DNA of 35,797 nt. Origin: a virus (lineage: Duplodnaviria > Heunggongvirae > Uroviricota > Caudoviricetes). Both the position numbers and the translations under genes were made by a program. Under the pieces are notes generated by a model that was not told where the DNA came from, ran no database searches, and saw only the letters and a program-made list of their open reading frames with translations. This document shows positions 1 through 35,797 of the stretch, in pieces; positions within the stretch are counted from its first letter, which is position 1; every line of letters begins with the position of its first letter. The stretch is taken from IMG/VR virus record IMGVR_UViG_2563366950_000001, one strand, 5' to 3'.

Positions 1-1032
1 TCAAAAAATTCCTATTGATGTTGGTAGTGTTGCCAGCGGATTAAACCGTAATGCAGTTTCCAGGTGATCCGGTGCCAGATGTGCGTAACGCATAGTCATT
101 TTTATGTCGTGATGTCCGAGGATTTTTTGCAAAGCAAGGATATTTCCACCCGACATCATGAAATGCGCTGCAAACGTATGGCGCAGAACGTGTGTCAGTT
201 GACCGCGAGGGAGCACGATAGACGTTTTTTCCATCACGGATAAAAATTGAAAATAGCAGTCTGTAAAGAAATTGAACCCATCAAGCGCCATGATCTCTTC
301 GTAAAGCTCTTTACTGATAGGGATGCTTCTGTTTTTCTTCCCCTTCGTTCTTACAAAGGTAATTCGGTATTTGGTCACTTGCGAGCGGGTAAGATTTATT
401 GCTTCTCGCCAGCGTGCGCCTGTGCTTAGGCATATCTTGACTACCAGTGCCAGAATTGGGTCCTGACGTTTGCAATCAGCCAGCAGTTCAACAATCTGCT
501 CATGGGTAAGCCATGCCATCTCTTTTTCTGCGATGGTGAATTTTCGCATGTTCTCCAGTGGGTTCGGATACGACCATTCGCCCAGGCGGGATAGTTCGCT
601 AAAAACACTACTTAGATAGCTTTGCTCCAGGTTAATGGTGACCGGGCTTGCTCCTTTCTTCCATTTCTCGCTGAAGTAGATCTCACCTGTCAGGCGTTTA
701 TCTCGATAGTGGGCAAACATTTTAGAGGTTAGATCAGTTGCAAGGGGATTGCCCAGAGCGTCAACCATCAGCAGCAATTTGTCATAGACATGCTGCCCAG
801 CAGTCAGTGATTTACCATGTAGTTTGAACCATAGCTCAACCACGTCTTTCAGTGTTCGACGATCCACTGATTCACCCAGCCAGGGCTTTGCTTCGGTTTC
901 TTCCATCGTGTGACGCTCAAAAGCCAGTGCTTCGCCTTTGGTGGCGAATTGTTTACGCACACGACGCCCACTACGTCCGGCGGGGTAACATTCGCAAAGC
1001 CATTTTCCTGTGGTGAGTTTTCGTACAGCCAT
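1..1032 (-). CDS. int: P2/186-family tyrosine integrase (site-specific recombinase)
   Basis: 343-aa ORF ending exactly at window start. The C-terminal region carries the tyrosine-recombinase signature (HVLRHTFA...HHDIKMTMRYAHL). It sits at the prophage end next to the repressor, as in P2/186. Confidence 0.93.
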   Translation of the reverse strand: MAVRKLTTGKWLCECYPAGRSGRRVRKQFATKGEALAFERHTMEETEAKPWLGESVDRRTLKDVVELWFKLHGKSLTAGQHVYDKLLLMVDALGNPLATDLTSKMFAHYRDKRLTGEIYFSEKWKKGASPVTINLEQSYLSSVFSELSRLGEWSYPNPLENMRKFTIAEKEMAWLTHEQIVELLADCKRQDPILALVVKICLSTGARWREAINLTRSQVTKYRITFVRTKGKKNRSIPISKELYEEIMALDGFNFFTDCYFQFLSVMEKTSIVLPRGQLTHVLRHTFAAHFMMSGGNILALQKILGHHDIKMTMRYAHLAPDHLETALRFNPLATLPTSIGIF

Positions 1033-1118
1033 AAAAAATGCCCTCCAATAGAGAGCATTTTTACTGTATGCATAACCAGTGTCAATGTATGTTTATGTAT
1101 TTTACATACATCACTTAT

Positions 1119-2090
1119 TTAATCGGAGGATTTTTCTGAATGAGAAGGTTTGATTTTTTCTTTCGCGGTAGACCATAGCGTTTGGAAACTTGGCGGATAA
1201 TCCATTTGATCAGAAAAAGCAGAATCTCCAGACATGTTCCAGTCCTTAAATACCTGAATAGCATCTTCTTTGGTCGCAGTCGAACCGTAAATTTGTAGGA
1301 AGACTTGACCAAACATTAAGGCATGCCTTCTGTCTTTTCTGCGAATGGACTCATGAGTATACTTTTTGGAGATACTCAGACAGATATAAGAAAGCCATGA
1401 TAAAATGGAAATTCCAATCAGGCCTCTGGTGAATAGATAAAATAGTTCAAATCCTTTAGCATTTATGAAATCAGTAACAAAATATAATGATATGAACGAA
1501 AAAATGACAGCGGAAAGACCGGCTATTGCACCAGCAATAGCCCATGTTTTGGCGAGTGAAATAAAGTGATCATCATCATCACCTAAATCATCTTTTACAC
1601 TATTGACATATTCGGGAATTTTTTGATCAATTCTCTCTTGATGTGCTCGACTGGTTAATTCGTTATTTGAAGCCTCTAACTCTTTTATCCTAGAAAAAGT
1701 TTGCTCAAGTAAAGATTCTTTTTCTATGTTTAAATTTTCTAACTCTTTGTTTTTTAATGATAATGAGGTGTTGCTTTCTTGCAAATCAGATAAGCGAGCT
1801 GTATAAAAACGTAATAAGTTTCTGAATTCATTATTATCTTTTTTTAACACGTTAAGTTGTAATTCAATATCTTCGTCGCTAAAGCCGACTCTATCTAAGT
1901 TTTGGAGATGGCGTCTATATTGATCCTTGAATTCTTCAATTTCACCATTTTTCAACAAGTTCTTTAGATATGTGCGTTCATGTTCAGGAAGTGGAATAGA
2001 ATCATCATGTATAAAATCAACGTATTTTTTAAACTCTGATTTGGTGATGCTGTTTTGTATTGTTTCTTTTTTGTGTTCTTTAGAGTCCAT
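1119..2090 (-). CDS. hypothetical cargo protein: N-terminal coiled-coil domain, acidic linker, two predicted transmembrane helices, short C-terminal tail
   Basis: 323-aa ORF, visibly AT-rich. Heptad-like, charged N-terminal half (KNKELENLNIEKESLLEQ...), then DDLGDDDDH, then hydrophobic stretches WAIAGAIAGLSAVIFSFISLYFV and LIGISILSWLSYICLSI. Same strand as the repressor, 12 bp downstream of its stop codon. I recognise no family. Confidence 0.7.
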   Translation of the reverse strand: MDSKEHKKETIQNSITKSEFKKYVDFIHDDSIPLPEHERTYLKNLLKNGEIEEFKDQYRRHLQNLDRVGFSDEDIELQLNVLKKDNNEFRNLLRFYTARLSDLQESNTSLSLKNKELENLNIEKESLLEQTFSRIKELEASNNELTSRAHQERIDQKIPEYVNSVKDDLGDDDDHFISLAKTWAIAGAIAGLSAVIFSFISLYFVTDFINAKGFELFYLFTRGLIGISILSWLSYICLSISKKYTHESIRRKDRRHALMFGQVFLQIYGSTATKEDAIQVFKDWNMSGDSAFSDQMDYPPSFQTLWSTAKEKIKPSHSEKSSD

Positions 2091-2102
2091 GATAAGTCCA
2101 AA

Positions 2103-3029
2103 TTAAATGTTTTTAATGAAAGCACAGTGGCATTTTGCTAAAAGTTTTATATTCTCAATGTCACATATGAAATCAGCATGAGTAGATATTACTTTAACTT
2201 TTCCTACGGGTATGCGGACCAATGTTCTAATGTTTATTTTGCCTTCAATTTCTACTAACCATTCACCATCAGATATTTCTTTATATCCATAGTCTACTAC
2301 GAAAACATTTTCGCTATCGATCACAACCTGCGGATTTATAAGGTTGTGTGGTATTAAAGATTTATCAAAGTGGATATAGTCCGCATCTATTAACTTACCA
2401 TTTATTAGCTTATATGCTAATAACTTTGCTACATCAGTATTTACATCGTTCGATTTTGAGCCTTTTCCAGTAACGAGCCAATCTAGTGATATACCAGTTT
2501 CAAGTGCGCATTGGATAATCCAATCGGCTGGAAATGTATCCCTCATATAACGATTAGCTAGTGTGCTTTTTGAAATACCCAAATGATCAGCTAAAGCTTG
2601 TCTTGTCTTAAATCCATAGGCTGCAACGATTCGCTCTATTGCTGCTTTTCCGTTTTGATTTATAGTAACAGTGTTCTCATTTGGGTTTTTAGGTTCTCTG
2701 TTGAGGTGCCGAGATTCACTGTTACAATTGTCGTGACTTTTATCTGCAAAGCTTTCCATTTCGGTATCAGTACCAAATGCTAACCACTCAATCGATACAC
2801 CAGTTTCCATACTACAGATAACAACCCAGTCAGCTGGGAAAGTGTCACGCGCATACCTGTTCGCCATTGTGCTCTGTGATATCCCCAGATGATTGCAGAA
2901 TGCTTGGCGTGAAGAAAAACCATACGCTTCTAATATCCGCTCGATGACTGCTTGCCCTCCGCGATTCTGCATGATTAAGGATTTCTTTTTTTCGTCCACA
3001 TGGCGAAATGTGATTTCGTGTGTTGACAT
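2103..3029 (-). CDS. CI-type immunity repressor with tandemly duplicated N-terminal helix-turn-helix domain plus C-terminal domain
   Basis: 308-aa ORF divergent from the early operon. Two internally repeated ~60-aa segments (RILEAYGFSSRQAFCNHLGISQSTMANRYARDTFPADWVVICSMETGVSIEWL and RIVAAYGFKTRQALADHLGISKSTLANRYMRDTFPADWIIQCALETGISLDWL) resemble the 186 CI N-terminal HTH fold. Its position is that of the lysogeny repressor. Confidence 0.75.
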   Translation of the reverse strand: MSTHEITFRHVDEKKKSLIMQNRGGQAVIERILEAYGFSSRQAFCNHLGISQSTMANRYARDTFPADWVVICSMETGVSIEWLAFGTDTEMESFADKSHDNCNSESRHLNREPKNPNENTVTINQNGKAAIERIVAAYGFKTRQALADHLGISKSTLANRYMRDTFPADWIIQCALETGISLDWLVTGKGSKSNDVNTDVAKLLAYKLINGKLIDADYIHFDKSLIPHNLINPQVVIDSENVFVVDYGYKEISDGEWLVEIEGKINIRTLVRIPVGKVKVISTHADFICDIENIKLLAKCHCAFIKNI

Positions 3030-3117
3030 AACCGAATTGCGATCCTATTCTCCGAAATGTGAAGTTTAAGTCACGATTAAAACTGACTCACCACAAGCCA
3101 ATAGGAGATGTTGCATC
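3030..3117. promoter_or_regulatory. divergent lysis/lysogeny switch region (early lytic promoter and repressor promoter; operators presumed)
   Basis: 88-bp gap between the divergently oriented repressor gene and the Apl/Cox-like gene. Individual -10/-35 boxes and operators were not resolved. Confidence 0.4.
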
Positions 3118-3339
3118 ATGACCCCTAACATTTCAATAACTCTGAATACGCCACATGTCACAATCGAGCGTTATAGCGAACTTACTGGTCTTTCAATCGA
3201 CACAATCAACGATATGCTGGCAGATGGTCGCATCCCTCGGCATCGTCTTCGTAAAGACAAAAAAAGAGAAAAGGTAATGATCAACCTTGCTGCTCTTACC
3301 GTTGATGCACTTACTGATTGCAATGTTGTGTTCAACTAG
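3118..3339 (+). CDS. Apl/Cox-type excisionase / early transcriptional regulator
   Basis: 73-aa first gene of the rightward early operon. Small basic HTH-like protein ([26 protein letters not shown]). GGAG ~10 nt upstream of ATG. Confidence 0.55.
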
Positions 3340-3371
3340 TTCCATTTTGGGATACATCAGGGGTGTCGACT

Positions 3372-3881
3372 ATGTTTGATTACCAAGTTTCCAAACATCC
3401 ACATTTTGATGAAGCCTGTCGTGCATTCGCACTGCGCCACAACCTGGTGCAACTGGCAGAACGTGCAGGCATGAATGTGCAGATTCTGCGGAACAAGCTG
3501 AACCCAGCTCAACCTCATTTATTAACCGCACCAGAAATCTGGTTGCTTACCGATCTGACTGAAGATTCAACGCTAGTAGATGGTTTTCTGGCTCAGATTC
3601 ACTGCCTGCCATGCGTACCGATTAATGAGGTGGCAAAAGAGAAACTGCCACATTACGTCATGAGTGCAACCGCAGAGATCGGGCGTGTTGCAGCAGGTGC
3701 GGTATCTGGCGATGTAAAAACCAGTGCAGGTCGTCGTGATGCTATCAGCAGCATTAACTCTGTAACACGACTGATGGCGCTGGCCGCTGTTTCATTGCAG
3801 GCTCGTTTACAGGCTAATCCTGCGATGGCGAGTGCAGTTGATACCGTGACTGGCCTCGGTGCTTCATTCGGTTTGCTGTGA
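3372..3881 (+). CDS. cII: CII-type lysogeny-establishment activator (186 CII-like)
   Basis: From internal ATG at 3372 the product starts [45 protein letters not shown]..., matching my recollection of 186 CII; ~169 aa. Confidence 0.8.
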
Positions 3882-3888
3882 GGTGCTT

Positions 3889-4089
3889 ATGCTGACGAAA
3901 GAACCATCATTTGCATCGCTGCTGGTAAAACAAAGTCCGGCAATGCACTACGGTCACGGCTGGATCATGGGTGAGGATGGTAAACGCTGGCATCCGTGCC
4001 GTTCACAAGATGAATTGCTGGCAGAACTATCTACGAAAAAACAGGGGAACAAATGGCTATTGAAGGCGCTGCGGCGACTGTTCCATTAA
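3889..4089 (+). CDS. small early phage protein (in the position of 186 fil)
   Basis: ORF with GAGGTG RBS just upstream of ATG at 3889; 66 aa. Function not recognised. Confidence 0.45.
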   Translation: MLTKEPSFASLLVKQSPAMHYGHGWIMGEDGKRWHPCRSQDELLAELSTKKQGNKWLLKALRRLFH

Positions 4090-4394
4090 GCCCCGGTGAA
4101 CGCCTGAACGGACTTAATCACATTGCGGAATTAAGGGCGAAAGTATTTGGCCTGAATATTGAGTCAGAGCTTGAGCGGTTTATTAAAGATATGCGTGATC
4201 CACGGGATATCAATAATGAACAAAATAAACGGGCACTGGCTGCCATATTCTTTATGGCAAAAATCCCAGCTGAACGTCATAGCATCAGCATTAATGAGCT
4301 GACCACTGACGAAAAGCGGGAGCTGATTAAAGCAATGAATCATTTTCGTGCAGTGGTGAGCTTATTTCCCAGACGGCTAACCATGCCGAATTAA
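4053..4394 (+). CDS. hypothetical early phage protein
   Basis: 113-aa ORF in the early operon, overlapping the previous ORF by 37 bp. Confidence 0.5.
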   Translation: MAIEGAAATVPLSPGERLNGLNHIAELRAKVFGLNIESELERFIKDMRDPRDINNEQNKRALAAIFFMAKIPAERHSISINELTTDEKRELIKAMNHFRAVVSLFPRRLTMPN

Positions 4395-4455
4395 CCAACT
4401 AATGAAATTCATGGCGTAAACCCGCCGGGCATCCCTTTATCTAAATTCAGGAGAA

Positions 4456-4695
4456 TTGATTATGCGTAATATTGAAACCCTCACGACTAAAACCGGACCG
4501 GATGATGCAGGGCTTAATATTTTACTGACAGAGGCTCGTCTGGAAGAACGCCGGGCAAGGGCTGAAGCAATGGCAGCTCGCCTTGATAGCCTGGCGTGTC
4601 ATATCACATCCCGCCAGCTAAACCACGTCGAAGCAGCAGAACTGCTGCGTGTGACTGCTGAAGCAATCCAGAACGAAGCGCAGGAGATCCACTGA
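4456..4695 (+). CDS. hypothetical early phage protein
   Basis: 79-aa ORF with AGGAG upstream; its stop overlaps the start of the next gene. Confidence 0.5.
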   Translation: MIMRNIETLTTKTGPDDAGLNILLTEARLEERRARAEAMAARLDSLACHITSRQLNHVEAAELLRVTAEAIQNEAQEIH

Positions 4696-4922
4696 TGGCT
4701 GATGCAATGGATCTCGTACAGCAGCGCGTTGAAGAAGAACGCCAGCGTCATATCCGTACTGCCCGCGCCAAAACGCCGGGCGTGTCCCGCGTGCTTTGCA
4801 TTGAGTGTGAAGCACCAATTCCGCCAGCACGACGTCGCGCCATTCCGGGTGTGCAGCTTTGCATTACCTGTCAGGAAATCGCAGAGCTGAAAGGCAAACA
4901 TTACAACGGAGGTGCTGTATGA
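4695..4922 (+). CDS. TraR/DksA-family C4 zinc-finger protein
   Basis: 75 aa with CxxC...CxxC (CIECEAP...CITCQE), the typical phage TraR-like zinc finger; translationally coupled to neighbours. Confidence 0.75.
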   Translation: MADAMDLVQQRVEEERQRHIRTARAKTPGVSRVLCIECEAPIPPARRRAIPGVQLCITCQEIAELKGKHYNGGAV

Positions 4923-5776
4923 GCACCATCCTGAAATGGGCGGGTAATAAAACCGCCATTATGCCAGAACTGAAAAAATACCTTCCTGCTGGCCCGCGAC
5001 TGGTTGAACCTTTCGCGGGTTCTTGTGCTGTGATGATAGAGACGGATTACCCCAGCTATCTTGTTGCGGATATCAATCCTGATTTAATCAACCTCTATAA
5101 AAAGGTTGCTGCTGATTGCGAGGCGTTTATATCTCGTGCCAGAGCTTTATTTGAGGAAGCAAACAGGGAGGTGGCTTATTACAACATAAGGCAGGAGTTT
5201 AATTACTCCACTGAAATTACTGATTTCATGAAAGCGGTATATTTCCTGTATCTCAATCGTCATGGTTACCGTGGGTTATGTCGCTATAACAAGAGCGGGC
5301 ATTTCAACATTCCCTATGGGAATTATAAAAATCCGTATTTCCCTGAAAAAGAAATTCGCAAATTTGCAGAAAAAGCCCAGCGAGCAACGTTTATCTGCGC
5401 CAGCTTTGATGAAACGCTGGCGATGTTGAAGGCGGGGGATGTGGTGTATTGCGATCCGCCTTATTACGGTACGTTTTCCGGCTATCACACTGATGGCTTC
5501 ACTGAGGATGACCAGTATCACCTGGCATCCGTTCTTGAACATCGATCATCTGAAGGTCATCCGGTCATTGTTTCTAACAGTGACACATCCCTGATTCGTT
5601 CGCTGTATCGCAATTTCACTCACCACTACATCAAGGCAAAACGCAGCATCGGCGTGTCGGCTGGCGAGAGTAAATCTGCAACAGAAATCATTGCTGTTTC
5701 CGGGGCGCGCTGCTGGGTGGGATTTGATCCTTCGCGTGGCGTAGATAGTTCTGCTGTGTACGAGGTGCGTGTATGA
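4919..5776 (+). CDS. dam: DNA adenine methyltransferase (Dam-like, N6-adenine)
   Basis: Starts [11 protein letters not shown] at the ATG overlapping the upstream stop. Contains the DPPY catalytic motif (CDPPYYGTF) and an N-terminal AdoMet-binding region (EPFAGSCAV). Confidence 0.85.
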
Positions 5777-8187
5777 GTCATGACGATATGAGCAACTCTA
5801 GCGGCTTTAACGAGGCCGCCGCATCATTTTCATGGAACGGCCCGAAAAAGGCCATTAACCCTTATCTGGACCCGGCGGAAGTTGCGCCGGAGTCTGCACT
5901 TTCAAACCTGATCACTCTGTATGCTGCCGATAACGAGCAGGAACAACTGCGCCGCGAGGCACTGAGTGAGCAGGTCTGGGAGCGTTATTTCTTTAATGAA
6001 TCCCGTGATCCTGTCCAGCGCGAAATGGAGCAGGATAAGCTCATTAGCCGGGCAAAGCTGGCGCATGAGCAGCAGCGTTTTAATCCAGACATGGTCATTC
6101 TGGCTGACGTCAACGCCCAGCCTTCCCATATCAGCAAGCCGCTGATGCAACGTATTGAATACTTCAGCAGCCTGGGCAGGCCAAAGGCTTATTCCCGCTA
6201 TTTGCGTGAGACGATTAAGCCATGTCTGGAACGGCTGGAGCATATACGCGACAGTCAGCTATCCACTTCTTTTCGCTTTATGGCGAGCCATGAAGGGCTG
6301 GACGGCCTGCTGATCCTGCCTGAAATGAGTCAGGAGCAGGTGAAACGCCTGTCCACCCTGGTAGCTGCGCATATGAGCATGTGCCTTGATGCAGCTTGTG
6401 GCGATTTGTATGCCACCGATGACGTTAAGCCAGAAGAAATCCGCAAGACATGGGAAAGGGTGGCAGCAGAAACCCTGCGACTGGATGTCATCCCACCTGC
6501 GTTTGAGCAACTCCGCCGGAAAAGAAACCGCCGTAAACCCGTGCCCTATGAACTCATTCCGGGTTCGCTGGCGCGTATGTTGTGTGCCGACTGGTGGTAC
6601 CGGAAATTATGGAAGATGCGTTGCGAATGGCGGGAAGAGCAGTTGCGCGCTGTCTGCCTGGTCAGCAAAAAAGCATCTCCCTATGTCAGCTATGAAGCCG
6701 TGATGCATAAACGTGAGCAGCGCCGTAAGTCGCTGGAGTTTTTTCGTTCTCATGAACTGGTGAACGAAGACGGCGACACGCTGGATATGGAAGACGTGGT
6801 AAACGCCAGCAGCAGCAACCCTGCACATCGCCGCAATGAGATGATGGCCTGTGTTAAAGGTCTGGAGCTTATCGCGGAAATGCGCGGTGACTGCGCCGTT
6901 TTCTACACCATCACCTGTCCGTCACGTTTCCATTCCACGCTCAATAACGGCAGACCAAACCCAACCTGGACAAATGCGACGGTAAGACAAAGCAGCGATT
7001 ATCTGGTCGGCATGTTTGCTGCATTTCGTAAGGCGATGCACAAAGCCGGGTTGCGCTGGTATGGCGTGCGGGTGGCTGAGCCGCATCATGACGGTACGGT
7101 TCACTGGCACCTGTTGTGTTTCATGCGCAAAAAAGACCGCCGTGCCATTACTGCATTGTTGTGTAAGTTTGCCATCCGTGAAGACCGCGAGGAACTGGGT
7201 AATAACACTGGTCCACGCTTTAAATCTGAGCTGATAAACCCGCGCAAAGGAACACCGACAAGCTACATCGCGAAATACATTAGTAAGAACATTGACGGGC
7301 GTGGTCTGGCTGGCGAGATCAGCAAGGAAACGGGTAAATCCCTGCGTGATAACGCTGAATACGTTAATGCCTGGGCGTCTCTGCATCGTGTTCAGCAATT
7401 CCGCTTCTTTGGTATTCCGGGGCGTCAGGCTTACCGTGAACTGCGATTGCTGGCTGGTCAGGCGGCAAGGCAACAGGGCGACAAAAAAGCAGGTGCGCCG
7501 GTACTGGATAACCCGCGCCTTGATGCCATCCTGGCTGCTGCTGATGCTGGTTGTTTTGCCACTTACATCATGAAGCAGGGTGGCGTACTGGTTCCCCGCA
7601 AATATCACCTCATCAGAACTGCTTATGAAATTAACGAAGAGCCGACCGCCTATGGCGATCACGGCATTCGTATTTATGGCATCTGGTCACCCATTGCAGA
7701 GGGCAAGATCTGCACTCATGCAGTGAAGTGGAAAATGGTTCGTAAAGCCGTTGACGTTCAGGAGGCGGTAGCCGACCAGGGCGCTTGCGCCCCTTGGACT
7801 CGTGGCAATAACTGTCCCCTTGCTGAAAATTTGAACCAACAAGCGAAAGACAAATCAGCTGATGGGGATACCAGAACGGACATCACCCGCATGGATGACA
7901 AGGAGTTGCACGATTACCTGCACAGCATGAGCAAGAAAGAGCGCCGGGAACTAGCAGCAAGGTTACGCCTGGTGAAACCGAAACGGCGTAAAGACTACAA
8001 ACAGCGAATTACAGACCATCAGCGACAGCAGCTCGTCTATGAACTGAAGTCCAGAGGATTTGATGGCAGCGAGAAAGAGGTCGATTTACTCCTTCGCGGC
8101 GGCAGTATTCCGTCAGGAGCAGGCCTGCGTATCTTCTATCGGAACCAGCGTCTGCAGGAGGATGATAAATGGCGGAACCTGTATTAA
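5773..8187 (+). CDS. A: replication initiation protein gpA (rolling-circle nicking endonuclease)
   Basis: 804-aa ORF. Contains an HxH-type metal motif (TVHWHLLCF) and the tyrosine-containing segment YIAKYISKN, as in P2 A. Confidence 0.9.
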
Positions 8188-8256
8188 TTACGCGGGTTAA
8201 CAATTCGTGCTCTTAATAATAACTGGCATATCAGGCTGATGAACGTAAAAAAACGT

Positions 8257-8297
8257 TTTACATCAGTAAGATTATTATATACTGTAAATATAAACAG
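8257..8297 (+). promoter_or_regulatory. putative sigma70 promoter (TTTACA ... TATACT) overlapped by a LexA/SOS box (CTGTAAATATAAACAG, 8282-8297)
   Basis: Perfect CTGT-N8-ACAG with an AT-rich spacer, flanked as tACTGT...ACAGtg (consensus TACTGTATATATATACAGTA). Lies in the gap after gene A, upstream of the small ORF and the DinI-like gene. Confidence 0.55.
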
Positions 8298-8340
8298 TGG
8301 TTATAAACACAGTATTCCGAGTGGTGTTATAGGAGGAAAG

Positions 8341-8529
8341 ATGCAGGACTATTTTTTGGAGTCTTTGAAGCTCCAGCGCATTGATTTTTTTCTTAAGCTT
8401 GTAGCGGCTAGTGAGTGTAGTGATGAAGAGAAGGGGCTGGCTTTGCAGTGGGTATCTGAACTGACTGATGAACTCATGGCAAAAATCAGAACCCACGAAT
8501 ACAACCGCTCAATGGATGTCATCAGTTGA
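8341..8529 (+). CDS. small hypothetical protein (first gene of the putative SOS-controlled operon)
   Basis: 62 aa from the ATG at 8341, which is preceded by AGGAGG; the longer ORF-track start at 8239 lacks an RBS and would overlap the LexA box. Confidence 0.4.
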   Translation: MQDYFLESLKLQRIDFFLKLVAASECSDEEKGLALQWVSELTDELMAKIRTHEYNRSMDVIS

Positions 8530-8539
8530 GGTGACTTTT

Positions 8540-8773
8540 ATGCGCATTGAAATAATGATCGATAAAGAGCAGAAGATTAGTCAGTCTACCCTGGACGCCC
8601 TTGAAAACGAGCTTTACCGCAATCTGCGCCCCCTGTATCCCAAAACGGTAATTCGTATCCGCAAAGGTAGCTCTAACGGTGTGGAACTGACCGGGCTGCA
8701 ACTGGACGAAGAAAGAAAACAAGTGATGAAAATTATGCAGAAGGTGTGGGAAGACGACAGCTGGTTACATTAG
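8540..8773 (+). CDS. DinI-family protein (Tum-like antirepressor module candidate)
   Basis: 77 aa from the ATG at 8540, after a GAGGTG RBS. Size and the acidic C-terminus (MKIMQKVWEDDSWLH) are typical of DinI-like proteins. Confidence 0.75.
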   Translation: MRIEIMIDKEQKISQSTLDALENELYRNLRPLYPKTVIRIRKGSSNGVELTGLQLDEERKQVMKIMQKVWEDDSWLH

Positions 8774-8993
8774 GGAACGTTGCGGACGATAAAACTGGTT
8801 TTTACCGTTCGCAAGGTTGAGCAACGAGCCGTGCGAGGCGTTAGTTATGGATAAATTGGTTGCAGGGTGATATGTAAATAGGTTAATACGTAGCACTCTT
8901 CGAATAGTTTCGTATTTTTGTTGTCCTATAATCATAAGATGACAGCCTCCATGCACCACAATCCGTGGCGTTTGAGGCATAAAGGAGGAAAAT

Positions 8994-9194
8994 ATGTCTG
9001 AACTTCTGCGCAAAGTTCTCTCTGCACCAGGTAAGATTATGCAGGATGTCATCCGTCAGGATGTGCAACAGTCTGATAATAGTAAAATTATCACAGATGC
9101 TAATGGTGCGGCGACCTTAAACATGAACAATAAGCAGGTACGTGAATCAATGCGTGCCAGAATGGAAGAATTGGCTGCAAAACGACAAGGATGA
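8994..9194 (+). CDS. small hypothetical protein (66 aa), first gene of a two-gene cargo operon
   Basis: Strong RBS AAGGAGG 6 nt upstream of ATG. Stop at 9192-9194 lies 3 bp before the next start. Confidence 0.55.
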   Translation: MSELLRKVLSAPGKIMQDVIRQDVQQSDNSKIITDANGAATLNMNNKQVRESMRARMEELAAKRQG

Positions 9195-9197
9195 GGA

Positions 9198-9980
9198 ATG
9201 GGACCCTTAGTTATCATGGTCGTCCTGGTTTGCGGGTTCTGGTACACCGAAAATCATTACCAGTCCCGCATCAGGCAAGCAAGAAGTAATGGTTGGAATT
9301 CCTATTTTTATGTAGCTATGCATGGTTGTAAGTTTGCTATTCAGGGGTTTACTCTGATGGCTGTTACATTCGTTATCTTGCTAGTTATAAGCTCAGTTAT
9401 CAATGTTTTTGGTTATTTTTGGCCTAAGTTACATGTGGACTTTTATTCATGGCTCACAGACGTAAAGATAATGTCTTACCCATTGTTCTTTGTGTTGTCT
9501 ATGCTGCTTGCGGTGTTTATTGCTTATGACCAAGGTAACAATGCGCGAAGAGCAATAGAAAACGAAGAGATTCGTCAATCTGCATATCGCGAGATGGCAG
9601 CTCAAGATGGAATTGAGTCACTGTTAGTTCAGGCTATAGATGAAGGTAAGCTCATCTTTGTTACGCTAAAATCCAGAAAAGTTTACATTGGTTACGTAGC
9701 TGCTCCTCGGATGGAGCATCAGGAAACTCAGCATCTGGCTCTCATACCATACATCAGTGGTTATCGTGATAAAGATACGCTCAGATACCATGAGCAGCAT
9801 CGTTACTATGAACTTTACCTTAGTAAAAATATTACAGCAGACTCAACTCCACTGAACTTAAATCATTTTAGGCATGTAATCCCAATGGATCAGGTTGAGA
9901 GTATTTCAATATTTGATACTGAAACTTATAAATCTTTCGAAGATTTTTCTACGCCTGACCAGACCAAAGTCACTGCATGA
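9198..9980 (+). CDS. hypothetical membrane protein (3 predicted N-terminal TM helices plus ~150-aa soluble C-terminal domain)
   Basis: 260-aa ORF, AT-rich. Hydrophobic segments LVIMVVLVCGFWY, LMAVTFVILLVISSVINVFGYFW and LFFVLSMLLAVFIAY. Translationally coupled to the upstream small ORF. Confidence 0.7.
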   Translation: MGPLVIMVVLVCGFWYTENHYQSRIRQARSNGWNSYFYVAMHGCKFAIQGFTLMAVTFVILLVISSVINVFGYFWPKLHVDFYSWLTDVKIMSYPLFFVLSMLLAVFIAYDQGNNARRAIENEEIRQSAYREMAAQDGIESLLVQAIDEGKLIFVTLKSRKVYIGYVAAPRMEHQETQHLALIPYISGYRDKDTLRYHEQHRYYELYLSKNITADSTPLNLNHFRHVIPMDQVESISIFDTETYKSFEDFSTPDQTKVTA

Positions 9981-10028
9981 CTATGCCGCATGAATATGCA
10001 TGATCGTTTGAGGATCGTTTTTGCTGAG

Positions 10029-10054
10029 GCCCGCCAGTTCTGGTGGGCTTTTGC
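10029..10054 (+). terminator. rho-independent terminator candidate downstream of the 260-aa gene
   Basis: GCCCGCCAG-ttc-TGGTGGGC hairpin (one G-U pair) followed by TTTTGC. Confidence 0.45.
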
Positions 10055-10097
10055 TTATGTCATGCACCTGCATGAAAATCGCTACAAAAAGCGGGCA

Positions 10098-10116
10098 GGC
10101 GTGGCGGGGATACGAG
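10098..10116. other. probable cos site (cohesive-end region) of the P2/186-type genome
   Basis: GGCGTGGCGGGGATACGAG followed by GCGCGCGC resembles the 19-nt cohesive ends I recall for P2 (GGCGAGGCGGGGAAAGCAC) and 186. It lies in a non-coding gap upstream of the portal end of the late region. Confidence 0.4.
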
Positions 10117-10199
10117 CGCGCGCAACTCGAGATAGTGTGATACTTATCTGAGAAATCTTAACAAGGTTCAATACAATACCCTTTCAAAAAAAGGGGAGT

Positions 10200-11354
10200 G
10201 TGATGTTTGTAAAAAATAACTTTAATACAAATAATTTCGATGCGGAATTAGTTGAAGCGATTGGTAATAGGCTGGAAAACAACCAATTTTCGGATGCAAT
10301 ACTTGCAGGAACCAAATATCTAACAACTTTGCTGCGTGAAAAAGGGCAATGTGAAGGGGATGGGGCTCAGCTTGTTGGTACTGTTTTGGGTGGACAATCA
10401 CCTAGAATCCAAATTAATAGTCTTCAATCTGTATCAGAGCAGGACGAACAGCGCGGATTTGAAGCACTATTAAGAGGCTACTATCAGTGTATAAGAAATC
10501 CAAGGACACATGACAATTTCCCTGATACAGAAGATTCCTGCATGAGAATATTGATCATGTTGGATACTTTTATTAAGTATTTAAAAAGAGATGTTGCTGA
10601 GTTCGATTACACAGCAATTCTTGAAAGAATTTATGAGGTTCACTTTGTAAATAATTCTGATTATGCAGAAGCTTTAATATCACAAATTCCAGAAAAAAAA
10701 CTACTGGATTTTTTCCAAAGTTTAATTTCTCGCTTTAATGAAAGGCCAACCAAGGAAATTGATTCTATATTCAAAGCAATAAACCAACGCTTTTCAGGAG
10801 AGGAAGAAAAAGCCGCAATGCGGTTGCTAGGTGATGAGTTACGCAAGGCTAGCAATAATGTTGAGTTTGCTAATGTATTTAGAATAATTAAGCCGAGCGC
10901 ATGGAGAAATCTTCCTGATGATGTTTTAATTAGAATGGAAAATATAATCATCGAAGAGTGCAAAAAAGGATATTTGGATTTCTATTCTGATGCGACCAAA
11001 GGAGCTATAGGAACATGGGGTAATACATTTGGTAGCAAATTTAAAAGAAGAGGTGATCTTGGTGATGCTTTAATTGGATTGTTATATGATAGTTGGTATA
11101 CGCAAAATTATGTTGCGAAATATTACGTTTTTTCAATCCCTTCTATCATTACTGATGATGTGAAAGTTAAGGAGTTAGCTGATGCTTTAGCTTATGCCAC
11201 CATTGTAAATGGTGCTAAGCTTTTACGAACAAAATTGATTGATGCATGTAAAAATTATCCTGATAAGTTGAAAGAGCATCTTAGGGATGCTGTTCAGCAA
11301 CGGATGGATAGTGATAAAAAATATGCGGAAGAATTATTAGGTCAAATAAGCTGA
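10200..11354 (+). CDS. hypothetical protein with HEPN-like N-terminal domain (Rx4H motif); candidate abortive-infection RNase
   Basis: 384-aa ORF, strongly AT-rich, GGGGAG RBS. N-terminal domain contains CIRNPRTHDNFPD (Rx4H), which I associate with HEPN/TIGR02391-like families. C-terminal ~250 aa unrecognised. Confidence 0.7.
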   Translation: MMFVKNNFNTNNFDAELVEAIGNRLENNQFSDAILAGTKYLTTLLREKGQCEGDGAQLVGTVLGGQSPRIQINSLQSVSEQDEQRGFEALLRGYYQCIRNPRTHDNFPDTEDSCMRILIMLDTFIKYLKRDVAEFDYTAILERIYEVHFVNNSDYAEALISQIPEKKLLDFFQSLISRFNERPTKEIDSIFKAINQRFSGEEEKAAMRLLGDELRKASNNVEFANVFRIIKPSAWRNLPDDVLIRMENIIIEECKKGYLDFYSDATKGAIGTWGNTFGSKFKRRGDLGDALIGLLYDSWYTQNYVAKYYVFSIPSIITDDVKVKELADALAYATIVNGAKLLRTKLIDACKNYPDKLKEHLRDAVQQRMDSDKKYAEELLGQIS

Positions 11355-11405
11355 TTATTATTTGCACCTAATCTCACTTTCGATGTTAGGTGCATTTCTA
11401 TATGC

Positions 11406-12443
11406 CTAATCTAATTCATATGAGGTAAATTTAACCAGTTCTTCATTAAGTCCAATCCATGAGTTAATTTCAGATATTCTGTGTTGTAGCGGAATTAACT
11501 CATTCCTGACAAAAACCTTACTAGCCTTTTCAACATCCCCAAACCCGCCAACATTACTAGGCATAATCCCCATCATCTGCGGCGGTACACGGTGCGCTGC
11601 CATCATGTCATCCCGGCTCACGTTCTTGATGTTCAGAAACTCATCTTTTGCCGCCACCTCTGACAGCGGGATGATCTGAATCCCGTCTTTCTTTCCGTTG
11701 GGTGAGTACATAAACAAGTTGCGGAAGTTGCCCGGCCCTTTGGCGCTTTTCATCGCATTGCGGAGGTTGTTCACATCCTCCTGGTTCTGCGCGGCATCGG
11801 TCATGTACATGATGAAGCCTGCATGACTACCGTTAATGTAATATTTGCGGCGGAACAGCGTGGCGGACTCGTTGAGCAAAGCGGATGGGATGGCAGAAAG
11901 ATAGCCGGGCAGGCCGTAGATCTCCTGATTAATATCTGGTTCCATCAGATGAAAAATGCTGCCTTTCGTGAACTGATACGGCTGGGTTGTCATACCGTAT
12001 TGCACAAACCAGTAGGTATCCAGGTCTAACCCGCGTCGGGTATATTTTGCCAGGGCAGGCTCAAGGGCGATAACTTCACCGAAGCGGTTCGTGCGTTTCT
12101 CCAGGTAGGCGTTACCAAATACCAGGTAGTCCTGCACAAAACGTGAAAAAGCCTGCTGGCTGAGCAGCGGGTGAGGGATATAGGTACTGGTCAGAATGTT
12201 GCACTTTACTGCAATCGGGGAACTGTGATGCACGGCAGCGCGGAAGGTGCGCGCCAGTCCGTCAAAGCTGACGGGCGGCTCATACCAACGGTCCATCTGT
12301 ACGCATTCCACATAGTCCAGTAATTCTCGGCGGTCCAGAACAGGAACGGGATCGCCGAAGCTGAATGCTTCGGCTGTAGTTTGACTTTTAAGCTGGATCT
12401 GATTCGTCGCCGCAGCGCGGTTCTTCTTACTCTTTCCCATCAA
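11406..12443 (-). CDS. Q: portal protein gpQ
   Basis: 345 aa, the same size and position as P2 Q; overlaps the terminase gene start (Q-P operon). Confidence 0.93.
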   Translation of the reverse strand: MMGKSKKNRAAATNQIQLKSQTTAEAFSFGDPVPVLDRRELLDYVECVQMDRWYEPPVSFDGLARTFRAAVHHSSPIAVKCNILTSTYIPHPLLSQQAFSRFVQDYLVFGNAYLEKRTNRFGEVIALEPALAKYTRRGLDLDTYWFVQYGMTTQPYQFTKGSIFHLMEPDINQEIYGLPGYLSAIPSALLNESATLFRRKYYINGSHAGFIMYMTDAAQNQEDVNNLRNAMKSAKGPGNFRNLFMYSPNGKKDGIQIIPLSEVAAKDEFLNIKNVSRDDMMAAHRVPPQMMGIMPSNVGGFGDVEKASKVFVRNELIPLQHRISEINSWIGLNEELVKFTSYELD

Positions 12444-14206
12444 AAAATCTCCACAATATTGCTGGTATTGGCGGATTCACCCTGCAGCGGTTCGTTAAAC
12501 AGTGCGTGCATCGTTGCCCAGGCCAGATCGGCGTGGCTGGCTTCTTCGCTGCGGCTGGCTTCATAGGTCGGGCGGTTGCCACTGGCGGTGGTGGCGCGAC
12601 GGATTGCCATGAATGACTGCGCAATGTCGGTGTGCCCGGCGTCAAACTCCAGACGGCGGTGGCTGATAATGTCGTAGGCCTTGAGTACCAGGGCGTTTTT
12701 AACGTTGAGGTTGTAGACAAACTCCCGGACGGCAGGAAAGAACGCTTTCACGTTCTCATAAACCCCGTGACCAACGCCGGTTGAGTCGATGCCGATATAG
12801 GTCACGTTGTACTGTTCGGTCAGTTTTTTGATGGCGTCAGCCTGGGCGCGAAAGTCCATCCCGCGCCACTGGTGACGCTCAAGAATGCGGAACTTGCCGC
12901 CCGGCACGGCTGGCGGTGCCACCACCACGCATCCGGCACTGTCGCCGTTCTGCGTACCTTTCGCCGGGTCATAACCGATCCACACTTCGCGCCAGCCAAA
13001 TGGGCGCAGTGCCAGTGCATGAAAGTCGGTCCAGACTTCCCAGCTGTCCACCATGCACGCCTGCAGCTCGCTGAGTGGGAACACGGACGCGAGATCGTCC
13101 ACAAACTCGCACATCAGCAGGTTCTGGTATTCGTCCGGGCTGTACTCCATGCGCAACTGGTCAAGGTCGAACAGGTTACAGCCGCCGCGCACCGCATCTT
13201 CCACGGTGACTATCTGGCGGTATTGCCCGTCGGCGCACAGCTGGCCGGGGGCCAGATTGTTGTGGGACAGGTCGATGTCCACCTTATCGGCTTTGTTACG
13301 CCCACGGTTGAACAGCGCACCGGACCAGAACGGATAAGCACTGTGTGTCAGGCTGGATGGCGTGGAAAAATAGGTTTGTCGCCATTTTTTGTGAATAGCC
13401 ATACCGGAAGCCACTTTGCGCAGCTCCTGGAATTTCGGTATCCAGAAATATTCATCCAGATACAGGTTGCCGTGGTAACTCTGGGCCGTGCGGGCATTGG
13501 TGCCGAGGAAGTAAAGCGTGGCTCCGTTAGGAAGCACCATCGGATCGCCTTTCAGCTCCACCTCGACTTCTTTGGCGAAGTCGATGATGTACTGCTTAAA
13601 GACGTGAGCCTGTGCCTTACTGGCAGAAAGGAAAATCTGGTTACGTCCGGTAAGCAGGGCGTCAATCAGGGCTTCACGGGCAAAGTAAAAGGTCGCGCCG
13701 ATCTGGCGTGACTTCAGCAGGTTGCGGATGCGGTTGGTTTTTCCGGCTTCCCACCAGTGGCGCTGGTAGTTGAACATGGAGGAATGGAAGATTTCTTCCA
13801 GCTTCTCAATCTGTTCATCGGTGAAGACATTCTTTTCCGGCTGACGGCGCGGGCCCTTGTTGCGGTTGGCGACGTTAGGATTTAAGTCGGCTTCGTTGCC
13901 GCCATTGTTAAACTTGCCGATCCGCGCGTGGCGTTCCGACTGGCGCGCCAGCAGGTCAATCTCTTTGAAATCTTTCCCTTCTTTGTGCTCCTTCATAATG
14001 AGCTGGCAGTAGCGTGCGGCGGTGGTGAGCTGCATCTGATCCAGCGGCCCATAGTCACCCCACTTGTCGCGTTTTTTCCAGCTGTGAACGGTTGCAACTT
14101 TCTCGCCCAGCATTTCAGCAATGCGGGCGACGCGGTATCCCTGAAAGTACAGCAGCATGGCCTGCCGACGGGGATCGAGATCTGCGGGTGTCAGTGTGGT
14201 GTTCAT
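12440..14206 (-). CDS. P: terminase large (ATPase) subunit gpP
   Basis: 588-aa ORF, co-oriented with the portal gene and divergent from the O-N-M-L operon, as in P2. Confidence 0.93.
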   Translation of the reverse strand: MNTTLTPADLDPRRQAMLLYFQGYRVARIAEMLGEKVATVHSWKKRDKWGDYGPLDQMQLTTAARYCQLIMKEHKEGKDFKEIDLLARQSERHARIGKFNNGGNEADLNPNVANRNKGPRRQPEKNVFTDEQIEKLEEIFHSSMFNYQRHWWEAGKTNRIRNLLKSRQIGATFYFAREALIDALLTGRNQIFLSASKAQAHVFKQYIIDFAKEVEVELKGDPMVLPNGATLYFLGTNARTAQSYHGNLYLDEYFWIPKFQELRKVASGMAIHKKWRQTYFSTPSSLTHSAYPFWSGALFNRGRNKADKVDIDLSHNNLAPGQLCADGQYRQIVTVEDAVRGGCNLFDLDQLRMEYSPDEYQNLLMCEFVDDLASVFPLSELQACMVDSWEVWTDFHALALRPFGWREVWIGYDPAKGTQNGDSAGCVVVAPPAVPGGKFRILERHQWRGMDFRAQADAIKKLTEQYNVTYIGIDSTGVGHGVYENVKAFFPAVREFVYNLNVKNALVLKAYDIISHRRLEFDAGHTDIAQSFMAIRRATTASGNRPTYEASRSEEASHADLAWATMHALFNEPLQGESANTSNIVEIF

Positions 14207-14252
14207 GGCACAAACCTACAGCCTTGAATGAAGGCTTTCCCCGCCTGCGGTT

Positions 14253-14270
14253 TGTGTGGTTGTCGGTACA
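14253..14270. promoter_or_regulatory. candidate Ogr-dependent late-promoter dyad (TGT-N12-ACA) in the divergent P/O control region
   Basis: TGTgtggttgtcggtACA lies in the 142-bp gap between divergent P and O. Confidence 0.4.
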
Positions 14271-14348
14271 AATACCGCGCATTGTTTCACTGCCCCCATC
14301 ACCGCAACCATAAGGCTCCAGTAAGTTTTTTCTAACGGAGCACGGCTC

Positions 14349-15182
14349 ATGACAGTGAAAGCAAAGCGTTTTCGCATCGGGGTGGAAGGTGCCACCACCG
14401 ACGGACGCGAAATCCAGCGTGAATGGCTGGAACAGATGGCAGCCAGCTACAACCCGGCGGTGTATACCGCGCTGATTAACCTTGAGCACATCAAGTCTTA
14501 TCTGCCGGACAGCACCTTTAACCGCTACGGCAAGGTGACGGCGCTGTTTGCTGAAGAAATCACGGAAGGTCCGCTGGCAGGCAAGATGGCGCTGTATGCC
14601 GACGTTGAGCCAACGGAGTCCCTGGTGGAACTGGTGAAAAAAGGCCAGAAATTATTCACCTCTATGGAAGTCAGCCCGAAGTTTGCTGATACGGGCAAAG
14701 CCTACCTGGTCGGGCTGGCTGCCACTGATGATCCTGCCAGTCTGGGTACGGAAATGCTGACATTCAGCGCCAGTGCAGCCCATAACCCGCTGGCAAACCG
14801 CAAGCAGAATCCCGCCAATCTCTTTACCGCCGCAGAGGAAACGGTGATCGAACTGGAAGAAATCCAGGAGGACAAGCCGTCCCTGTTTGCCCGCGTCACG
14901 GCGCTGTTCACCAAAAAAGAGCAGTCCGACGATGCCCGGTTCTCTGATGTGCATAATGCCGTGGAGCTGGTCGCCACTGAGCAGCAGAACCTGAGCGCAC
15001 GCACCGAAAAATCCCTGTCTGAGCAGGAAGAACGCCTGTCTGAGCTGGAGACAGCCCTGCAGGCACAGCAAACCGCCTTTAACGAACTGGTGGACAAGCT
15101 GAGTCATGAAGACAGCCGCCAGGACTACCGCCAGCGTGCAACAGGCGGTAACGCCCCCGTTGACACTCTGACCAATTGCTGA
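14349..15182 (+). CDS. O: capsid scaffolding protein gpO
   Basis: 277 aa. FRIGVEGATTDGREI and the C-terminal ...ATGGNAPVDTLTNC closely resemble my recollection of P2 O. Confidence 0.9.
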   Translation: MTVKAKRFRIGVEGATTDGREIQREWLEQMAASYNPAVYTALINLEHIKSYLPDSTFNRYGKVTALFAEEITEGPLAGKMALYADVEPTESLVELVKKGQKLFTSMEVSPKFADTGKAYLVGLAATDDPASLGTEMLTFSASAAHNPLANRKQNPANLFTAAEETVIELEEIQEDKPSLFARVTALFTKKEQSDDARFSDVHNAVELVATEQQNLSARTEKSLSEQEERLSELETALQAQQTAFNELVDKLSHEDSRQDYRQRATGGNAPVDTLTNC

Positions 15183-15198
15183 TGGAGCACAAAACCCG

Positions 15199-16257
15199 AT
15201 GAAGAAGAATACCCGCTTTGCTTTTAACGCTTACCTGCAGCAGCTGGCGCGTCTGAACGGTGTGGCAGTTGAAGAACTGTCCAGCAAGTTCACTGTAGAG
15301 CCGTCTGTACAGCAGACGCTGGAAGACCAGATCCAGCAGTCCGCCGCTTTCCTGACGCTGATTAACGTCACGCCAGTGACTGAGCAGTCTGGTCAGTTGC
15401 TGGGGCTGGGTGTTGGCAGCACCATTGCCGGAACCACTGACACCACCGCGAAAGAGCGTGAGCCTGTCGATCCGACGCTGATGGTTGATGTGGAATATAA
15501 ATGCGAGCAGACCAACTTTGACACGGTGCTGACCTACGCGAAGCTGGACCTGTGGGCGAAGTTTCAGGATTTCCAGGTGCGCATCCGTGACGCCATCGTG
15601 AAACGTCAGGCTCTGGACCGCATAATGATCGGCTTTAACGGCGTGAAGCGTGCGAAAACCTCCAACCGTAGCGAAAACCCGCTGCTGCAGGATGTGAACA
15701 AAGGCTGGCTGCAGAAAATCCGTGAAGATGCACCGGATCACGTCATGGGCAGCACCACCACGGGCGGTGAAACCACACCGGGTGCGGTGAAAGTCGGGAA
15801 AGGTGGCGAATATGCCAACCTGGACGCAGTGGTGATGGATGCAGTCAATGAGCTTATCGACGTGGTCTACCAGGACGATGACGATCTGGTGGTGATTTGC
15901 GGTCGTGAACTGCTGTCTGACAAGTATTTCCCGCTGGTCAACAAAGAGCAGGAAAACAGTGAAAAACTGGCTGCCGATATGATCATCAGTCAGAAGCGCA
16001 TGGGGGGCCTGCAGGCCGTGCGTGCGCCGTTCTTCCCGCCGAATGCGCTGCTGATCACCCGTCTGGATAACCTGTCCATTTACTGGCAGGAGGACACCCG
16101 CCGCCGTTCGGTTATCGACAACCCGAAACGTGACCGGATTGAAAACTTTGAATCCGTTAACGAAGCCTATGTGGTTGAGGACTACCGCTGCGCAGCACTG
16201 GTGGAAAACATCCAGATTGGCGACTTCAGCGCCGCCGCCGCAGAAGCCGGAGCATAA
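15199..16257 (+). CDS. N: major capsid protein gpN
   Basis: 352 aa. TRFAFNAYLQQLARLNGV...KFTVEPSV matches P2 N as I recall it. Confidence 0.93.
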   Translation: MKKNTRFAFNAYLQQLARLNGVAVEELSSKFTVEPSVQQTLEDQIQQSAAFLTLINVTPVTEQSGQLLGLGVGSTIAGTTDTTAKEREPVDPTLMVDVEYKCEQTNFDTVLTYAKLDLWAKFQDFQVRIRDAIVKRQALDRIMIGFNGVKRAKTSNRSENPLLQDVNKGWLQKIREDAPDHVMGSTTTGGETTPGAVKVGKGGEYANLDAVVMDAVNELIDVVYQDDDDLVVICGRELLSDKYFPLVNKEQENSEKLAADMIISQKRMGGLQAVRAPFFPPNALLITRLDNLSIYWQEDTRRRSVIDNPKRDRIENFESVNEAYVVEDYRCAALVENIQIGDFSAAAAEAGA

Positions 16258-16260
16258 ACC

Positions 16261-16911
16261 ATGAGCCTGAGTCCAGCACGGCAGCATCGCCTGCGCGTTC
16301 AGGCTGAACAGGCCGCCCGCGAGGGCGGCAGTGTTCGCCACGCGTCGGGCTATGACCTGATGCTGCTGCAACTGGCGGAAGACCGCCGCCGTCTCAAGGG
16401 CGTTCAGTCCACGGTCAAAAAAGCGGAAATCAAGGTGGAGCTGCTGCCGAAGTACGCCGCCTGGGCGGAGGGCGTCCTGGCTGCCGGAGGCGCTCAACAG
16501 GATGACGTGCTGATGTACGTGATGCTGTGGCGCATTGATGCCGGAGATTATGCCGGGGCGCTGGAGATCGGGCGTCATGCCCTGCGTCATGGCTGGGTGA
16601 TGCCGCTGGGTAACCGCAACGTGCAGACCGTGCTGGCAGAGGAAATGGCAGATGCAGCGCAGAGCGCAATGCTTGCCACTACCGGCTTTGATGTCGATCT
16701 GCTGCTGCAGACGCTGGAGCTGACAGACGGTCTGGATATGCCGGACCAGTCACGGGCGCGTCTGCATAAAGCGATTGGCGCTGTCCTGAGTGAAAGTAAT
16801 CCGGCTTCCGCCCTTAATCATCTCAACCATGCGTTACAGCTCGATCCCCGCTGTGGCGTGAAAAAAGACAAACAGCAGCTGGAGCGCAGACTACGCAATG
16901 ACAGCCGCTGA
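16261..16911 (+). CDS. M: terminase small (endonuclease) subunit gpM
   Basis: 216 aa, immediately after N in the O-N-M-L operon. Confidence 0.88.
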   Translation: MSLSPARQHRLRVQAEQAAREGGSVRHASGYDLMLLQLAEDRRRLKGVQSTVKKAEIKVELLPKYAAWAEGVLAAGGAQQDDVLMYVMLWRIDAGDYAGALEIGRHALRHGWVMPLGNRNVQTVLAEEMADAAQSAMLATTGFDVDLLLQTLELTDGLDMPDQSRARLHKAIGAVLSESNPASALNHLNHALQLDPRCGVKKDKQQLERRLRNDSR

Positions 16912-17006
16912 CAGAACGTGCCCCCGCGCACGGGCGGCACGGGGTGGCGAAAGGCACTGCCACATCAAAACCCCGTCCACCGCCCTCTATTTCAGGAGAA
17001 AGCAGC

Positions 17007-17471
17007 ATGAAGTTTGTTGCGCCAGAACAGGCACCGGAACAGGCGGAAATCATCAGGAATACGCCGTTCTGGCCTGATGTGGAGCTGTCGGAGTTTCGCA
17101 GCGTGATGCGCACTGACGGCACGGTGACGCAGCCGCGTTTAAAGCAGGTTGCGCTGTCGGCAATTTCGGAGGTCAACGCAGAGCTGTATGAGTTTCGCAG
17201 ACGCCAGCAGATGCTGGGGTATGCCTCGCTGGCAGAGGTTCCGGCGGAACAGCTGGACGGCAAAAGTGAGCGCATTCAGCACTATTTCAACGCGGTTTAC
17301 TGCTGGGCACGCGCCATGCTCAACGAACGTTACCAGGACTATGACGCCACGGCGTCCGGTGTGAAGCGGGGCGAGGAACTGGCGGAAGCCAGCGGTGATT
17401 TGTGGCGTGACGCCCGCTGGGCCATCAGCCGGGTGCAGGATGCGCCGCACTGCACAGTGGAGCTTATCTGA
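17007..17471 (+). CDS. L: head completion/stabilisation protein gpL
   Basis: Internal ATG at 17007 with AGGAG RBS gives a 154-aa product; the longer ORF-track start has no RBS. Confidence 0.85.
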   Translation: MKFVAPEQAPEQAEIIRNTPFWPDVELSEFRSVMRTDGTVTQPRLKQVALSAISEVNAELYEFRRRQQMLGYASLAEVPAEQLDGKSERIQHYFNAVYCWARAMLNERYQDYDATASGVKRGEELAEASGDLWRDARWAISRVQDAPHCTVELI

Positions 17472-17674
17472 TGAAAGTGCGTGCGCATCAGTATGACACG
17501 GTGGACGCGCTTTGCTGGCGTCATTACGGGCGCACGCAGGGTGTCACGGAGCAGGTACTGAAGGCAAATCCGGGGCTTGCCGAATACGGCCCCTTTTTAC
17601 CTCACGGGCTGCAGGTGGAGCTGCCGGACATTCCGACCACCACCACCGTGCAGACCGTCCAGCTATGGGACTGA
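17471..17674 (+). CDS. X: tail protein X (gpX)
   Basis: 67 aa; start overlaps the L stop; position as in P2. Confidence 0.8.
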   Translation: MKVRAHQYDTVDALCWRHYGRTQGVTEQVLKANPGLAEYGPFLPHGLQVELPDIPTTTTVQTVQLWD

Positions 17675-17677
17675 ATT

Positions 17678-17893
17678 ATGACGCTTGAGCGAATCAGCGC
17701 CTTTATCACGTATTGCATCGCCGTCGTGCTGGCCTGGCTGGGCGATTTGTCCATCAAGGATGCCTCAACGCTGGGCGGCCTGATGATTGGTGTGCTGATG
17801 CTGGCTATCAACTGGTACTACAAACACAAAGCCTACCGGCTTCTGCGCGACGGGCAGATCTCGCGGGAGGACTATGAATCCATCAATCGTTAA
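17678..17893 (+). CDS. Y: holin (gpY-like)
   Basis: 71 aa with two hydrophobic helices and a charged C-terminus (KHKAYRLLRDGQISREDYESINR); immediately precedes the endolysin. Confidence 0.75.
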   Translation: MTLERISAFITYCIAVVLAWLGDLSIKDASTLGGLMIGVLMLAINWYYKHKAYRLLRDGQISREDYESINR

Positions 17894-18386
17894 ACGCTGC
17901 CTTGTCGGGGCCGTGCTGGCTATTGCTGCCACGCTGCCGGGTTTTCAGCAGCTGCACACCTCCGTGGAAGGGCTGAAACTGATTGCCGATTACGAAGGCT
18001 GTCGTCTGCAGCCGTATCAGTGCAGCGCGGGTGTATGGACTGACGGCATTGGTAATACGTCGGGCGTCATTCCCGGCAAAACCATTACGGAACGACAGGC
18101 AGCAGAAGGGCTTATCTCCAACGTGCTGCGTGTGGAGCGGGCGCTGGAAAGATGTGTGAAGCAACAGCCGCCACAAAAGGTGTATGACTCGGTGGTGTCG
18201 TTTGCCTTCAACGTGGGGACAGGCAATGCCTGCAGCTCCACGCTGGTGAAATTGCTCAATCAGCGGCGCTGGGCGGATGCGTGCCGACAGTTGCCGCGCT
18301 GGGTTTATGTAAAAGGTGTGTTTAATCAGGGGCTGGATAACCGCCGTGCGCGGGAGATGGCCTGGTGTTTACAGGGAGCAAACTGA
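17874..18386 (+). CDS. K: endolysin (phage lysozyme, gpK)
   Basis: 170 aa with lysozyme-like catalytic region EGCRLQPYQCSAGVWTDGIGNT. Confidence 0.9.
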   Translation: MNPSIVKRCLVGAVLAIAATLPGFQQLHTSVEGLKLIADYEGCRLQPYQCSAGVWTDGIGNTSGVIPGKTITERQAAEGLISNVLRVERALERCVKQQPPQKVYDSVVSFAFNVGTGNACSSTLVKLLNQRRWADACRQLPRWVYVKGVFNQGLDNRRAREMAWCLQGAN

Positions 18387-18387
18387 A

Positions 18388-35797: not shown

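What the first reader, a model, noticed from the sequence alone, without database searches (positions are those of the whole stretch)
1119..3029. Repressor-coupled membrane protein: a cI-rex-like lysogen-expressed module next to int
In 186-type phages the repressor gene is followed directly by int. Here an AT-rich 323-aa gene (coiled-coil N-terminus, acidic linker, two TM helices) is inserted between them on the repressor strand, 12 bp after the repressor stop. It would therefore be co-transcribed with the repressor in a lysogen. That is the logic of lambda cI-rexA-rexB, where repressor-linked genes exclude other phages.
Basis: partly seen in the sequence, partly recalled or inferred. Interest (0 to 1): 0.7.

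Follow-up and report, generated by a model that had tools for sequence, protein, structure and literature searches.

The report
Unknown membrane gene in repressor–integrase defence slot
A 186/P2-like prophage of E. coli CFT073 carries an uncharacterised two-helix membrane protein right after its repressor gene, in a slot where sister phages carry proven anti-phage genes, so it is a good but untested candidate for a new phage-exclusion protein.

Summary
ORF 1119-2090(-) encodes 323 aa. It starts 12 nt after the CI repressor stop, with no terminator between them. It is AT-rich (34% GC against 50% for the window) and has two TM helices. The window is the rcdA/ybjL prophage of E. coli CFT073, and the gene is WP_000377448.1, annotated "hypothetical" (phrog_2628). 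No Pfam, NCBIfam or PADLOC family is matched above threshold.

All 43 IMG/VR viral contigs that carry a family member place it directly after a CI gene. In phages with ≥99%-identical CII, the same cI–int slot holds other cargo instead, always on the repressor strand: Old, PD-Lambda-1, KAP NTPases, PDC-M18 or PDC-M11. PD-T7-4 lies there too, stacked behind a family member. The slot is therefore a defence hotspot inside the lysogenic operon.

The N-terminal 135 residues are hypervariable (17-19% identity), while residues 241-300 are 82% identical. This 2TM plus C-terminal module recurs in about 430 protein clusters. One large branch replaces the helical N-terminus with a TIR domain.

The most likely reading is a lysogen-expressed, membrane-acting anti-phage protein. 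It follows the rex logic but is not a Rex homologue. Function and mechanism are untested. The hotspot concept is already published; the protein family is new.

The parts
1119..2090 (-). ORF323 (WP_000377448.1, 323 aa including the 1119-1121 stop codon): uncharacterised 2-TM inner-membrane protein, member of phrog_2628
1686..2090 (-). Residues 1-135: hypervariable helical N-terminal region, consisting of a small helical head and the start of a long helix. Predicted to be cytoplasmic.
   Evidence: Mean pairwise identity is 17-19% in A1. AlphaFold helices. Relatives replace this region with a TIR domain or another domain.
1545..1685 (-). Residues 136-182: conserved juxtamembrane helix (QQxRIDxKIPxYV...DD) that includes the acidic run DDLGDDDD
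   Evidence: 56% mean identity and invariant residues L145, Q151, I154, D155, Y161, V162, V165, D172, D173, F176
1371..1544 (-). Residues 183-240: TM1 (183-205), a 10-residue periplasmic loop, and TM2 (216-240)
   Evidence: Hydropathy and charge distribution; AlphaFold helices 72-204 and 213-268
1191..1370 (-). Residues 241-300: the most conserved part (YTHESIRRKDRRHALMFGQVFLQIYG...VFKDWNMSGDSAFSD). Predicted cytoplasmic because it is positively charged. Residues invariant across the superfamily: E247, H256, A257, F260, G261, F281, W284, F292.
   Evidence: 82% mean identity; superfamily alignment A2
2091..2102 (-). 12-nt spacer between the CI stop and the ORF323 start. It has no terminator and only a weak GGA Shine-Dalgarno sequence.
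2103..3029 (-). CI repressor with two tandem Phage_CI_repr HTH domains plus Phage_CI_C. RefSeq places the start at 2972.
1091..2492 (.). AT-rich block (32-34% GC) that varies between lineages: the CI C-terminal domain plus ORF323. It is flanked by sequence shared with sister phages.
1033..1118 (-). Conserved int leader. A hairpin at 1034-1062 pairs the int Shine-Dalgarno sequence (GGAGG, 1042-1046). Its 3' arm ends in a U-run that extends one base beyond the stem, right up to the int AUG at 1032. It may act as an attenuator or terminator that ends the CI-cargo transcript.
   Evidence: RNA fold with z = -5.15. About 95% conserved in every cargo class. The function is inferred.
1..1032 (-). P2/186-type tyrosine integrase
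3118..3339 (+). cox/apl-like excisionase-repressor, the first gene of the divergent lytic operon. A pR-like promoter lies at 3023-3051.

Best explanation
ORF323 is cargo in a defence hotspot that lies inside the lysogenic (repressor) operon of a 186/P2-like prophage. It is probably transcribed together with CI in the lysogen. It is predicted to insert in the inner membrane as a helical hairpin, with both ends in the cytoplasm.

It most likely protects the lysogen against other phages as a single-gene, membrane-acting system. In this model the hypervariable N-terminal helical region recognises or responds to an infection cue and drives oligomerisation. The conserved 2TM plus juxtamembrane C-terminal module then compromises the membrane, giving an abortive-infection or exclusion outcome.

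Shown here: the anatomy, the linkage to CI, the hotspot, the family and its TIR-fused relatives.
Inferred: co-transcription, topology, anti-phage function, and the division into sensor and effector.
For: - The gene lies 12 nt after CI with no terminator between them, and 186 has the pL cI-int operon.
- Family members follow a CI gene on the same strand in 43 of 43 IMG/VR loci. Int lies about 90-120 nt downstream in 31 of these, and other defence cargo sits in between in most of the rest. The same order is seen in E. coli, Dickeya, Yersinia and Enterobacter.
- Among 73 informative phage loci with ≥99%-identical CII, the slot holds PD-Lambda-1 (11 loci), Old (3; E 1.6e-234), KAP NTPase PDC-S20 (3), PDC-M11A (2), PDC-M18AB (1), ORF323 family (5), unknown cargo (6), or only a 63-aa ORF (42). 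All cargo is on the CI strand, mostly 0-31 nt after CI. PD-T7-4 and Abi_alpha occur beside family members.
- The gene stays intact in decayed prophage remnants with broken CI and int (Enterobacter, Pectobacterium) and as a stand-alone chromosomal gene in Chimaeribacter. This argues for a benefit to the host that does not depend on the phage life cycle.
- The N-terminus is 17-19% identical against 82% for residues 241-300, the pattern expected of a variable recogniser joined to a conserved effector.
- A profile search finds 428 clusters that share the 2TM-C module. Twenty of the 140 new representatives, and a further family of at least 295 clusters, carry a TIR domain in place of the N-terminus. 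TIR_2 scores up to 74 bits and the SxW..E glutamate is kept. TIR is a hallmark immune domain.
- Published precedent: TM proteins in hotspot systems act as suicide effectors, and 6 of 8 unknown hotspot loci tested in P4 were defensive (PMC9122126, PMC13586616).
Against: - No experiment or transcript data could be consulted.
- PADLOC 2023 gives no hit, and newer DefenseFinder or DefensePredictor models could not be run.
- Fold searches return only generic helical matches.
- The association with defence is guilt by location. The commonest occupant of the slot is a 63-aa secreted-type peptide with no defence annotation.
- In the TIR-fused relatives the membrane module could be an anchor or sensor rather than the effector, which would leave ORF323 without an obvious killing domain.
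- Some distant relatives lie in ordinary chromosomal contexts, for example beside rsmF.
- A hairpin sits just before int, and no consensus pL promoter was found, so the transcript structure is uncertain.
Confidence: 0.5

Rival explanations
1. Superinfection exclusion without cell death. The protein sits in the inner membrane and blocks DNA entry or an early membrane-associated step of incoming phages, as P22 SieA, T4 Imm or the positional analogue K139 Glo do. It would not form a pore.
For: The gene is expressed from the lysogenic operon position. The protein has two TM helices, a very short periplasmic loop and no enzymatic domain. The N-terminus is hypervariable, as expected if it contacts phage proteins.
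Against: Almost all of the protein mass is cytoplasmic and the periplasmic loop is only about 10 residues. Relatives fuse the same module to TIR, a domain typical of abortive or NAD-depleting systems. There is no match to any deposited phage genome, including K139, by tblastn.
Confidence: 0.2
2. Lysogenic-conversion gene unrelated to phage defence. It would be a membrane protein that changes host envelope physiology, stress tolerance or colonisation, and is carried as a moron.
For: It is AT-rich accessory cargo in a uropathogen prophage. The same prophage also carries an acyltransferase moron. The commonest occupant of the slot is a small secreted peptide, not a known defence gene. Some distant relatives lie in plain chromosomal settings.
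Against: Every identifiable alternative occupant of the slot is a defence or defence-candidate protein. The family is spread across plant, soil and gut Enterobacterales rather than pathogens. TIR-fused relatives exist.
Confidence: 0.15
3. Accessory factor of the lysogeny switch. It would be a membrane protein that works with its cognate CI (or Int), for example by tethering, stabilising or monitoring the repressor. This would explain why it is always the first gene after CI and why it varies together with the CI C-terminal domain.
For: 43 of 43 viral loci place it directly after CI, even when further cargo follows. The variable block spans the CI C-terminal domain plus the ORF.
Against: It is found with single-HTH and double-HTH CI types alike. 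It stays intact where CI is truncated to a remnant, and exists with no CI at all in Chimaeribacter and in distant phages and islands. Phage 186 and most sister phages do without it. Other cargo types are equally CI-proximal.
Confidence: 0.07

Closest known systems
Lambda cI-rexA-rexB (Rex exclusion)
   Same: The genes lie directly downstream of the prophage repressor on the same strand, and so are expressed in the lysogen. A membrane component is thought to cause exclusion or abortive infection.
   Different: There is no sequence match to RexA or RexB families. This is a single gene, not a sensor plus channel pair. It has 2 TM helices against 4 in RexB (my knowledge). The phage family is different.
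cI-int accessory slot of Vibrio phage K139 (glo) and the Vibrionaceae cI-int defence hotspot (Rousset et al. 2022, PMC9122126)
   Same: A P2-related phage carries variable defence cargo between the repressor and the integrase, and the slot contains known systems.
   Different: The host clade and phage subgroup differ. ORF323 has no tblastn match in any deposited phage genome. Glo is a periplasmic protein (my knowledge), whereas ORF323 is mostly cytoplasmic with a TM hairpin.
P2 lysogen-expressed exclusion genes old, tin and fun(Z), and the P2-like gpA-portal hotspot
   Same: These are AT-rich morons of the same phage family that protect the lysogen. An Old homologue occupies this very cI-int slot in sister phages (E 1.6e-234).
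   Different: In P2 these genes lie elsewhere in the genome. ORF323 is unrelated in sequence and has no nuclease or ATPase domain.
2-TM immune effectors: SLATT domains, CBASS/Pycsar TM effectors, and the TIR + TM system of P2-like phage AC1 (PMC9122126)
   Same: They share a small helical TM hairpin with cytoplasmic termini, modular fusion or association with TIR domains, and residence in defence loci.
   Different: Pfam SLATT models are not matched; the best result is SLATT_fungal at E = 0.18 on one distant relative. PADLOC's TIR-TM model aligns only to the TIR part of the relatives. The conserved C-terminal motif (E..DR.H...FG...F..W) is not a described signature.
TIR-2TM proteins annotated only as 'TIR domain-containing protein' (e.g. 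Pseudomonas knackmussii, Vibrio fluvialis, Pyxidicoccus fallax)
   Same: They are homologous across the 2TM plus C-terminal module, with profile E-values of 1e-15 to 1e-22 against 1.8 billion proteins, and share the same invariant residues.
   Different: Their N-terminus is a TIR domain that keeps the catalytic-type glutamate, not the helical stalk. They are not CI-linked: in Vibrio the gene is paired with a 235-aa unknown gene. They are themselves uncharacterised.

Membership tests
Lambda Rex system | Sequence homology to RexA and/or RexB | tested here: not met
   Pfam, NCBIfam, PHROGs and PADLOC scans of ORF323 return no Rex family.
Lambda Rex system | Two-component arrangement: a cytoplasmic sensor plus a 4-TM membrane protein | tested here: not met
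   There is a single ORF between CI and int, with 2 TM segments.
Lambda Rex system | Co-transcription with the repressor in the lysogen | not testable with these tools
   This is only inferred, from the 12-nt gap, the absence of a terminator and the 186 pL operon model.
Prophage defence-hotspot cargo (P2/186-like) | A fixed position between conserved core genes, with alternative unrelated gene sets in closely related phages | tested here: met
   At least 9 occupancy states occur among 73 loci with ≥99%-identical CII. The flanks (int plus leader, and cox/cII) are conserved.
Prophage defence-hotspot cargo (P2/186-like) | The alternative occupants include known defence systems | tested here: met
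   Old at 1.6e-234, PD-Lambda-1 at 3e-120, PD-T7-4 at 1e-76, plus PDC-S20, PDC-M18 and PDC-M11A.
Prophage defence-hotspot cargo (P2/186-like) | Anti-phage phenotype of the gene itself | not testable with these tools
   This needs plaque or liquid infection assays.
phrog_2628 | Full-length profile match | tested here: met
   E = 5.5e-87, covering residues 17-323 against profile positions 8-314 of 314. The family has no known function.
SLATT (SMODS and SLOG-associating 2TM effector) domain | Match to a Pfam SLATT model | tested here: not met
   None of the 45 family members matches. One distant TIR-fused relative gives SLATT_fungal at E = 0.18, below threshold. One BFVD fold hit to a SLATT protein has E = 0.39. 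A profile-profile test against SLATT alignments could not be run.
SLATT (SMODS and SLOG-associating 2TM effector) domain | Two-TM hairpin fused to or associated with nucleotide-signalling or TIR domains | tested here: met
   2 TM segments, with TIR fusions in homologues. This is a resemblance in architecture only.
DUF2207_C (PF20990) | Score above the Pfam gathering threshold (33 bits) | tested here: not met
   23.7 bits for ORF323. Twenty-two of 45 members match at E ≤ 1 (best 4.7e-07), and the only score shown, ORF323's, is below the cut-off. The match covers the helix and TM composition.
Known defence proteins in PADLOC-DB v2.0.0 | Any model hit at E ≤ 1 | tested here: not met
   0 families for ORF323. 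The TIR-fused relatives hit only through their TIR domain.

The most novel reading that the evidence does not exclude
The conserved 2TM plus juxtamembrane C-terminal module (E247, D253, R254, H256, F260, G261, F281, W284) defines a large, unrecognised superfamily of membrane immune modules, with about 430 clusters at 50% identity across Proteobacteria, Myxococcota and Nitrospirota. The module is combined either with a TIR NADase or with a fast-evolving helical sensor. On this reading ORF323 is the phage-borne, repressor-operon version: a self-contained single-gene abortive-infection system whose membrane module is the killing device, making it a functional analogue of SLATT or RexB with independent origin.
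Probability: 0.3. Interest if true: 0.7.

Novelty: new variant of a known kind. Interest (0 to 1): 0.5.

Why it matters
If the gene confers phage resistance, it adds a new single-gene membrane defence family. It would also give a first functional handle on several hundred unannotated TIR-2TM proteins.

It would also show that in 186-like phages the lysogenic operon itself, between the CI stop and the conserved int leader hairpin, is the insertion point for defence cargo. That placement ties expression of the cargo to repressor expression.

For E. coli CFT073, and for Klebsiella and Enterobacter lysogens, this bears on predicting phage-therapy host range.

The hotspot idea itself is not new, so the value lies in the new protein family and in a well-defined, easily cloned candidate.

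Tried and rejected
- **Solved structures.** A profile search of PDB sequences gave nothing below E = 0.01, and the weak hits were all coiled-coil noise.
- **SLATT, DUF2207_C, Rex and holin membership.** None is supported by HMM scans.
- **Heptad periodicity of the N-terminus.** The test was not significant, so I describe the region as a 'long helix', not a proven coiled coil.
- **tblastn of ORF323 against 50,697 deposited phage genomes.** No match.
- **Literature searches.** Searches for the accession, phrog id, old-style locus tags and TIR-TM names found nothing.
- **A promoter for ORF323 itself.** The only promoter-like site near the start (2116-2089) overlaps the ATG, so I reject it.
- **A pL promoter.** The consensus scan did not find one.
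- **The idea that the gene needs its CI.** I reject this because intact copies exist beside CI remnants or with no CI at all.
Full report
**What the window is.** The 2,051 bases around the finding are 100% identical to the E. coli CFT073 chromosome (NC_004431.1, 910,381-912,431). The window is a complete 186/P2-like prophage inserted between rcdA and ybjL. RefSeq annotates the region as follows: integrase, 'hypothetical protein' WP_000377448.1 (the ORF in question), 'phage repressor protein CI', then divergently a Cox-like protein, CII, Fil, and so on up to replication endonuclease gpA.

**Check of the observation.**
- The layout is int 1-1032(-), ORF 1119-2090(-) of 323 aa, and CI 2103-3029(-).
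- The sequence reads ...AACATT-TAA-TTTGGACTTATC-ATG-GAC..., which gives a 12-nt spacer.
- The scan finds no terminator-like site there. The only promoter-like hit near it overlaps the start codon.
- The ORF is 34% GC. Int is 47% and the window is 50%.
- Hydropathy gives two TM segments, at 183-205 and 216-240. The loop between them is 10 residues long. An acidic run (167-174) precedes TM1 and a +7 cluster follows TM2. By the positive-inside rule, both termini should be cytoplasmic (the topology is an inference).
- AlphaFold2 with a 45-sequence alignment gives an all-helical model with mean pLDDT 78. A single helix spans 72-204 and runs into TM1. A second helix, 213-268, contains TM2.
- My simple heptad test was not significant, so 'coiled coil' remains a plausible but unproven description.
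- In phage 186 the cI stop overlaps the int start.

**What the protein is.** It matches phrog_2628 (function unknown) end to end at E = 5.5e-87. It matches nothing above threshold in Pfam or NCBIfam and nothing in PADLOC. The word-indexed search found 143 homologues, all in Enterobacterales and nearly all labelled hypothetical. Only 7 of 185,579 species-representative genomes carry one, so this is a rare accessory gene.

Conservation is strikingly uneven:

| Region (residues) | Mean pairwise identity |
|---|---|
| 1-135 | 17-19% |
| 136-240 | about 55% |
| 241-300 | 82% |

**Linkage to the repressor.**
- In E. coli (two other alleles of 329 and 314 aa), Dickeya, Yersinia and Enterobacter, the homologue directly follows a CI gene, with a gap of 10-30 nt.
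- In IMG/VR, all 43 viral contigs that carry a family member have CI upstream on the same strand. Int follows about 90-120 nt downstream in 31 of them. Eight carry extra cargo between the homologue and int: KAP NTPases, PD-T7-4, PDC-M11A plus an ASCH-like gene, or an IS-sized segment.
- In Enterobacter and Pectobacterium remnants the CI and int genes are truncated, yet this ORF is intact.
- In three Chimaeribacter species it is a stand-alone chromosomal gene.
- The gene therefore does not need CI, Int or a functional phage.

**The slot is a defence hotspot.** I fetched 80 IMG/VR loci whose CII is ≥99% identical to the window's. I then measured the interval between int and CI in each. The 73 informative loci divide as follows:

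| Occupant of the cI-int slot | Loci |
|---|---|
| 63-aa ORF with a signal peptide, and nothing else | 42 |
| PD-Lambda-1 homologue | 11 |
| ORF323 family | 5 |
| Unknown two-gene set (342/349 aa plus a 201/226-aa TM protein) | 5 |
| Old (PADLOC E = 1.6e-234) | 3 |
| KAP NTPases (PDC-S20) | 3 |
| PDC-M11A set | 2 |
| PDC-M18 A+B | 1 |
| Unknown 488-aa protein | 1 |

This sample is the 80 best hits and was not dereplicated, so the proportions are only indicative.

All cargo lies on the CI strand, and its start is 0-31 nt after the CI stop in most classes. To the left, the conserved sequence (about 95% identity) comprises int plus roughly 60-90 nt of leader in every class. To the right, the break lies either inside CI (about position 2493) or at the cox side. 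So CI alleles and cargo travel together as a mosaic block. In the window this block is about 1091-2492 and includes the CI C-terminal domain.

PD-Lambda-1 and PD-T7-4 were validated by functional selection in E. coli (Vassallo et al. 2022, Nat Microbiol) and Old is the classical P2 exclusion nuclease. Both statements rest on my own knowledge, not on a paper read here. A cI-int hotspot has been described for Vibrio K139-like P2 relatives (PMC9122126). A 2026 survey attributes 8% of P2 defence systems to the int-primase interval and reports that 6 of 8 unknown P4 hotspot loci were defensive (PMC13586616).

**The int leader.** The 86-nt spacer between ORF323 and int folds into a strong hairpin, AAAAAUGCUCUCU-AUU-GGAGGGCAUUUUU (1034-1062), with z = -5.15 for the 98-nt stretch. 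The hairpin pairs the int Shine-Dalgarno sequence. Its 3' arm ends in a U-run that extends one base beyond the stem to the int AUG. It is part of the flank conserved in all cargo classes. I infer that it attenuates int expression or terminates the lysogenic transcript. On that reading, 'CI plus cargo' is the unit expressed in lysogens. This is untested.

**A wider superfamily.** An exhaustive profile search of 1.84 billion representatives found 428 proteins at E ≤ 1e-3, of which 246 were at E ≤ 1e-10. An alignment with distant members keeps E247, H256, A257, F260, G261, F281, W284 and F292 invariant, and D253 and R254 nearly so. The N-termini differ between branches. Twenty of the 140 new representatives carry a TIR domain. 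Nine of the 10 I tested exceed the Pfam TIR_2 gathering score, with scores up to 74.5 bits.

A search seeded with one of these returned at least 295 clusters of about 318 aa. All 120 clusters listed carry Pfam TIR domains, and the taxa named include Pseudomonas, Vibrio, Myxococcota and Nitrospirales. Their only annotation is 'TIR domain-containing protein'. They keep the SxW..E glutamate that is catalytic in NADase TIRs (the assignment rests on my knowledge). PADLOC models align only to their TIR part.

Other distant members sit in the following contexts:
- beside Abi_alpha, between a CI remnant and an integrase;
- in a lambdoid/P22-like phage;
- in an integrase-bearing island;
- in one case next to rsmF, in an ordinary chromosomal context.

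**Interpretation.** The gene is a lysogenic-operon cargo gene of a defence hotspot and belongs to an uncharacterised membrane-module superfamily that also pairs with TIR. The most likely function is protection of the lysogen against other phages. I put this broad function, in either the abortive-infection or the exclusion form, at about 0.7.

The specific mechanism I favour is as follows. The N-terminal helical region senses a cue and drives oligomerisation, and the conserved 2TM-C module damages the membrane, giving abortive infection. This is inferred from the conservation asymmetry, from the modular exchange of the N-terminus, and from the published view that TM proteins in such systems are suicide effectors (PMC9122126). 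The main weakness lies in the TIR fusions. There the membrane module could equally be the anchor or sensor and TIR the effector.

**Comparison with known systems.** The gene works like lambda rexAB in genetic logic only. The Rex membership features I tested (homology, two components, four TM helices) are not met. SLATT membership is not met at the sequence level. The closest positional precedents are K139 glo and the Vibrio cI-int hotspot, and P2 old, which occupies this very slot in sister phages. The hotspot concept is therefore known, the protein family is not, and no paper mentioning the accession or the PHROG was found.

**Verdict.** The finding is a new variant of a known kind. Interest is moderate (0.5): it is a well-delimited, easily testable candidate that also links to a large unannotated TIR-2TM family.

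Noticed in passing
window 2103-3029(-): The CI repressor carries two tandem Phage_CI_repr HTH domains (about residues 24-93 and 126-191, 65% identical to each other) in front of one Phage_CI_C domain. 186 CI has a single HTH. CI alleles in this phage lineage range from about 181 to 318 aa. The duplication would make each monomer a pseudo-dimer for operator binding. RefSeq starts the gene at 2972. A pR-like TTGACA-17-TATTCT at 3023-3051(+) overlaps the 5' end of the longer ORF.
   Followed up: partly
window 1034-1062(-), within the spacer 1033-1118: A strong hairpin pairs the int Shine-Dalgarno sequence. Its 3' arm ends in a U-run that extends one base beyond the stem, right up to the int AUG (z = -5.15). 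It is conserved at about 95% in all sister phages whatever their cargo. It may be an attenuator or terminator that separates CI-cargo expression from int.
   Followed up: partly
L038 1242-1433(-) and 41 other IMG/VR loci (the cI-int slot): The commonest occupant of the slot is a 63-aa ORF with a signal peptide and four cysteines (MLGKVFFVVLSCSLLLNPL...). Its function is unknown. The 'empty' state of the hotspot is about 0.4 kb, not zero as in 186.
   Followed up: no
window 8200-11400(+), ORFs 9198-9980 and 10200-11354: This is a second AT-rich cargo island (38-44% GC) in the classical P2 gpA-portal hotspot. It holds a 260-aa hypothetical protein and a 384-aa 'TIGR02391 family protein'. These are likely further defence candidates in the same prophage.
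   Followed up: no
window 24551-25582(-): An AT-rich (31% GC) acyltransferase gene lies on the opposite strand just after the tail-fibre assembly gene. It looks like an O-antigen-modifying lysogenic conversion moron, at the P2 tail-gene cargo site.
   Followed up: no
L148, L156, L160, L164 (IMG/VR) and L014 (Pectobacterium): In five loci the ORF323-family gene is followed in the same slot by a KAP-family P-loop NTPase (PDC-S20-like). KAP NTPases also occupy the slot alone. This may be stacking of independent systems or a functional pairing.
   Followed up: partly
L044 1144-2849(-), L086 1143-2799(-), L022 1851-2900(-): Another recurrent and unannotated two-gene cargo set occupies the same slot: a 342/349-aa protein plus a 201/226-aa TM protein. 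It has no Pfam or PADLOC hit. In Klebsiella phage 4LV2017 the second gene is not annotated.
   Followed up: no
L118-L121 (Vibrio fluvialis and metagenomes): The TIR-2TM relative P0319 is always preceded, about 120 nt upstream, by a 235-aa gene with no Pfam hit. This suggests a two-gene unit in that branch.
   Followed up: no

What the first reader, a model, noticed from the sequence alone, without database searches (positions are those of the whole stretch)
2103..3029. Immunity repressor with a tandemly duplicated DNA-binding domain
The 308-aa repressor contains two ~60-aa HTH repeats that are clearly paralogous, separated by a low-complexity linker and followed by a single C-terminal domain. 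Typical 186-type CI has one N-terminal domain, as I recall. Two HTH units per monomer would change operator geometry and may define a new immunity specificity.
Basis: seen in the sequence. Interest (0 to 1): 0.5.

Follow-up and report, generated by a model that had tools for sequence, protein, structure and literature searches.

The report
Two-headed 186-type prophage immunity repressor
The repressor of this E. coli CFT073 P2/186-like prophage really has two DNA-binding heads, but they come from two different repressor lineages fused together rather than from a local duplication, so the protein may recognise two phage types at once.

Summary
The 308-aa ORF at 2103-3029 (-) has two PF07022 helix-turn-helix domains (aa 22-87 and 124-192), a disordered ~35-aa linker, and one 186-CI C-terminal domain. 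The window is prophage phi-b0847 of E. coli CFT073.

- **Not unique.** Phage PsP3, Klebsiella phages and many prophages share this architecture, but I found no paper that describes it.
- **Not a local duplication.** Head 1 is 83% identical to the head of single-headed repressors. Head 2 is 86% identical to the head of another single-headed type. The two heads are 63% identical to each other. A decaying copy of that second type's operator survives in the linker codons.
- **Operator layout unchanged.** Three 11-bp repeats sit at -20, +9 and +29 from the pR -35, exactly as in single-headed head-1-type phages.

I infer that head 1 controls the resident switch. Head 2 is under strong purifying selection but has no cognate site at pR. 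My favoured, untested reading is a bispecific repressor that also silences a second immunity type. Supporting this, 17 complete E. coli genomes carry such a gene as a second repressor behind an ordinary cI. This is a new variant of a known kind, of moderate interest.

The parts
2103..3029 (-). cI gene of prophage phi-b0847 (308 aa plus stop), a two-headed 186-family immunity repressor
   Evidence: ORF list; Pfam 2x PF07022 + PF16452; 100% match to E. coli CFT073 909332-915331, annotated 'phage repressor protein CI'
2967..3029 (-). N-terminal extension, aa 1-21 (MSTHEITFRHVDEKKKSLIMQ). Its codons overlap the pR -35 and operator O1
   Evidence: The extension is present in all head-1-type CIs, single- or two-headed. 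Synonymous divergence here is only 0.34, against about 0.7 elsewhere in the gene. The reverse complement of codons 1-3 (ATGTCAACA) contains TTGACA.
2769..2966 (-). Head 1 (NTD1, aa 22-87), recognition helix SQSTMANRY
   Evidence: phmmer domain bounds; helices 25-85 in the AF2 model; 83% and 73% identical to the heads of the single-headed CIs of L078 and L021; dN/dS 0.05
2661..2768 (-). Inter-head linker (aa 88-123): low complexity, predicted disordered, hypervariable
   Evidence: pLDDT below 50 for aa 89-122; dN/dS 0.70; no sequence conservation in alignment A1
2676..2688 (+). Fossil of the S-type operator O1 (CTCATTTGGGTTT) inside the linker codons (NPNEN)
   Evidence: S-type PWM score is 12.6 bits here. 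At the same place it is 17.8 (L095), 14.7 (L001, L002), 14.1 (L082), 11.0 (L084) and below 10 in five other two-headed loci. Genuine sites in S-type phages score 18-20.6 bits. Codon table.
2575..2587 (-). Second weak S-type-like site (ATCATTTGGGTAT) in the head-2 codons DHLGI. Status uncertain.
   Evidence: PWM 12.3 bits. It forms a 93% inverted pair with 2677-2690 (I4). It is found only in the window, not in the other two-headed loci.
2454..2660 (-). Head 2 (NTD2, aa 124-192), recognition helix SKSTLANRY
   Evidence: phmmer bounds; helices 127-187; 86% identical to the head of the single-headed S-type CI of L007, and identical to it from SKSTLANRY through ETG; dN/dS 0.10
2106..2432 (-). C-terminal oligomerisation domain (aa 200-308), 186 CI CTD fold
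   Evidence: PF16452 E 4.8e-29; Foldseek 2fkd_A TM 0.92, rmsd 1.6 A. E. coli relatives keep 85% nucleotide identity over the heads while the CTD is replaced.
3023..3051 (+). Candidate lytic promoter pR: TTGACA (3023-3028), 17-nt spacer, TATTCT (3046-3051)
   Evidence: Best promoter match in the region, 10/12. Same position relative to cI and apl as the annotated pR of phage 186. Conserved in all related loci.
3003..3013 (+). Candidate operator O1, GCGAAATGTGA, 20 bp upstream of the -35 and inside cI codons 6-9 (ITFR; the longer invariant stretch ATGGCGAAATGT is the reverse complement of the TFRH codons 7-10)
   Evidence: ATGGCGAAATGTG is invariant in 10 two-headed loci, third codon positions included. 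It has decayed (GGCTAAATTTTA; protein KFSH) where the gene is no longer next to pR, in L083.
3032..3042 (+). Candidate operator O2, CCGAATTGCGA, in the pR spacer
   Evidence: Exact pattern match; offset +9 in all loci. It is more variable: some relatives have TCTTTATGYGA, which resembles the spacer of S-type phages.
3052..3062 (+). Candidate operator O3, CCGAAATGTGA, directly after the -10
   Evidence: Exact pattern match; offset +29 in all loci, including the single-headed L021 and L078
3118..3339 (+). apl/cox-like gene (73 aa), first gene of the lytic operon
   Evidence: ORF. Its counterpart in related E. coli prophages is a single protein accession (WP_000188448.1) in both single- and two-headed loci. 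It is a positional equivalent of 186 apl.
3372..3881 (+). cII (PF06892 Phage_CP76)
   Evidence: Pfam E 4.4e-42. The ATG at 3372 gives the same 510-nt length as the annotated cII genes of relatives.
8280..8773 (+). Probable SOS induction module: LexA box TACTGTAAATATAAACAGTG (8280-8299), a 62-aa ORF (8341-8529) and a DinI-like ORF (8540-8773)
   Evidence: Sequence; PF06183 DinI E 6.8e-23; 41% identity to the C-terminal half of 186 Tum. The layout matches the LexA-controlled p95-tum of 186 and the split tumA/tumB of PsP3. The 62-aa ORF has no detectable similarity to the Tum N-terminal half or to TumA.

Best explanation
The gene is the immunity repressor of the 186-like prophage phi-b0847. It is a composite of two repressor lineages. 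The first part is the head of an 'N1-type' CI, together with its 21-aa N-terminal extension and its own pR operator set. It is fused through a disordered linker to an essentially complete 'S-type' CI: N-terminal arm, head, hinge and oligomerising C-terminal domain.

**Shown here.** The architecture; the separate ancestry of the two heads; the fossil S-type operator in the linker codons; the identical operator motif and spacing in single-headed N1-type phages; and purifying selection on both heads.

**Inferred.**
1. Head 1 binds the three 11-bp repeats (C/G)CG-WWW-TG-Y-GA that flank and fill pR, and so shuts off the lytic operon. Cooperativity would come from the S-type C-terminal domain, which in phage 186 builds a wheel of seven dimers.
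2. Head 2 keeps S-type DNA specificity (CTCAyTTGGGTAC-like sites). Such sites are absent from the resident pR, so head 2's main targets lie in trans. The lysogen would then also repress superinfecting S-type 186-like phages. In other words, this would be a bispecific immunity repressor.
3. The fusions arose from prophages carrying two cI genes in tandem. Deletion then joined the upstream head to the downstream gene.

The confidence given (0.6) is for the composite-repressor account with head 1 serving the resident switch. The trans (bispecific) role of head 2 on its own I put at about 0.35-0.4.
For: **Architecture and family.**

**Separate ancestry of the two modules.**
- Aa 1-96 are 71% identical to aa 1-96 of the 207-aa single-headed CI of L078. 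Aa 114-307 are 48-50% identical to aa 5-198 of the 198-aa S-type CIs of L007 and L088.
- Head-level identities are 83% (head 1 vs L078), 86% (head 2 vs L007) and 63% (head 1 vs head 2).
- In a 167-domain set, 46 of 47 first heads have another first head as nearest neighbour. Second heads intermingle with single heads.
- The S-type CI starts MSTSKYPNEIKINPNQGGKAAIERLV, and these codons carry its operator O1. The two-headed proteins keep KxPIExxINxNxGGKAAIERLV at the end of the linker. The embedded operator scores from 17.8 bits down to below 10 across lineages.

**Resident operators belong to head 1.**
- The motif sits at offsets -20, +9 and +29 in 10 two-headed and 2 single-headed N1-type loci.
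- No S-type site of 10 bits or more lies at pR in any two-headed locus, against 18-20.6 bits in S-type phages.
- The same rule holds in a second, independent fusion. In L096, whose head 1 is T-type, O1 is AGATCACACCATGCAAAC, next to AGATCACACCATGTATAC in the single-headed T-type L012.

**Head 2 is functional.**
- dN/dS is 0.10, against 0.70 for the linker.
- S153, S155, T156, R160 and Y161 are invariant across 39 proteins.

**Recurrent and modular.**
- Different head combinations occur, and even reversed order (P0045 vs P0032).
- PsP3 cI has two heads, as do at least 8 further 50%-identity clusters.

**A trans-acting role is plausible.**
- An intact two-headed cI sits behind an ordinary T-type cI in 17 of 5426 complete E. 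coli genomes, including E2348/69. There its O1 and TFRH codons have decayed.
- The 186 C-terminal domain carrying a foreign head has been crystallised as a lambda-186 hybrid repressor, 7jvt.
Against: - No binding or immunity experiment exists for any of these proteins. All operator assignments rest on position, repetition, conservation and analogy to the annotated 186 sites.
- The N1-type 11-mer is not enriched genome-wide: 8 matches against 8.4 expected. Only its clustering at pR, its conservation and the synonymous-site constraint support it.
- The N1-type and S-type motifs share a framework (C..A..TG.G.A), and 186 CI itself has annotated sites of two sequence types. Head 2 might therefore contribute at the resident sites after all.
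- O2 in some two-headed phages resembles the spacer of S-type phages, which leaves room for cis use of head 2.
- The direction of evolution for the N1 part cannot be decided: single-headed N1 forms could derive from two-headed ones by deletion.
- AlphaFold2 gives no information on how the heads are arranged (pTM 0.38).
Confidence: 0.6

Rival explanations
1. Cis cooperation. Both heads of each monomer bind the resident control region. The operators would then be compound sites read by head 1 plus head 2, or head 2 would hold the weak flanking or wrapped DNA and distal FL/FR-like sites. That would give a new geometry or a tighter switch.
For: - The 11-bp repeats are asymmetric and all point the same way. 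That would suit two unlike heads.
- O2 in L085-L087 and L090 (TCTTTATGYGA) resembles the spacer of S-type phages.
- The fossil S-type site lies about 330-350 bp left of pR, close to the distance of FL in phage 186. It is nearly intact in L095 (17.8 bits) and moderately kept in L001, L002 and L082 (FL position).
- In 186, CI protection extends over poorly defined sequences beyond the three operators (PMC3675496).
Against: - The same asymmetric repeats, at identical offsets, are used by single-headed N1-type CIs in L021 and L078. They therefore do not need a second head.
- No S-type site lies at pR in any two-headed locus, and the fossil has decayed below 10 bits in five of eleven.
- The stretch between the -10 and the shared apl-proximal sequence is shorter (18 nt) in two-headed loci than in S-type loci (25 nt).
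- No S-type site was found upstream of the late activator gene.
Confidence: 0.2
2. Passenger domain. Head 2 no longer binds DNA specifically. It is kept only because the S-type C-terminal domain needs its own head for folding, dimer packing or correct spacing of head 1 from the wheel.
For: - Head 2 and the C-terminal domain were inherited as one unit with their native short hinge.
- In the solved 186 CI dimer the heads pack in a way unlikely to allow DNA binding, which suggests structural contacts (PMC3675496).
- No strong cognate site exists in the prophage.
Against: - dN/dS is 0.10, with the recognition helix the most invariant part of head 2. A spacer would be free to vary there.
- Plain domain swaps without the extra head are evidently viable, since the C-terminal domain is exchanged freely between relatives.
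- The two-headed form has arisen or been reshuffled several times with different head pairs.
Confidence: 0.15
3. Induction tuning. One head serves as a decoy or extra docking site for the SOS-induced antirepressor, changing how easily the prophage is induced or making it resistant to other phages' antirepressors.
For: - The prophage carries a LexA box followed by a 62-aa ORF and a DinI-like ORF, at the place of 186 tum.
- PsP3, also two-headed, has a split tumA/tumB.
- The 186 record annotates Tum as inhibiting CI DNA binding.
Against: - No evidence links antirepressor type to head number.
- The 62-aa ORF has no detectable similarity to the Tum N-terminal half or to TumA.
- The hypothesis does not explain why head 2 keeps the exact recognition helix of S-type repressors.
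Confidence: 0.1

Closest known systems
Coliphage 186 CI immunity repressor (PDB 2fjr, 2fkd; Pfam PF07022 + PF16452)
   Same: Same two Pfam families. The C-terminal domain fold is the same (TM 0.92). The gene sits in the same place, between int and a rightward apl-cII-fil operon. Three candidate operators span pR. The prophage also has a LexA-controlled DinI/Tum-like module.
   Different: 186 CI has one head (192 aa); this protein has two (308 aa) joined by a ~35-aa disordered linker. It is only about 35% identical to 186 CI over head 2 plus the C-terminal domain. The operators are direct 11-bp repeats rather than the inverted repeats annotated in 186, such as FL and FR (TTCAC-N5-GTGAA). No convincing FL or FR equivalents were found.
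Salmonella phage PsP3 cI (NP_958086, 286 aa)
   Same: An isolated, sequenced 186-like phage whose annotated immunity repressor also has 2x PF07022 + PF16452. It also has a split tum (tumA/tumB).
   Different: Only 33% identical to the window protein. Its two heads have different recognition helices (KHSVSGWVQRD and SGTISTWVRRD) and are 49% identical to each other. Its linker is shorter. The only comment found in the literature calls it 'a longer C-terminal domain' (PMC3448106).
Single-headed N1-type and S-type CI repressors of enterobacterial 186-like prophages (loci L021 and L078; L007, L088 and L089)
   Same: These look like the two parents. The N1-type shares the N-terminal extension, head 1 and the pR operator set. 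The S-type shares the N-terminal arm, head 2 and the domain plan of the remainder.
   Different: Each has one head (207 and 198 aa). S-type phages have CTCAyTTGGGTAC / GTACCCAATTGGGTAC sites at pR, which the window lacks.
Engineered lambda-186 hybrid repressor (PDB 7jvt)
   Same: A foreign DNA-binding head carried on the 186 CI C-terminal domain. The window's C-terminal domain matches that chain (E 1.9e-07 by sequence; Foldseek E 6.5e-14).
   Different: It is man-made, replaces the head instead of adding one, and the head is from lambda CI.
Monomeric mycobacteriophage repressor that reads an asymmetric site with two domains (PMC9283540)
   Same: A phage immunity repressor with two DNA-contacting domains in one chain and asymmetric operators (title and abstract).
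   Different: An unrelated family. Its two domains are unlike each other and bind one site as a monomer. Here the two heads are paralogous and sit on an oligomerising domain. Membership was not considered.

Membership tests
186-type CI repressor family | N-terminal Phage_CI_repr (PF07022) helix-turn-helix domain | tested here: met
   Two copies, whole-protein E 1.9e-61, curated cut-off 22 bits, score 204.7. Both fold as five-helix bundles with block-mean pLDDT mostly in the 80s.
186-type CI repressor family | C-terminal Phage_CI_C (PF16452) beta-domain that oligomerises | tested here: met
   PF16452 E 4.8e-29, 101 bits. Foldseek 2fkd_A TM 0.92, rmsd 1.6 A. The oligomeric state itself cannot be tested here.
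186-type CI repressor family | One DNA-binding head per monomer, as in 186 CI | tested here: not met
   Two heads. This is the variant feature. It is shared by 48 of the best 120 clusters and by PsP3 cI.
186-type CI repressor family | Gene on the lysogenic strand between int and a rightward apl-cII early operon | tested here: met
   int 1-1032 (-), cI 2103-3029 (-), apl-like 3118-3339 (+), cII PF06892, Fil PF10893. Same order as the annotated 186 record.
186-type CI repressor family | Three operators spanning the pR -35 and -10 | tested here: inconclusive
   Three 11-bp repeats at 3003, 3032 and 3052 cover the same span as the annotated 57-bp CI site of 186. They are conserved in 12 loci. Binding has not been shown.
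186-type CI repressor family | Distal FL and FR operators about 300 bp either side of pR | tested here: inconclusive
   No strong N1-type site lies at those distances. The FR-zone sequence is identical in phages of different immunity types, so it is probably not CI-specific. A fossil S-type site lies about 350 bp to the left, with variable preservation.
186-type CI repressor family | Wheel of seven dimers that wraps or loops DNA | not testable with these tools
   Only monomer prediction is available. Known for 186 from PMC3675496.
186-type CI repressor family | SOS induction through a LexA-controlled antirepressor (Tum), not self-cleavage | tested here: inconclusive
   A LexA box at 8280-8299 precedes a 62-aa ORF and a DinI-like ORF that is 41% identical to the Tum C-terminal half. 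The 62-aa ORF has no similarity to the antirepressor half of Tum.
LexA / lambda CI self-cleaving (peptidase S24) repressors | Peptidase S24 catalytic domain | tested here: not met
   No S24 family among the Pfam matches at E <= 0.01. Foldseek matches to LexA and lambda CI C-domains are weak (E 6e-07 and worse, 9-17% identity). One source's label, 'HTH and peptidase S24 domain', is not backed by a Pfam hit here.

The most novel reading that the evidence does not exclude
This is a natural bispecific immunity repressor. One polypeptide on one oligomerising scaffold carries the DNA-binding heads of two heteroimmune 186-like phage groups. A single prophage gene would then both run its own switch and silence a second class of competing phages. 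Such repressors would be built combinatorially by fusing tandem cI genes, and the head order would record which head serves the resident operators.
Probability: 0.35. Interest if true: 0.7.

Novelty: new variant of a known kind. Interest (0 to 1): 0.5.

Why it matters
Phage immunity is usually described as one repressor matched to one operator set, with new specificities arising by co-evolution of the two. Here a well-studied repressor family (186 CI) has repeatedly acquired a second, heterologous head.

- **If head 2 acts in trans**, prophages could widen the range of competitors they exclude without adding a new gene. Domain fusion would then be a route by which immunity groups merge.
- **Practical consequence.** This would affect how immunity groups are predicted from sequence for the very common P2/186-like prophages of E. 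coli, Klebsiella and Salmonella.
- **Synthetic biology.** It would offer a natural template for multi-input repressors built on the 186 wheel.
- **If head 2 acts in cis instead**, it would still add a new layer to the 186 wrapping and looping model.

Both outcomes can be tested directly with standard reporter and plaque assays, because CFT073, E2348/69 and PsP3 are all available.

Tried and rejected
- **FL candidate at 2757-2779** (CATTTCGGTATCAGTACCAAATG, I2 and I5). Rejected. The conserved part encodes WLAFG, and the rest is not kept in relatives.
- **FR candidate at 3340-3355** (TTCCATTTTGGGATAC). Rejected as CI-specific. It is essentially identical in nine related loci with N1/S two-headed or S-type single cI genes, and diverged only in the T-type locus L083.
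- **Reading O1 as the palindrome CGAAAT-GTG-ATTTCG.** Rejected. The right arm is not conserved in other two-headed loci.
- **Genome-wide enrichment of the 11-mer.** None: 8 matches found, 8.4 expected. PWM hits elsewhere (4117, 8637, 11752 and others) are at chance level.
- **Region upstream of the late activator gene** (ogr/B homologue, ATG near 32724). It has a GTGAA half-site after a possible -10, but no full N1-type or S-type motif.
- **Similarity of the 62-aa SOS ORF** to the 186 Tum N-terminal half or to PsP3 TumA. None.
- **Intramolecular pseudo-dimer of the two heads.** Cannot be judged. The AlphaFold2 pTM is 0.38 and the linker is disordered.
- **Three-headed relatives.** P0232 and P0260 were reported with 3 matched stretches, but Pfam shows at most two PF07022 stretches. 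P0250 is an unrelated multi-HTH_3 protein.
- **PADLOC on the cargo ORF 1119-2090.** No hit.
- **Literature.** Seven full-text searches found no description of a two-headed 186-type CI. The CFT073 prophage paper never mentions the repressor.
Full report
**Where the window comes from**

Bases 1-6000 match E. coli CFT073 (NC_004431, 909332-915331) at 100%. This is the P2/186-like prophage called phi-b0847 (PMC3573123) or PhiECO3 (PMC3448106). The left end has the layout of coliphage 186:
- int at 1-1032 (-);
- a cargo ORF at 1119-2090 (-);
- the finding's ORF at 2103-3029 (-);
- rightward from there, an apl/cox-like gene (3118-3339), cII (PF06892), fil, DUF5347, DUF2732, a DksA/TraR zinc-finger gene, dam and the replicase.

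The annotated 186 record shows the same order.

- The 308-aa protein has two stretches of PF07022 (Phage_CI_repr) and one PF16452 (Phage_CI_C).
- The internal repeat (aa 9-86 vs 111-188) has 42/78 identities and scores 246, against 26 +/- 4.6 for shuffles.
- AlphaFold2, run with a 39-sequence alignment, gives two confident five-helix bundles (25-85 and 127-187), a linker at 89-122 with pLDDT below 50, and a beta-rich C-terminal domain. Its pTM of 0.38 means no fixed arrangement of the domains is predicted.
- The C-terminal domain superposes on the solved 186 CI C-terminal domain (2fkd_A, TM 0.92, rmsd 1.6 A).
- By sequence, solved 186 CI aligns only to the second head plus the C-terminal domain.

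**The architecture is common and has gone unremarked**

- Of the best 120 90%-identity clusters, 48 have two heads. They come from E. coli, Klebsiella, Salmonella, Enterobacter, Citrobacter, Kosakonia and Edwardsiella.
- About 20 deposited Klebsiella phage genomes carry it.
- At 50% identity the whole family is small, with 474 clusters. At least eight further clusters show 2x PF07022 + PF16452.
- The cI of the isolated phage PsP3 (286 aa) is two-headed as well, though only 33% identical to the window protein.
[quoted passage not shown] The extra length was seen, but not recognised as a second head.
- The exact CFT073 allele occurs in 7 of 5426 complete E. coli genomes. About 120 more share 80-95% nucleotide identity over the two heads with a different C-terminal domain.

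**The two heads have different ancestries**

- In a set of 167 heads, first heads form their own group: 46 of 47 have another first head as nearest neighbour. Second heads are indistinguishable from the heads of single-headed CIs.
- Single-headed CIs with a head of the first kind do exist. Examples are L021 (Enterobacter sp.) and L078 (Buttiauxella), both 207 aa, and L035.
- Window aa 1-96 are 71% identical to L078 aa 1-96, including the 21-aa N-terminal extension. Aa 114-307 align end to end with the complete 198-aa 'S-type' CIs of L007 and L088 at 48-50% identity.
- At head level the identities are 83% (head 1 vs L078), 86% (head 2 vs L007) and 63% (head 1 vs head 2).

The S-type CI begins MSTSKYPNEIKINPNQGGK, and those codons carry its first operator. 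The two-headed proteins keep KxPIExxINxNxGGK at the end of an otherwise hypervariable linker.

A position weight matrix built from S-type operators scores 18-20.6 bits at pR of S-type phages. At the linker end of two-headed genes it finds a fossil that scores:
- 17.8 bits in L095;
- 14.7 in L001 and L002;
- 14.1 in L082;
- 12.6 in the window (2676-2688);
- 11.0 in L084;
- below 10 in five others.

So the second head and the C-terminal domain were once a free-standing S-type cI gene that abutted its own pR. Other two-headed lineages combine other head types, and even in opposite order. P0045 has a T-type head first, while P0032 has it second. Fusion has therefore happened, or been reshuffled, more than once.

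**The operators at pR**

The best promoter match is TTGACA (3023-3028), a 17-nt spacer, then TATTCT (3046-3051). The start codon and codons 2-3 (ATGTCAACA) are the reverse complement of the -35 region.

Three direct copies of (C/G)CG-WWW-TG-Y-GA lie at 3003, 3032 and 3052. They span what the 57-bp annotated CI site spans in 186. The motif is not enriched genome-wide (8 matches, 8.4 expected). The case for it rests on three things:
- **Clustering and position.** The offsets are invariant at -20, +9 and +29 in 10 two-headed loci.
- **Nucleotide-level constraint.** ATGGCGAAATGTG is invariant even at third codon positions. Synonymous divergence in codons 1-21 is 0.34, against about 0.7 elsewhere.
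- **Decay where it is not needed.** O1 has degenerated in the one lineage where the gene is no longer next to pR (L083).

Decisively, the single-headed N1-type phages L021 and L078 have the same motif at the same three offsets. The second head has therefore not changed the resident operator layout, and the resident specificity goes with head 1.

The same rule holds in an independent fusion. L096, whose first head is T-type, has an O1 nearly identical to that of the single-headed T-type L012. It probably also holds for L093 against L019.

No S-type site of 10 bits or more lies at pR of any two-headed locus. None was found upstream of the late activator gene either.

**Is the second head functional?**

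Pairwise Nei-Gojobori estimates over nine two-headed genes give these dN/dS values:

| Region | dN/dS |
|---|---|
| Head 1 | 0.05 |
| Head 2 | 0.10 |
| Linker | 0.70 |
| C-terminal domain (saturated and mosaic) | 0.41 |

The recognition helix of head 2 (SKSTLANRY) is its most invariant part. It is identical to that of the S-type single-headed CIs. That is hard to reconcile with a mere spacer.

**The tandem arrangement**

In L083, and in 17 of 5426 complete E. coli genomes including E2348/69, an intact two-headed cI sits directly downstream of an ordinary single-headed T-type cI that adjoins pR. This shows two things:
- A two-headed repressor can be carried as cargo that has no resident operators to serve.
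- The kind of intermediate needed for a fusion (two cI genes in a row) does exist.

**Most likely mechanism**

- Head 1 represses the resident pR through the three repeats.
- The S-type C-terminal domain supplies cooperativity. In 186 this is the wheel of seven dimers (PMC3675496). The solved lambda-186 hybrid 7jvt shows a foreign head carried on this scaffold.
- Head 2 retains S-type specificity and acts mainly in trans on superinfecting S-type phages, which are common in E. coli.

The first two points are reasonably supported inferences. The third is a hypothesis, to which I give about 0.35-0.4.

The rival readings are:
- **Cis use of head 2.** The spacer site O2, the wrapped DNA and the fossil site at an FL-like distance leave room for this.
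- **A structural passenger.**
- **A role in antirepressor-mediated induction.** The prophage has a LexA box (8280-8299) followed by a 62-aa ORF and a DinI-like ORF that is 41% identical to the C-terminal half of 186 Tum. PsP3 has the same split layout.

**Verdict**

The feature is real and correctly located. It belongs to the 186 CI family, except that it has two heads per monomer, and that variant turns out to be widespread. The 'tandem duplication' and 'altered operator geometry' readings are not supported. The fusion origin and the head-1 rule are new observations as far as the searched literature shows.

Novelty: a new variant of a known kind. Interest: moderate (0.5). It would be higher if bispecific immunity is demonstrated.

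Noticed in passing
L083 2116-3659 (E. coli PCP06171); same junction in 17 complete E. coli genomes including E2348/69 (NC_011601 855862-856362): Two cI genes lie in tandem on the lysogenic strand. A 189-aa single-headed T-type cI sits next to pR, and 50 bp downstream is an intact 307-aa two-headed cI whose O1/TFRH codons have decayed (KFSH).
   Followed up: partly
window 8280-8773: A canonical LexA box (CTGT-N8-ACAG) precedes a 62-aa ORF of unknown family and a 77-aa DinI-like ORF that is 41% identical to the C-terminal half of 186 Tum. This split Tum-like SOS module resembles tumA/tumB of PsP3, but the small ORF is unrelated in sequence to either antirepressor half.
   Followed up: partly
window 1119-2090 (-), and the same slot in L082-L087, L093, L095: The slot between cI and int holds different cargo in every relative: GmrSD + HEPN, a P-loop NTPase, an ATP-dependent nuclease, AAA_15/AAA_21 + DUF4276, DUF4041 and DUF4747. 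It looks like a defence-gene hotspot. In the window it holds a 323-aa ORF with only sub-threshold Pfam matches (DUF2207_C, GAS) and no PADLOC hit.
   Followed up: partly
window 9198-9980 and 10200-11354 (+): Two cargo ORFs lie between the replicase/SOS module and the late genes. One is a 260-aa ORF with no Pfam or PADLOC match. The other is a 384-aa protein with a Hypoth_Ymh domain that matches the PADLOC models PD-Lambda-3_B (E 2.4e-14) and Aga_HEPN, so it is a likely anti-phage defence gene.
   Followed up: partly
window 3021-3029: The conserved MST start of both N1-type and S-type CI proteins is the pR -35 read backwards: ATGTCAACA is the reverse complement of TGTTGACAT. Promoter and start codon are therefore locked together, and the first operator lies inside codons 4-10.
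   Followed up: yes
L081 2111-2989 and L082 2113-3012 (RefSeq annotation): RefSeq starts these two-headed cI genes at the internal Met20 (292 and 299 aa). The upstream 19 codons are open and conserved, and in some relatives Met20 is replaced by Ile (for example L087), so the longer reading is more likely.
   Followed up: partly
window 3340-3355: TTCCATTTTGGGATAC lies at the apl/cII junction. It is nearly identical in nine related loci with N1/S two-headed or S-type single cI genes (diverged only in the T-type locus L083). It sits where 186 has FR and pE, so it more likely belongs to the CII-activated promoter than to CI.
   Followed up: partly
window 2103-2492 vs E. coli relatives (H47-H56): Relatives keep about 85% nucleotide identity across both heads, the linker and the intergenic region, but have an unrelated C-terminal domain sequence. 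The oligomerisation domain is therefore exchanged independently of the heads.
   Followed up: no
L002 (Dryocola sp. BD586) 4001-4937; P0044, P0086: Some two-headed genes are truncated or frameshifted in the C-terminal domain, leaving proteins of about 228 aa with two heads and no oligomerisation domain. They may be pseudogenes or free double-head proteins.
   Followed up: no

What the first reader, a model, noticed from the sequence alone, without database searches (positions are those of the whole stretch)
8257..8773. SOS-controlled operon: near-consensus LexA box upstream of a small ORF and a DinI-family gene (Tum-like antirepressor module)
tACTGTAAATATAAACAGtg at 8281-8298 is a near-perfect LexA operator overlapping a plausible promoter. 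The downstream genes are a 62-aa ORF and a 77-aa DinI-like protein. In 186 the SOS-induced antirepressor Tum sits in the same place (right of gene A) and, as I recall, has a DinI-like C-terminal half. Here the two parts appear to be separate ORFs in different frames, which could be a split antirepressor or a true DinI-type RecA modulator.
Basis: partly seen in the sequence, partly recalled or inferred. Interest (0 to 1): 0.5.

Follow-up and report, generated by a model that had tools for sequence, protein, structure and literature searches.

The report
SOS-controlled prophage antirepressor plus DinI gene
This is the DNA-damage switch of a P2/186-like prophage of E. coli CFT073: a LexA-repressed promoter drives a 62-residue antirepressor (a split form of phage 186 Tum) and a separate DinI-like gene, an arrangement already described and genetically tested in near-identical prophages, so it is real but ordinary.

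Summary
A LexA box, TACTGTAAATATAAACAGTG (8280-8299), matches the consensus at 17 of 20 positions with a perfect CTGT-N8-ACAG core. Its left arm doubles as the -10 of a promoter (TTTACA, 17 nt, TACTGT). Downstream lie a 62-aa ORF (8341-8529) and a 77-aa DinI-family gene (8540-8773), directly after replication gene A.

The window is 100% identical to the E. coli CFT073 P2-like prophage, and 1125 of 5426 complete E. coli genomes carry the module. Profile comparison shows the 62-aa protein is homologous to residues 4-46 of 186 Tum (hhalign E 2.9e-8). The DinI-like protein aligns to Tum residues 71-145.

PSP3 annotates the same pair as tumA and tumB, and Lemire et al. 2011 describe the split in Fels-2 and PSP3. 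In E. coli HS prophage DuoHS the promoter and LexA box are identical and the 62-aa protein is 61/62 identical. There, an in-frame deletion of exactly this ORF, or lexA(Ind-), abolishes mitomycin-induced lysis (Nat Microbiol 2025).

The split is not a sequencing error. It is conserved and under purifying selection, and frame offsets and stop codons differ between lineages. The role of the DinI-like gene remains untested.

The parts
5773..8187 (+). Replication gene A (804 aa). This is the left neighbour that fixes the position of the module.
   Evidence: Pfam Phage_GPA, E 6e-127. The order A then tum is the same in 186, PSP3, Fels-2 and DuoHS.
8257..8262 (+). -35 hexamer TTTACA of the SOS promoter (the p95 equivalent).
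   Evidence: Read from the sequence. TT[TC]ACA followed by 17-18 nt and TACTGT is seen in 9 of 10 related phages aligned and is annotated as p95 in 186.
8280..8299 (.). LexA operator TACTGTAAATATAAACAGTG. Its left arm TACTGT (8280-8285) is also the -10 hexamer.
   Evidence: 17/20 to the consensus, with 0 of 100 shuffles giving such a match. Each of 9 related loci, plus the window, has a CTGT-N8-ACAG core upstream of its tumA homologue. The sequence is identical in DuoHS and Fels-2.
8295..8314 (.). Degenerate second box CAGTGGTTATAAACACAGTA (GTGG-N8-ACAG, 14/20). It is probably a relic duplication of the right arm and not a strong LexA site.
   Evidence: Read from the sequence. It is conserved within the Fels-2-like group only. 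It lacks the C of CTG.
8331..8336 (+). Shine-Dalgarno AGGAGG of the 62-aa ORF.
8341..8529 (+). tumA-type antirepressor gene (62 aa). The product is predicted to be a helical hairpin.
   Evidence: phrog_698 at 3.6e-38, with cross-hits to Tum families. hhalign to 186 Tum gives E 2.9e-8. It is 61/62 identical to DuoHS tum, ECHS_RS04495. dN/dS is 0.06-0.12. The AF2 model has pLDDT 89 with helices 2-22 and 28-61.
8528..8534 (+). Shine-Dalgarno GAGGTGA of the DinI-like gene. It overlaps the tumA stop codon.
   Evidence: It is invariant in CFT073, HS and Fels-2.
8540..8773 (+). DinI-family gene (77 aa; the tumB equivalent).
   Evidence: Pfam DinI at 3.4e-23. It is 78% identical to PSP3 TumB and 41% identical to 186 Tum 71-145. 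It matches E. coli DinI (1GHH) at E 2.7e-6. dN/dS is 0.03-0.11.
8776..8818 (+). Long hairpin directly 3' of the DinI stop, with no U tract. It may mark the transcript end or the boundary with the variable cargo. Its function is uncertain.
   Evidence: RNA fold. The scan found no canonical terminator there. Similarity to Fels-2 ends at 8771.
2103..3029 (-). 186-type CI immunity repressor (RefSeq start at 2972), the presumed target of the antirepressor. It has two tandem HTH domains plus a CI C-terminal domain.
   Evidence: Pfam Phage_CI_repr x2 (1.9e-61) and Phage_CI_C (4.8e-29). It is 35% identical to 186 CI, 33% to PSP3 CI and 49% to DuoHS CI.

Best explanation
The region is the SOS operon of a Fels-2/186-like (Peduoviridae) prophage.

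In an undamaged lysogen, host LexA sits on the box at 8280-8299. The box overlaps the -10 of the promoter, so transcription is blocked. DNA damage activates RecA, LexA cleaves itself, and the promoter fires. Two small proteins are then made from independent start codons.

The first is a 62-residue helical hairpin homologous to the N-terminal half of phage 186 Tum. It acts as the antirepressor: it binds the 186-type CI repressor and stops it holding the lytic promoter, without cleaving it, which starts lytic development.

The second is a DinI-family protein equivalent to the C-terminal half of 186 Tum and to PSP3 TumB. It is not the antirepressor. It most likely modulates RecA filaments and so tunes the strength or duration of the SOS signal.

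What is shown here: the sequence features, the homologies, the conservation, the purifying selection, and a CI of the 186 type. What is shown by others on near-identical elements: dependence of induction on LexA cleavage and on the 62-aa gene. What is inferred: direct binding of TumA to this CI, and any effect of the DinI-like protein on RecA.
For: - LexA box: statistically non-random. Each of 9 related loci, plus the window, has a CTGT-N8-ACAG core upstream of its tumA homologue. By my reading of the alignment, it overlaps the -10 in 9 of the 10 aligned phages. This is the architecture annotated for 186 p95.
- 62-aa ORF as Tum N-terminal homologue: PHROG cross-hits, hhalign E 2.9e-8 against 186 Tum and 2.1e-10 against a Yersinia phage 'tum protein'.
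- DinI-like gene: aligns to Tum 71-145. It starts exactly where 186 has an internal AGGAGG plus GTG start, annotated as 'truncated Tum'.
- PSP3 record: tumA is annotated 'UV induction of prophage' and tumB 'similar to dinI'.
- Lemire 2011 (PMC3121763): tum is split in Fels-2 and PSP3, and the upstream PSP3 gene carries the antirepressor activity.
- DuoHS (PMC12055606): delta-tum and lexA(Ind-) both abolish MMC-induced lysis. The deletion primers map to window 8329-8343 and 8527-8549, so they remove only the 62-aa ORF and leave the DinI gene. DuoHS tum is 61/62 identical and its promoter and LexA box are identical.
- Target: a 186-type CI is present.
- Selection: both genes have dN/dS of 0.03-0.12.
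- Distribution: the module is in 1125 of 5426 complete E. coli genomes.
Against: Nothing was tested on this particular prophage. LexA binding, SOS induction and the TumA-CI interaction are all extrapolated.

The CI here differs from that of DuoHS: 49% identity, an extra HTH domain, and a C-terminal domain only about 31% identical. Sensitivity of this CI to this Tum is therefore assumed, not shown.

Pairwise BLASTP does not detect the ORF62-Tum similarity. The homology rests on profile methods.

For dinI homologues in Gifsy prophages, non-polar deletions had no measurable effect on induction. The proposed RecA-modulating role may therefore be subtle or absent.
Confidence: 0.9

Rival explanations
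1. The 62-aa ORF is not a gene but a leader. The only product is an SOS-induced DinI-type RecA modulator carried as a lysogenic-conversion gene, unrelated to prophage induction.
For: The DinI-like gene is the only part with a curated family hit. The 62-aa ORF has no Pfam or PADLOC hit and is annotated 'hypothetical' in RefSeq.
Against: The ORF has a strong SD and dN/dS of 0.06-0.12 over sequences whose dS reaches about 1. It has 484 database relatives and profile homology to the Tum N-terminus. Its precise deletion in DuoHS abolishes induction while the DinI gene stays intact. ESSI-2-type and Yersinia phages keep the LexA-boxed tumA without any DinI gene.
Confidence: 0.03
2. The two ORFs are a broken (frameshifted or mis-sequenced) 186-type tum, or are rejoined by programmed frameshifting or readthrough into one Tum-like protein.
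For: The combined size of the two ORFs (62 + 77 aa) is close to that of 186 Tum (146 aa), and the DinI frame is open for 72 nt upstream of its ATG. In PSP3 and YpM_MLG42 the two genes are in the same frame, separated by one TAG.
Against: The junction is identical in four CFT073 assemblies, in HS and in Fels-2. The frame offset is 0, +1 or +2 in different lineages, with TGA, TAA or TAG stops and spacers of 3-12 nt. No single recoding mechanism fits all of these. Each DinI gene has its own SD and ATG. Both halves are under purifying selection. None of the 85 representatives of the ORF62 family has the N-terminal match in a protein of about 146 aa that a fused Tum would show. The hairpin at the junction is not conserved and folds no better than shuffles, z -0.75.
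Confidence: 0.03
3. The DinI-like protein is an obligatory partner of the antirepressor, so both proteins are needed to inactivate CI, as if Tum were simply cut in two.
For: The two genes are adjacent and co-transcribed across the Fels-2-like group and PSP3, and are fused in 186.
Against: TumA-only lineages exist. The PSP3 antirepressor activity is assigned to the upstream gene alone. The Gifsy dinI deletions had no effect on induction. No experiment here or in the papers read removes only the DinI-like gene of a Fels-2-like phage, so a helper role is not excluded.
Confidence: 0.1

Closest known systems
E. coli HS prophage DuoHS tum (ECHS_RS04495) and its DinI-like neighbour (ECHS_RS04500); Phollow study, PMC12055606
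   Same: The attachment site next to rcdA and the gene order are the same. The -35, LexA box and -10 are identical. Tum is 61/62 identical, and the junction to the DinI gene is identical. Induction there requires tum and cleavable LexA.
   Different: The CI repressor is 188 aa with one HTH, against about 289-307 aa with two HTH domains here, and the two are 49% identical. The cargo downstream of the DinI gene is different.
Salmonella phage Fels-2, STM2728 and STM2726.1
   Same: It is 96% identical in DNA over 8190-8771 and has the same two genes. The split of tum in Fels-2 is noted in the literature, and Fels-2 makes a lexA null lethal (Bunny et al. 2002, as cited in PMC3121763).
   Different: CI is 210 aa with a different C-terminal domain, about 30% identical. 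The next gene is a 243-aa ORF the same length as 186 orf97, which is absent here.
Phage PSP3 tumA / tumB
   Same: It is a split tum with a LexA box overlapping the -10. TumB is 78% identical to the DinI-like protein here. Its CI also has two tandem HTH domains.
   Different: TumA is very divergent: hhalign E is only 0.0047, and the link runs through phrog_1993 and 186 Tum. The two genes are in the same frame, separated by TAG plus one codon.
Coliphage 186 Tum, p95 SOS operon
   Same: It has the same position after gene A and the same promoter/operator architecture. The N-terminal antirepressor part and the C-terminal DinI-like part are both homologous. An internal start yields a free DinI-like product.
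   Different: It is a single 146-aa fusion protein. The operon continues into orf97, which has no relative here.
Gifsy-1/2/3 dinI-gfoA/gftA LexA-controlled antirepressor operons (Lemire 2011)
   Same: The logic is the same: LexA box, DinI homologue, and a small antirepressor acting on a non-cleavable repressor.
   Different: The gene order is reversed (dinI first). The antirepressors and repressors are unrelated in sequence, and the phages are lambdoid.

Membership tests
Tum-type SOS antirepressor module of 186-like phages (split tumA/tumB form) | Lies directly downstream of replication gene A, on the same strand. | tested here: met
   Gene A is at 5773-8187 and the module at 8257-8773. The order is the same in 186, PSP3, Fels-2 and DuoHS.
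Tum-type SOS antirepressor module of 186-like phages (split tumA/tumB form) | Promoter whose -10 overlaps a LexA operator. | tested here: met
   Sequence level only. TTTACA, 17 nt, TACTGT, with the box at 8280-8299. The layout matches the annotated 186 p95 and 9 of 10 relatives.
Tum-type SOS antirepressor module of 186-like phages (split tumA/tumB form) | LexA actually binds and represses, and the promoter is SOS-inducible. | not testable with these tools
   Reported indirectly for the identical promoter of DuoHS, where lexA(Ind-) blocks induction.
Tum-type SOS antirepressor module of 186-like phages (split tumA/tumB form) | Product homologous to the N-terminal (non-DinI) part of 186 Tum. | tested here: met
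   phrog_698 hits Tum 7-44 at E 2.4e-5 and ORF62 hits phrog_1993 at 0.0022. hhalign gives probability 95%, E 2.9e-8. Pairwise BLASTP is negative.
Tum-type SOS antirepressor module of 186-like phages (split tumA/tumB form) | The same phage carries a cognate 186-type CI repressor (Phage_CI_repr HTH plus Phage_CI_C, not a LexA-like self-cleaving repressor). | tested here: met
   No peptidase S24 domain was found. Identity to 186, PSP3 and DuoHS CI is 33-49%.
Tum-type SOS antirepressor module of 186-like phages (split tumA/tumB form) | The gene is required for SOS induction of the prophage. | not testable with these tools
   Shown for the 61/62-identical DuoHS gene by in-frame deletion. Not shown for the CFT073 prophage.
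Tum-type SOS antirepressor module of 186-like phages (split tumA/tumB form) | The protein binds CI and prevents operator binding without cleaving it. | not testable with these tools
   Shown only for 186 Tum (Shearwin 1998, as cited in PMC3121763 and PMC7708051).
DinI family (PF06183) | Sequence membership, and a size of about 80 aa. | tested here: met
   82.2 bits against a cut-off of 24.2, covering the whole 63-position model. It matches E. coli DinI 1GHH over residues 1-75 at E 2.7e-6.
DinI family (PF06183) | Belongs to the LexA regulon. | tested here: met
   Sequence level only. It lies 10 nt behind tumA, downstream of the LexA-boxed promoter, and the scan found no σ70-like promoter site between them.
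DinI family (PF06183) | Binds RecA filaments through the acidic C-terminal helix. | not testable with these tools
   By my own count of residues, the C-terminal helix keeps D56 E57 E58 and E72 D73 D74 but also has three lysines. The net charge is about 0, against about -5 for E. coli DinI. RecA binding is therefore plausible but unproven.
Gammaproteobacterial LexA operator (SOS box) | A 16-bp palindromic core CTGT-N8-ACAG with an AT-rich spacer, inside a 20-mer close to TACTGTATATATATACAGTA. | tested here: met
   The core is perfect, the spacer AAATATAA contains only A and T, and the 20-mer matches at 17/20. The heterology index was not computed because the matrix was not available.

The most novel reading that the evidence does not exclude
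The 62-residue TumA hairpin may recognise the HTH N-terminal domain of CI rather than its oligomerising C-terminal domain. If so, one Tum allele could switch on P2-like prophages whose CI proteins have almost unrelated C-terminal domains, including the tandem-HTH CI of this prophage. That would allow cross-induction among co-resident Fels-2-like prophages.

The hint comes from 11 phages. Tum identity tracks CI N-terminal-domain identity (Mantel r 0.89; partial r 0.56, p about 6e-4 after controlling for gpA). It does not track C-terminal-domain identity (partial r 0.07). 186 and PSP3 share a 91%-identical gpA but have diverged in parallel in Tum (34%) and in the CI N-terminal domain (39%).

A second open point is whether the variable cargo after the DinI gene is read through from the SOS promoter, as orf97 is in 186. 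That would make it DNA-damage-induced.
Probability: 0.3. Interest if true: 0.35.

Novelty: already known. Interest (0 to 1): 0.12.

Why it matters
The module decides when a very common family of E. coli, Salmonella and Klebsiella prophages leaves lysogeny after DNA damage, for example during fluoroquinolone treatment. It is carried by about a fifth of complete E. coli genomes. That is biologically important but established. For this window, the value of the finding is correct annotation. The 'hypothetical protein' at 8341-8529 of CFT073 is the Tum antirepressor. The neighbouring 'DinI family protein' is the TumB equivalent, whose role is still experimentally open.

Tried and rejected
- **Pairwise BLASTP.** ORF62 against 186 Tum and against PSP3 TumA, and PSP3 TumA against 186 Tum, all returned nothing. 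The homology appeared only with PHROG profiles and hhalign.
- **Junction hairpin.** The 'terminator-like' hairpin at 8518-8535 was considered as an attenuator or a translational-coupling element. I rejected it: z is -0.75 against shuffles, and the stem is not conserved in SopEPhi, Klebsiella or Yersinia relatives.
- **Recoding.** Programmed +1 frameshift or stop readthrough to rebuild a fused Tum was rejected. Frame offsets of 0, +1 and +2 and all three stop codons occur among lineages.
- **Second LexA box.** The site at 8295-8314 matches at only 14/20 and lacks the C of CTG. I treat it as a relic.
- **96-aa reading.** Some gene callers start the ORF at ATG 8239. I rejected this: that ATG lies upstream of the promoter and operator, and the strong SD precedes 8341. 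RefSeq and the DuoHS deletion both use the 62-aa form.
- **ORF260 as an orf97 homologue.** No similarity was found.
- **Structure searches.** The AF2 model of ORF62 matched only generic helical hairpins, best E 0.75. A PDB sequence search with the family profile found nothing.
- **PADLOC.** No hit for ORF62 or the DinI-like protein.
- **Literature.** Bunny, Liu and Roth 2002 could not be read, so it is cited only through Lemire 2011. Searches for tumA/tumB and for induction of the CFT073 P2-like prophage gave nothing useful.
Full report
**What is in the sequence.**
The window is a P2/186-like prophage. Replication gene A (804 aa, Pfam Phage_GPA, E 6e-127) ends at 8187. In the 153-nt gap that follows there is a 20-mer, TACTGTAAATATAAACAGTG, at 8280-8299. 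It matches the LexA consensus TACTGTATATATATACAGTA at 17 of 20 positions, with a perfect CTGT-N8-ACAG core and an A/T-only spacer.

With up to three mismatches it is the only such site in 35.8 kb, and none of 100 dinucleotide-preserving shuffles produced one. The 16-mer core alone is not significant: 2 were found against 0.51 expected. The other core match, at 31615-31630, has a GC-rich spacer and lies inside a 366-aa ORF.

Upstream, TTTACA (8257-8262) is separated by 17 nt from TACTGT (8280-8285), the left arm of the box. The generic promoter scan did not report this pair because TACTGT matches TATAAT at only three positions.

Two ORFs follow. The first is 62 aa (8341-8529) behind AGGAGG. The second is 77 aa (8540-8773) behind GAGGTGA. 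They are 10 nt apart and in different frames. The second is a clear DinI-family protein: Pfam PF06183 at E 3.4e-23, and E. coli DinI 1GHH at E 2.7e-6.

**Where it comes from and how common it is.**
Bases 8190-8800 are 100% identical to E. coli CFT073 (four independent assemblies) and two further E. coli strains. The prophage sits next to rcdA. The same stretch occurs in 1125 of 5426 complete E. coli genomes. It is 95-96% identical in Fels-2 and in many Klebsiella and Salmonella P2-like phages. RefSeq annotates the two genes as 'hypothetical protein' and 'DinI family protein'.

**Comparison with phage 186.**
In the 186 record the region right of gene A carries promoter p95. Its -35 is TTCACA and its -10 is TACTGT, and a LexA site starts at the -10. 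Next comes tum (146 aa), with three annotated internal starts, and then orf97.

The window's DinI-like protein aligns from its Met1 to Tum residue 71 (41% identity, E 6e-24). Residue 71 is the annotated internal GTG start of 'truncated Tum', which is preceded by AGGAGG in 186. The promoter/operator layout of the window is the same as p95.

By my reading of the alignment, the pattern TT[TC]ACA, 17-18 nt, TACTGT recurs in 9 of the 10 aligned phages: the window, Fels-2, SopEPhi, a Klebsiella and a Yersinia pestis phage, ESSI-2, ESSI2_ev015, PSP3 and 186. Each of the 9 fetched loci, like the window, has a CTGT-N8-ACAG core upstream of its tumA homologue. Two of them have a second core match further downstream in the locus.

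**Is the 62-aa ORF the other half of Tum?**
Pairwise BLASTP finds nothing, but profile methods do.

- ORF62 belongs to phrog_698 (3.6e-38). It also hits phrog_8554 (2.4e-8) and phrog_1993 (0.0022).
- 186 Tum hits phrog_1993 (1e-22), phrog_8554 (1.4e-11) and phrog_698 (2.4e-5, residues 7-44 on profile positions 7-44).
- PSP3 TumA is a phrog_1993 member (2.7e-32).
- A profile of 33 diverse relatives, collected by an exhaustive search, aligns to 186 Tum residues 4-46 with hhalign probability 95% and E 2.9e-8.
- The same profile aligns to a Yersinia phage protein annotated 'tum protein' with E 2.1e-10.

The shared motif is roughly E-x3-L-[QE]-R-I-[DE]-h-h-x-[KR]-L-x5-C-x3-[DE]-[KR]-x-[LI]-A-h-x-W/L-h-x-E-[LI].

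The family is small: 85 representatives at E of 0.001 or better. Almost all are 35-130 aa, and none has the N-terminal match in a protein of about 146 aa that a fused Tum would show. It has no solved structure. AlphaFold2 predicts a two-helix hairpin (helices 2-22 and 28-61, pLDDT 89), which resembles only generic hairpins in the PDB.

**The split is real.**
The junction TGAGGTGACTTTTATG is invariant in CFT073, E. coli HS and Fels-2. In other lineages the two genes are separated by TAA or TAG, by 3-12 nt, and with frame offsets of 0, +1 or +2. This argues against both a sequencing error and any single recoding mechanism.

Both genes are under strong purifying selection. dN/dS is 0.06-0.12 for the 62-aa gene and 0.03-0.11 for the DinI-like gene, with dS up to about 1 or more. 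ESSI-2, ESSI2_ev015 and Yersinia phage YenM_06.16-2 carry a LexA-boxed tumA homologue with no DinI gene at all. The antirepressor part can therefore stand alone.

**What is already published.**
The PSP3 GenBank record names the pair tumA ('similar to 5' end 186 tum; UV induction of prophage') and tumB ('similar to dinI and 3' end of 186 tum'). The Fels-2 record points to TumB.

Lemire, Figueroa-Bossi and Bossi (PMC3121763) make three relevant statements:

- 186 Tum looks like an antirepressor fused to DinI.
- In PSP3 the upstream gene carries the antirepressor activity. This is a personal communication cited by Bunny et al. 2002, whose title attributes a lethal lexA-null phenotype in Salmonella to the Fels-2 prophage.

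The most direct evidence comes from the Phollow study of E. coli HS prophage DuoHS (PMC12055606). A lexA(Ind-) allele or an in-frame delta-tum abolishes mitomycin-induced lysis and virion foci. The supplementary primer list gives tum as ECHS_RS04495. The junction primer ATAGGAGGAAAGATG|TGAGGTGACTTTTATGCGCATTG matches window 8329-8343 and 8527-8549 exactly. The deletion therefore removes precisely the 62-aa ORF and keeps the DinI-like gene. ECHS_RS04495 is a 62-aa gene followed by a DinI-like gene. It is 61/62 identical to the window protein, and the -35, LexA box and -10 are identical.

**The target.**
The window encodes a 186-type CI at 2103-3029 on the minus strand. It has Phage_CI_repr and Phage_CI_C domains and no self-cleaving peptidase domain, which is the kind of repressor that needs an antirepressor. 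It carries two tandem HTH domains, as PSP3 CI does. 186 and DuoHS CI each have one by Pfam. Fels-2 CI, at 210 aa, appears to have one as well, but I did not scan it.

**A side analysis on specificity.**
I compared Tum identity with CI and gpA identity across 11 phages. Tum identity follows the identity of the CI HTH domain (Mantel r 0.89). It follows the C-terminal domain only weakly (r 0.29).

Tum is linked to gene A, so I controlled for gpA identity. The partial correlation with the HTH domain stays at 0.56 (p about 6e-4). The partial correlation with the C-terminal domain is 0.07.

Two contrasts illustrate this. CFT073, HS and Fels-2 share an identical Tum core, while their CI C-terminal domains are only 30-35% identical. 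186 and PSP3 share a 91%-identical gpA but have diverged together in Tum (34%) and in the CI HTH domain (39%).

With 11 related phages this is only a hint that TumA contacts the DNA-binding domain.

**Mechanism.**
- Inferred from the operator position, and supported by the lexA(Ind-) result in DuoHS: LexA occludes the -10.
- Established SOS biology: DNA damage leads to RecA-stimulated LexA self-cleavage.
- Inferred from position and the absence of any intervening σ70-like promoter site in the scan: the operon is transcribed as one unit.
- Sequence: each gene has its own ribosome-binding site.
- Requirement shown genetically in DuoHS, mechanism shown biochemically only for 186 Tum: TumA inactivates CI.
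- Inference from family membership only: the DinI-like protein modulates RecA filaments.

Deletions of dinI homologues in Gifsy prophages had no measurable effect on induction. By my residue count the protein here is less acidic than E. coli DinI.

**Where the operon ends is unclear.**
Similarity to Fels-2 stops at the DinI stop codon. A 43-nt hairpin without a U tract follows at 8776-8818, and the scan found no canonical terminator or promoter before the next ORF at 8994.

The next three ORFs are a 66-aa protein, a 260-aa protein that looks membrane-bound from its N-terminal hydrophobic stretches, and a 384-aa TIGR02391/HEPN-like protein. As a set they occur in only five complete E. coli genomes.

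**Verdict.**
The finding is a correct, well-reasoned rediscovery of a known regulatory module. The novelty class is 'already known' and interest is low. Three questions remain open: the function of the DinI-like partner, the CI domain that TumA recognises, and whether the downstream cargo is SOS-induced.

Noticed in passing
window 2103-3029 (-): The CI immunity repressor carries two tandem Phage_CI_repr HTH domains (about residues 22-85 and 126-190) before the CI C-terminal domain. PSP3 CI has the same layout. 186 and DuoHS CI have a single HTH by Pfam, and Fels-2 CI (210 aa, not scanned) appears to as well.
   Followed up: partly
window 8994-11354 (+): Variable cargo lies directly after the DinI gene. 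It comprises ORF66, ORF260 (N-terminal hydrophobic segments, phrog_3630) and ORF384 (TIGR02391/Hypoth_Ymh, with partial PD-Lambda-3_B and Aga_HEPN hits). The complete set is in only 5 of 5426 complete E. coli genomes, against 1125 for the tum-dinI module. It sits in the slot where 186 has orf97, and the scan found no promoter or terminator in between, so it may be SOS co-transcribed. It is a possible defence cargo.
   Followed up: partly
window 8776-8818 (+): A long, nearly perfect hairpin starts three bases after the DinI stop and has no U tract. It coincides with the point where similarity to Fels-2 and the Klebsiella phages ends.
   Followed up: partly
window 8295-8314: A degenerate second LexA-like site (GTGG-N8-ACAG, 14/20) overlaps the 3' end of the real box. 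It looks like a duplication of TATAAACAGT and is present throughout the Fels-2-like group, but absent from 186, PSP3 and ESSI-2.
   Followed up: partly
L004/L018 (ESSI-2), L005/L019 (ESSI2_ev015), L006/L020 (YenM_06.16-2): These Peduoviridae carry a LexA-boxed tumA homologue but no DinI-like gene. In ESSI-2 the tumA ORF is not annotated at all.
   Followed up: partly
L001 5282-5295 (phage 186): Inside the fused 186 tum, an AGGAGG plus GTG start sits exactly where the separate DinI genes of split phages begin. This fits 186 Tum being a fusion that still expresses the free DinI-like part.
   Followed up: yes
11 phage loci (window, L001, L003, L011-L020): Tum identity co-varies with the CI HTH domain and not with the CI C-terminal domain, also after controlling for gpA. 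186 and PSP3 have 91%-identical gpA but only 34%-identical Tum N-terminal parts and 39%-identical CI HTH domains.
   Followed up: partly
window 1119-2090 (-): A 323-aa ORF between integrase and cI reaches no curated family threshold. Its only hits are sub-threshold, to DUF2207_C (a membrane-protein C-terminal domain) and to GAS (a coiled-coil family). By eye it has hydrophobic stretches in the C-terminal half. It is probably a moron.
   Followed up: no
window 31615-31630 (+): The only other CTGT-N8-ACAG core in the window has a GC-rich spacer and lies inside a 366-aa ORF. It is most likely a chance match.
   Followed up: partly
window 8239-8529 and database entries: Many gene calls extend the 62-aa ORF to 84-101 aa, for example from the ATG at 8239, which lies upstream of the promoter and LexA box. 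Some records name the protein 'levan regulatory protein'. Both look like annotation artefacts.
   Followed up: partly

Follow-up and report, generated by a model that had tools for sequence, protein, structure and literature searches.

The 35,797-nucleotide stretch of viral DNA analyzed here, which we call the window, carries a short two-gene cassette whose larger product is predicted to combine three transmembrane (TM) helices with a soluble Sm/LSm/Hfq-like beta-barrel. As shown by sequence comparison, this cassette has moved among accessory slots in several families of temperate phage and has also entered chromosomes. On comparative and modeling grounds it is a credible candidate for a phage-exclusion or abortive-infection module, a reading that we hold as a serious possibility somewhat short of probable. 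The A-to-Q hotspot of P2-like phages has been a repeated source of new immune systems, and the cassette is an unexamined occupant of that region. Being short, self-contained and present in the well-studied uropathogen CFT073, it is directly testable.

The window is a P2/186-like prophage of Escherichia coli CFT073, and a 2.6-kb stretch around the cassette is 100% identical to positions 918,111 to 920,731 of the CFT073 chromosome (NC_004431.1). According to the annotation, the integration site adjoins rcdA. The prophage genes are ordered integrase, CI, CII, Fil, Dam, replication endonuclease A, a 62-aa protein and a DinI-like protein, followed by the two cassette genes (WP_001292590.1 and WP_000529102.1, both annotated as "hypothetical proteins") and a gene for a TIGR02391 protein. 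The genes for portal Q and terminase P come next, on the opposite strand. The same prophage carries another conversion gene, which codes for an acyltransferase (Acyl_transf_3). The features of the locus, in window coordinates, are as follows.

8927-8932, plus strand: -10-like hexamer TATAAT read from the sequence, candidate promoter of the cassette
8953-8971, plus strand: leader hairpin predicted with RNAalifold, located 3′ of the -10 hexamer and 5′ of the ribosome-binding site, with a U-rich stretch after it
8982-8988, plus strand: Shine-Dalgarno sequence AAGGAGG, 5 nt before the ATG of the small gene, with GGAGG kept in relatives
8994-9194, plus strand: small gene, ORF of 66 aa, RefSeq CDS WP_001292590.1, PHROG 22451
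9198-9980, plus strand: membrane protein gene, ORF of 260 aa, RefSeq CDS WP_000529102.1, PHROG 3630
10027-10056, plus strand: intrinsic terminator-like hairpin GGCCCGCCAG-UUCU-GGUGGGCU, then UUUGCUU, which closes the cassette (from folding and conservation)
10098-10116, plus strand: cos-like 19-mer GGCGTGGCGGGGATACGAG, 12 of whose first 13 bases match the annotated cosL of P2
10200-11354: AT-rich HEPN/TIGR02391 gene, PD-Lambda-3_B-like, in the second cargo slot, between cos and Q

Judged by comparative evidence, the pair represents real genes and not chance ORFs, with homologous clusters and low dN/dS values, and both genes are annotated CDSs in RefSeq. An earlier note on this DNA, made from the letters alone, had described a translationally coupled, AT-rich operon with a strong ribosome-binding site. 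The coordinates and sizes that it gave for the two genes, which lie on the plus strand, were correct, and a strong site is present, AAGGAGG at 8982-8988. The GC content is 40 to 41% in the cassette genes versus 52 to 54% in gene A. Coupling is supported by the distance between the small-gene stop codon (TGA, 9192-9194) and the ATG of the membrane gene at 9198, and by an AAGGA motif located 6 nt 5′ of that start, within the small gene. The TATAAT box named in the same note is present, and TATAAT, TATAGT or TACAAT occurs equally far from the start codon in diverged copies, both P2-borne and chromosomal, but the window hexamer has no acceptable -35 element and a consensus promoter scan called no promoter there.

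Two RNA structures frame the genes. RNAalifold analysis of 9 relatives gave a small GC hairpin in the leader with 8 pairs, two of which show compensatory changes; this hairpin is weaker in the window copy than in the relatives, with two A-C mismatches. Folding of positions 9975 to 10075 gave -40.2 kcal/mol (z = -3.7), and the terminator-like hairpin is kept in 15 aligned P2-like loci with substitutions that preserve the stem. A scan of positions 8000 to 11600 against Rfam returned nothing relevant. The best explanation for the pair is an autonomous accessory ("moron") cassette of 1.1 kb, with its own -10 element, leader hairpin, coupled genes and terminator.

The cassette lies between the DinI-like gene, itself 3′ of replication gene A, and cos. 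In the P2 reference record, cosL is annotated as GGCGAGGCGGGGAAAGCAC, and tin and old are found between A/orf91 and cosR. The match of the 19-mer to cosL, together with this map, places the pair in the tin/old slot, where the earlier note had put it. Like cargo of that slot, the cassette is bounded by the A/DinI-like genes and cos, varies between similar prophages and is non-essential. The hairpin and then the 19-mer belong to a backbone element of approximately 150 bp (about 9974 to 10125) in the 15 aligned loci; it lies directly 3′ of the pair in almost every P2-like locus, and P2-like phages without the pair also retain it. This element divides the A-to-Q hotspot into two slots for cargo, and cos is the boundary of the cassette, outside it.

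We collected 46 P2-like loci with gpA on the 5′ side (28 to 100% identity) and the portal gene on the 3′ side, in which the pair itself is 30 to 100% identical to that of the window. In all 46, the pair directly precedes the terminator and cos element (slot 1), while slot 2 of the same loci measures 174 to 3,577 bp and has more than 25 different contents. Of ten slot-2 proteins compared with defense models, five match strongly (Drt3b, 5e-210; PDC-S06, 9e-265; NsnB/AriA-like, 5e-75; AbiU, 3e-34; PDC-S59, 7e-30), and two more do so weakly. DRT3, AbiU and PDC-S06 are thus among the neighbors of the pair in the other half of the P2 hotspot. In the window, slot 2 holds the HEPN gene, whose product matches the PADLOC model PD-Lambda-3_B (2e-14). 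A three-gene operon comprising the pair and the HEPN gene was ruled out, since the terminator and cos intervene and the modules occur independently: many E. coli genomes have an identical HEPN gene with another slot-1 gene. EC931 is an example, with identical flanking orf62, HEPN and portal proteins and a different gene in slot 1; Fels-2 has other genes in both slots.

The window allele, at an identity of at least 99.6%, was found in 16 of 5,426 complete E. coli genomes, which are unrelated (UPEC, APEC, pig and river isolates). A query that ran from the pair through the cos element to the HEPN gene matched 1,251 genomes, in most cases by way of the cos element. The locus is thus not invariant across relatives, as the EC931 and E. 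coli comparisons both illustrate. The genes are cargo, as the earlier note had argued, and not virion or replication components.

An AlphaFold2 model of the 260-aa protein, computed with 34 homologues, has a pLDDT of 84.3. It contains helices at residues 2-19, 33-74 and 96-121, the last two of which are also supported by hydropathy as TM segments, in line with the three N-terminal TM helices read from the sequence beforehand. Two linker helices and a beta-rich domain follow the third helix. The soluble part amounts to approximately 140 aa, close to the 150 aa proposed for a cytoplasmic domain; its existence was upheld and a Sm-like fold can now be proposed for it, but its cytoplasmic side is deduced from charge. 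The first loop contains three Lys/Arg residues versus one acidic residue, from which we infer an N-out, C-in topology.

The model shows a predicted Sm/LSm/Hfq-like beta-barrel at about residues 138 to 240. The domain has the elements that define the Sm fold, an N-terminal helix and a five-stranded, strongly bent beta-sheet, with an insert of approximately 20 residues between strands 4 and 5. Invariant residues cluster in the beta-rich domain (T-L-K-S-R-K-V-Y-I-G, S-G-Y-R-D-K-D and F-R-H-V-I-P), and a second invariant cluster is found in TM1 and the first cytoplasmic loop, while conservation is lowest in the periplasmic loop and TM3. At the sequence level, hhalign gave 1.4% probability for Hfq of E. 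coli against the membrane family, and neither the membrane protein nor its aligned relatives matched the LSM/Hfq models of Pfam above threshold; a match to SM-ATX (E = 0.065) was obtained for one distant family member only. The Sm assignment is thus one of predicted fold only.

A word-indexed search identified 158 homologous clusters of the membrane protein at 90% identity, all annotated "hypothetical protein," from Enterobacterales, Aeromonas, Gilliamella and Ignatzschineria. An exhaustive profile search with HMMER extended the family to 2,660 representatives of 50% identity clusters at E ≤ 0.001, 1,510 of them at E ≤ 1e-10, with lengths of 240 to 310 aa in nearly all of the matches listed. 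Neither cassette protein had a significant match in Pfam, NCBIfam or PADLOC scans. Matches in PHROGs were limited to families of unknown function for both. A profile search against PDB sequences gave no E value better than 0.2, and Foldseek against the BFVD viral structures returned weak generic helical matches, none at E ≤ 0.001.

The membrane protein family borders DUF6338 (PF19865), its closest named family by sequence profile. The window protein itself has no match to DUF6338 at E ≤ 1, and among the 34 aligned sequences (the window protein and 33 relatives) there was one match, below threshold (E = 0.05). The distant member P0262 scored 25.1 bits, just under the gathering score of 26.5 bits. 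In a diverged branch from Nevskia, Alcanivorax, Aeromonas and others (alignment A4), 9 of 29 sequences match DUF6338, with a best E value of 2.8e-7. Comparison of this branch with the family of the window protein (alignment A1) by hhalign gave 99.9% probability and E = 8e-36 over 250 columns, and through A4 the window protein is homologous, at the superfamily level, to DUF6338-matching proteins. The earlier note had suggested profile and structure searches of both proteins; these yielded no characterized homologue, but they did provide the DUF6338 superfamily link for the membrane protein. In the literature searched, a single paper mentioned DUF6338.

The model of the 66-aa protein has a pLDDT of 75, rising to 81 to 93 in the C-terminal half, and predicts a helix, a second helix, a beta-hairpin with a D-x-N-G turn and a long C-terminal helix. 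A fold search with this model gave no match. In the small proteins, a conserved core, S-P-(D/E)-K...(I/L)-x-(I/V)-D-x-(N/D)-G-x-x-x-(L/V)-N, precedes the C-terminal helix. Of 161 loci searched with an HMM built from diverse partners, 154 have a homologue of the small gene directly 5′ of the membrane gene. Two of the other seven loci are cut off by contig ends, so that 159 were testable. The gap between the two genes is -4 to +28 nt in the 154 loci. The five true misses belong to Erwinia/Kalamiella species (L022, L044, L049, L054 and L058) in one syntenic context, where a deletion has left approximately 110 bp between the 5′ transporter gene and the membrane gene. The orphan membrane proteins keep every conserved motif, with dN/dS of 0.025 to 0.07 at dS of about 1. 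As these genes are intact and under purifying selection, the membrane protein appears to work, and to be tolerated, without its small partner. The locus comparison thus shows a small partner that is nearly obligate yet apparently dispensable.

These observations bear on whether the pair might be a toxin-antitoxin or addiction module, in which a membrane toxin and a small antitoxin would stabilize the prophage, or would fire when the antitoxin decays at infection. The layout is classic for such modules, with a small 5′ gene, translational coupling and the short gaps just described, and the pair, which has no mobility genes of its own, is dispersed among phages, a plasmid and many sites on chromosomes. 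The five species that lack the small gene while maintaining a constrained membrane gene argue against a simple antitoxin role of the small protein. Profile and fold searches also revealed no DNA-binding or known antitoxin fold in the small protein, and its net charge is not conserved between subfamilies. We consider such a module improbable. Its strict form, an obligatory pair with the indispensable antitoxin of type II systems, was rejected on comparative evidence, because the orphan membrane genes are under selection.

Outside P2-like phages, the pair occurs in several other accessory positions. In Salmonella phages SEN4 and SEN5 (Senquatrovirus), a pair with 30% identity is located at the right end of the genome, and a terminator follows it there too. 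In lambdoid prophages it lies directly 3′ of the antiterminator gene Q and 5′ of methylase, tRNA and holin genes; in Stx phages, this position after Q is occupied by stx. One lambdoid allele (WP_001127354.1 with WP_000263274.1) was present in 14 of 5,426 complete E. coli genomes. The pair is just 5′ of lysozyme and holin genes in a Shewanella lambdoid prophage, and in a Mu-like Aeromonas prophage it is between Mor/C and endolysin genes, adjoining a TIR gene. It was also found in a small integrase-AlpA islet, and in a smpB-adjacent island beside an EcoRII-Vsr-Dcm restriction-modification system.

The location of the pair after Q or Mor/C and directly ahead of holin or endolysin genes in the lambdoid, Shewanella and Mu-like prophages would suit a role in the lytic cycle, with the pair, as first genes of the late operon, setting the time of lysis in a holin- or antiholin-like manner or establishing a late block to superinfection. 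Class I holins have an N-out, three-helix, C-in topology, which is the topology deduced for the membrane protein. In P2-like phages, however, the lysis genes lie a long way from the pair, at 18.9 to 20.5 kb in locus L001, the carrier phages have holins of their own, and stand-alone chromosomal copies without phage genes are under purifying selection. Furthermore, a protein of 260 aa with a folded Sm-like domain is unlike known holins. A lytic role is therefore very improbable in our estimation. Assignment to class I holins, which are proteins of approximately 70 to 150 aa encoded in the lysis cassette as the sole holin, was discarded given the size of the protein, its position in P2-like phages and the separate holins.

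Chromosomal copies provide the main alternative to a defense function. A 35%-identical subfamily shows conserved synteny in Pantoea, where approximately 18 or more species share one context, between an aldo-keto reductase gene and that of a LacI-type regulator or SDR; a second conserved context, in Erwinia, is between an MFS sugar transporter gene and crcB. No phage genes were found near these Pantoea and Erwinia copies. The membrane genes, including those of this subfamily, have dN/dS values of 0.03 to 0.1. Such synteny next to housekeeping genes, combined with low dN/dS, fits a physiological role better than fast-turnover defense, and stable chromosomal inheritance is not typical of defense genes. 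The cassette could thus code for a lysogenic-conversion or physiological inner-membrane factor without anti-phage activity, acting, for example, in RNA anchoring or sequestering or in envelope or ion homeostasis, a copy of which phages would have borrowed as a fitness gene for the lysogen. The very large family, with its 2,660 clusters of uniform length, and the acyltransferase conversion gene of the same prophage are in keeping with this possibility.

Other aspects of the distribution weigh against a physiological factor. Phage-borne pairs are always in hypervariable accessory slots beside defense genes, the pair is absent from most E. coli strains, and in the contexts that we examined it forms no operon with a metabolic or envelope pathway. 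In several Pantoea genomes, chromosomal and phage-type copies coexist (L003/L026, L004/L052 and L020/L032), which indicates that the two subfamilies are not simply interchangeable. We regard a physiological role as the main rival explanation, somewhat less likely than defense. In Buttiauxella and Pseudescherichia, a phage-type pair stands alone between rcdA and ybjL, the integration site of the CFT073 prophage, and appears to be all that is left of a P2-like prophage that has decayed.

Returning to exclusion or abortive infection, several observations point in that direction: the presence of the pair in the P2 tin/old slot and other accessory slots beside known defense genes, its rare and patchy occurrence in unrelated E. 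coli strains, and the combination of three TM helices with a predicted Sm-like domain containing invariant basic and aromatic residues. The A-to-Q region is moreover an experimentally supported defense hotspot (PMC9122126, PMC13586616). Rousset et al. (2022) defined it, curated gene arrangements seen at least 10 times, cloned eight systems and validated several systems from the hotspot; the pair is listed in their Table S5A and is not among the systems tested (PMC9122126). They also reported non-defense cargo in A-to-Q hotspots, such as partition systems and cytolethal distending toxin (PMC9122126). Moura de Sousa et al. (2026) found recognizable defense systems in 49% of P2-like prophages, and described rapid turnover of this content with homologues in cryptic chromosomal islands (PMC13586616), a pattern that the distribution of the cassette matches.

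An independent lead comes from DefensePredictor (Science 2026, PMC13092281). In the part of that study covered here, two E. coli proteins are each called "predicted novel defense gene": WP_000212611.1, of 280 aa, with an HHpred match to DUF6338 and a log-odds score of 5.10, and WP_021544535.1, a "DUF6338 family protein" with a score of 4.92, where the strict cut-off is 4. Among the tested systems listed in that part, neither protein was found. These scores favor defense to the extent that the proteins resemble ours, the relation being one of DUF6338 label alone and the prediction partly reusing genomic context. Within the same part of the DefensePredictor tables, we found the accessions of neither the window pair nor the lambdoid E. 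coli allele. Literature searches by accession, by old locus tags and for Sm-like in combination with anti-phage found no study of the family, only its listing in Table S5A of Rousset et al. PADLOC-DB 2.0.0, which includes Old, Rst/HEC, PD-T4/T7/Lambda and PDC candidate models, gave no match for either protein at E ≤ 1. The hotspot and the existence of membrane effectors in prophage-encoded defense are already known; no characterized system contains these protein families or a membrane-tethered Sm-like architecture.

We propose how such a module might function in a lysogen against incoming phages. Like Sm, LSm and Hfq proteins, the membrane protein may assemble into a ring through its Sm-like domain, which would group 15 to 21 TM helices about a ring on the cytoplasmic side, with conserved Lys, Arg and Tyr residues as its lining. 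At the membrane, the ring would bind a cue of infection, either the end of a nucleic acid or a nucleotide, and the conserved basic and aromatic residues would sense it. The membrane might then be opened or perturbed, leading to abortive infection, or genome entry might be blocked, resulting in superinfection exclusion. The small protein would tune or target the membrane protein, in contrast to an indispensable antidote. Ring assembly, ligand binding and pore formation are all inferred.

In its most specific form, this proposal amounts to a new class of exclusion system, in which a membrane-anchored Sm/Hfq-like ring, built from a three-helix protein that belongs to the DUF6338 superfamily, would recognize phage nucleic acid at the inner membrane and gate a pore or block entry with the help of a 60- to 80-aa adaptor, and which would be traded by at least P2-like, lambdoid and Mu-like phages and fixed in some Enterobacterales. 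This full version is speculative, and we think it unlikely as a whole. A membrane-tethered Sm/Hfq-like domain has no precedent among characterized defense effectors, and a defense function would reveal a new effector or sensor architecture in bacterial immunity while giving a function to the DUF6338 superfamily. If the function is not defense, the cassette, along with the Pantoea and Erwinia copies, would point to a cellular membrane-associated function that phages borrow.

Among known systems, P2 tin/old is the closest in position: it occupies the same slot, and it too is non-essential, AT-rich cargo in the form of an operon whose end adjoins cos. It differs from the window pair in orientation, as tin and old are on the minus strand in P2, and the proteins are not homologous, Old being an ATPase-nuclease and Tin a soluble protein; PADLOC Old models give no match. 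The link to DUF6338, whose model covers the TM region and the start of the beta-barrel, supplies a name and no mechanism, DUF6338 being an uncharacterized membrane protein family. Small beta-barrel domains (Sm, LSm and Hfq, and also WYL) are the closest known in fold. Sm, LSm and Hfq proteins have no sequence-profile similarity to the domain of the membrane protein, which differs from them in its anchoring by three helices and its insert between strands 4 and 5. The mechanosensitive protein MscS has three TM helices in an N-out/C-in arrangement, followed directly by a Sm-like beta domain in the cytoplasm, which assembles into a heptameric ring. Its domain order is the same as that of the window protein, for which it is the only well-known precedent. 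Homology to MscS was rejected, with no match to MS_channel (PF00924) and no close or top structural match.

In organization, the cassette is reminiscent of systems that pair a soluble with a membrane protein, such as RexAB of lambda, KwaAB of Kiwa and 2TM-1TM-TIR, the last of which was found in the same hotspot of the P2-like phage AC1 (PMC9122126). Like RexAB-type systems, the window pair is prophage-borne and plausibly acts at the inner membrane, although PADLOC detects no sequence relationship with any of the three. The window pair departs from them in having a very small soluble partner, of 66 aa, which one clade has dispensed with, and in carrying the presumed sensor domain within the membrane protein itself.

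Cargo in the variable A-to-Q region of P2-like phages, between replication gene A and portal gene Q, occupies two independent slots, which flank cos and are separated by a conserved backbone element. The element contains a cos-like 19-mer, a hairpin of the terminator type and several GCATG repeats. It was found in E. coli, Klebsiella and Salmonella P2-like phages alike, whatever cargo they carry. In the window, the small gene and the membrane gene lie upstream of it, and the second slot, from cos to Q, is occupied by a single gene.

9974-10125, backbone element (~150 bp)
10098-10116, cos-like 19-mer inside the element
10200-11354, + strand, gene for a TIGR02391/Hypoth_Ymh (HEPN-type) protein of 384 aa

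In the HEPN-type protein, the N-terminal 126 residues gave matches to PD-Lambda-3_B (2e-14, in its C-terminal part) and to Aga_HEPN (2e-9). In many E. coli genomes an identical HEPN-type gene follows differing cargo of the first slot, and this gene probably constitutes a one-gene defence candidate in its own right.

In Buttiauxella (locus L007, ~7800-8800) and Pseudescherichia (L008, ~2900-3900), a phage-type copy of the pair stands alone, without P2 genes, between rcdA and ybjL, i.e., in the interval that serves as the chromosomal integration site of the CFT073 prophage. It looks like cargo that survived the loss of its prophage. In E. coli 13TMH22, whose chromosome has the pair too, the separate 36-kb replicon record NZ_CP019257.1 (36,172 bp) begins with the 3'-terminal 76 bases of the membrane gene (positions 1-76), and may represent the P2-like phage in excised form or a copy of it that was assembled separately.

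Five loci of Erwinia and Kalamiella (L022, L044, L049, L054 and L058) are in effect natural knock-outs of the small partner gene: its deletion has left ~110 bp just upstream of the membrane gene, and the latter is intact and evolves under strong purifying selection.

The leader of the small gene contains a hairpin, located downstream of the -10-like hexamer and upstream of the ribosome-binding site.

8953-8971, + strand, GC hairpin followed by a U-run

It is conserved at the equivalent position in eight loci with membrane-gene homologues (L002, L003, L091, L096, L101, L103, L104 and L106), with compensatory changes at two base pairs; the window copy has two mismatches. The hairpin might act as an attenuator or serve to stabilise the mRNA.

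Two other AT-rich genes of the window were analyzed.

1119-2090, - strand, 323-aa ORF (32-36% GC), between integrase and CI repressor
24551-25582, - strand, Acyl_transf_3 family acyltransferase gene (29-34% GC)

The 323-aa ORF, whose only match was a weak one to the predicted membrane-protein domain DUF2207_C (5e-5) and which had no PADLOC hit, is a further cargo gene, at the int-cI accessory position. The acyltransferase gene (family match, 2.7e-40), probably a lysogenic-conversion gene modifying O-antigen or receptor, directly follows the tail-fibre assembly gene, a position corresponding to the Z/fun-type accessory site of P2.

Follow-up and report, generated by a model that had tools for sequence, protein, structure and literature searches.

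A probable cos site between two exchangeable cargo slots in the P2-like prophage φb0847 of Escherichia coli CFT073

Introduction

Among phages of the P2 family, the records of 186, P2 and PSP3 annotate 19 bases as the cohesive end, and the 186 record places the top-strand cut at the 5' end of these bases and the bottom-strand cut at their 3' end. The P4 record carries no annotated cos feature, and its left end was used for comparison here. A 55-bp cos core of P2 and P4 goes back to Ziermann and Calendar (1990), as cited in PMC5694545. In P2 and 186, only about 170 bp and a terminator separate cos from the portal gene Q, and cargo genes (old/tin/orf91, orf97) are found to the left of cos only, whereas P4 carries cargo only to its right.

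Cargo between cos and Q has been described in other phages. In φCTX, the ctx toxin gene lies between cosL and the convergent Q gene, and in the Ralstonia phages φRSY1 and φRSX an accessory gene occupies the same place. The accessory gene of φCTX and φRSY1 has its own promoter and terminator and sits between the left cohesive end and the convergent portal gene. The cosL-Q position has been proposed as a hotspot, with citation of Dodd and Egan (1996) and Nakayama (1999), in PMC5694545. Rousset et al. (2022; PMC9122126) described the gpA-gpQ region of P2 as a hotspot of accessory and defence genes "adjacent to the cos site", catalogued 18,150 loci in Table S5A and speculated that exchange might occur via free cohesive ends; the GpA-GpQ hotspot was confirmed in thousands of P2-like prophages by de Sousa et al. 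(2026).

Two further elements bear directly on the DNA studied here. The first is φb0847. In the account of Wiles et al. (2013; PMC3573123) this prophage is P2-like, intact, 33 kb long and likely to be fully functional, with a "moron position 1" in the A-Q interval and a "moron position 2" in the G-FI interval. The second is the Salmonella phage SEN8 (KT630647.2; Felsduovirus), whose cos was "identified by annotation" from a tagmentation library prepared from CsCl-purified particles (PMC5427200).

Results and Discussion

The window is prophage φb0847 of E. coli CFT073

The window, that is, the whole stretch of 35,797 nucleotides analysed here, is prophage φb0847 of E. coli CFT073, a member of the P2 family, and its positions 8200-11400 are 100% identical to CFT073 (NC_004431.1, 917531-920731). 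The same locus appears as row 1 of Table S5A in PMC9122126, where NC_004431 is listed with WP_001154434, WP_001217564, WP_001292590, WP_000529102 and WP_000497736. Reading from gpA, the order is DinI, cargo, cos, cargo, Q and P, which is the order found in P2 and 186 (Table 1), and cos is placed, as in those phages, between the accessory genes on the gpA side and the portal gene. The cII gene lies between cI and the Dam methylase gene. All of the genes that were checked (int, cI, cII, gpA, gpQ, gpP, gpM and ogr) are present and full-length, and the other ORFs follow the P2 late-gene order; the ORFs flanking gpM (scaffold O and capsid N) and the tail genes were assigned by their position in that order.

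Table 1. Features of the window, with coordinates, strand and the observations attached to each.
Feature	Position	Strand	Remarks
Integrase	1-1032	-	
cI	2103-3029	-	
Replication gene A (gpA)	5773-8187		
DinI/Tum-like gene, conserved left boundary of the left slot	8540-8773	+	Pfam DinI, E = 7e-23; about 97-99% identity in most related loci
Left cargo 1, 66 aa, WP_001292590	8994-9194	+	phrog_22451, E = 1e-43, family with no assigned function; 43% GC
Left cargo 2, 260 aa, WP_000529102	9198-9980	+	phrog_3630, E = 7e-90, family with no assigned function; 40% GC
Conserved cos island, 150 bp	9974-10123	.	124 bp left of the top-strand cut, 19 nt, and 7 bp (CGCGCGC) to the right; from 73 relatives
GCATGA box 1 (-123)	9975-9980	+	-122 in P2; nearly invariant in 73 relatives
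GCATGA box 2 (-110)	9988-9993	+	same position in all five phages; 72/73 relatives
GCATGA box 3 (-100)	9998-10003	+	same position in all five phages; 72/73 relatives
GC-rich inverted repeat, then T-run	10026-10051	+	-22.8 kcal/mol as RNA, z = -3.55; 0/200 shuffles as good
55-bp cos core equivalent	10069-10123	+	41/55 P2, 43/55 186, 43/55 P4, 52/55 SEN8
GCATGA box 4 (-28), left edge of the 55-bp core	10070-10075	+	all five phages; 73/73 relatives
Predicted 19-nt 5' cohesive-end sequence	10098-10116	+	homology to 186 and P2/P4; identity to SEN8 positions 1-19
Right cargo, 383 aa, TIGR02391/Hypoth_Ymh (HEPN-type), WP_000497736	10203-11354	+	Pfam PF09509; 35% GC
Hairpin between the convergent right cargo gene and Q	11363-11392	.	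-16.4 kcal/mol, z = -3.8
Portal gpQ, right boundary of the variable region	11406-12443	-	Pfam Phage_portal; annotated as phage portal protein in CFT073
Terminase large subunit gpP, enzyme expected to cut at cos	12440-14206	-	Pfam Terminase_6N, Terminase_6C, Terminase_5
Terminase small subunit gpM, expected recognition subunit for the island	16261-16911	+	Pfam Phage_term_smal, E = 2e-40
ogr	32691-32942		
Host transporter gene	33178-34863	-	

A homologue of the P2 and 186 cos sites

The sequence-only reading had proposed that a 19-mer and the GC-rich stretch behind it resembled the cohesive ends of P2 and 186, that they lay in a 219-bp non-coding gap and that the site was probably cos. The 19-mer, GGCGTGGCGGGGATACGAG, lies on the plus strand at 10098-10116, is present as a single copy in the window even when three mismatches are allowed, and occurred in none of 100 shuffles. 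It is directly followed on its 3' side by CGCGCGC (10117-10123). The gap was confirmed at 9981-10199, the left ORF stopping at 9980 and the right one beginning at 10200 with GTG or, in the PGAP annotation, at 10203 with ATG, which extends the gap from 219 to 222 bp.

For comparison with the known sites, the two ends of each of the P2, 186, P4 and SEN8 records were joined and set against the window without gaps, anchored at the cut. The 19-mer matched 186 at 15/19 positions and both P2 and P4 at 14/19. Overhang bases 1-13 are those of 186, and the differences fall at bases 14, 16, 17 and 19 (ATACGAG in the window versus AAAGCAT/C in 186, P2 and P4). The flanks are shared as well: to the left of the 19 bases, the window and the reference phages have AAGCGGGC(A/G), and to the right (C/T)GCGCGC, the right flank matching at 6-7 of 7 bases. 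We then considered the 55-bp core, taken as -29 to +26 from the cut, the stretch over which P2 and P4 match each other at 52/55. The resemblance claimed earlier was borne out by this alignment, the core of the window matching P2, 186 and P4 at 41-43/55, far above the next-best ungapped match to any core on either strand of the whole window (28-30/55); the core match is thus unique.

A match of 15/19 would on its own be only marginally improbable in a 36-kb window (about 0.1 expected, by our own estimate), and a GC-rich 19-mer might in principle resemble the P2 and 186 cos by chance. We regard the likelihood of this as practically negligible, since the match extends over 55 bp at a level that is reached nowhere else in the window (at most 30/55), conserved boxes stand in register 100-123 bp away, the genomic position is the correct one, and BLAST searches against phage records gave E-values down to 1e-55.

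The closest counterpart is the cos of SEN8. Its record opens with the identical 19-mer (positions 1-19, labelled "putative cos site") and closes at the base equivalent to position 10097 of the window; the identity continues through the following CGCGCGCA, the core matches at 52/55, and the left arm carries the same boxes and a palindrome. In a search of phage records for ends at this site, SEN8 was the only one found to end there. The SEN8 cos was assigned during annotation and is therefore not an independent physical mapping of the ends. Cargo flanks cos on both sides in SEN8 also, with one gene on the left and two genes between cos and the portal gene, but the host and the cargo genes are other than those of the window, and SEN8 has been shown to form plaques, φb0847 being known as a prophage only.

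Register with the annotated ends of P2, 186 and PSP3, genomic position and identity to SEN8 all speak for the proposal that the site is cos, and by homology 10098-10116 is very probably the cos of the Fels-2/SEN8-type P2-family prophage φb0847 of E. coli CFT073. The top-strand cut is predicted at 10097/10098 and the bottom-strand cut at 10116/10117, both positions being taken over from the 186 annotation. Over its final six bases the 19-mer departs from the mapped ends of P2 and 186 at four to five positions, and for this reason the overhang length and the bottom-strand cut are extrapolated.

The site belongs to a sharply bounded conserved island

To delimit the conserved sequence, we used 80 viral contigs whose portal protein is 92-100% identical to that of the window. 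The core motif is present exactly once downstream of Q in 75 of them. In 71 of these 75 loci the 19-mer is identical to that of the window, and the other four differ at the last base only. When 73 distinct sequences were aligned at the cut, the per-base identity to the window was about 0.85-1.0 within 9974-10123 and dropped abruptly outside both edges to about 0.1-0.5, the random level. On the right, the boundary obtained in this way is also that of the P2/P4 core. The sharpness of both edges across the 73 relatives indicates that the functional unit is this 150-bp island, which has a GC content of 54%. Immediately before the predicted cuts stand the heptamers GCGGGCA (top strand, 66/73 relatives) and GCGCGCG (bottom strand, 54/73), and their rough two-fold symmetry would account for the retention of exactly 7 bp on the right side.

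The left arm of the island contains GCAT(G) boxes at four offsets from the cut that are common, within one base in P2, to the window, SEN8, 186, P2 and P4 (Table 1), and these boxes would be the sites bound by gpM. The stop codon of the 260-aa ORF (TGA, 9978-9980) falls inside the first box, so that the left cargo abuts the island exactly, and the last 7 bases of this ORF come from conserved phage sequence. Between the third and fourth boxes lies the inverted repeat of 10026-10051; a GC-rich palindrome of different sequence occurs at the same offset in SEN8, 186 and P4. Variation within the repeat among the relatives is commonest at the loop, and minority variants also alter stem bases of the 5' arm. 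The repeat could be a terminator for the rightward DinI-cargo transcript, a protein-binding palindrome, or both. It does not correspond to the 186 terminator t95b, which lies at -189 to -162 and hence outside the island. The second hairpin, between the right cargo gene and Q, is possibly a bidirectional terminator; in P2 and 186, a terminator (tQ/tW) is annotated at the corresponding point behind Q/W. A scan of 8700-11500 for promoter and terminator consensus sequences gave counts at or below the shuffle expectation, and a weak -35/-10 pair at 10148-10177, upstream of the right cargo gene, was not counted as evidence.

The strong hairpin and T-run at 10026-10051 could suggest that the block is conserved mainly as a transcription signal, as terminator of the DinI operon or promoter of the right cargo, rather than as a packaging site. 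A terminator may coexist with cos, and it would leave the 55-bp core unexplained; moreover, the most conserved part of the block is the 19-mer with its flanks, which aligns to mapped cos ends. A second version of this alternative is that a gene is conserved here. A 53-aa ORF spans cos (9990-10151, plus strand), matches phrog_28685 and carries a "hypothetical protein" annotation in several records of phages and E. coli. This ORF stops after 22 aa in 37 of the 73 relatives, runs past the edge of the island into unconserved DNA, and shows divergences of 0.13, 0.12 and 0.11 at the three codon positions among these relatives. Since divergence is equal across codon positions and the frame is broken in 37/73, the conservation of the island is not coding, and the ORF is almost certainly a spurious call over it. 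Taken in both versions, a transcription signal or gene in place of a packaging site is very improbable.

Occurrence of the island in phages and E. coli genomes

The island was matched in about 98 records of phages from Klebsiella, Yersinia, Escherichia and Salmonella. Of 5426 complete E. coli genomes, 1250 contain it, almost always without an annotation. Among the viral contigs searched, 119 loci carry the exact 33-mer around cos: 113 are P2-like, 5 are too short to classify and one has two inverted copies. No P4-like satellite with this cos variant was found among these 119 loci, and psu, sid, delta and alpha were absent from all of them.

Three loci stood apart. The one with two copies (IMGVR_UViG_3300011853_000021) contains two inverted DinI-cos-Q arrangements, with cos at 3440-3472 (minus strand) and 6697-6729 (plus strand); the copies are 92% and 81% identical, face each other and have no gpA between them. 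The likeliest explanations are a chimera, assembled through the conserved region, and a pair of truncated prophages. The second is p13TMH22-1 (NZ_CP019257.1, 1-3719), recorded as a circular "plasmid" of 36,172 bp from an E. coli isolated from urine, which is the genome of a P2-like phage. The cos island in it is 100% identical to that of the window, a TIR-domain gene occupies the cos-Q slot, and many phage genes are marked as frameshifted; it may be an episomal or excised phage that was assembled as a plasmid. The third (NZ_CP060748.1, 1219611-1229674) is a degraded relative in which an IS66-family element cuts off the left 86 bp of the island and head genes have been lost through IS1 and deletions, an example of a dead cos remnant.

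Proposed packaging mechanism and state of the prophage

By analogy with P2, 186 and P4, gpM would recognise the asymmetric left arm of the island through the four fixed GCATG boxes (-123, -110, -100 and -28) and the GC-rich palindrome. The gpP subunit would then cut the two strands at staggered positions, the top one behind GCGGGCA and the bottom one behind GCGCGCG, producing 5' overhangs of 19 nt, and the excised and circularised genome would be packaged as a linear molecule. Cleavage, overhang length, the pairing of proteins with motifs and the activity of the prophage are inferred.

The site might also be a true cos homologue that has become a relic, in a prophage that is domesticated or defective and no longer packages DNA. 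No in vivo transfer of φb0847 sequences was detectable in the study of Wiles et al. (PMC3573123), related degraded prophages with an IS-truncated island exist, as described above, and we found no evidence of φb0847 induction or particle formation. The same study nevertheless considers the prophage likely to be fully functional. The island is intact in the window and matches those of functional relatives, including plaque-forming SEN8; gpM, gpP and gpQ are full-length, as are int, cI, cII, gpA and ogr, within a P2 late-gene order; and a circular record of 36 kb carries an identical island. These data make a relic improbable.

Cargo genes on the two sides of cos

The sequence-only reading had also placed cargo genes on both sides of the site. 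This proved correct, as AT-rich genes flank the island and are replaced by unrelated DNA in otherwise near-identical phages. The span 8994-9980 that it gave for the left cargo holds as well, except that it is made of two ORFs instead of a single unit (Table 1). The GC content of the three cargo genes is 43%, 40% and 35%, versus 50-57% for gpA, Q and P. Variable gene content and low cargo GC, both marks of the gpA-gpQ hotspot, were observed at this locus.

On the left, the 260-aa protein has a hydrophobic N-terminal half, with segments at about residues 43-114, and its homologues (33-99% identity) fill the same slot in relatives. The 66-aa ORF co-occurs with the closer of these homologues (about 69-100% identity) in the related loci examined. 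No annotated domain was found in the left cargo, and searches with the 260-aa protein against Pfam, PADLOC, NCBIfam and the PDB gave no match. On the right, the 383-aa protein matches PF09509 over residues 12-126 (E = 3e-23; 82.4 bits, cut-off 25) and NCBIfam TIGR02391 (44.8 bits, cut-off 39.45), and in PADLOC it matches PD-Lambda-3_B (E = 2e-14) and the Argonaute-associated Aga_HEPN (E = 2e-9). An RNPRTH (Rx4H) sequence at residue 98 agrees with the Rx4-6H motif of HEPN proteins. The C-terminal stretch of about 250 residues matched no family. Sequence searches of the PDB with both large cargo proteins returned no meaningful match, and a single-sequence AlphaFold model of the right cargo protein (mean pLDDT 56, pTM 0.44) was too poor for a fold search. 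An anti-phage function of the cargo is plausible from its context. Among the supplementary rows of Rousset et al. (PMC9122126) that the search covered, the cargo proteins appear only in the hotspot locus table, and no record of cloning or testing was found there.

We next compared the intervals on the two sides in the related loci. The Q-to-cos interval ranges from 183 to 3524 bp and is at least 500 bp long in 73 of 75 loci. The DinI-to-cos interval, available for the 68 loci in which DinI was located, ranges from 203 to 4507 bp and reaches at least 500 bp in 49 of them; both intervals do so in 48/68, and the left slot is empty in 19. Clustering of the interval sequences gave 22 left and 50 right types ("empty" included), which occur in 62 combinations among the 68 loci; in this lineage the cos-Q slot is therefore the more diverse of the two. 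One and the same right cargo can accompany different left cargoes, and vice versa, showing that the contents of the two sides assort independently. In many E. coli strains the identical TIGR02391 gene is present while the left slot is empty; strain 2018-06-4CC, for example, lacks the CFT073 left cargo. With the predicted cuts, the right end of the packaged molecule would carry DinI, the 66-aa ORF, the 260-aa membrane-protein ORF and cos, and the left end would carry cos, the HEPN-type gene and Q.

Relation to described systems

A cos flanked by swappable cargo is already known as a common arrangement in the P2 family, and the finding is in this respect correct but ordinary. Each of its elements has a precedent, since φb0847, moron position 1, the locus itself, the SEN8 19-mer and cargo between cos and Q have all been described. 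The right cargo of the window is placed like ctx in φCTX and the accessory gene of φRSY1 and φRSX, although hosts, cos sequences (21 nt in φCTX) and cargo functions differ. Two points are not spelled out in the sources cited here, namely where cos lies within the hotspot and that its two sides assort independently. For Rousset et al. (2022) and Wiles et al. (2013), gpA-gpQ is a single locus in which cos is given no place, whereas the sharp-edged 150-bp island allows this hotspot to be divided cleanly into a left and a right slot that exchange their content independently.

The island, as defined by sequence comparison, is also a candidate for the minimal packaging cassette of this phage lineage. 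Its description is of use for annotation: neither CFT073 nor most of the roughly 1250 island-bearing complete E. coli genomes have cos annotated, and several phage records carry a spurious ORF across it. A more far-reaching proposal is that the island is the only homology anchor in the hotspot and creates two mechanistically separate slots at the ends of virion DNA, that free cohesive ends may drive exchange, and that both cargo modules are anti-phage systems, one a HEPN/TIGR02391 protein with a C-terminal domain of about 250 aa and the other the pair of 66-aa and membrane proteins. We put this forward tentatively and consider it rather unlikely as a whole.

Other features of the prophage

An acyltransferase gene (PF01757; 24551-25582, minus strand; 30% GC) lies between the tail-fibre gene G and the sheath gene FI, antisense to the flanking tail genes. 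It is neaT, at moron position 2, which promotes the fitness of CFT073 in bacteraemia (Wiles et al., 2013; PMC3573123). Between the integrase gene and cI, a 323-aa ORF (1119-2090, minus strand; 34% GC) gave a weak, sub-threshold match to DUF2207_C, a membrane-protein family, and has the look of a third site for cargo; de Sousa et al. (2026) mention minor hotspots close to the integrase of P2. The adjacent cI-type repressor ORF (308 aa) contains two separate Phage_CI_repr HTH stretches in addition to the CI C-terminal domain, a pattern due either to an ORF called too long or to duplication of the N-terminal HTH. A gene for a Dam-type N6-adenine methyltransferase (4859-5776, plus strand) lies directly upstream of gene A and overlaps it, and this gene is conserved in the relative vB_EcoM-813R9.

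What the first reader, a model, noticed from the sequence alone, without database searches (positions are those of the whole stretch)
10200..11354. AT-rich HEPN-like gene between the probable cos site and the portal gene: candidate abortive-infection toxin
In P2, as far as I recall, only a short non-coding stretch separates cos from the end of Q. Here a 1.15-kb, strongly AT-rich gene occupies that space. Its N-terminal domain carries an Rx4H motif (RNPRTH) in what looks like a helical context, the hallmark of HEPN RNases found in many Abi, toxin-antitoxin and CRISPR-accessory proteins. The C-terminal ~250 aa match nothing I recognise. No adjacent antitoxin-like gene is evident, so regulation may be intramolecular or in trans.
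Basis: partly seen in the sequence, partly recalled or inferred. Interest (0 to 1): 0.78.

Follow-up and report, generated by a model that had tools for sequence, protein, structure and literature searches.

The report
Prophage HEPN RNase with swappable sensor
A P2-like prophage of E. coli CFT073 carries, in its known defence-gene hotspot next to cos, an untested one-gene candidate anti-phage protein: a HEPN RNase domain fused to an unnamed helical-repeat domain that other bacteria fuse to kinases or a caspase-like protease.

Summary
An AT-rich ORF (ATG 10203 to stop 11354, 383 aa; 35% GC against 50-57% for the backbone) lies between a 186-type cos site (10098-10116) and the portal gene. P2 and 186 have only 167-176 bp there. 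The window is the E. coli CFT073 P2/186-like prophage, and the protein is WP_000497736.

The C-terminal 250 aa form an alpha-solenoid with no Pfam family. A profile finds it in 518 protein clusters, fused mostly to Ymh-HEPN but also to protein kinases and once to a CHAT protease. That pattern suggests a sensor or regulatory module.

The gene is accessory. It occupies the slot in 51 of about 1,270 E. coli genomes with a related portal gene. It has no conserved partner and occurs elsewhere in a lambdoid prophage, in defence islands and as a single-gene integron cassette.

The slot is the published P2 defence hotspot, and this locus is listed there but was not among the cloned systems. Most likely it is a single-chain abortive-infection RNase. 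Function is untested. I rate it a new variant of a known kind.

The parts
10098..10116 (.). cos-like cohesive-end site (GGCGTGGCGGGGATACGAG; homology with 186/P2 runs to 10123)
   Evidence: 26-nt match to nt 1-26 of 186 and P2 (81% and 77% identity; first 12 nt identical to 186). annotate nt 1-19 there as cos.
10124..11475 (.). AT-rich replaced module (~1.35 kb) with no homology to the P2/186 cos-portal interval; it runs into the last ~70 nt of the portal gene
   Evidence: homology with P2/186 stops at 10123 and resumes at 11476 (P2) or 11569 (186). GC 35% for the module and 28.6% for 11406-11475.
10148..10177 (+). promoter-like site (CTGAGA-18-TACAAT) upstream of the gene; weak evidence
   Evidence: 9 of 12 consensus match. 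The scan found no more such sites in the region than in shuffled sequence, so this is only suggestive.
10193..10198 (+). Shine-Dalgarno-like GGGGAG, 4 nt before ATG 10203
   Evidence: Read directly from the sequence.
10203..11354 (+). CDS, 383 aa (WP_000497736, 'TIGR02391 family protein'): Ymh-HEPN plus alpha-solenoid
   Evidence: It is 100% identical in CFT073; 34 full-length homologues were found at 35-100% identity (one of them a partial copy).
10236..10580 (+). HEPN domain of the Ymh family (residues 12-126)
10494..10511 (+). R-x4-H catalytic motif RNPRTH (R98...H103)
   Evidence: One search gives the coordinates. R98, N99, R101 and H103 are invariant in 32 sequences. R98 and H103 are both kept in 97 of 99 wider family members.
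10590..11351 (+). C-terminal alpha-solenoid domain (residues 130-383) with no Pfam, NCBIfam or PHROG family; motifs GTWGNTFG, WYTQNY, LAYA..N.A, NYP
11363..11394 (+). stem-loop between the gene's stop and the portal stop, followed by TTTCTAT; terminator-like
   Evidence: -16.4 kcal/mol, z -3.8 against shuffles. It occupies the position of tQ/tW in P2/186.

Best explanation
This is a self-contained, one-gene anti-phage defence module carried as cargo by the prophage. It sits on the portal side of cos, inside the known P2 gpA-gpQ defence hotspot. The 383-aa cytoplasmic protein has two parts. The effector is an N-terminal HEPN domain of the Ymh family; by analogy with other HEPN proteins this is inferred to be a metal-independent endoribonuclease that needs two R-x4-H motifs, and therefore a dimer. 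The second part is a C-terminal alpha-solenoid of about 250 aa, inferred to be the sensor or regulatory module. Proposed mechanism, all inferred: in the lysogen the HEPN domain is kept inactive, either monomeric or occluded by the solenoid. When a competing phage infects, a phage product binds the solenoid, allowing HEPN dimerisation or exposure. RNA (tRNA, mRNA or rRNA) is cleaved, translation stops, and the infection aborts at the cost of the cell. Shown here: the domain identities, the conserved catalytic motif, the accessory and mobile nature of the gene, the lack of a partner gene, the defence-associated contexts, and the reuse of the C-domain with other enzymatic heads.
For: HEPN identity rests. 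The catalytic motif is invariant in 32 close homologues and kept in 97 of 99 wider ones. Ymh is classed as HEPN with an intact R-x4-H in PMC3710099. The location is the published P2 defence hotspot (PMC9122126; PMC9519451), and the CFT073 locus with this protein is row 1 of Table S5A. The gene is accessory: 51-52 of 5,426 genomes carry it, against 1,268 with a related portal gene; other cargo, including a DUF4145 HEPN gene, occupies the same slot; P2 and 186 have nothing there. Foreign composition is shown. The module is autonomous: no neighbour is conserved across six contexts, a phage carries the same gene without the upstream 66/260-aa pair, and one homologue is flanked by attC-like sites. 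Homologues sit beside Septu PtuA/PtuB and PDC-M36A, and among HamC-like, PDC-M57B, BilD and DUF4145 genes, or in a lambdoid prophage accessory position. There is precedent: PD-lambda-3, a validated Abi system, includes an AbiJ_NTD3+Ymh protein. The sensor role of the C-domain is supported by its fusion to three unrelated catalytic heads: 99 HEPN, 19 kinase and 1 CHAT among the 150 best hits, with the kinase catalytic-loop motif intact in 17 of 19.
Confidence: 0.6

Rival explanations
1. It acts as direct, non-suicidal defence or exclusion. The alpha-solenoid is an RNA-binding domain (PUF/TOG/MIF4G-like) that guides the HEPN RNase to particular phage transcripts or RNAs, blocking the invader without killing the host.
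Against: The same C-domain is fused to protein kinases and a CHAT protease, which do not act on RNA. Both domains are acidic (pI 4.95 and 5.46), which is unusual for an RNA-binding surface. The one validated system with a Ymh-HEPN component, PD-lambda-3, behaves as Abi.
Confidence: 0.15
2. It is a toxin of an addiction or toxin-antitoxin type module that stabilises the prophage. Its antidote would be supplied in trans, by an unrecognised small gene or RNA or by the C-domain itself, and it would have no role against other phages.
For: HEPN domains are toxins in HEPN-MNT and RnlA-type TA systems (PMC3710099). The gene sits on a mobile element.
Against: There is no MNT or other conserved neighbour. 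There is no room for a second gene between cos and the start (76 bp) or between the stop and the portal gene (51 bp). No ToxI-like repeats are present. The gene travels as a single-gene integron cassette. It sits in defence islands rather than only on plasmids or prophages.
Confidence: 0.1
3. It benefits the phage in another way, through counter-defence or RNA processing. For example, it might degrade host defence RNAs or cyclic-oligonucleotide signals, or process phage transcripts near the late operon.
For: Some HEPN proteins degrade cyclic oligoadenylate signals (general knowledge of Csm6/Csx1, not tested here). The gene is phage-borne and adjacent to the packaging genes.
Against: Most P2-like prophages lack it. 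Homologues occur in chromosomal defence islands and integrons away from any phage. There is no CARF/SAVED-type signal-binding domain.
Confidence: 0.08
4. It is inert or decaying cargo, an H-NS-silenced AT-rich passenger with no current function.
For: The AT content is very high. The promoter evidence is weak. There are no expression data.
Against: The ORF is intact and at least 99% identical in 52 genomes. Length is conserved at about 383 aa across proteobacterial classes at 35-55% identity, with 41 invariant positions including the catalytic motif. The wider family has 518 clusters.
Confidence: 0.05

Closest known systems
PD-lambda-3 (Vassallo et al. 2022, PMC9519451), a validated abortive-infection system from E. 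coli ECOR28
   Same: Its B protein carries a Hypoth_Ymh HEPN domain. The window protein's residues 9-126 match the PADLOC PD-Lambda-3_B model at E 2.4e-14. It behaves as Abi. It also comes from the E. coli accessory genome.
   Different: PD-lambda-3 is multi-gene ('Nuclease, HEPN'; three protein accessions are listed). In its B protein the Ymh domain is C-terminal, after an AbiJ_NTD3 domain. Here the gene is single, Ymh is N-terminal, and the partner domain is an unrelated alpha-solenoid. No nuclease gene is adjacent.
Ymh (PF09509/TIGR02391) family of the HEPN superfamily (Anantharaman et al. 2013, PMC3710099)
   Same: The sequence is a member above curated cut-offs, with a conserved R-x4-H and a helical-bundle fold.
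   Different: The architectures described for Ymh are solo proteins and fusions to paraMORC, AbiJ-NTD1/2 and AbiTii. A C-terminal alpha-solenoid fusion is not among them.
Single-chain fused toxin-sensor defence proteins such as CapRel(SJ46) (recalled from general knowledge; not re-read here)
   Same: Works like: one polypeptide with an N-terminal toxic enzyme and a C-terminal domain proposed to autoinhibit and to sense a phage product. It is prophage-borne with no separate antitoxin.
   Different: There is no homology: the effector is a HEPN RNase, not a RelA/SpoT-type pyrophosphokinase. Neither autoinhibition nor a trigger is demonstrated here.
Avs/STAND-type and other modular sensors with swappable effectors
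   Same: A shared repeat-type putative sensor domain is combined with alternative effector heads (RNase, kinase, protease).
   Different: No NTPase or STAND domain is present. The protein is much smaller (383 aa), and the solenoid is not a detectable TPR.
Other single-gene HEPN cargo in P2/P4 hotspots (DUF4145 protein in the same slot; 'Putative HEPN' pFR103; HEPN-TPR pFR83; HEPN_Apea)
   Same: Same type of hotspot, same effector superfamily and a single-gene layout.
   Different: They belong to different HEPN families and have different partner domains. pFR103 from strain S88 is an unrelated sequence.

Membership tests
HEPN superfamily, Ymh family (PF09509 / TIGR02391) | Sequence match to the family profile above the curated cut-off | tested here: met
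   PF09509 scores 82.4 bits against a cut-off of 25. TIGR02391 scores 44.8 against 39.45.
HEPN superfamily, Ymh family (PF09509 / TIGR02391) | Conserved R-x4-6-H motif | tested here: met
   RNPRTH lies at residues 98-103. R98, N99, R101 and H103 are invariant in 32 homologues. R98 and H103 are both kept in 97 of 99 wider members.
HEPN superfamily, Ymh family (PF09509 / TIGR02391) | Alpha-helical bundle fold superposable on solved HEPN domains | tested here: met
HEPN superfamily, Ymh family (PF09509 / TIGR02391) | Metal-independent endoribonuclease activity through a dimeric composite active site | not testable with these tools
   This needs biochemistry or multimer modelling; only single-chain prediction was available.
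Anti-phage defence / abortive-infection system | Located in defence hotspots or islands, with patchy, horizontally transferred distribution | tested here: met
   It lies in the P2 gpA-gpQ hotspot. It is present in 51 of about 1,270 genomes with a related portal gene. Homologues sit beside Septu, PDC-M36A, HamC-like, PDC-M57B and BilD genes. GC is 35% against 50-57% for the backbone.
Anti-phage defence / abortive-infection system | Confers resistance to phage, with death or arrest of the infected cell | not testable with these tools
   No experimental report was found.
PD-lambda-3 system | Multi-gene operon with a nuclease component and an AbiJ_NTD3+Ymh B protein | tested here: not met
   Only the Ymh domain matches (profile positions 138-258 of 270). 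No AbiJ_NTD domain and no adjacent nuclease gene are present.
HEPN-MNT type II toxin-antitoxin | Adjacent minimal nucleotidyltransferase (MNT) antitoxin gene | tested here: not met
   There is no such neighbour in the window or in six homologue loci.
Short pAgo-associated HEPN (Aga_HEPN) | Fusion to or operon with a short prokaryotic Argonaute or APAZ domain | tested here: not met
   The PADLOC hit covers the HEPN part only (E 2e-9). No pAgo/APAZ domain or neighbour is present.
HEAT/ARM-type alpha-solenoid repeat proteins (C-terminal domain) | Stacked helical-hairpin repeats superposable on HEAT/ARM structures | tested here: inconclusive

The most novel reading that the evidence does not exclude
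The C-terminal 250-aa alpha-solenoid is a previously unnamed, widespread immune sensor domain (518 clusters at 50% identity). It plugs into at least three unrelated effector heads: Ymh-HEPN RNase, a minimal RIO/Bud32-like protein kinase, and a CHAT caspase-like protease. This would define a new family of small, NTPase-less, single-chain phage sensors. The CFT073 prophage gene would be its experimentally tractable E. coli representative, and its phage trigger could be found by escaper genetics.
Probability: 0.35. Interest if true: 0.65.

Novelty: new variant of a known kind. Interest (0 to 1): 0.47.

Why it matters
If confirmed, it would add a one-gene system to the E. coli defence repertoire, from a uropathogen's prophage and from a hotspot where many cargo genes remain unexplained. 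More usefully, it would give a function to a domain absent from Pfam and PHROGs that is shared by RNase, kinase and protease fusions. That makes it a natural system for asking how one sensor fold couples to different effectors without an NTPase switch. It would also be a convenient entry point to the biochemistry of the Ymh branch of HEPN, for which I found no substrate or activation mechanism in the literature searched. The gene is small and works in E. coli, so the experiments are straightforward.

Tried and rejected
1. Conserved partner or antitoxin: all-against-all BLASTP of flanking proteins from six loci found only one related pair, the window 260-aa and Klebsiella 280-aa proteins (34% identity). 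That pair is absent from phage vB_EcoM-813R9, so it is a separate module. No tandem repeats suggest an RNA antitoxin.

2. Solved relatives by sequence: none. Foldseek against the PDB found nothing significant.

3. PHROGs: no family for the C-domain and only a marginal hit for the HEPN part.

4. Already tested? Rousset's pFR103 'Putative HEPN' from a P2 hotspot is a different protein. Searches for the accession, TIGR02391, Hypoth_Ymh and HEPN plus HEAT repeat found no experimental paper. The Gifsy-1 HEPN paper concerns another protein.

5. Exact P2 cos search failed; the site is of the 186 type and diverges after 12 nt.

6. The Pfam census on the 150-sequence alignment exceeded the size limit, so I replaced it with local HMMs.

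7. Context for the kinase variant and a 'C-domain only' protein was uninformative: the contigs are short, and the latter is probably a contig-end fragment. The 31 'C-domain only' hits should therefore not be read as a real stand-alone architecture.

8. The promoter scan is no better than shuffled sequence, so the promoter is only a suggestion.

Full report
**1. What is there**

The window is the P2/186-like prophage of E. coli CFT073. It matches NC_004431 at 100% identity and lies between rcdA and ybjL/ybjM.

The ORF listed at 10200-11354 (+) is real. Its likely start is ATG 10203, giving 383 aa. RefSeq uses that start for WP_000497736, a GGGGAG Shine-Dalgarno sequence lies at 10193-10198, and all homologues begin M-F/Y-x-K.

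The gene is strongly AT-rich. Its GC is 35.1% and GC3 is 26%. The portal gene is 50% (GC3 60%), and the terminase, capsid and gpA genes are 53-57%.

Upstream, at 10098-10123, lies GGCGTGGCGGGGATACGAG followed by CGCGCGC. It matches nt 1-26 of 186 and P2, annotated there as cos.

In P2 the distance from cosL to the Q stop is 167 bp, and in 186 it is 176 bp. Both intervals contain only a terminator. Here the distance is 1,289 bp.

Homology with P2/186 is lost from 10124 until 11476-11569, inside the portal gene. The last ~70 nt of the portal gene are themselves 28.6% GC. So a foreign module of about 1.35 kb has replaced the short cos-Q spacer, and one recombination junction lies inside the portal gene's 3' end.

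A weak promoter-like site (10148-10177) precedes the gene. A stable stem-loop (11363-11394; -16.4 kcal/mol, z -3.8) followed by TTTCTAT separates it from the convergent portal gene. This is consistent with an autonomous cargo gene, although the promoter call is no better than chance.

**2. The N-terminal domain is HEPN**

- Residues 12-126 match Pfam PF09509 Hypoth_Ymh (E 2.9e-23, 82 bits, cut-off 25) and NCBIfam TIGR02391 (44.8 bits, cut-off 39.45).
- Anantharaman et al. 2013 classify Ymh as a HEPN family with a conserved R-x4-H (PMC3710099).
- RNPRTH lies at residues 98-103 (nt 10494-10511).
- In 32 full-length homologues, R98, N99, R101 and H103 are invariant.
- In 99 more distant HEPN-bearing relatives, R98 and H103 are both kept in 97, and R101 in all 99.
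- An AlphaFold2 model built on the family alignment is confident (mean pLDDT 91, no segment below 50) and all-helical.
- PADLOC matches the same residues to the Ymh part of PD-Lambda-3_B (E 2.4e-14) and to pAgo-associated HEPN (E 2e-9).

**3. The C-terminal domain**

Residues 130-383 hit no Pfam, NCBIfam, PHROG or PADLOC family. No solved structure matches by sequence.

The domain carries strongly conserved motifs: DPxFV..YA, W234..L..R244-x-E246, GTWGNTFG, WYTQNY, LAYA..N.A and NYP.

A profile of this domain alone, searched against 1.84 billion representative proteins, finds 518 clusters at E <= 1e-3 and 403 at E <= 1e-10. Among the best 150:

| N-terminal part | Count |
|---|---|
| Ymh-HEPN | 99 |
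| Protein kinase domain | 19 |
| CHAT caspase-like protease | 1 |
| None, or a short N-terminus | 31 |

At least one of the 31 is a contig-end fragment, so these should not be read as a stand-alone architecture.

Homology of the C-domain across the three architectures is visible by plain BLASTP: 23-32% identity, E 1e-17 to 1e-35, with the motifs retained.

The kinase heads look catalytically competent. One is canonical, with HRDLKPSN and DFG motifs. Most of the others are minimal, RIO/Bud32-like in my reading: 16 keep an H[GNS]D[LF]HxxN catalytic loop, and most also show an A[VIL]K beta3 lysine motif.

One helical module joined to three unrelated enzymatic heads is the pattern expected of a sensor or regulatory domain with swappable effectors. 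This is an inference from architecture.

**4. Accessory, mobile and partner-less**

The gene is at least 99% identical in 52 of 5,426 complete E. coli genomes, always on the chromosome. A related portal gene is present in 1,268 genomes, but only 51 have the contiguous cos-gene-portal arrangement.

In other prophages the same sub-slot holds different cargo:
- a DUF4145 protein, another HEPN family;
- two hypothetical genes;
- three hypothetical genes.

Only 2 of 50,697 phage records carry the gene. One of them, vB_EcoM-813R9, has it without the upstream 66-aa and 260-aa ORFs.

A Klebsiella P2-like prophage has a 92%-identical copy in the same slot. Its upstream 280-aa gene is only 34% identical to the window's 260-aa gene, so the two modules have separate histories.

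Full-length homologues (35-55% identity, almost all 383 aa) occur in Marinomonas, Vibrio, Aeromonas, Sulfurovum, Desulfovibrio and metagenomes. Their contexts are:
- an oppositely oriented insert in a lambdoid prophage;
- a position next to a complete Septu system (PtuA/PtuB) and a PDC-M36A candidate;
- an island with DUF4145, HamC-like, PDC-M57B, ImmA/IrrE-type and BilD genes;
- a one-directional gene array whose spacers have the attC signature, in which the homologue forms a single-gene cassette.

No flanking protein is shared between these contexts, and no ToxI-like repeats flank the gene.

**5. Relation to what is known**

The gpA-gpQ interval of P2-like phages is a published hotspot of anti-phage systems (Rousset et al. 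2022, PMC9122126; Vassallo et al. 2022, PMC9519451). The CFT073 locus, including Hypoth_Ymh WP_000497736, is the first row of Rousset's Table S5A.

It is not among the systems they cloned, as far as I read Table S2. Their 'Putative HEPN' pFR103 is an unrelated protein.

PD-lambda-3 is a validated system later used as an abortive-infection control. It contains an AbiJ_NTD3+Ymh protein. This is experimental precedent for Ymh-HEPN in Abi, but the architecture and gene content differ, so the window gene is not a PD-lambda-3 member.

I found no paper mentioning this protein, or a Ymh-solenoid architecture, in the library searched.

**6. Most likely mechanism**

Confidence is about 0.6 that this is an anti-phage defence gene of this general type. 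It would be a single-chain defence protein.

The HEPN head is inferred to be an RNase that needs dimerisation to form its active site; this follows from general HEPN knowledge (PMC3710099). The solenoid is inferred to hold it inactive until it binds a phage product. RNA cleavage then halts translation and aborts the infection.

Rivals:
- RNA-guided direct immunity, with the solenoid as an RNA-binding domain (0.15). The kinase and CHAT fusions and the acidic pI argue against it.
- A prophage-addiction toxin (0.10).
- A counter-defence or RNA-processing role for the phage (0.08).
- Inert cargo (0.05).

**7. Verdict**

The HEPN domain was already annotated in RefSeq, and the slot is a known hotspot, so the core finding is not surprising to a specialist.

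New here is that the unplaced C-terminal region is a widespread, unnamed alpha-solenoid module shared by RNase, kinase and protease fusions. The gene also behaves as a self-sufficient single-gene cassette. I rate it a new variant of a known kind, with interest about 0.47.

Noticed in passing
window 8994-9980 (+): A 66-aa ORF and a 260-aa ORF with a hydrophobic N-terminal region lie on the other (gpA) side of cos. They match phrog_22451 and phrog_3630, both of unknown function. A similar pair (72 aa + 280 aa) occupies the same place in a Klebsiella P2-like prophage, where the 280-aa protein is 34% identical to the window's 260-aa protein. The pair is absent from phage vB_EcoM-813R9. It is a second, independent hotspot cargo and a possible membrane-acting defence candidate.
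   Followed up: partly
window 11406-11475 (-): The last ~70 nt of the portal gene are 28.6% GC and have lost homology with P2/186. The cargo-swap junction therefore lies inside the portal gene, and each cargo module may bring its own portal C-terminal tail.
   Followed up: partly
window 24551-25582 (-): A 343-aa Acyl_transf_3 acyltransferase (E 2.7e-40) lies on the opposite strand between the 158-aa ORF at 24091-24567 and the 390-aa ORF at 25796-26968. By position these look like the tail-fibre assembly and sheath genes, which would make this the P2 Z/fun slot, called defence hotspot #2 by Vassallo et al. It is probably a surface-polysaccharide-modifying lysogenic-conversion gene. It has no PADLOC hit.
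   Followed up: partly
window 1119-2090 (-): A 323-aa ORF between the integrase and the CI repressor has only a sub-threshold DUF2207_C match (23.7 bits against a cut-off of 33). It is accessory cargo of unknown function in a minor P2 hotspot.
   Followed up: no
window 2103-3029 (-): The CI repressor ORF gives two separate matches to the Phage_CI_repr HTH domain plus Phage_CI_C. This suggests a tandem-HTH repressor or an over-long mechanical ORF; RefSeq annotates 870 nt.
   Followed up: no
L009 1-9100 (Logan SRR33443037 contig): This is a one-directional gene array whose ~100-130 bp spacers start with [A/C]TAACAA(A), end with GCGTTA and fold into long imperfect hairpins. That is an attC-like integron cassette array. 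It carries the Ymh-solenoid homologue as one cassette, next to DUF6615, ankyrin, esterase and cupin cassettes.
   Followed up: partly
L013 1767-3366 (E. coli CUVET24-IPD24): The same cos-portal slot holds a 232-aa DUF4145 (HEPN-family) gene. Just upstream, a 203-aa ORF is annotated 'valyl-tRNA synthetase', far too short for the enzyme. This is either an odd annotation or a tRNA-synthetase-derived fragment in a defence hotspot.
   Followed up: no
L005 143-7675 (Sulfurovum MAG): A complete Septu system (PtuA 678 aa, PtuB 347 aa), UmuC-like and SRAP genes, and a PDC-M36A/DUF8370 protein lie directly upstream of the Ymh-solenoid homologue. This looks like a compact defence island.
   Followed up: partly
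window 8468-8773 (+): A DinI-family protein (PF06183, E 6.8e-23) lies just before the cargo region. It may correspond to the DinI-like Tum antirepressor of phage 186 (recalled from memory, not checked here), which would suggest SOS-inducible control.
   Followed up: no
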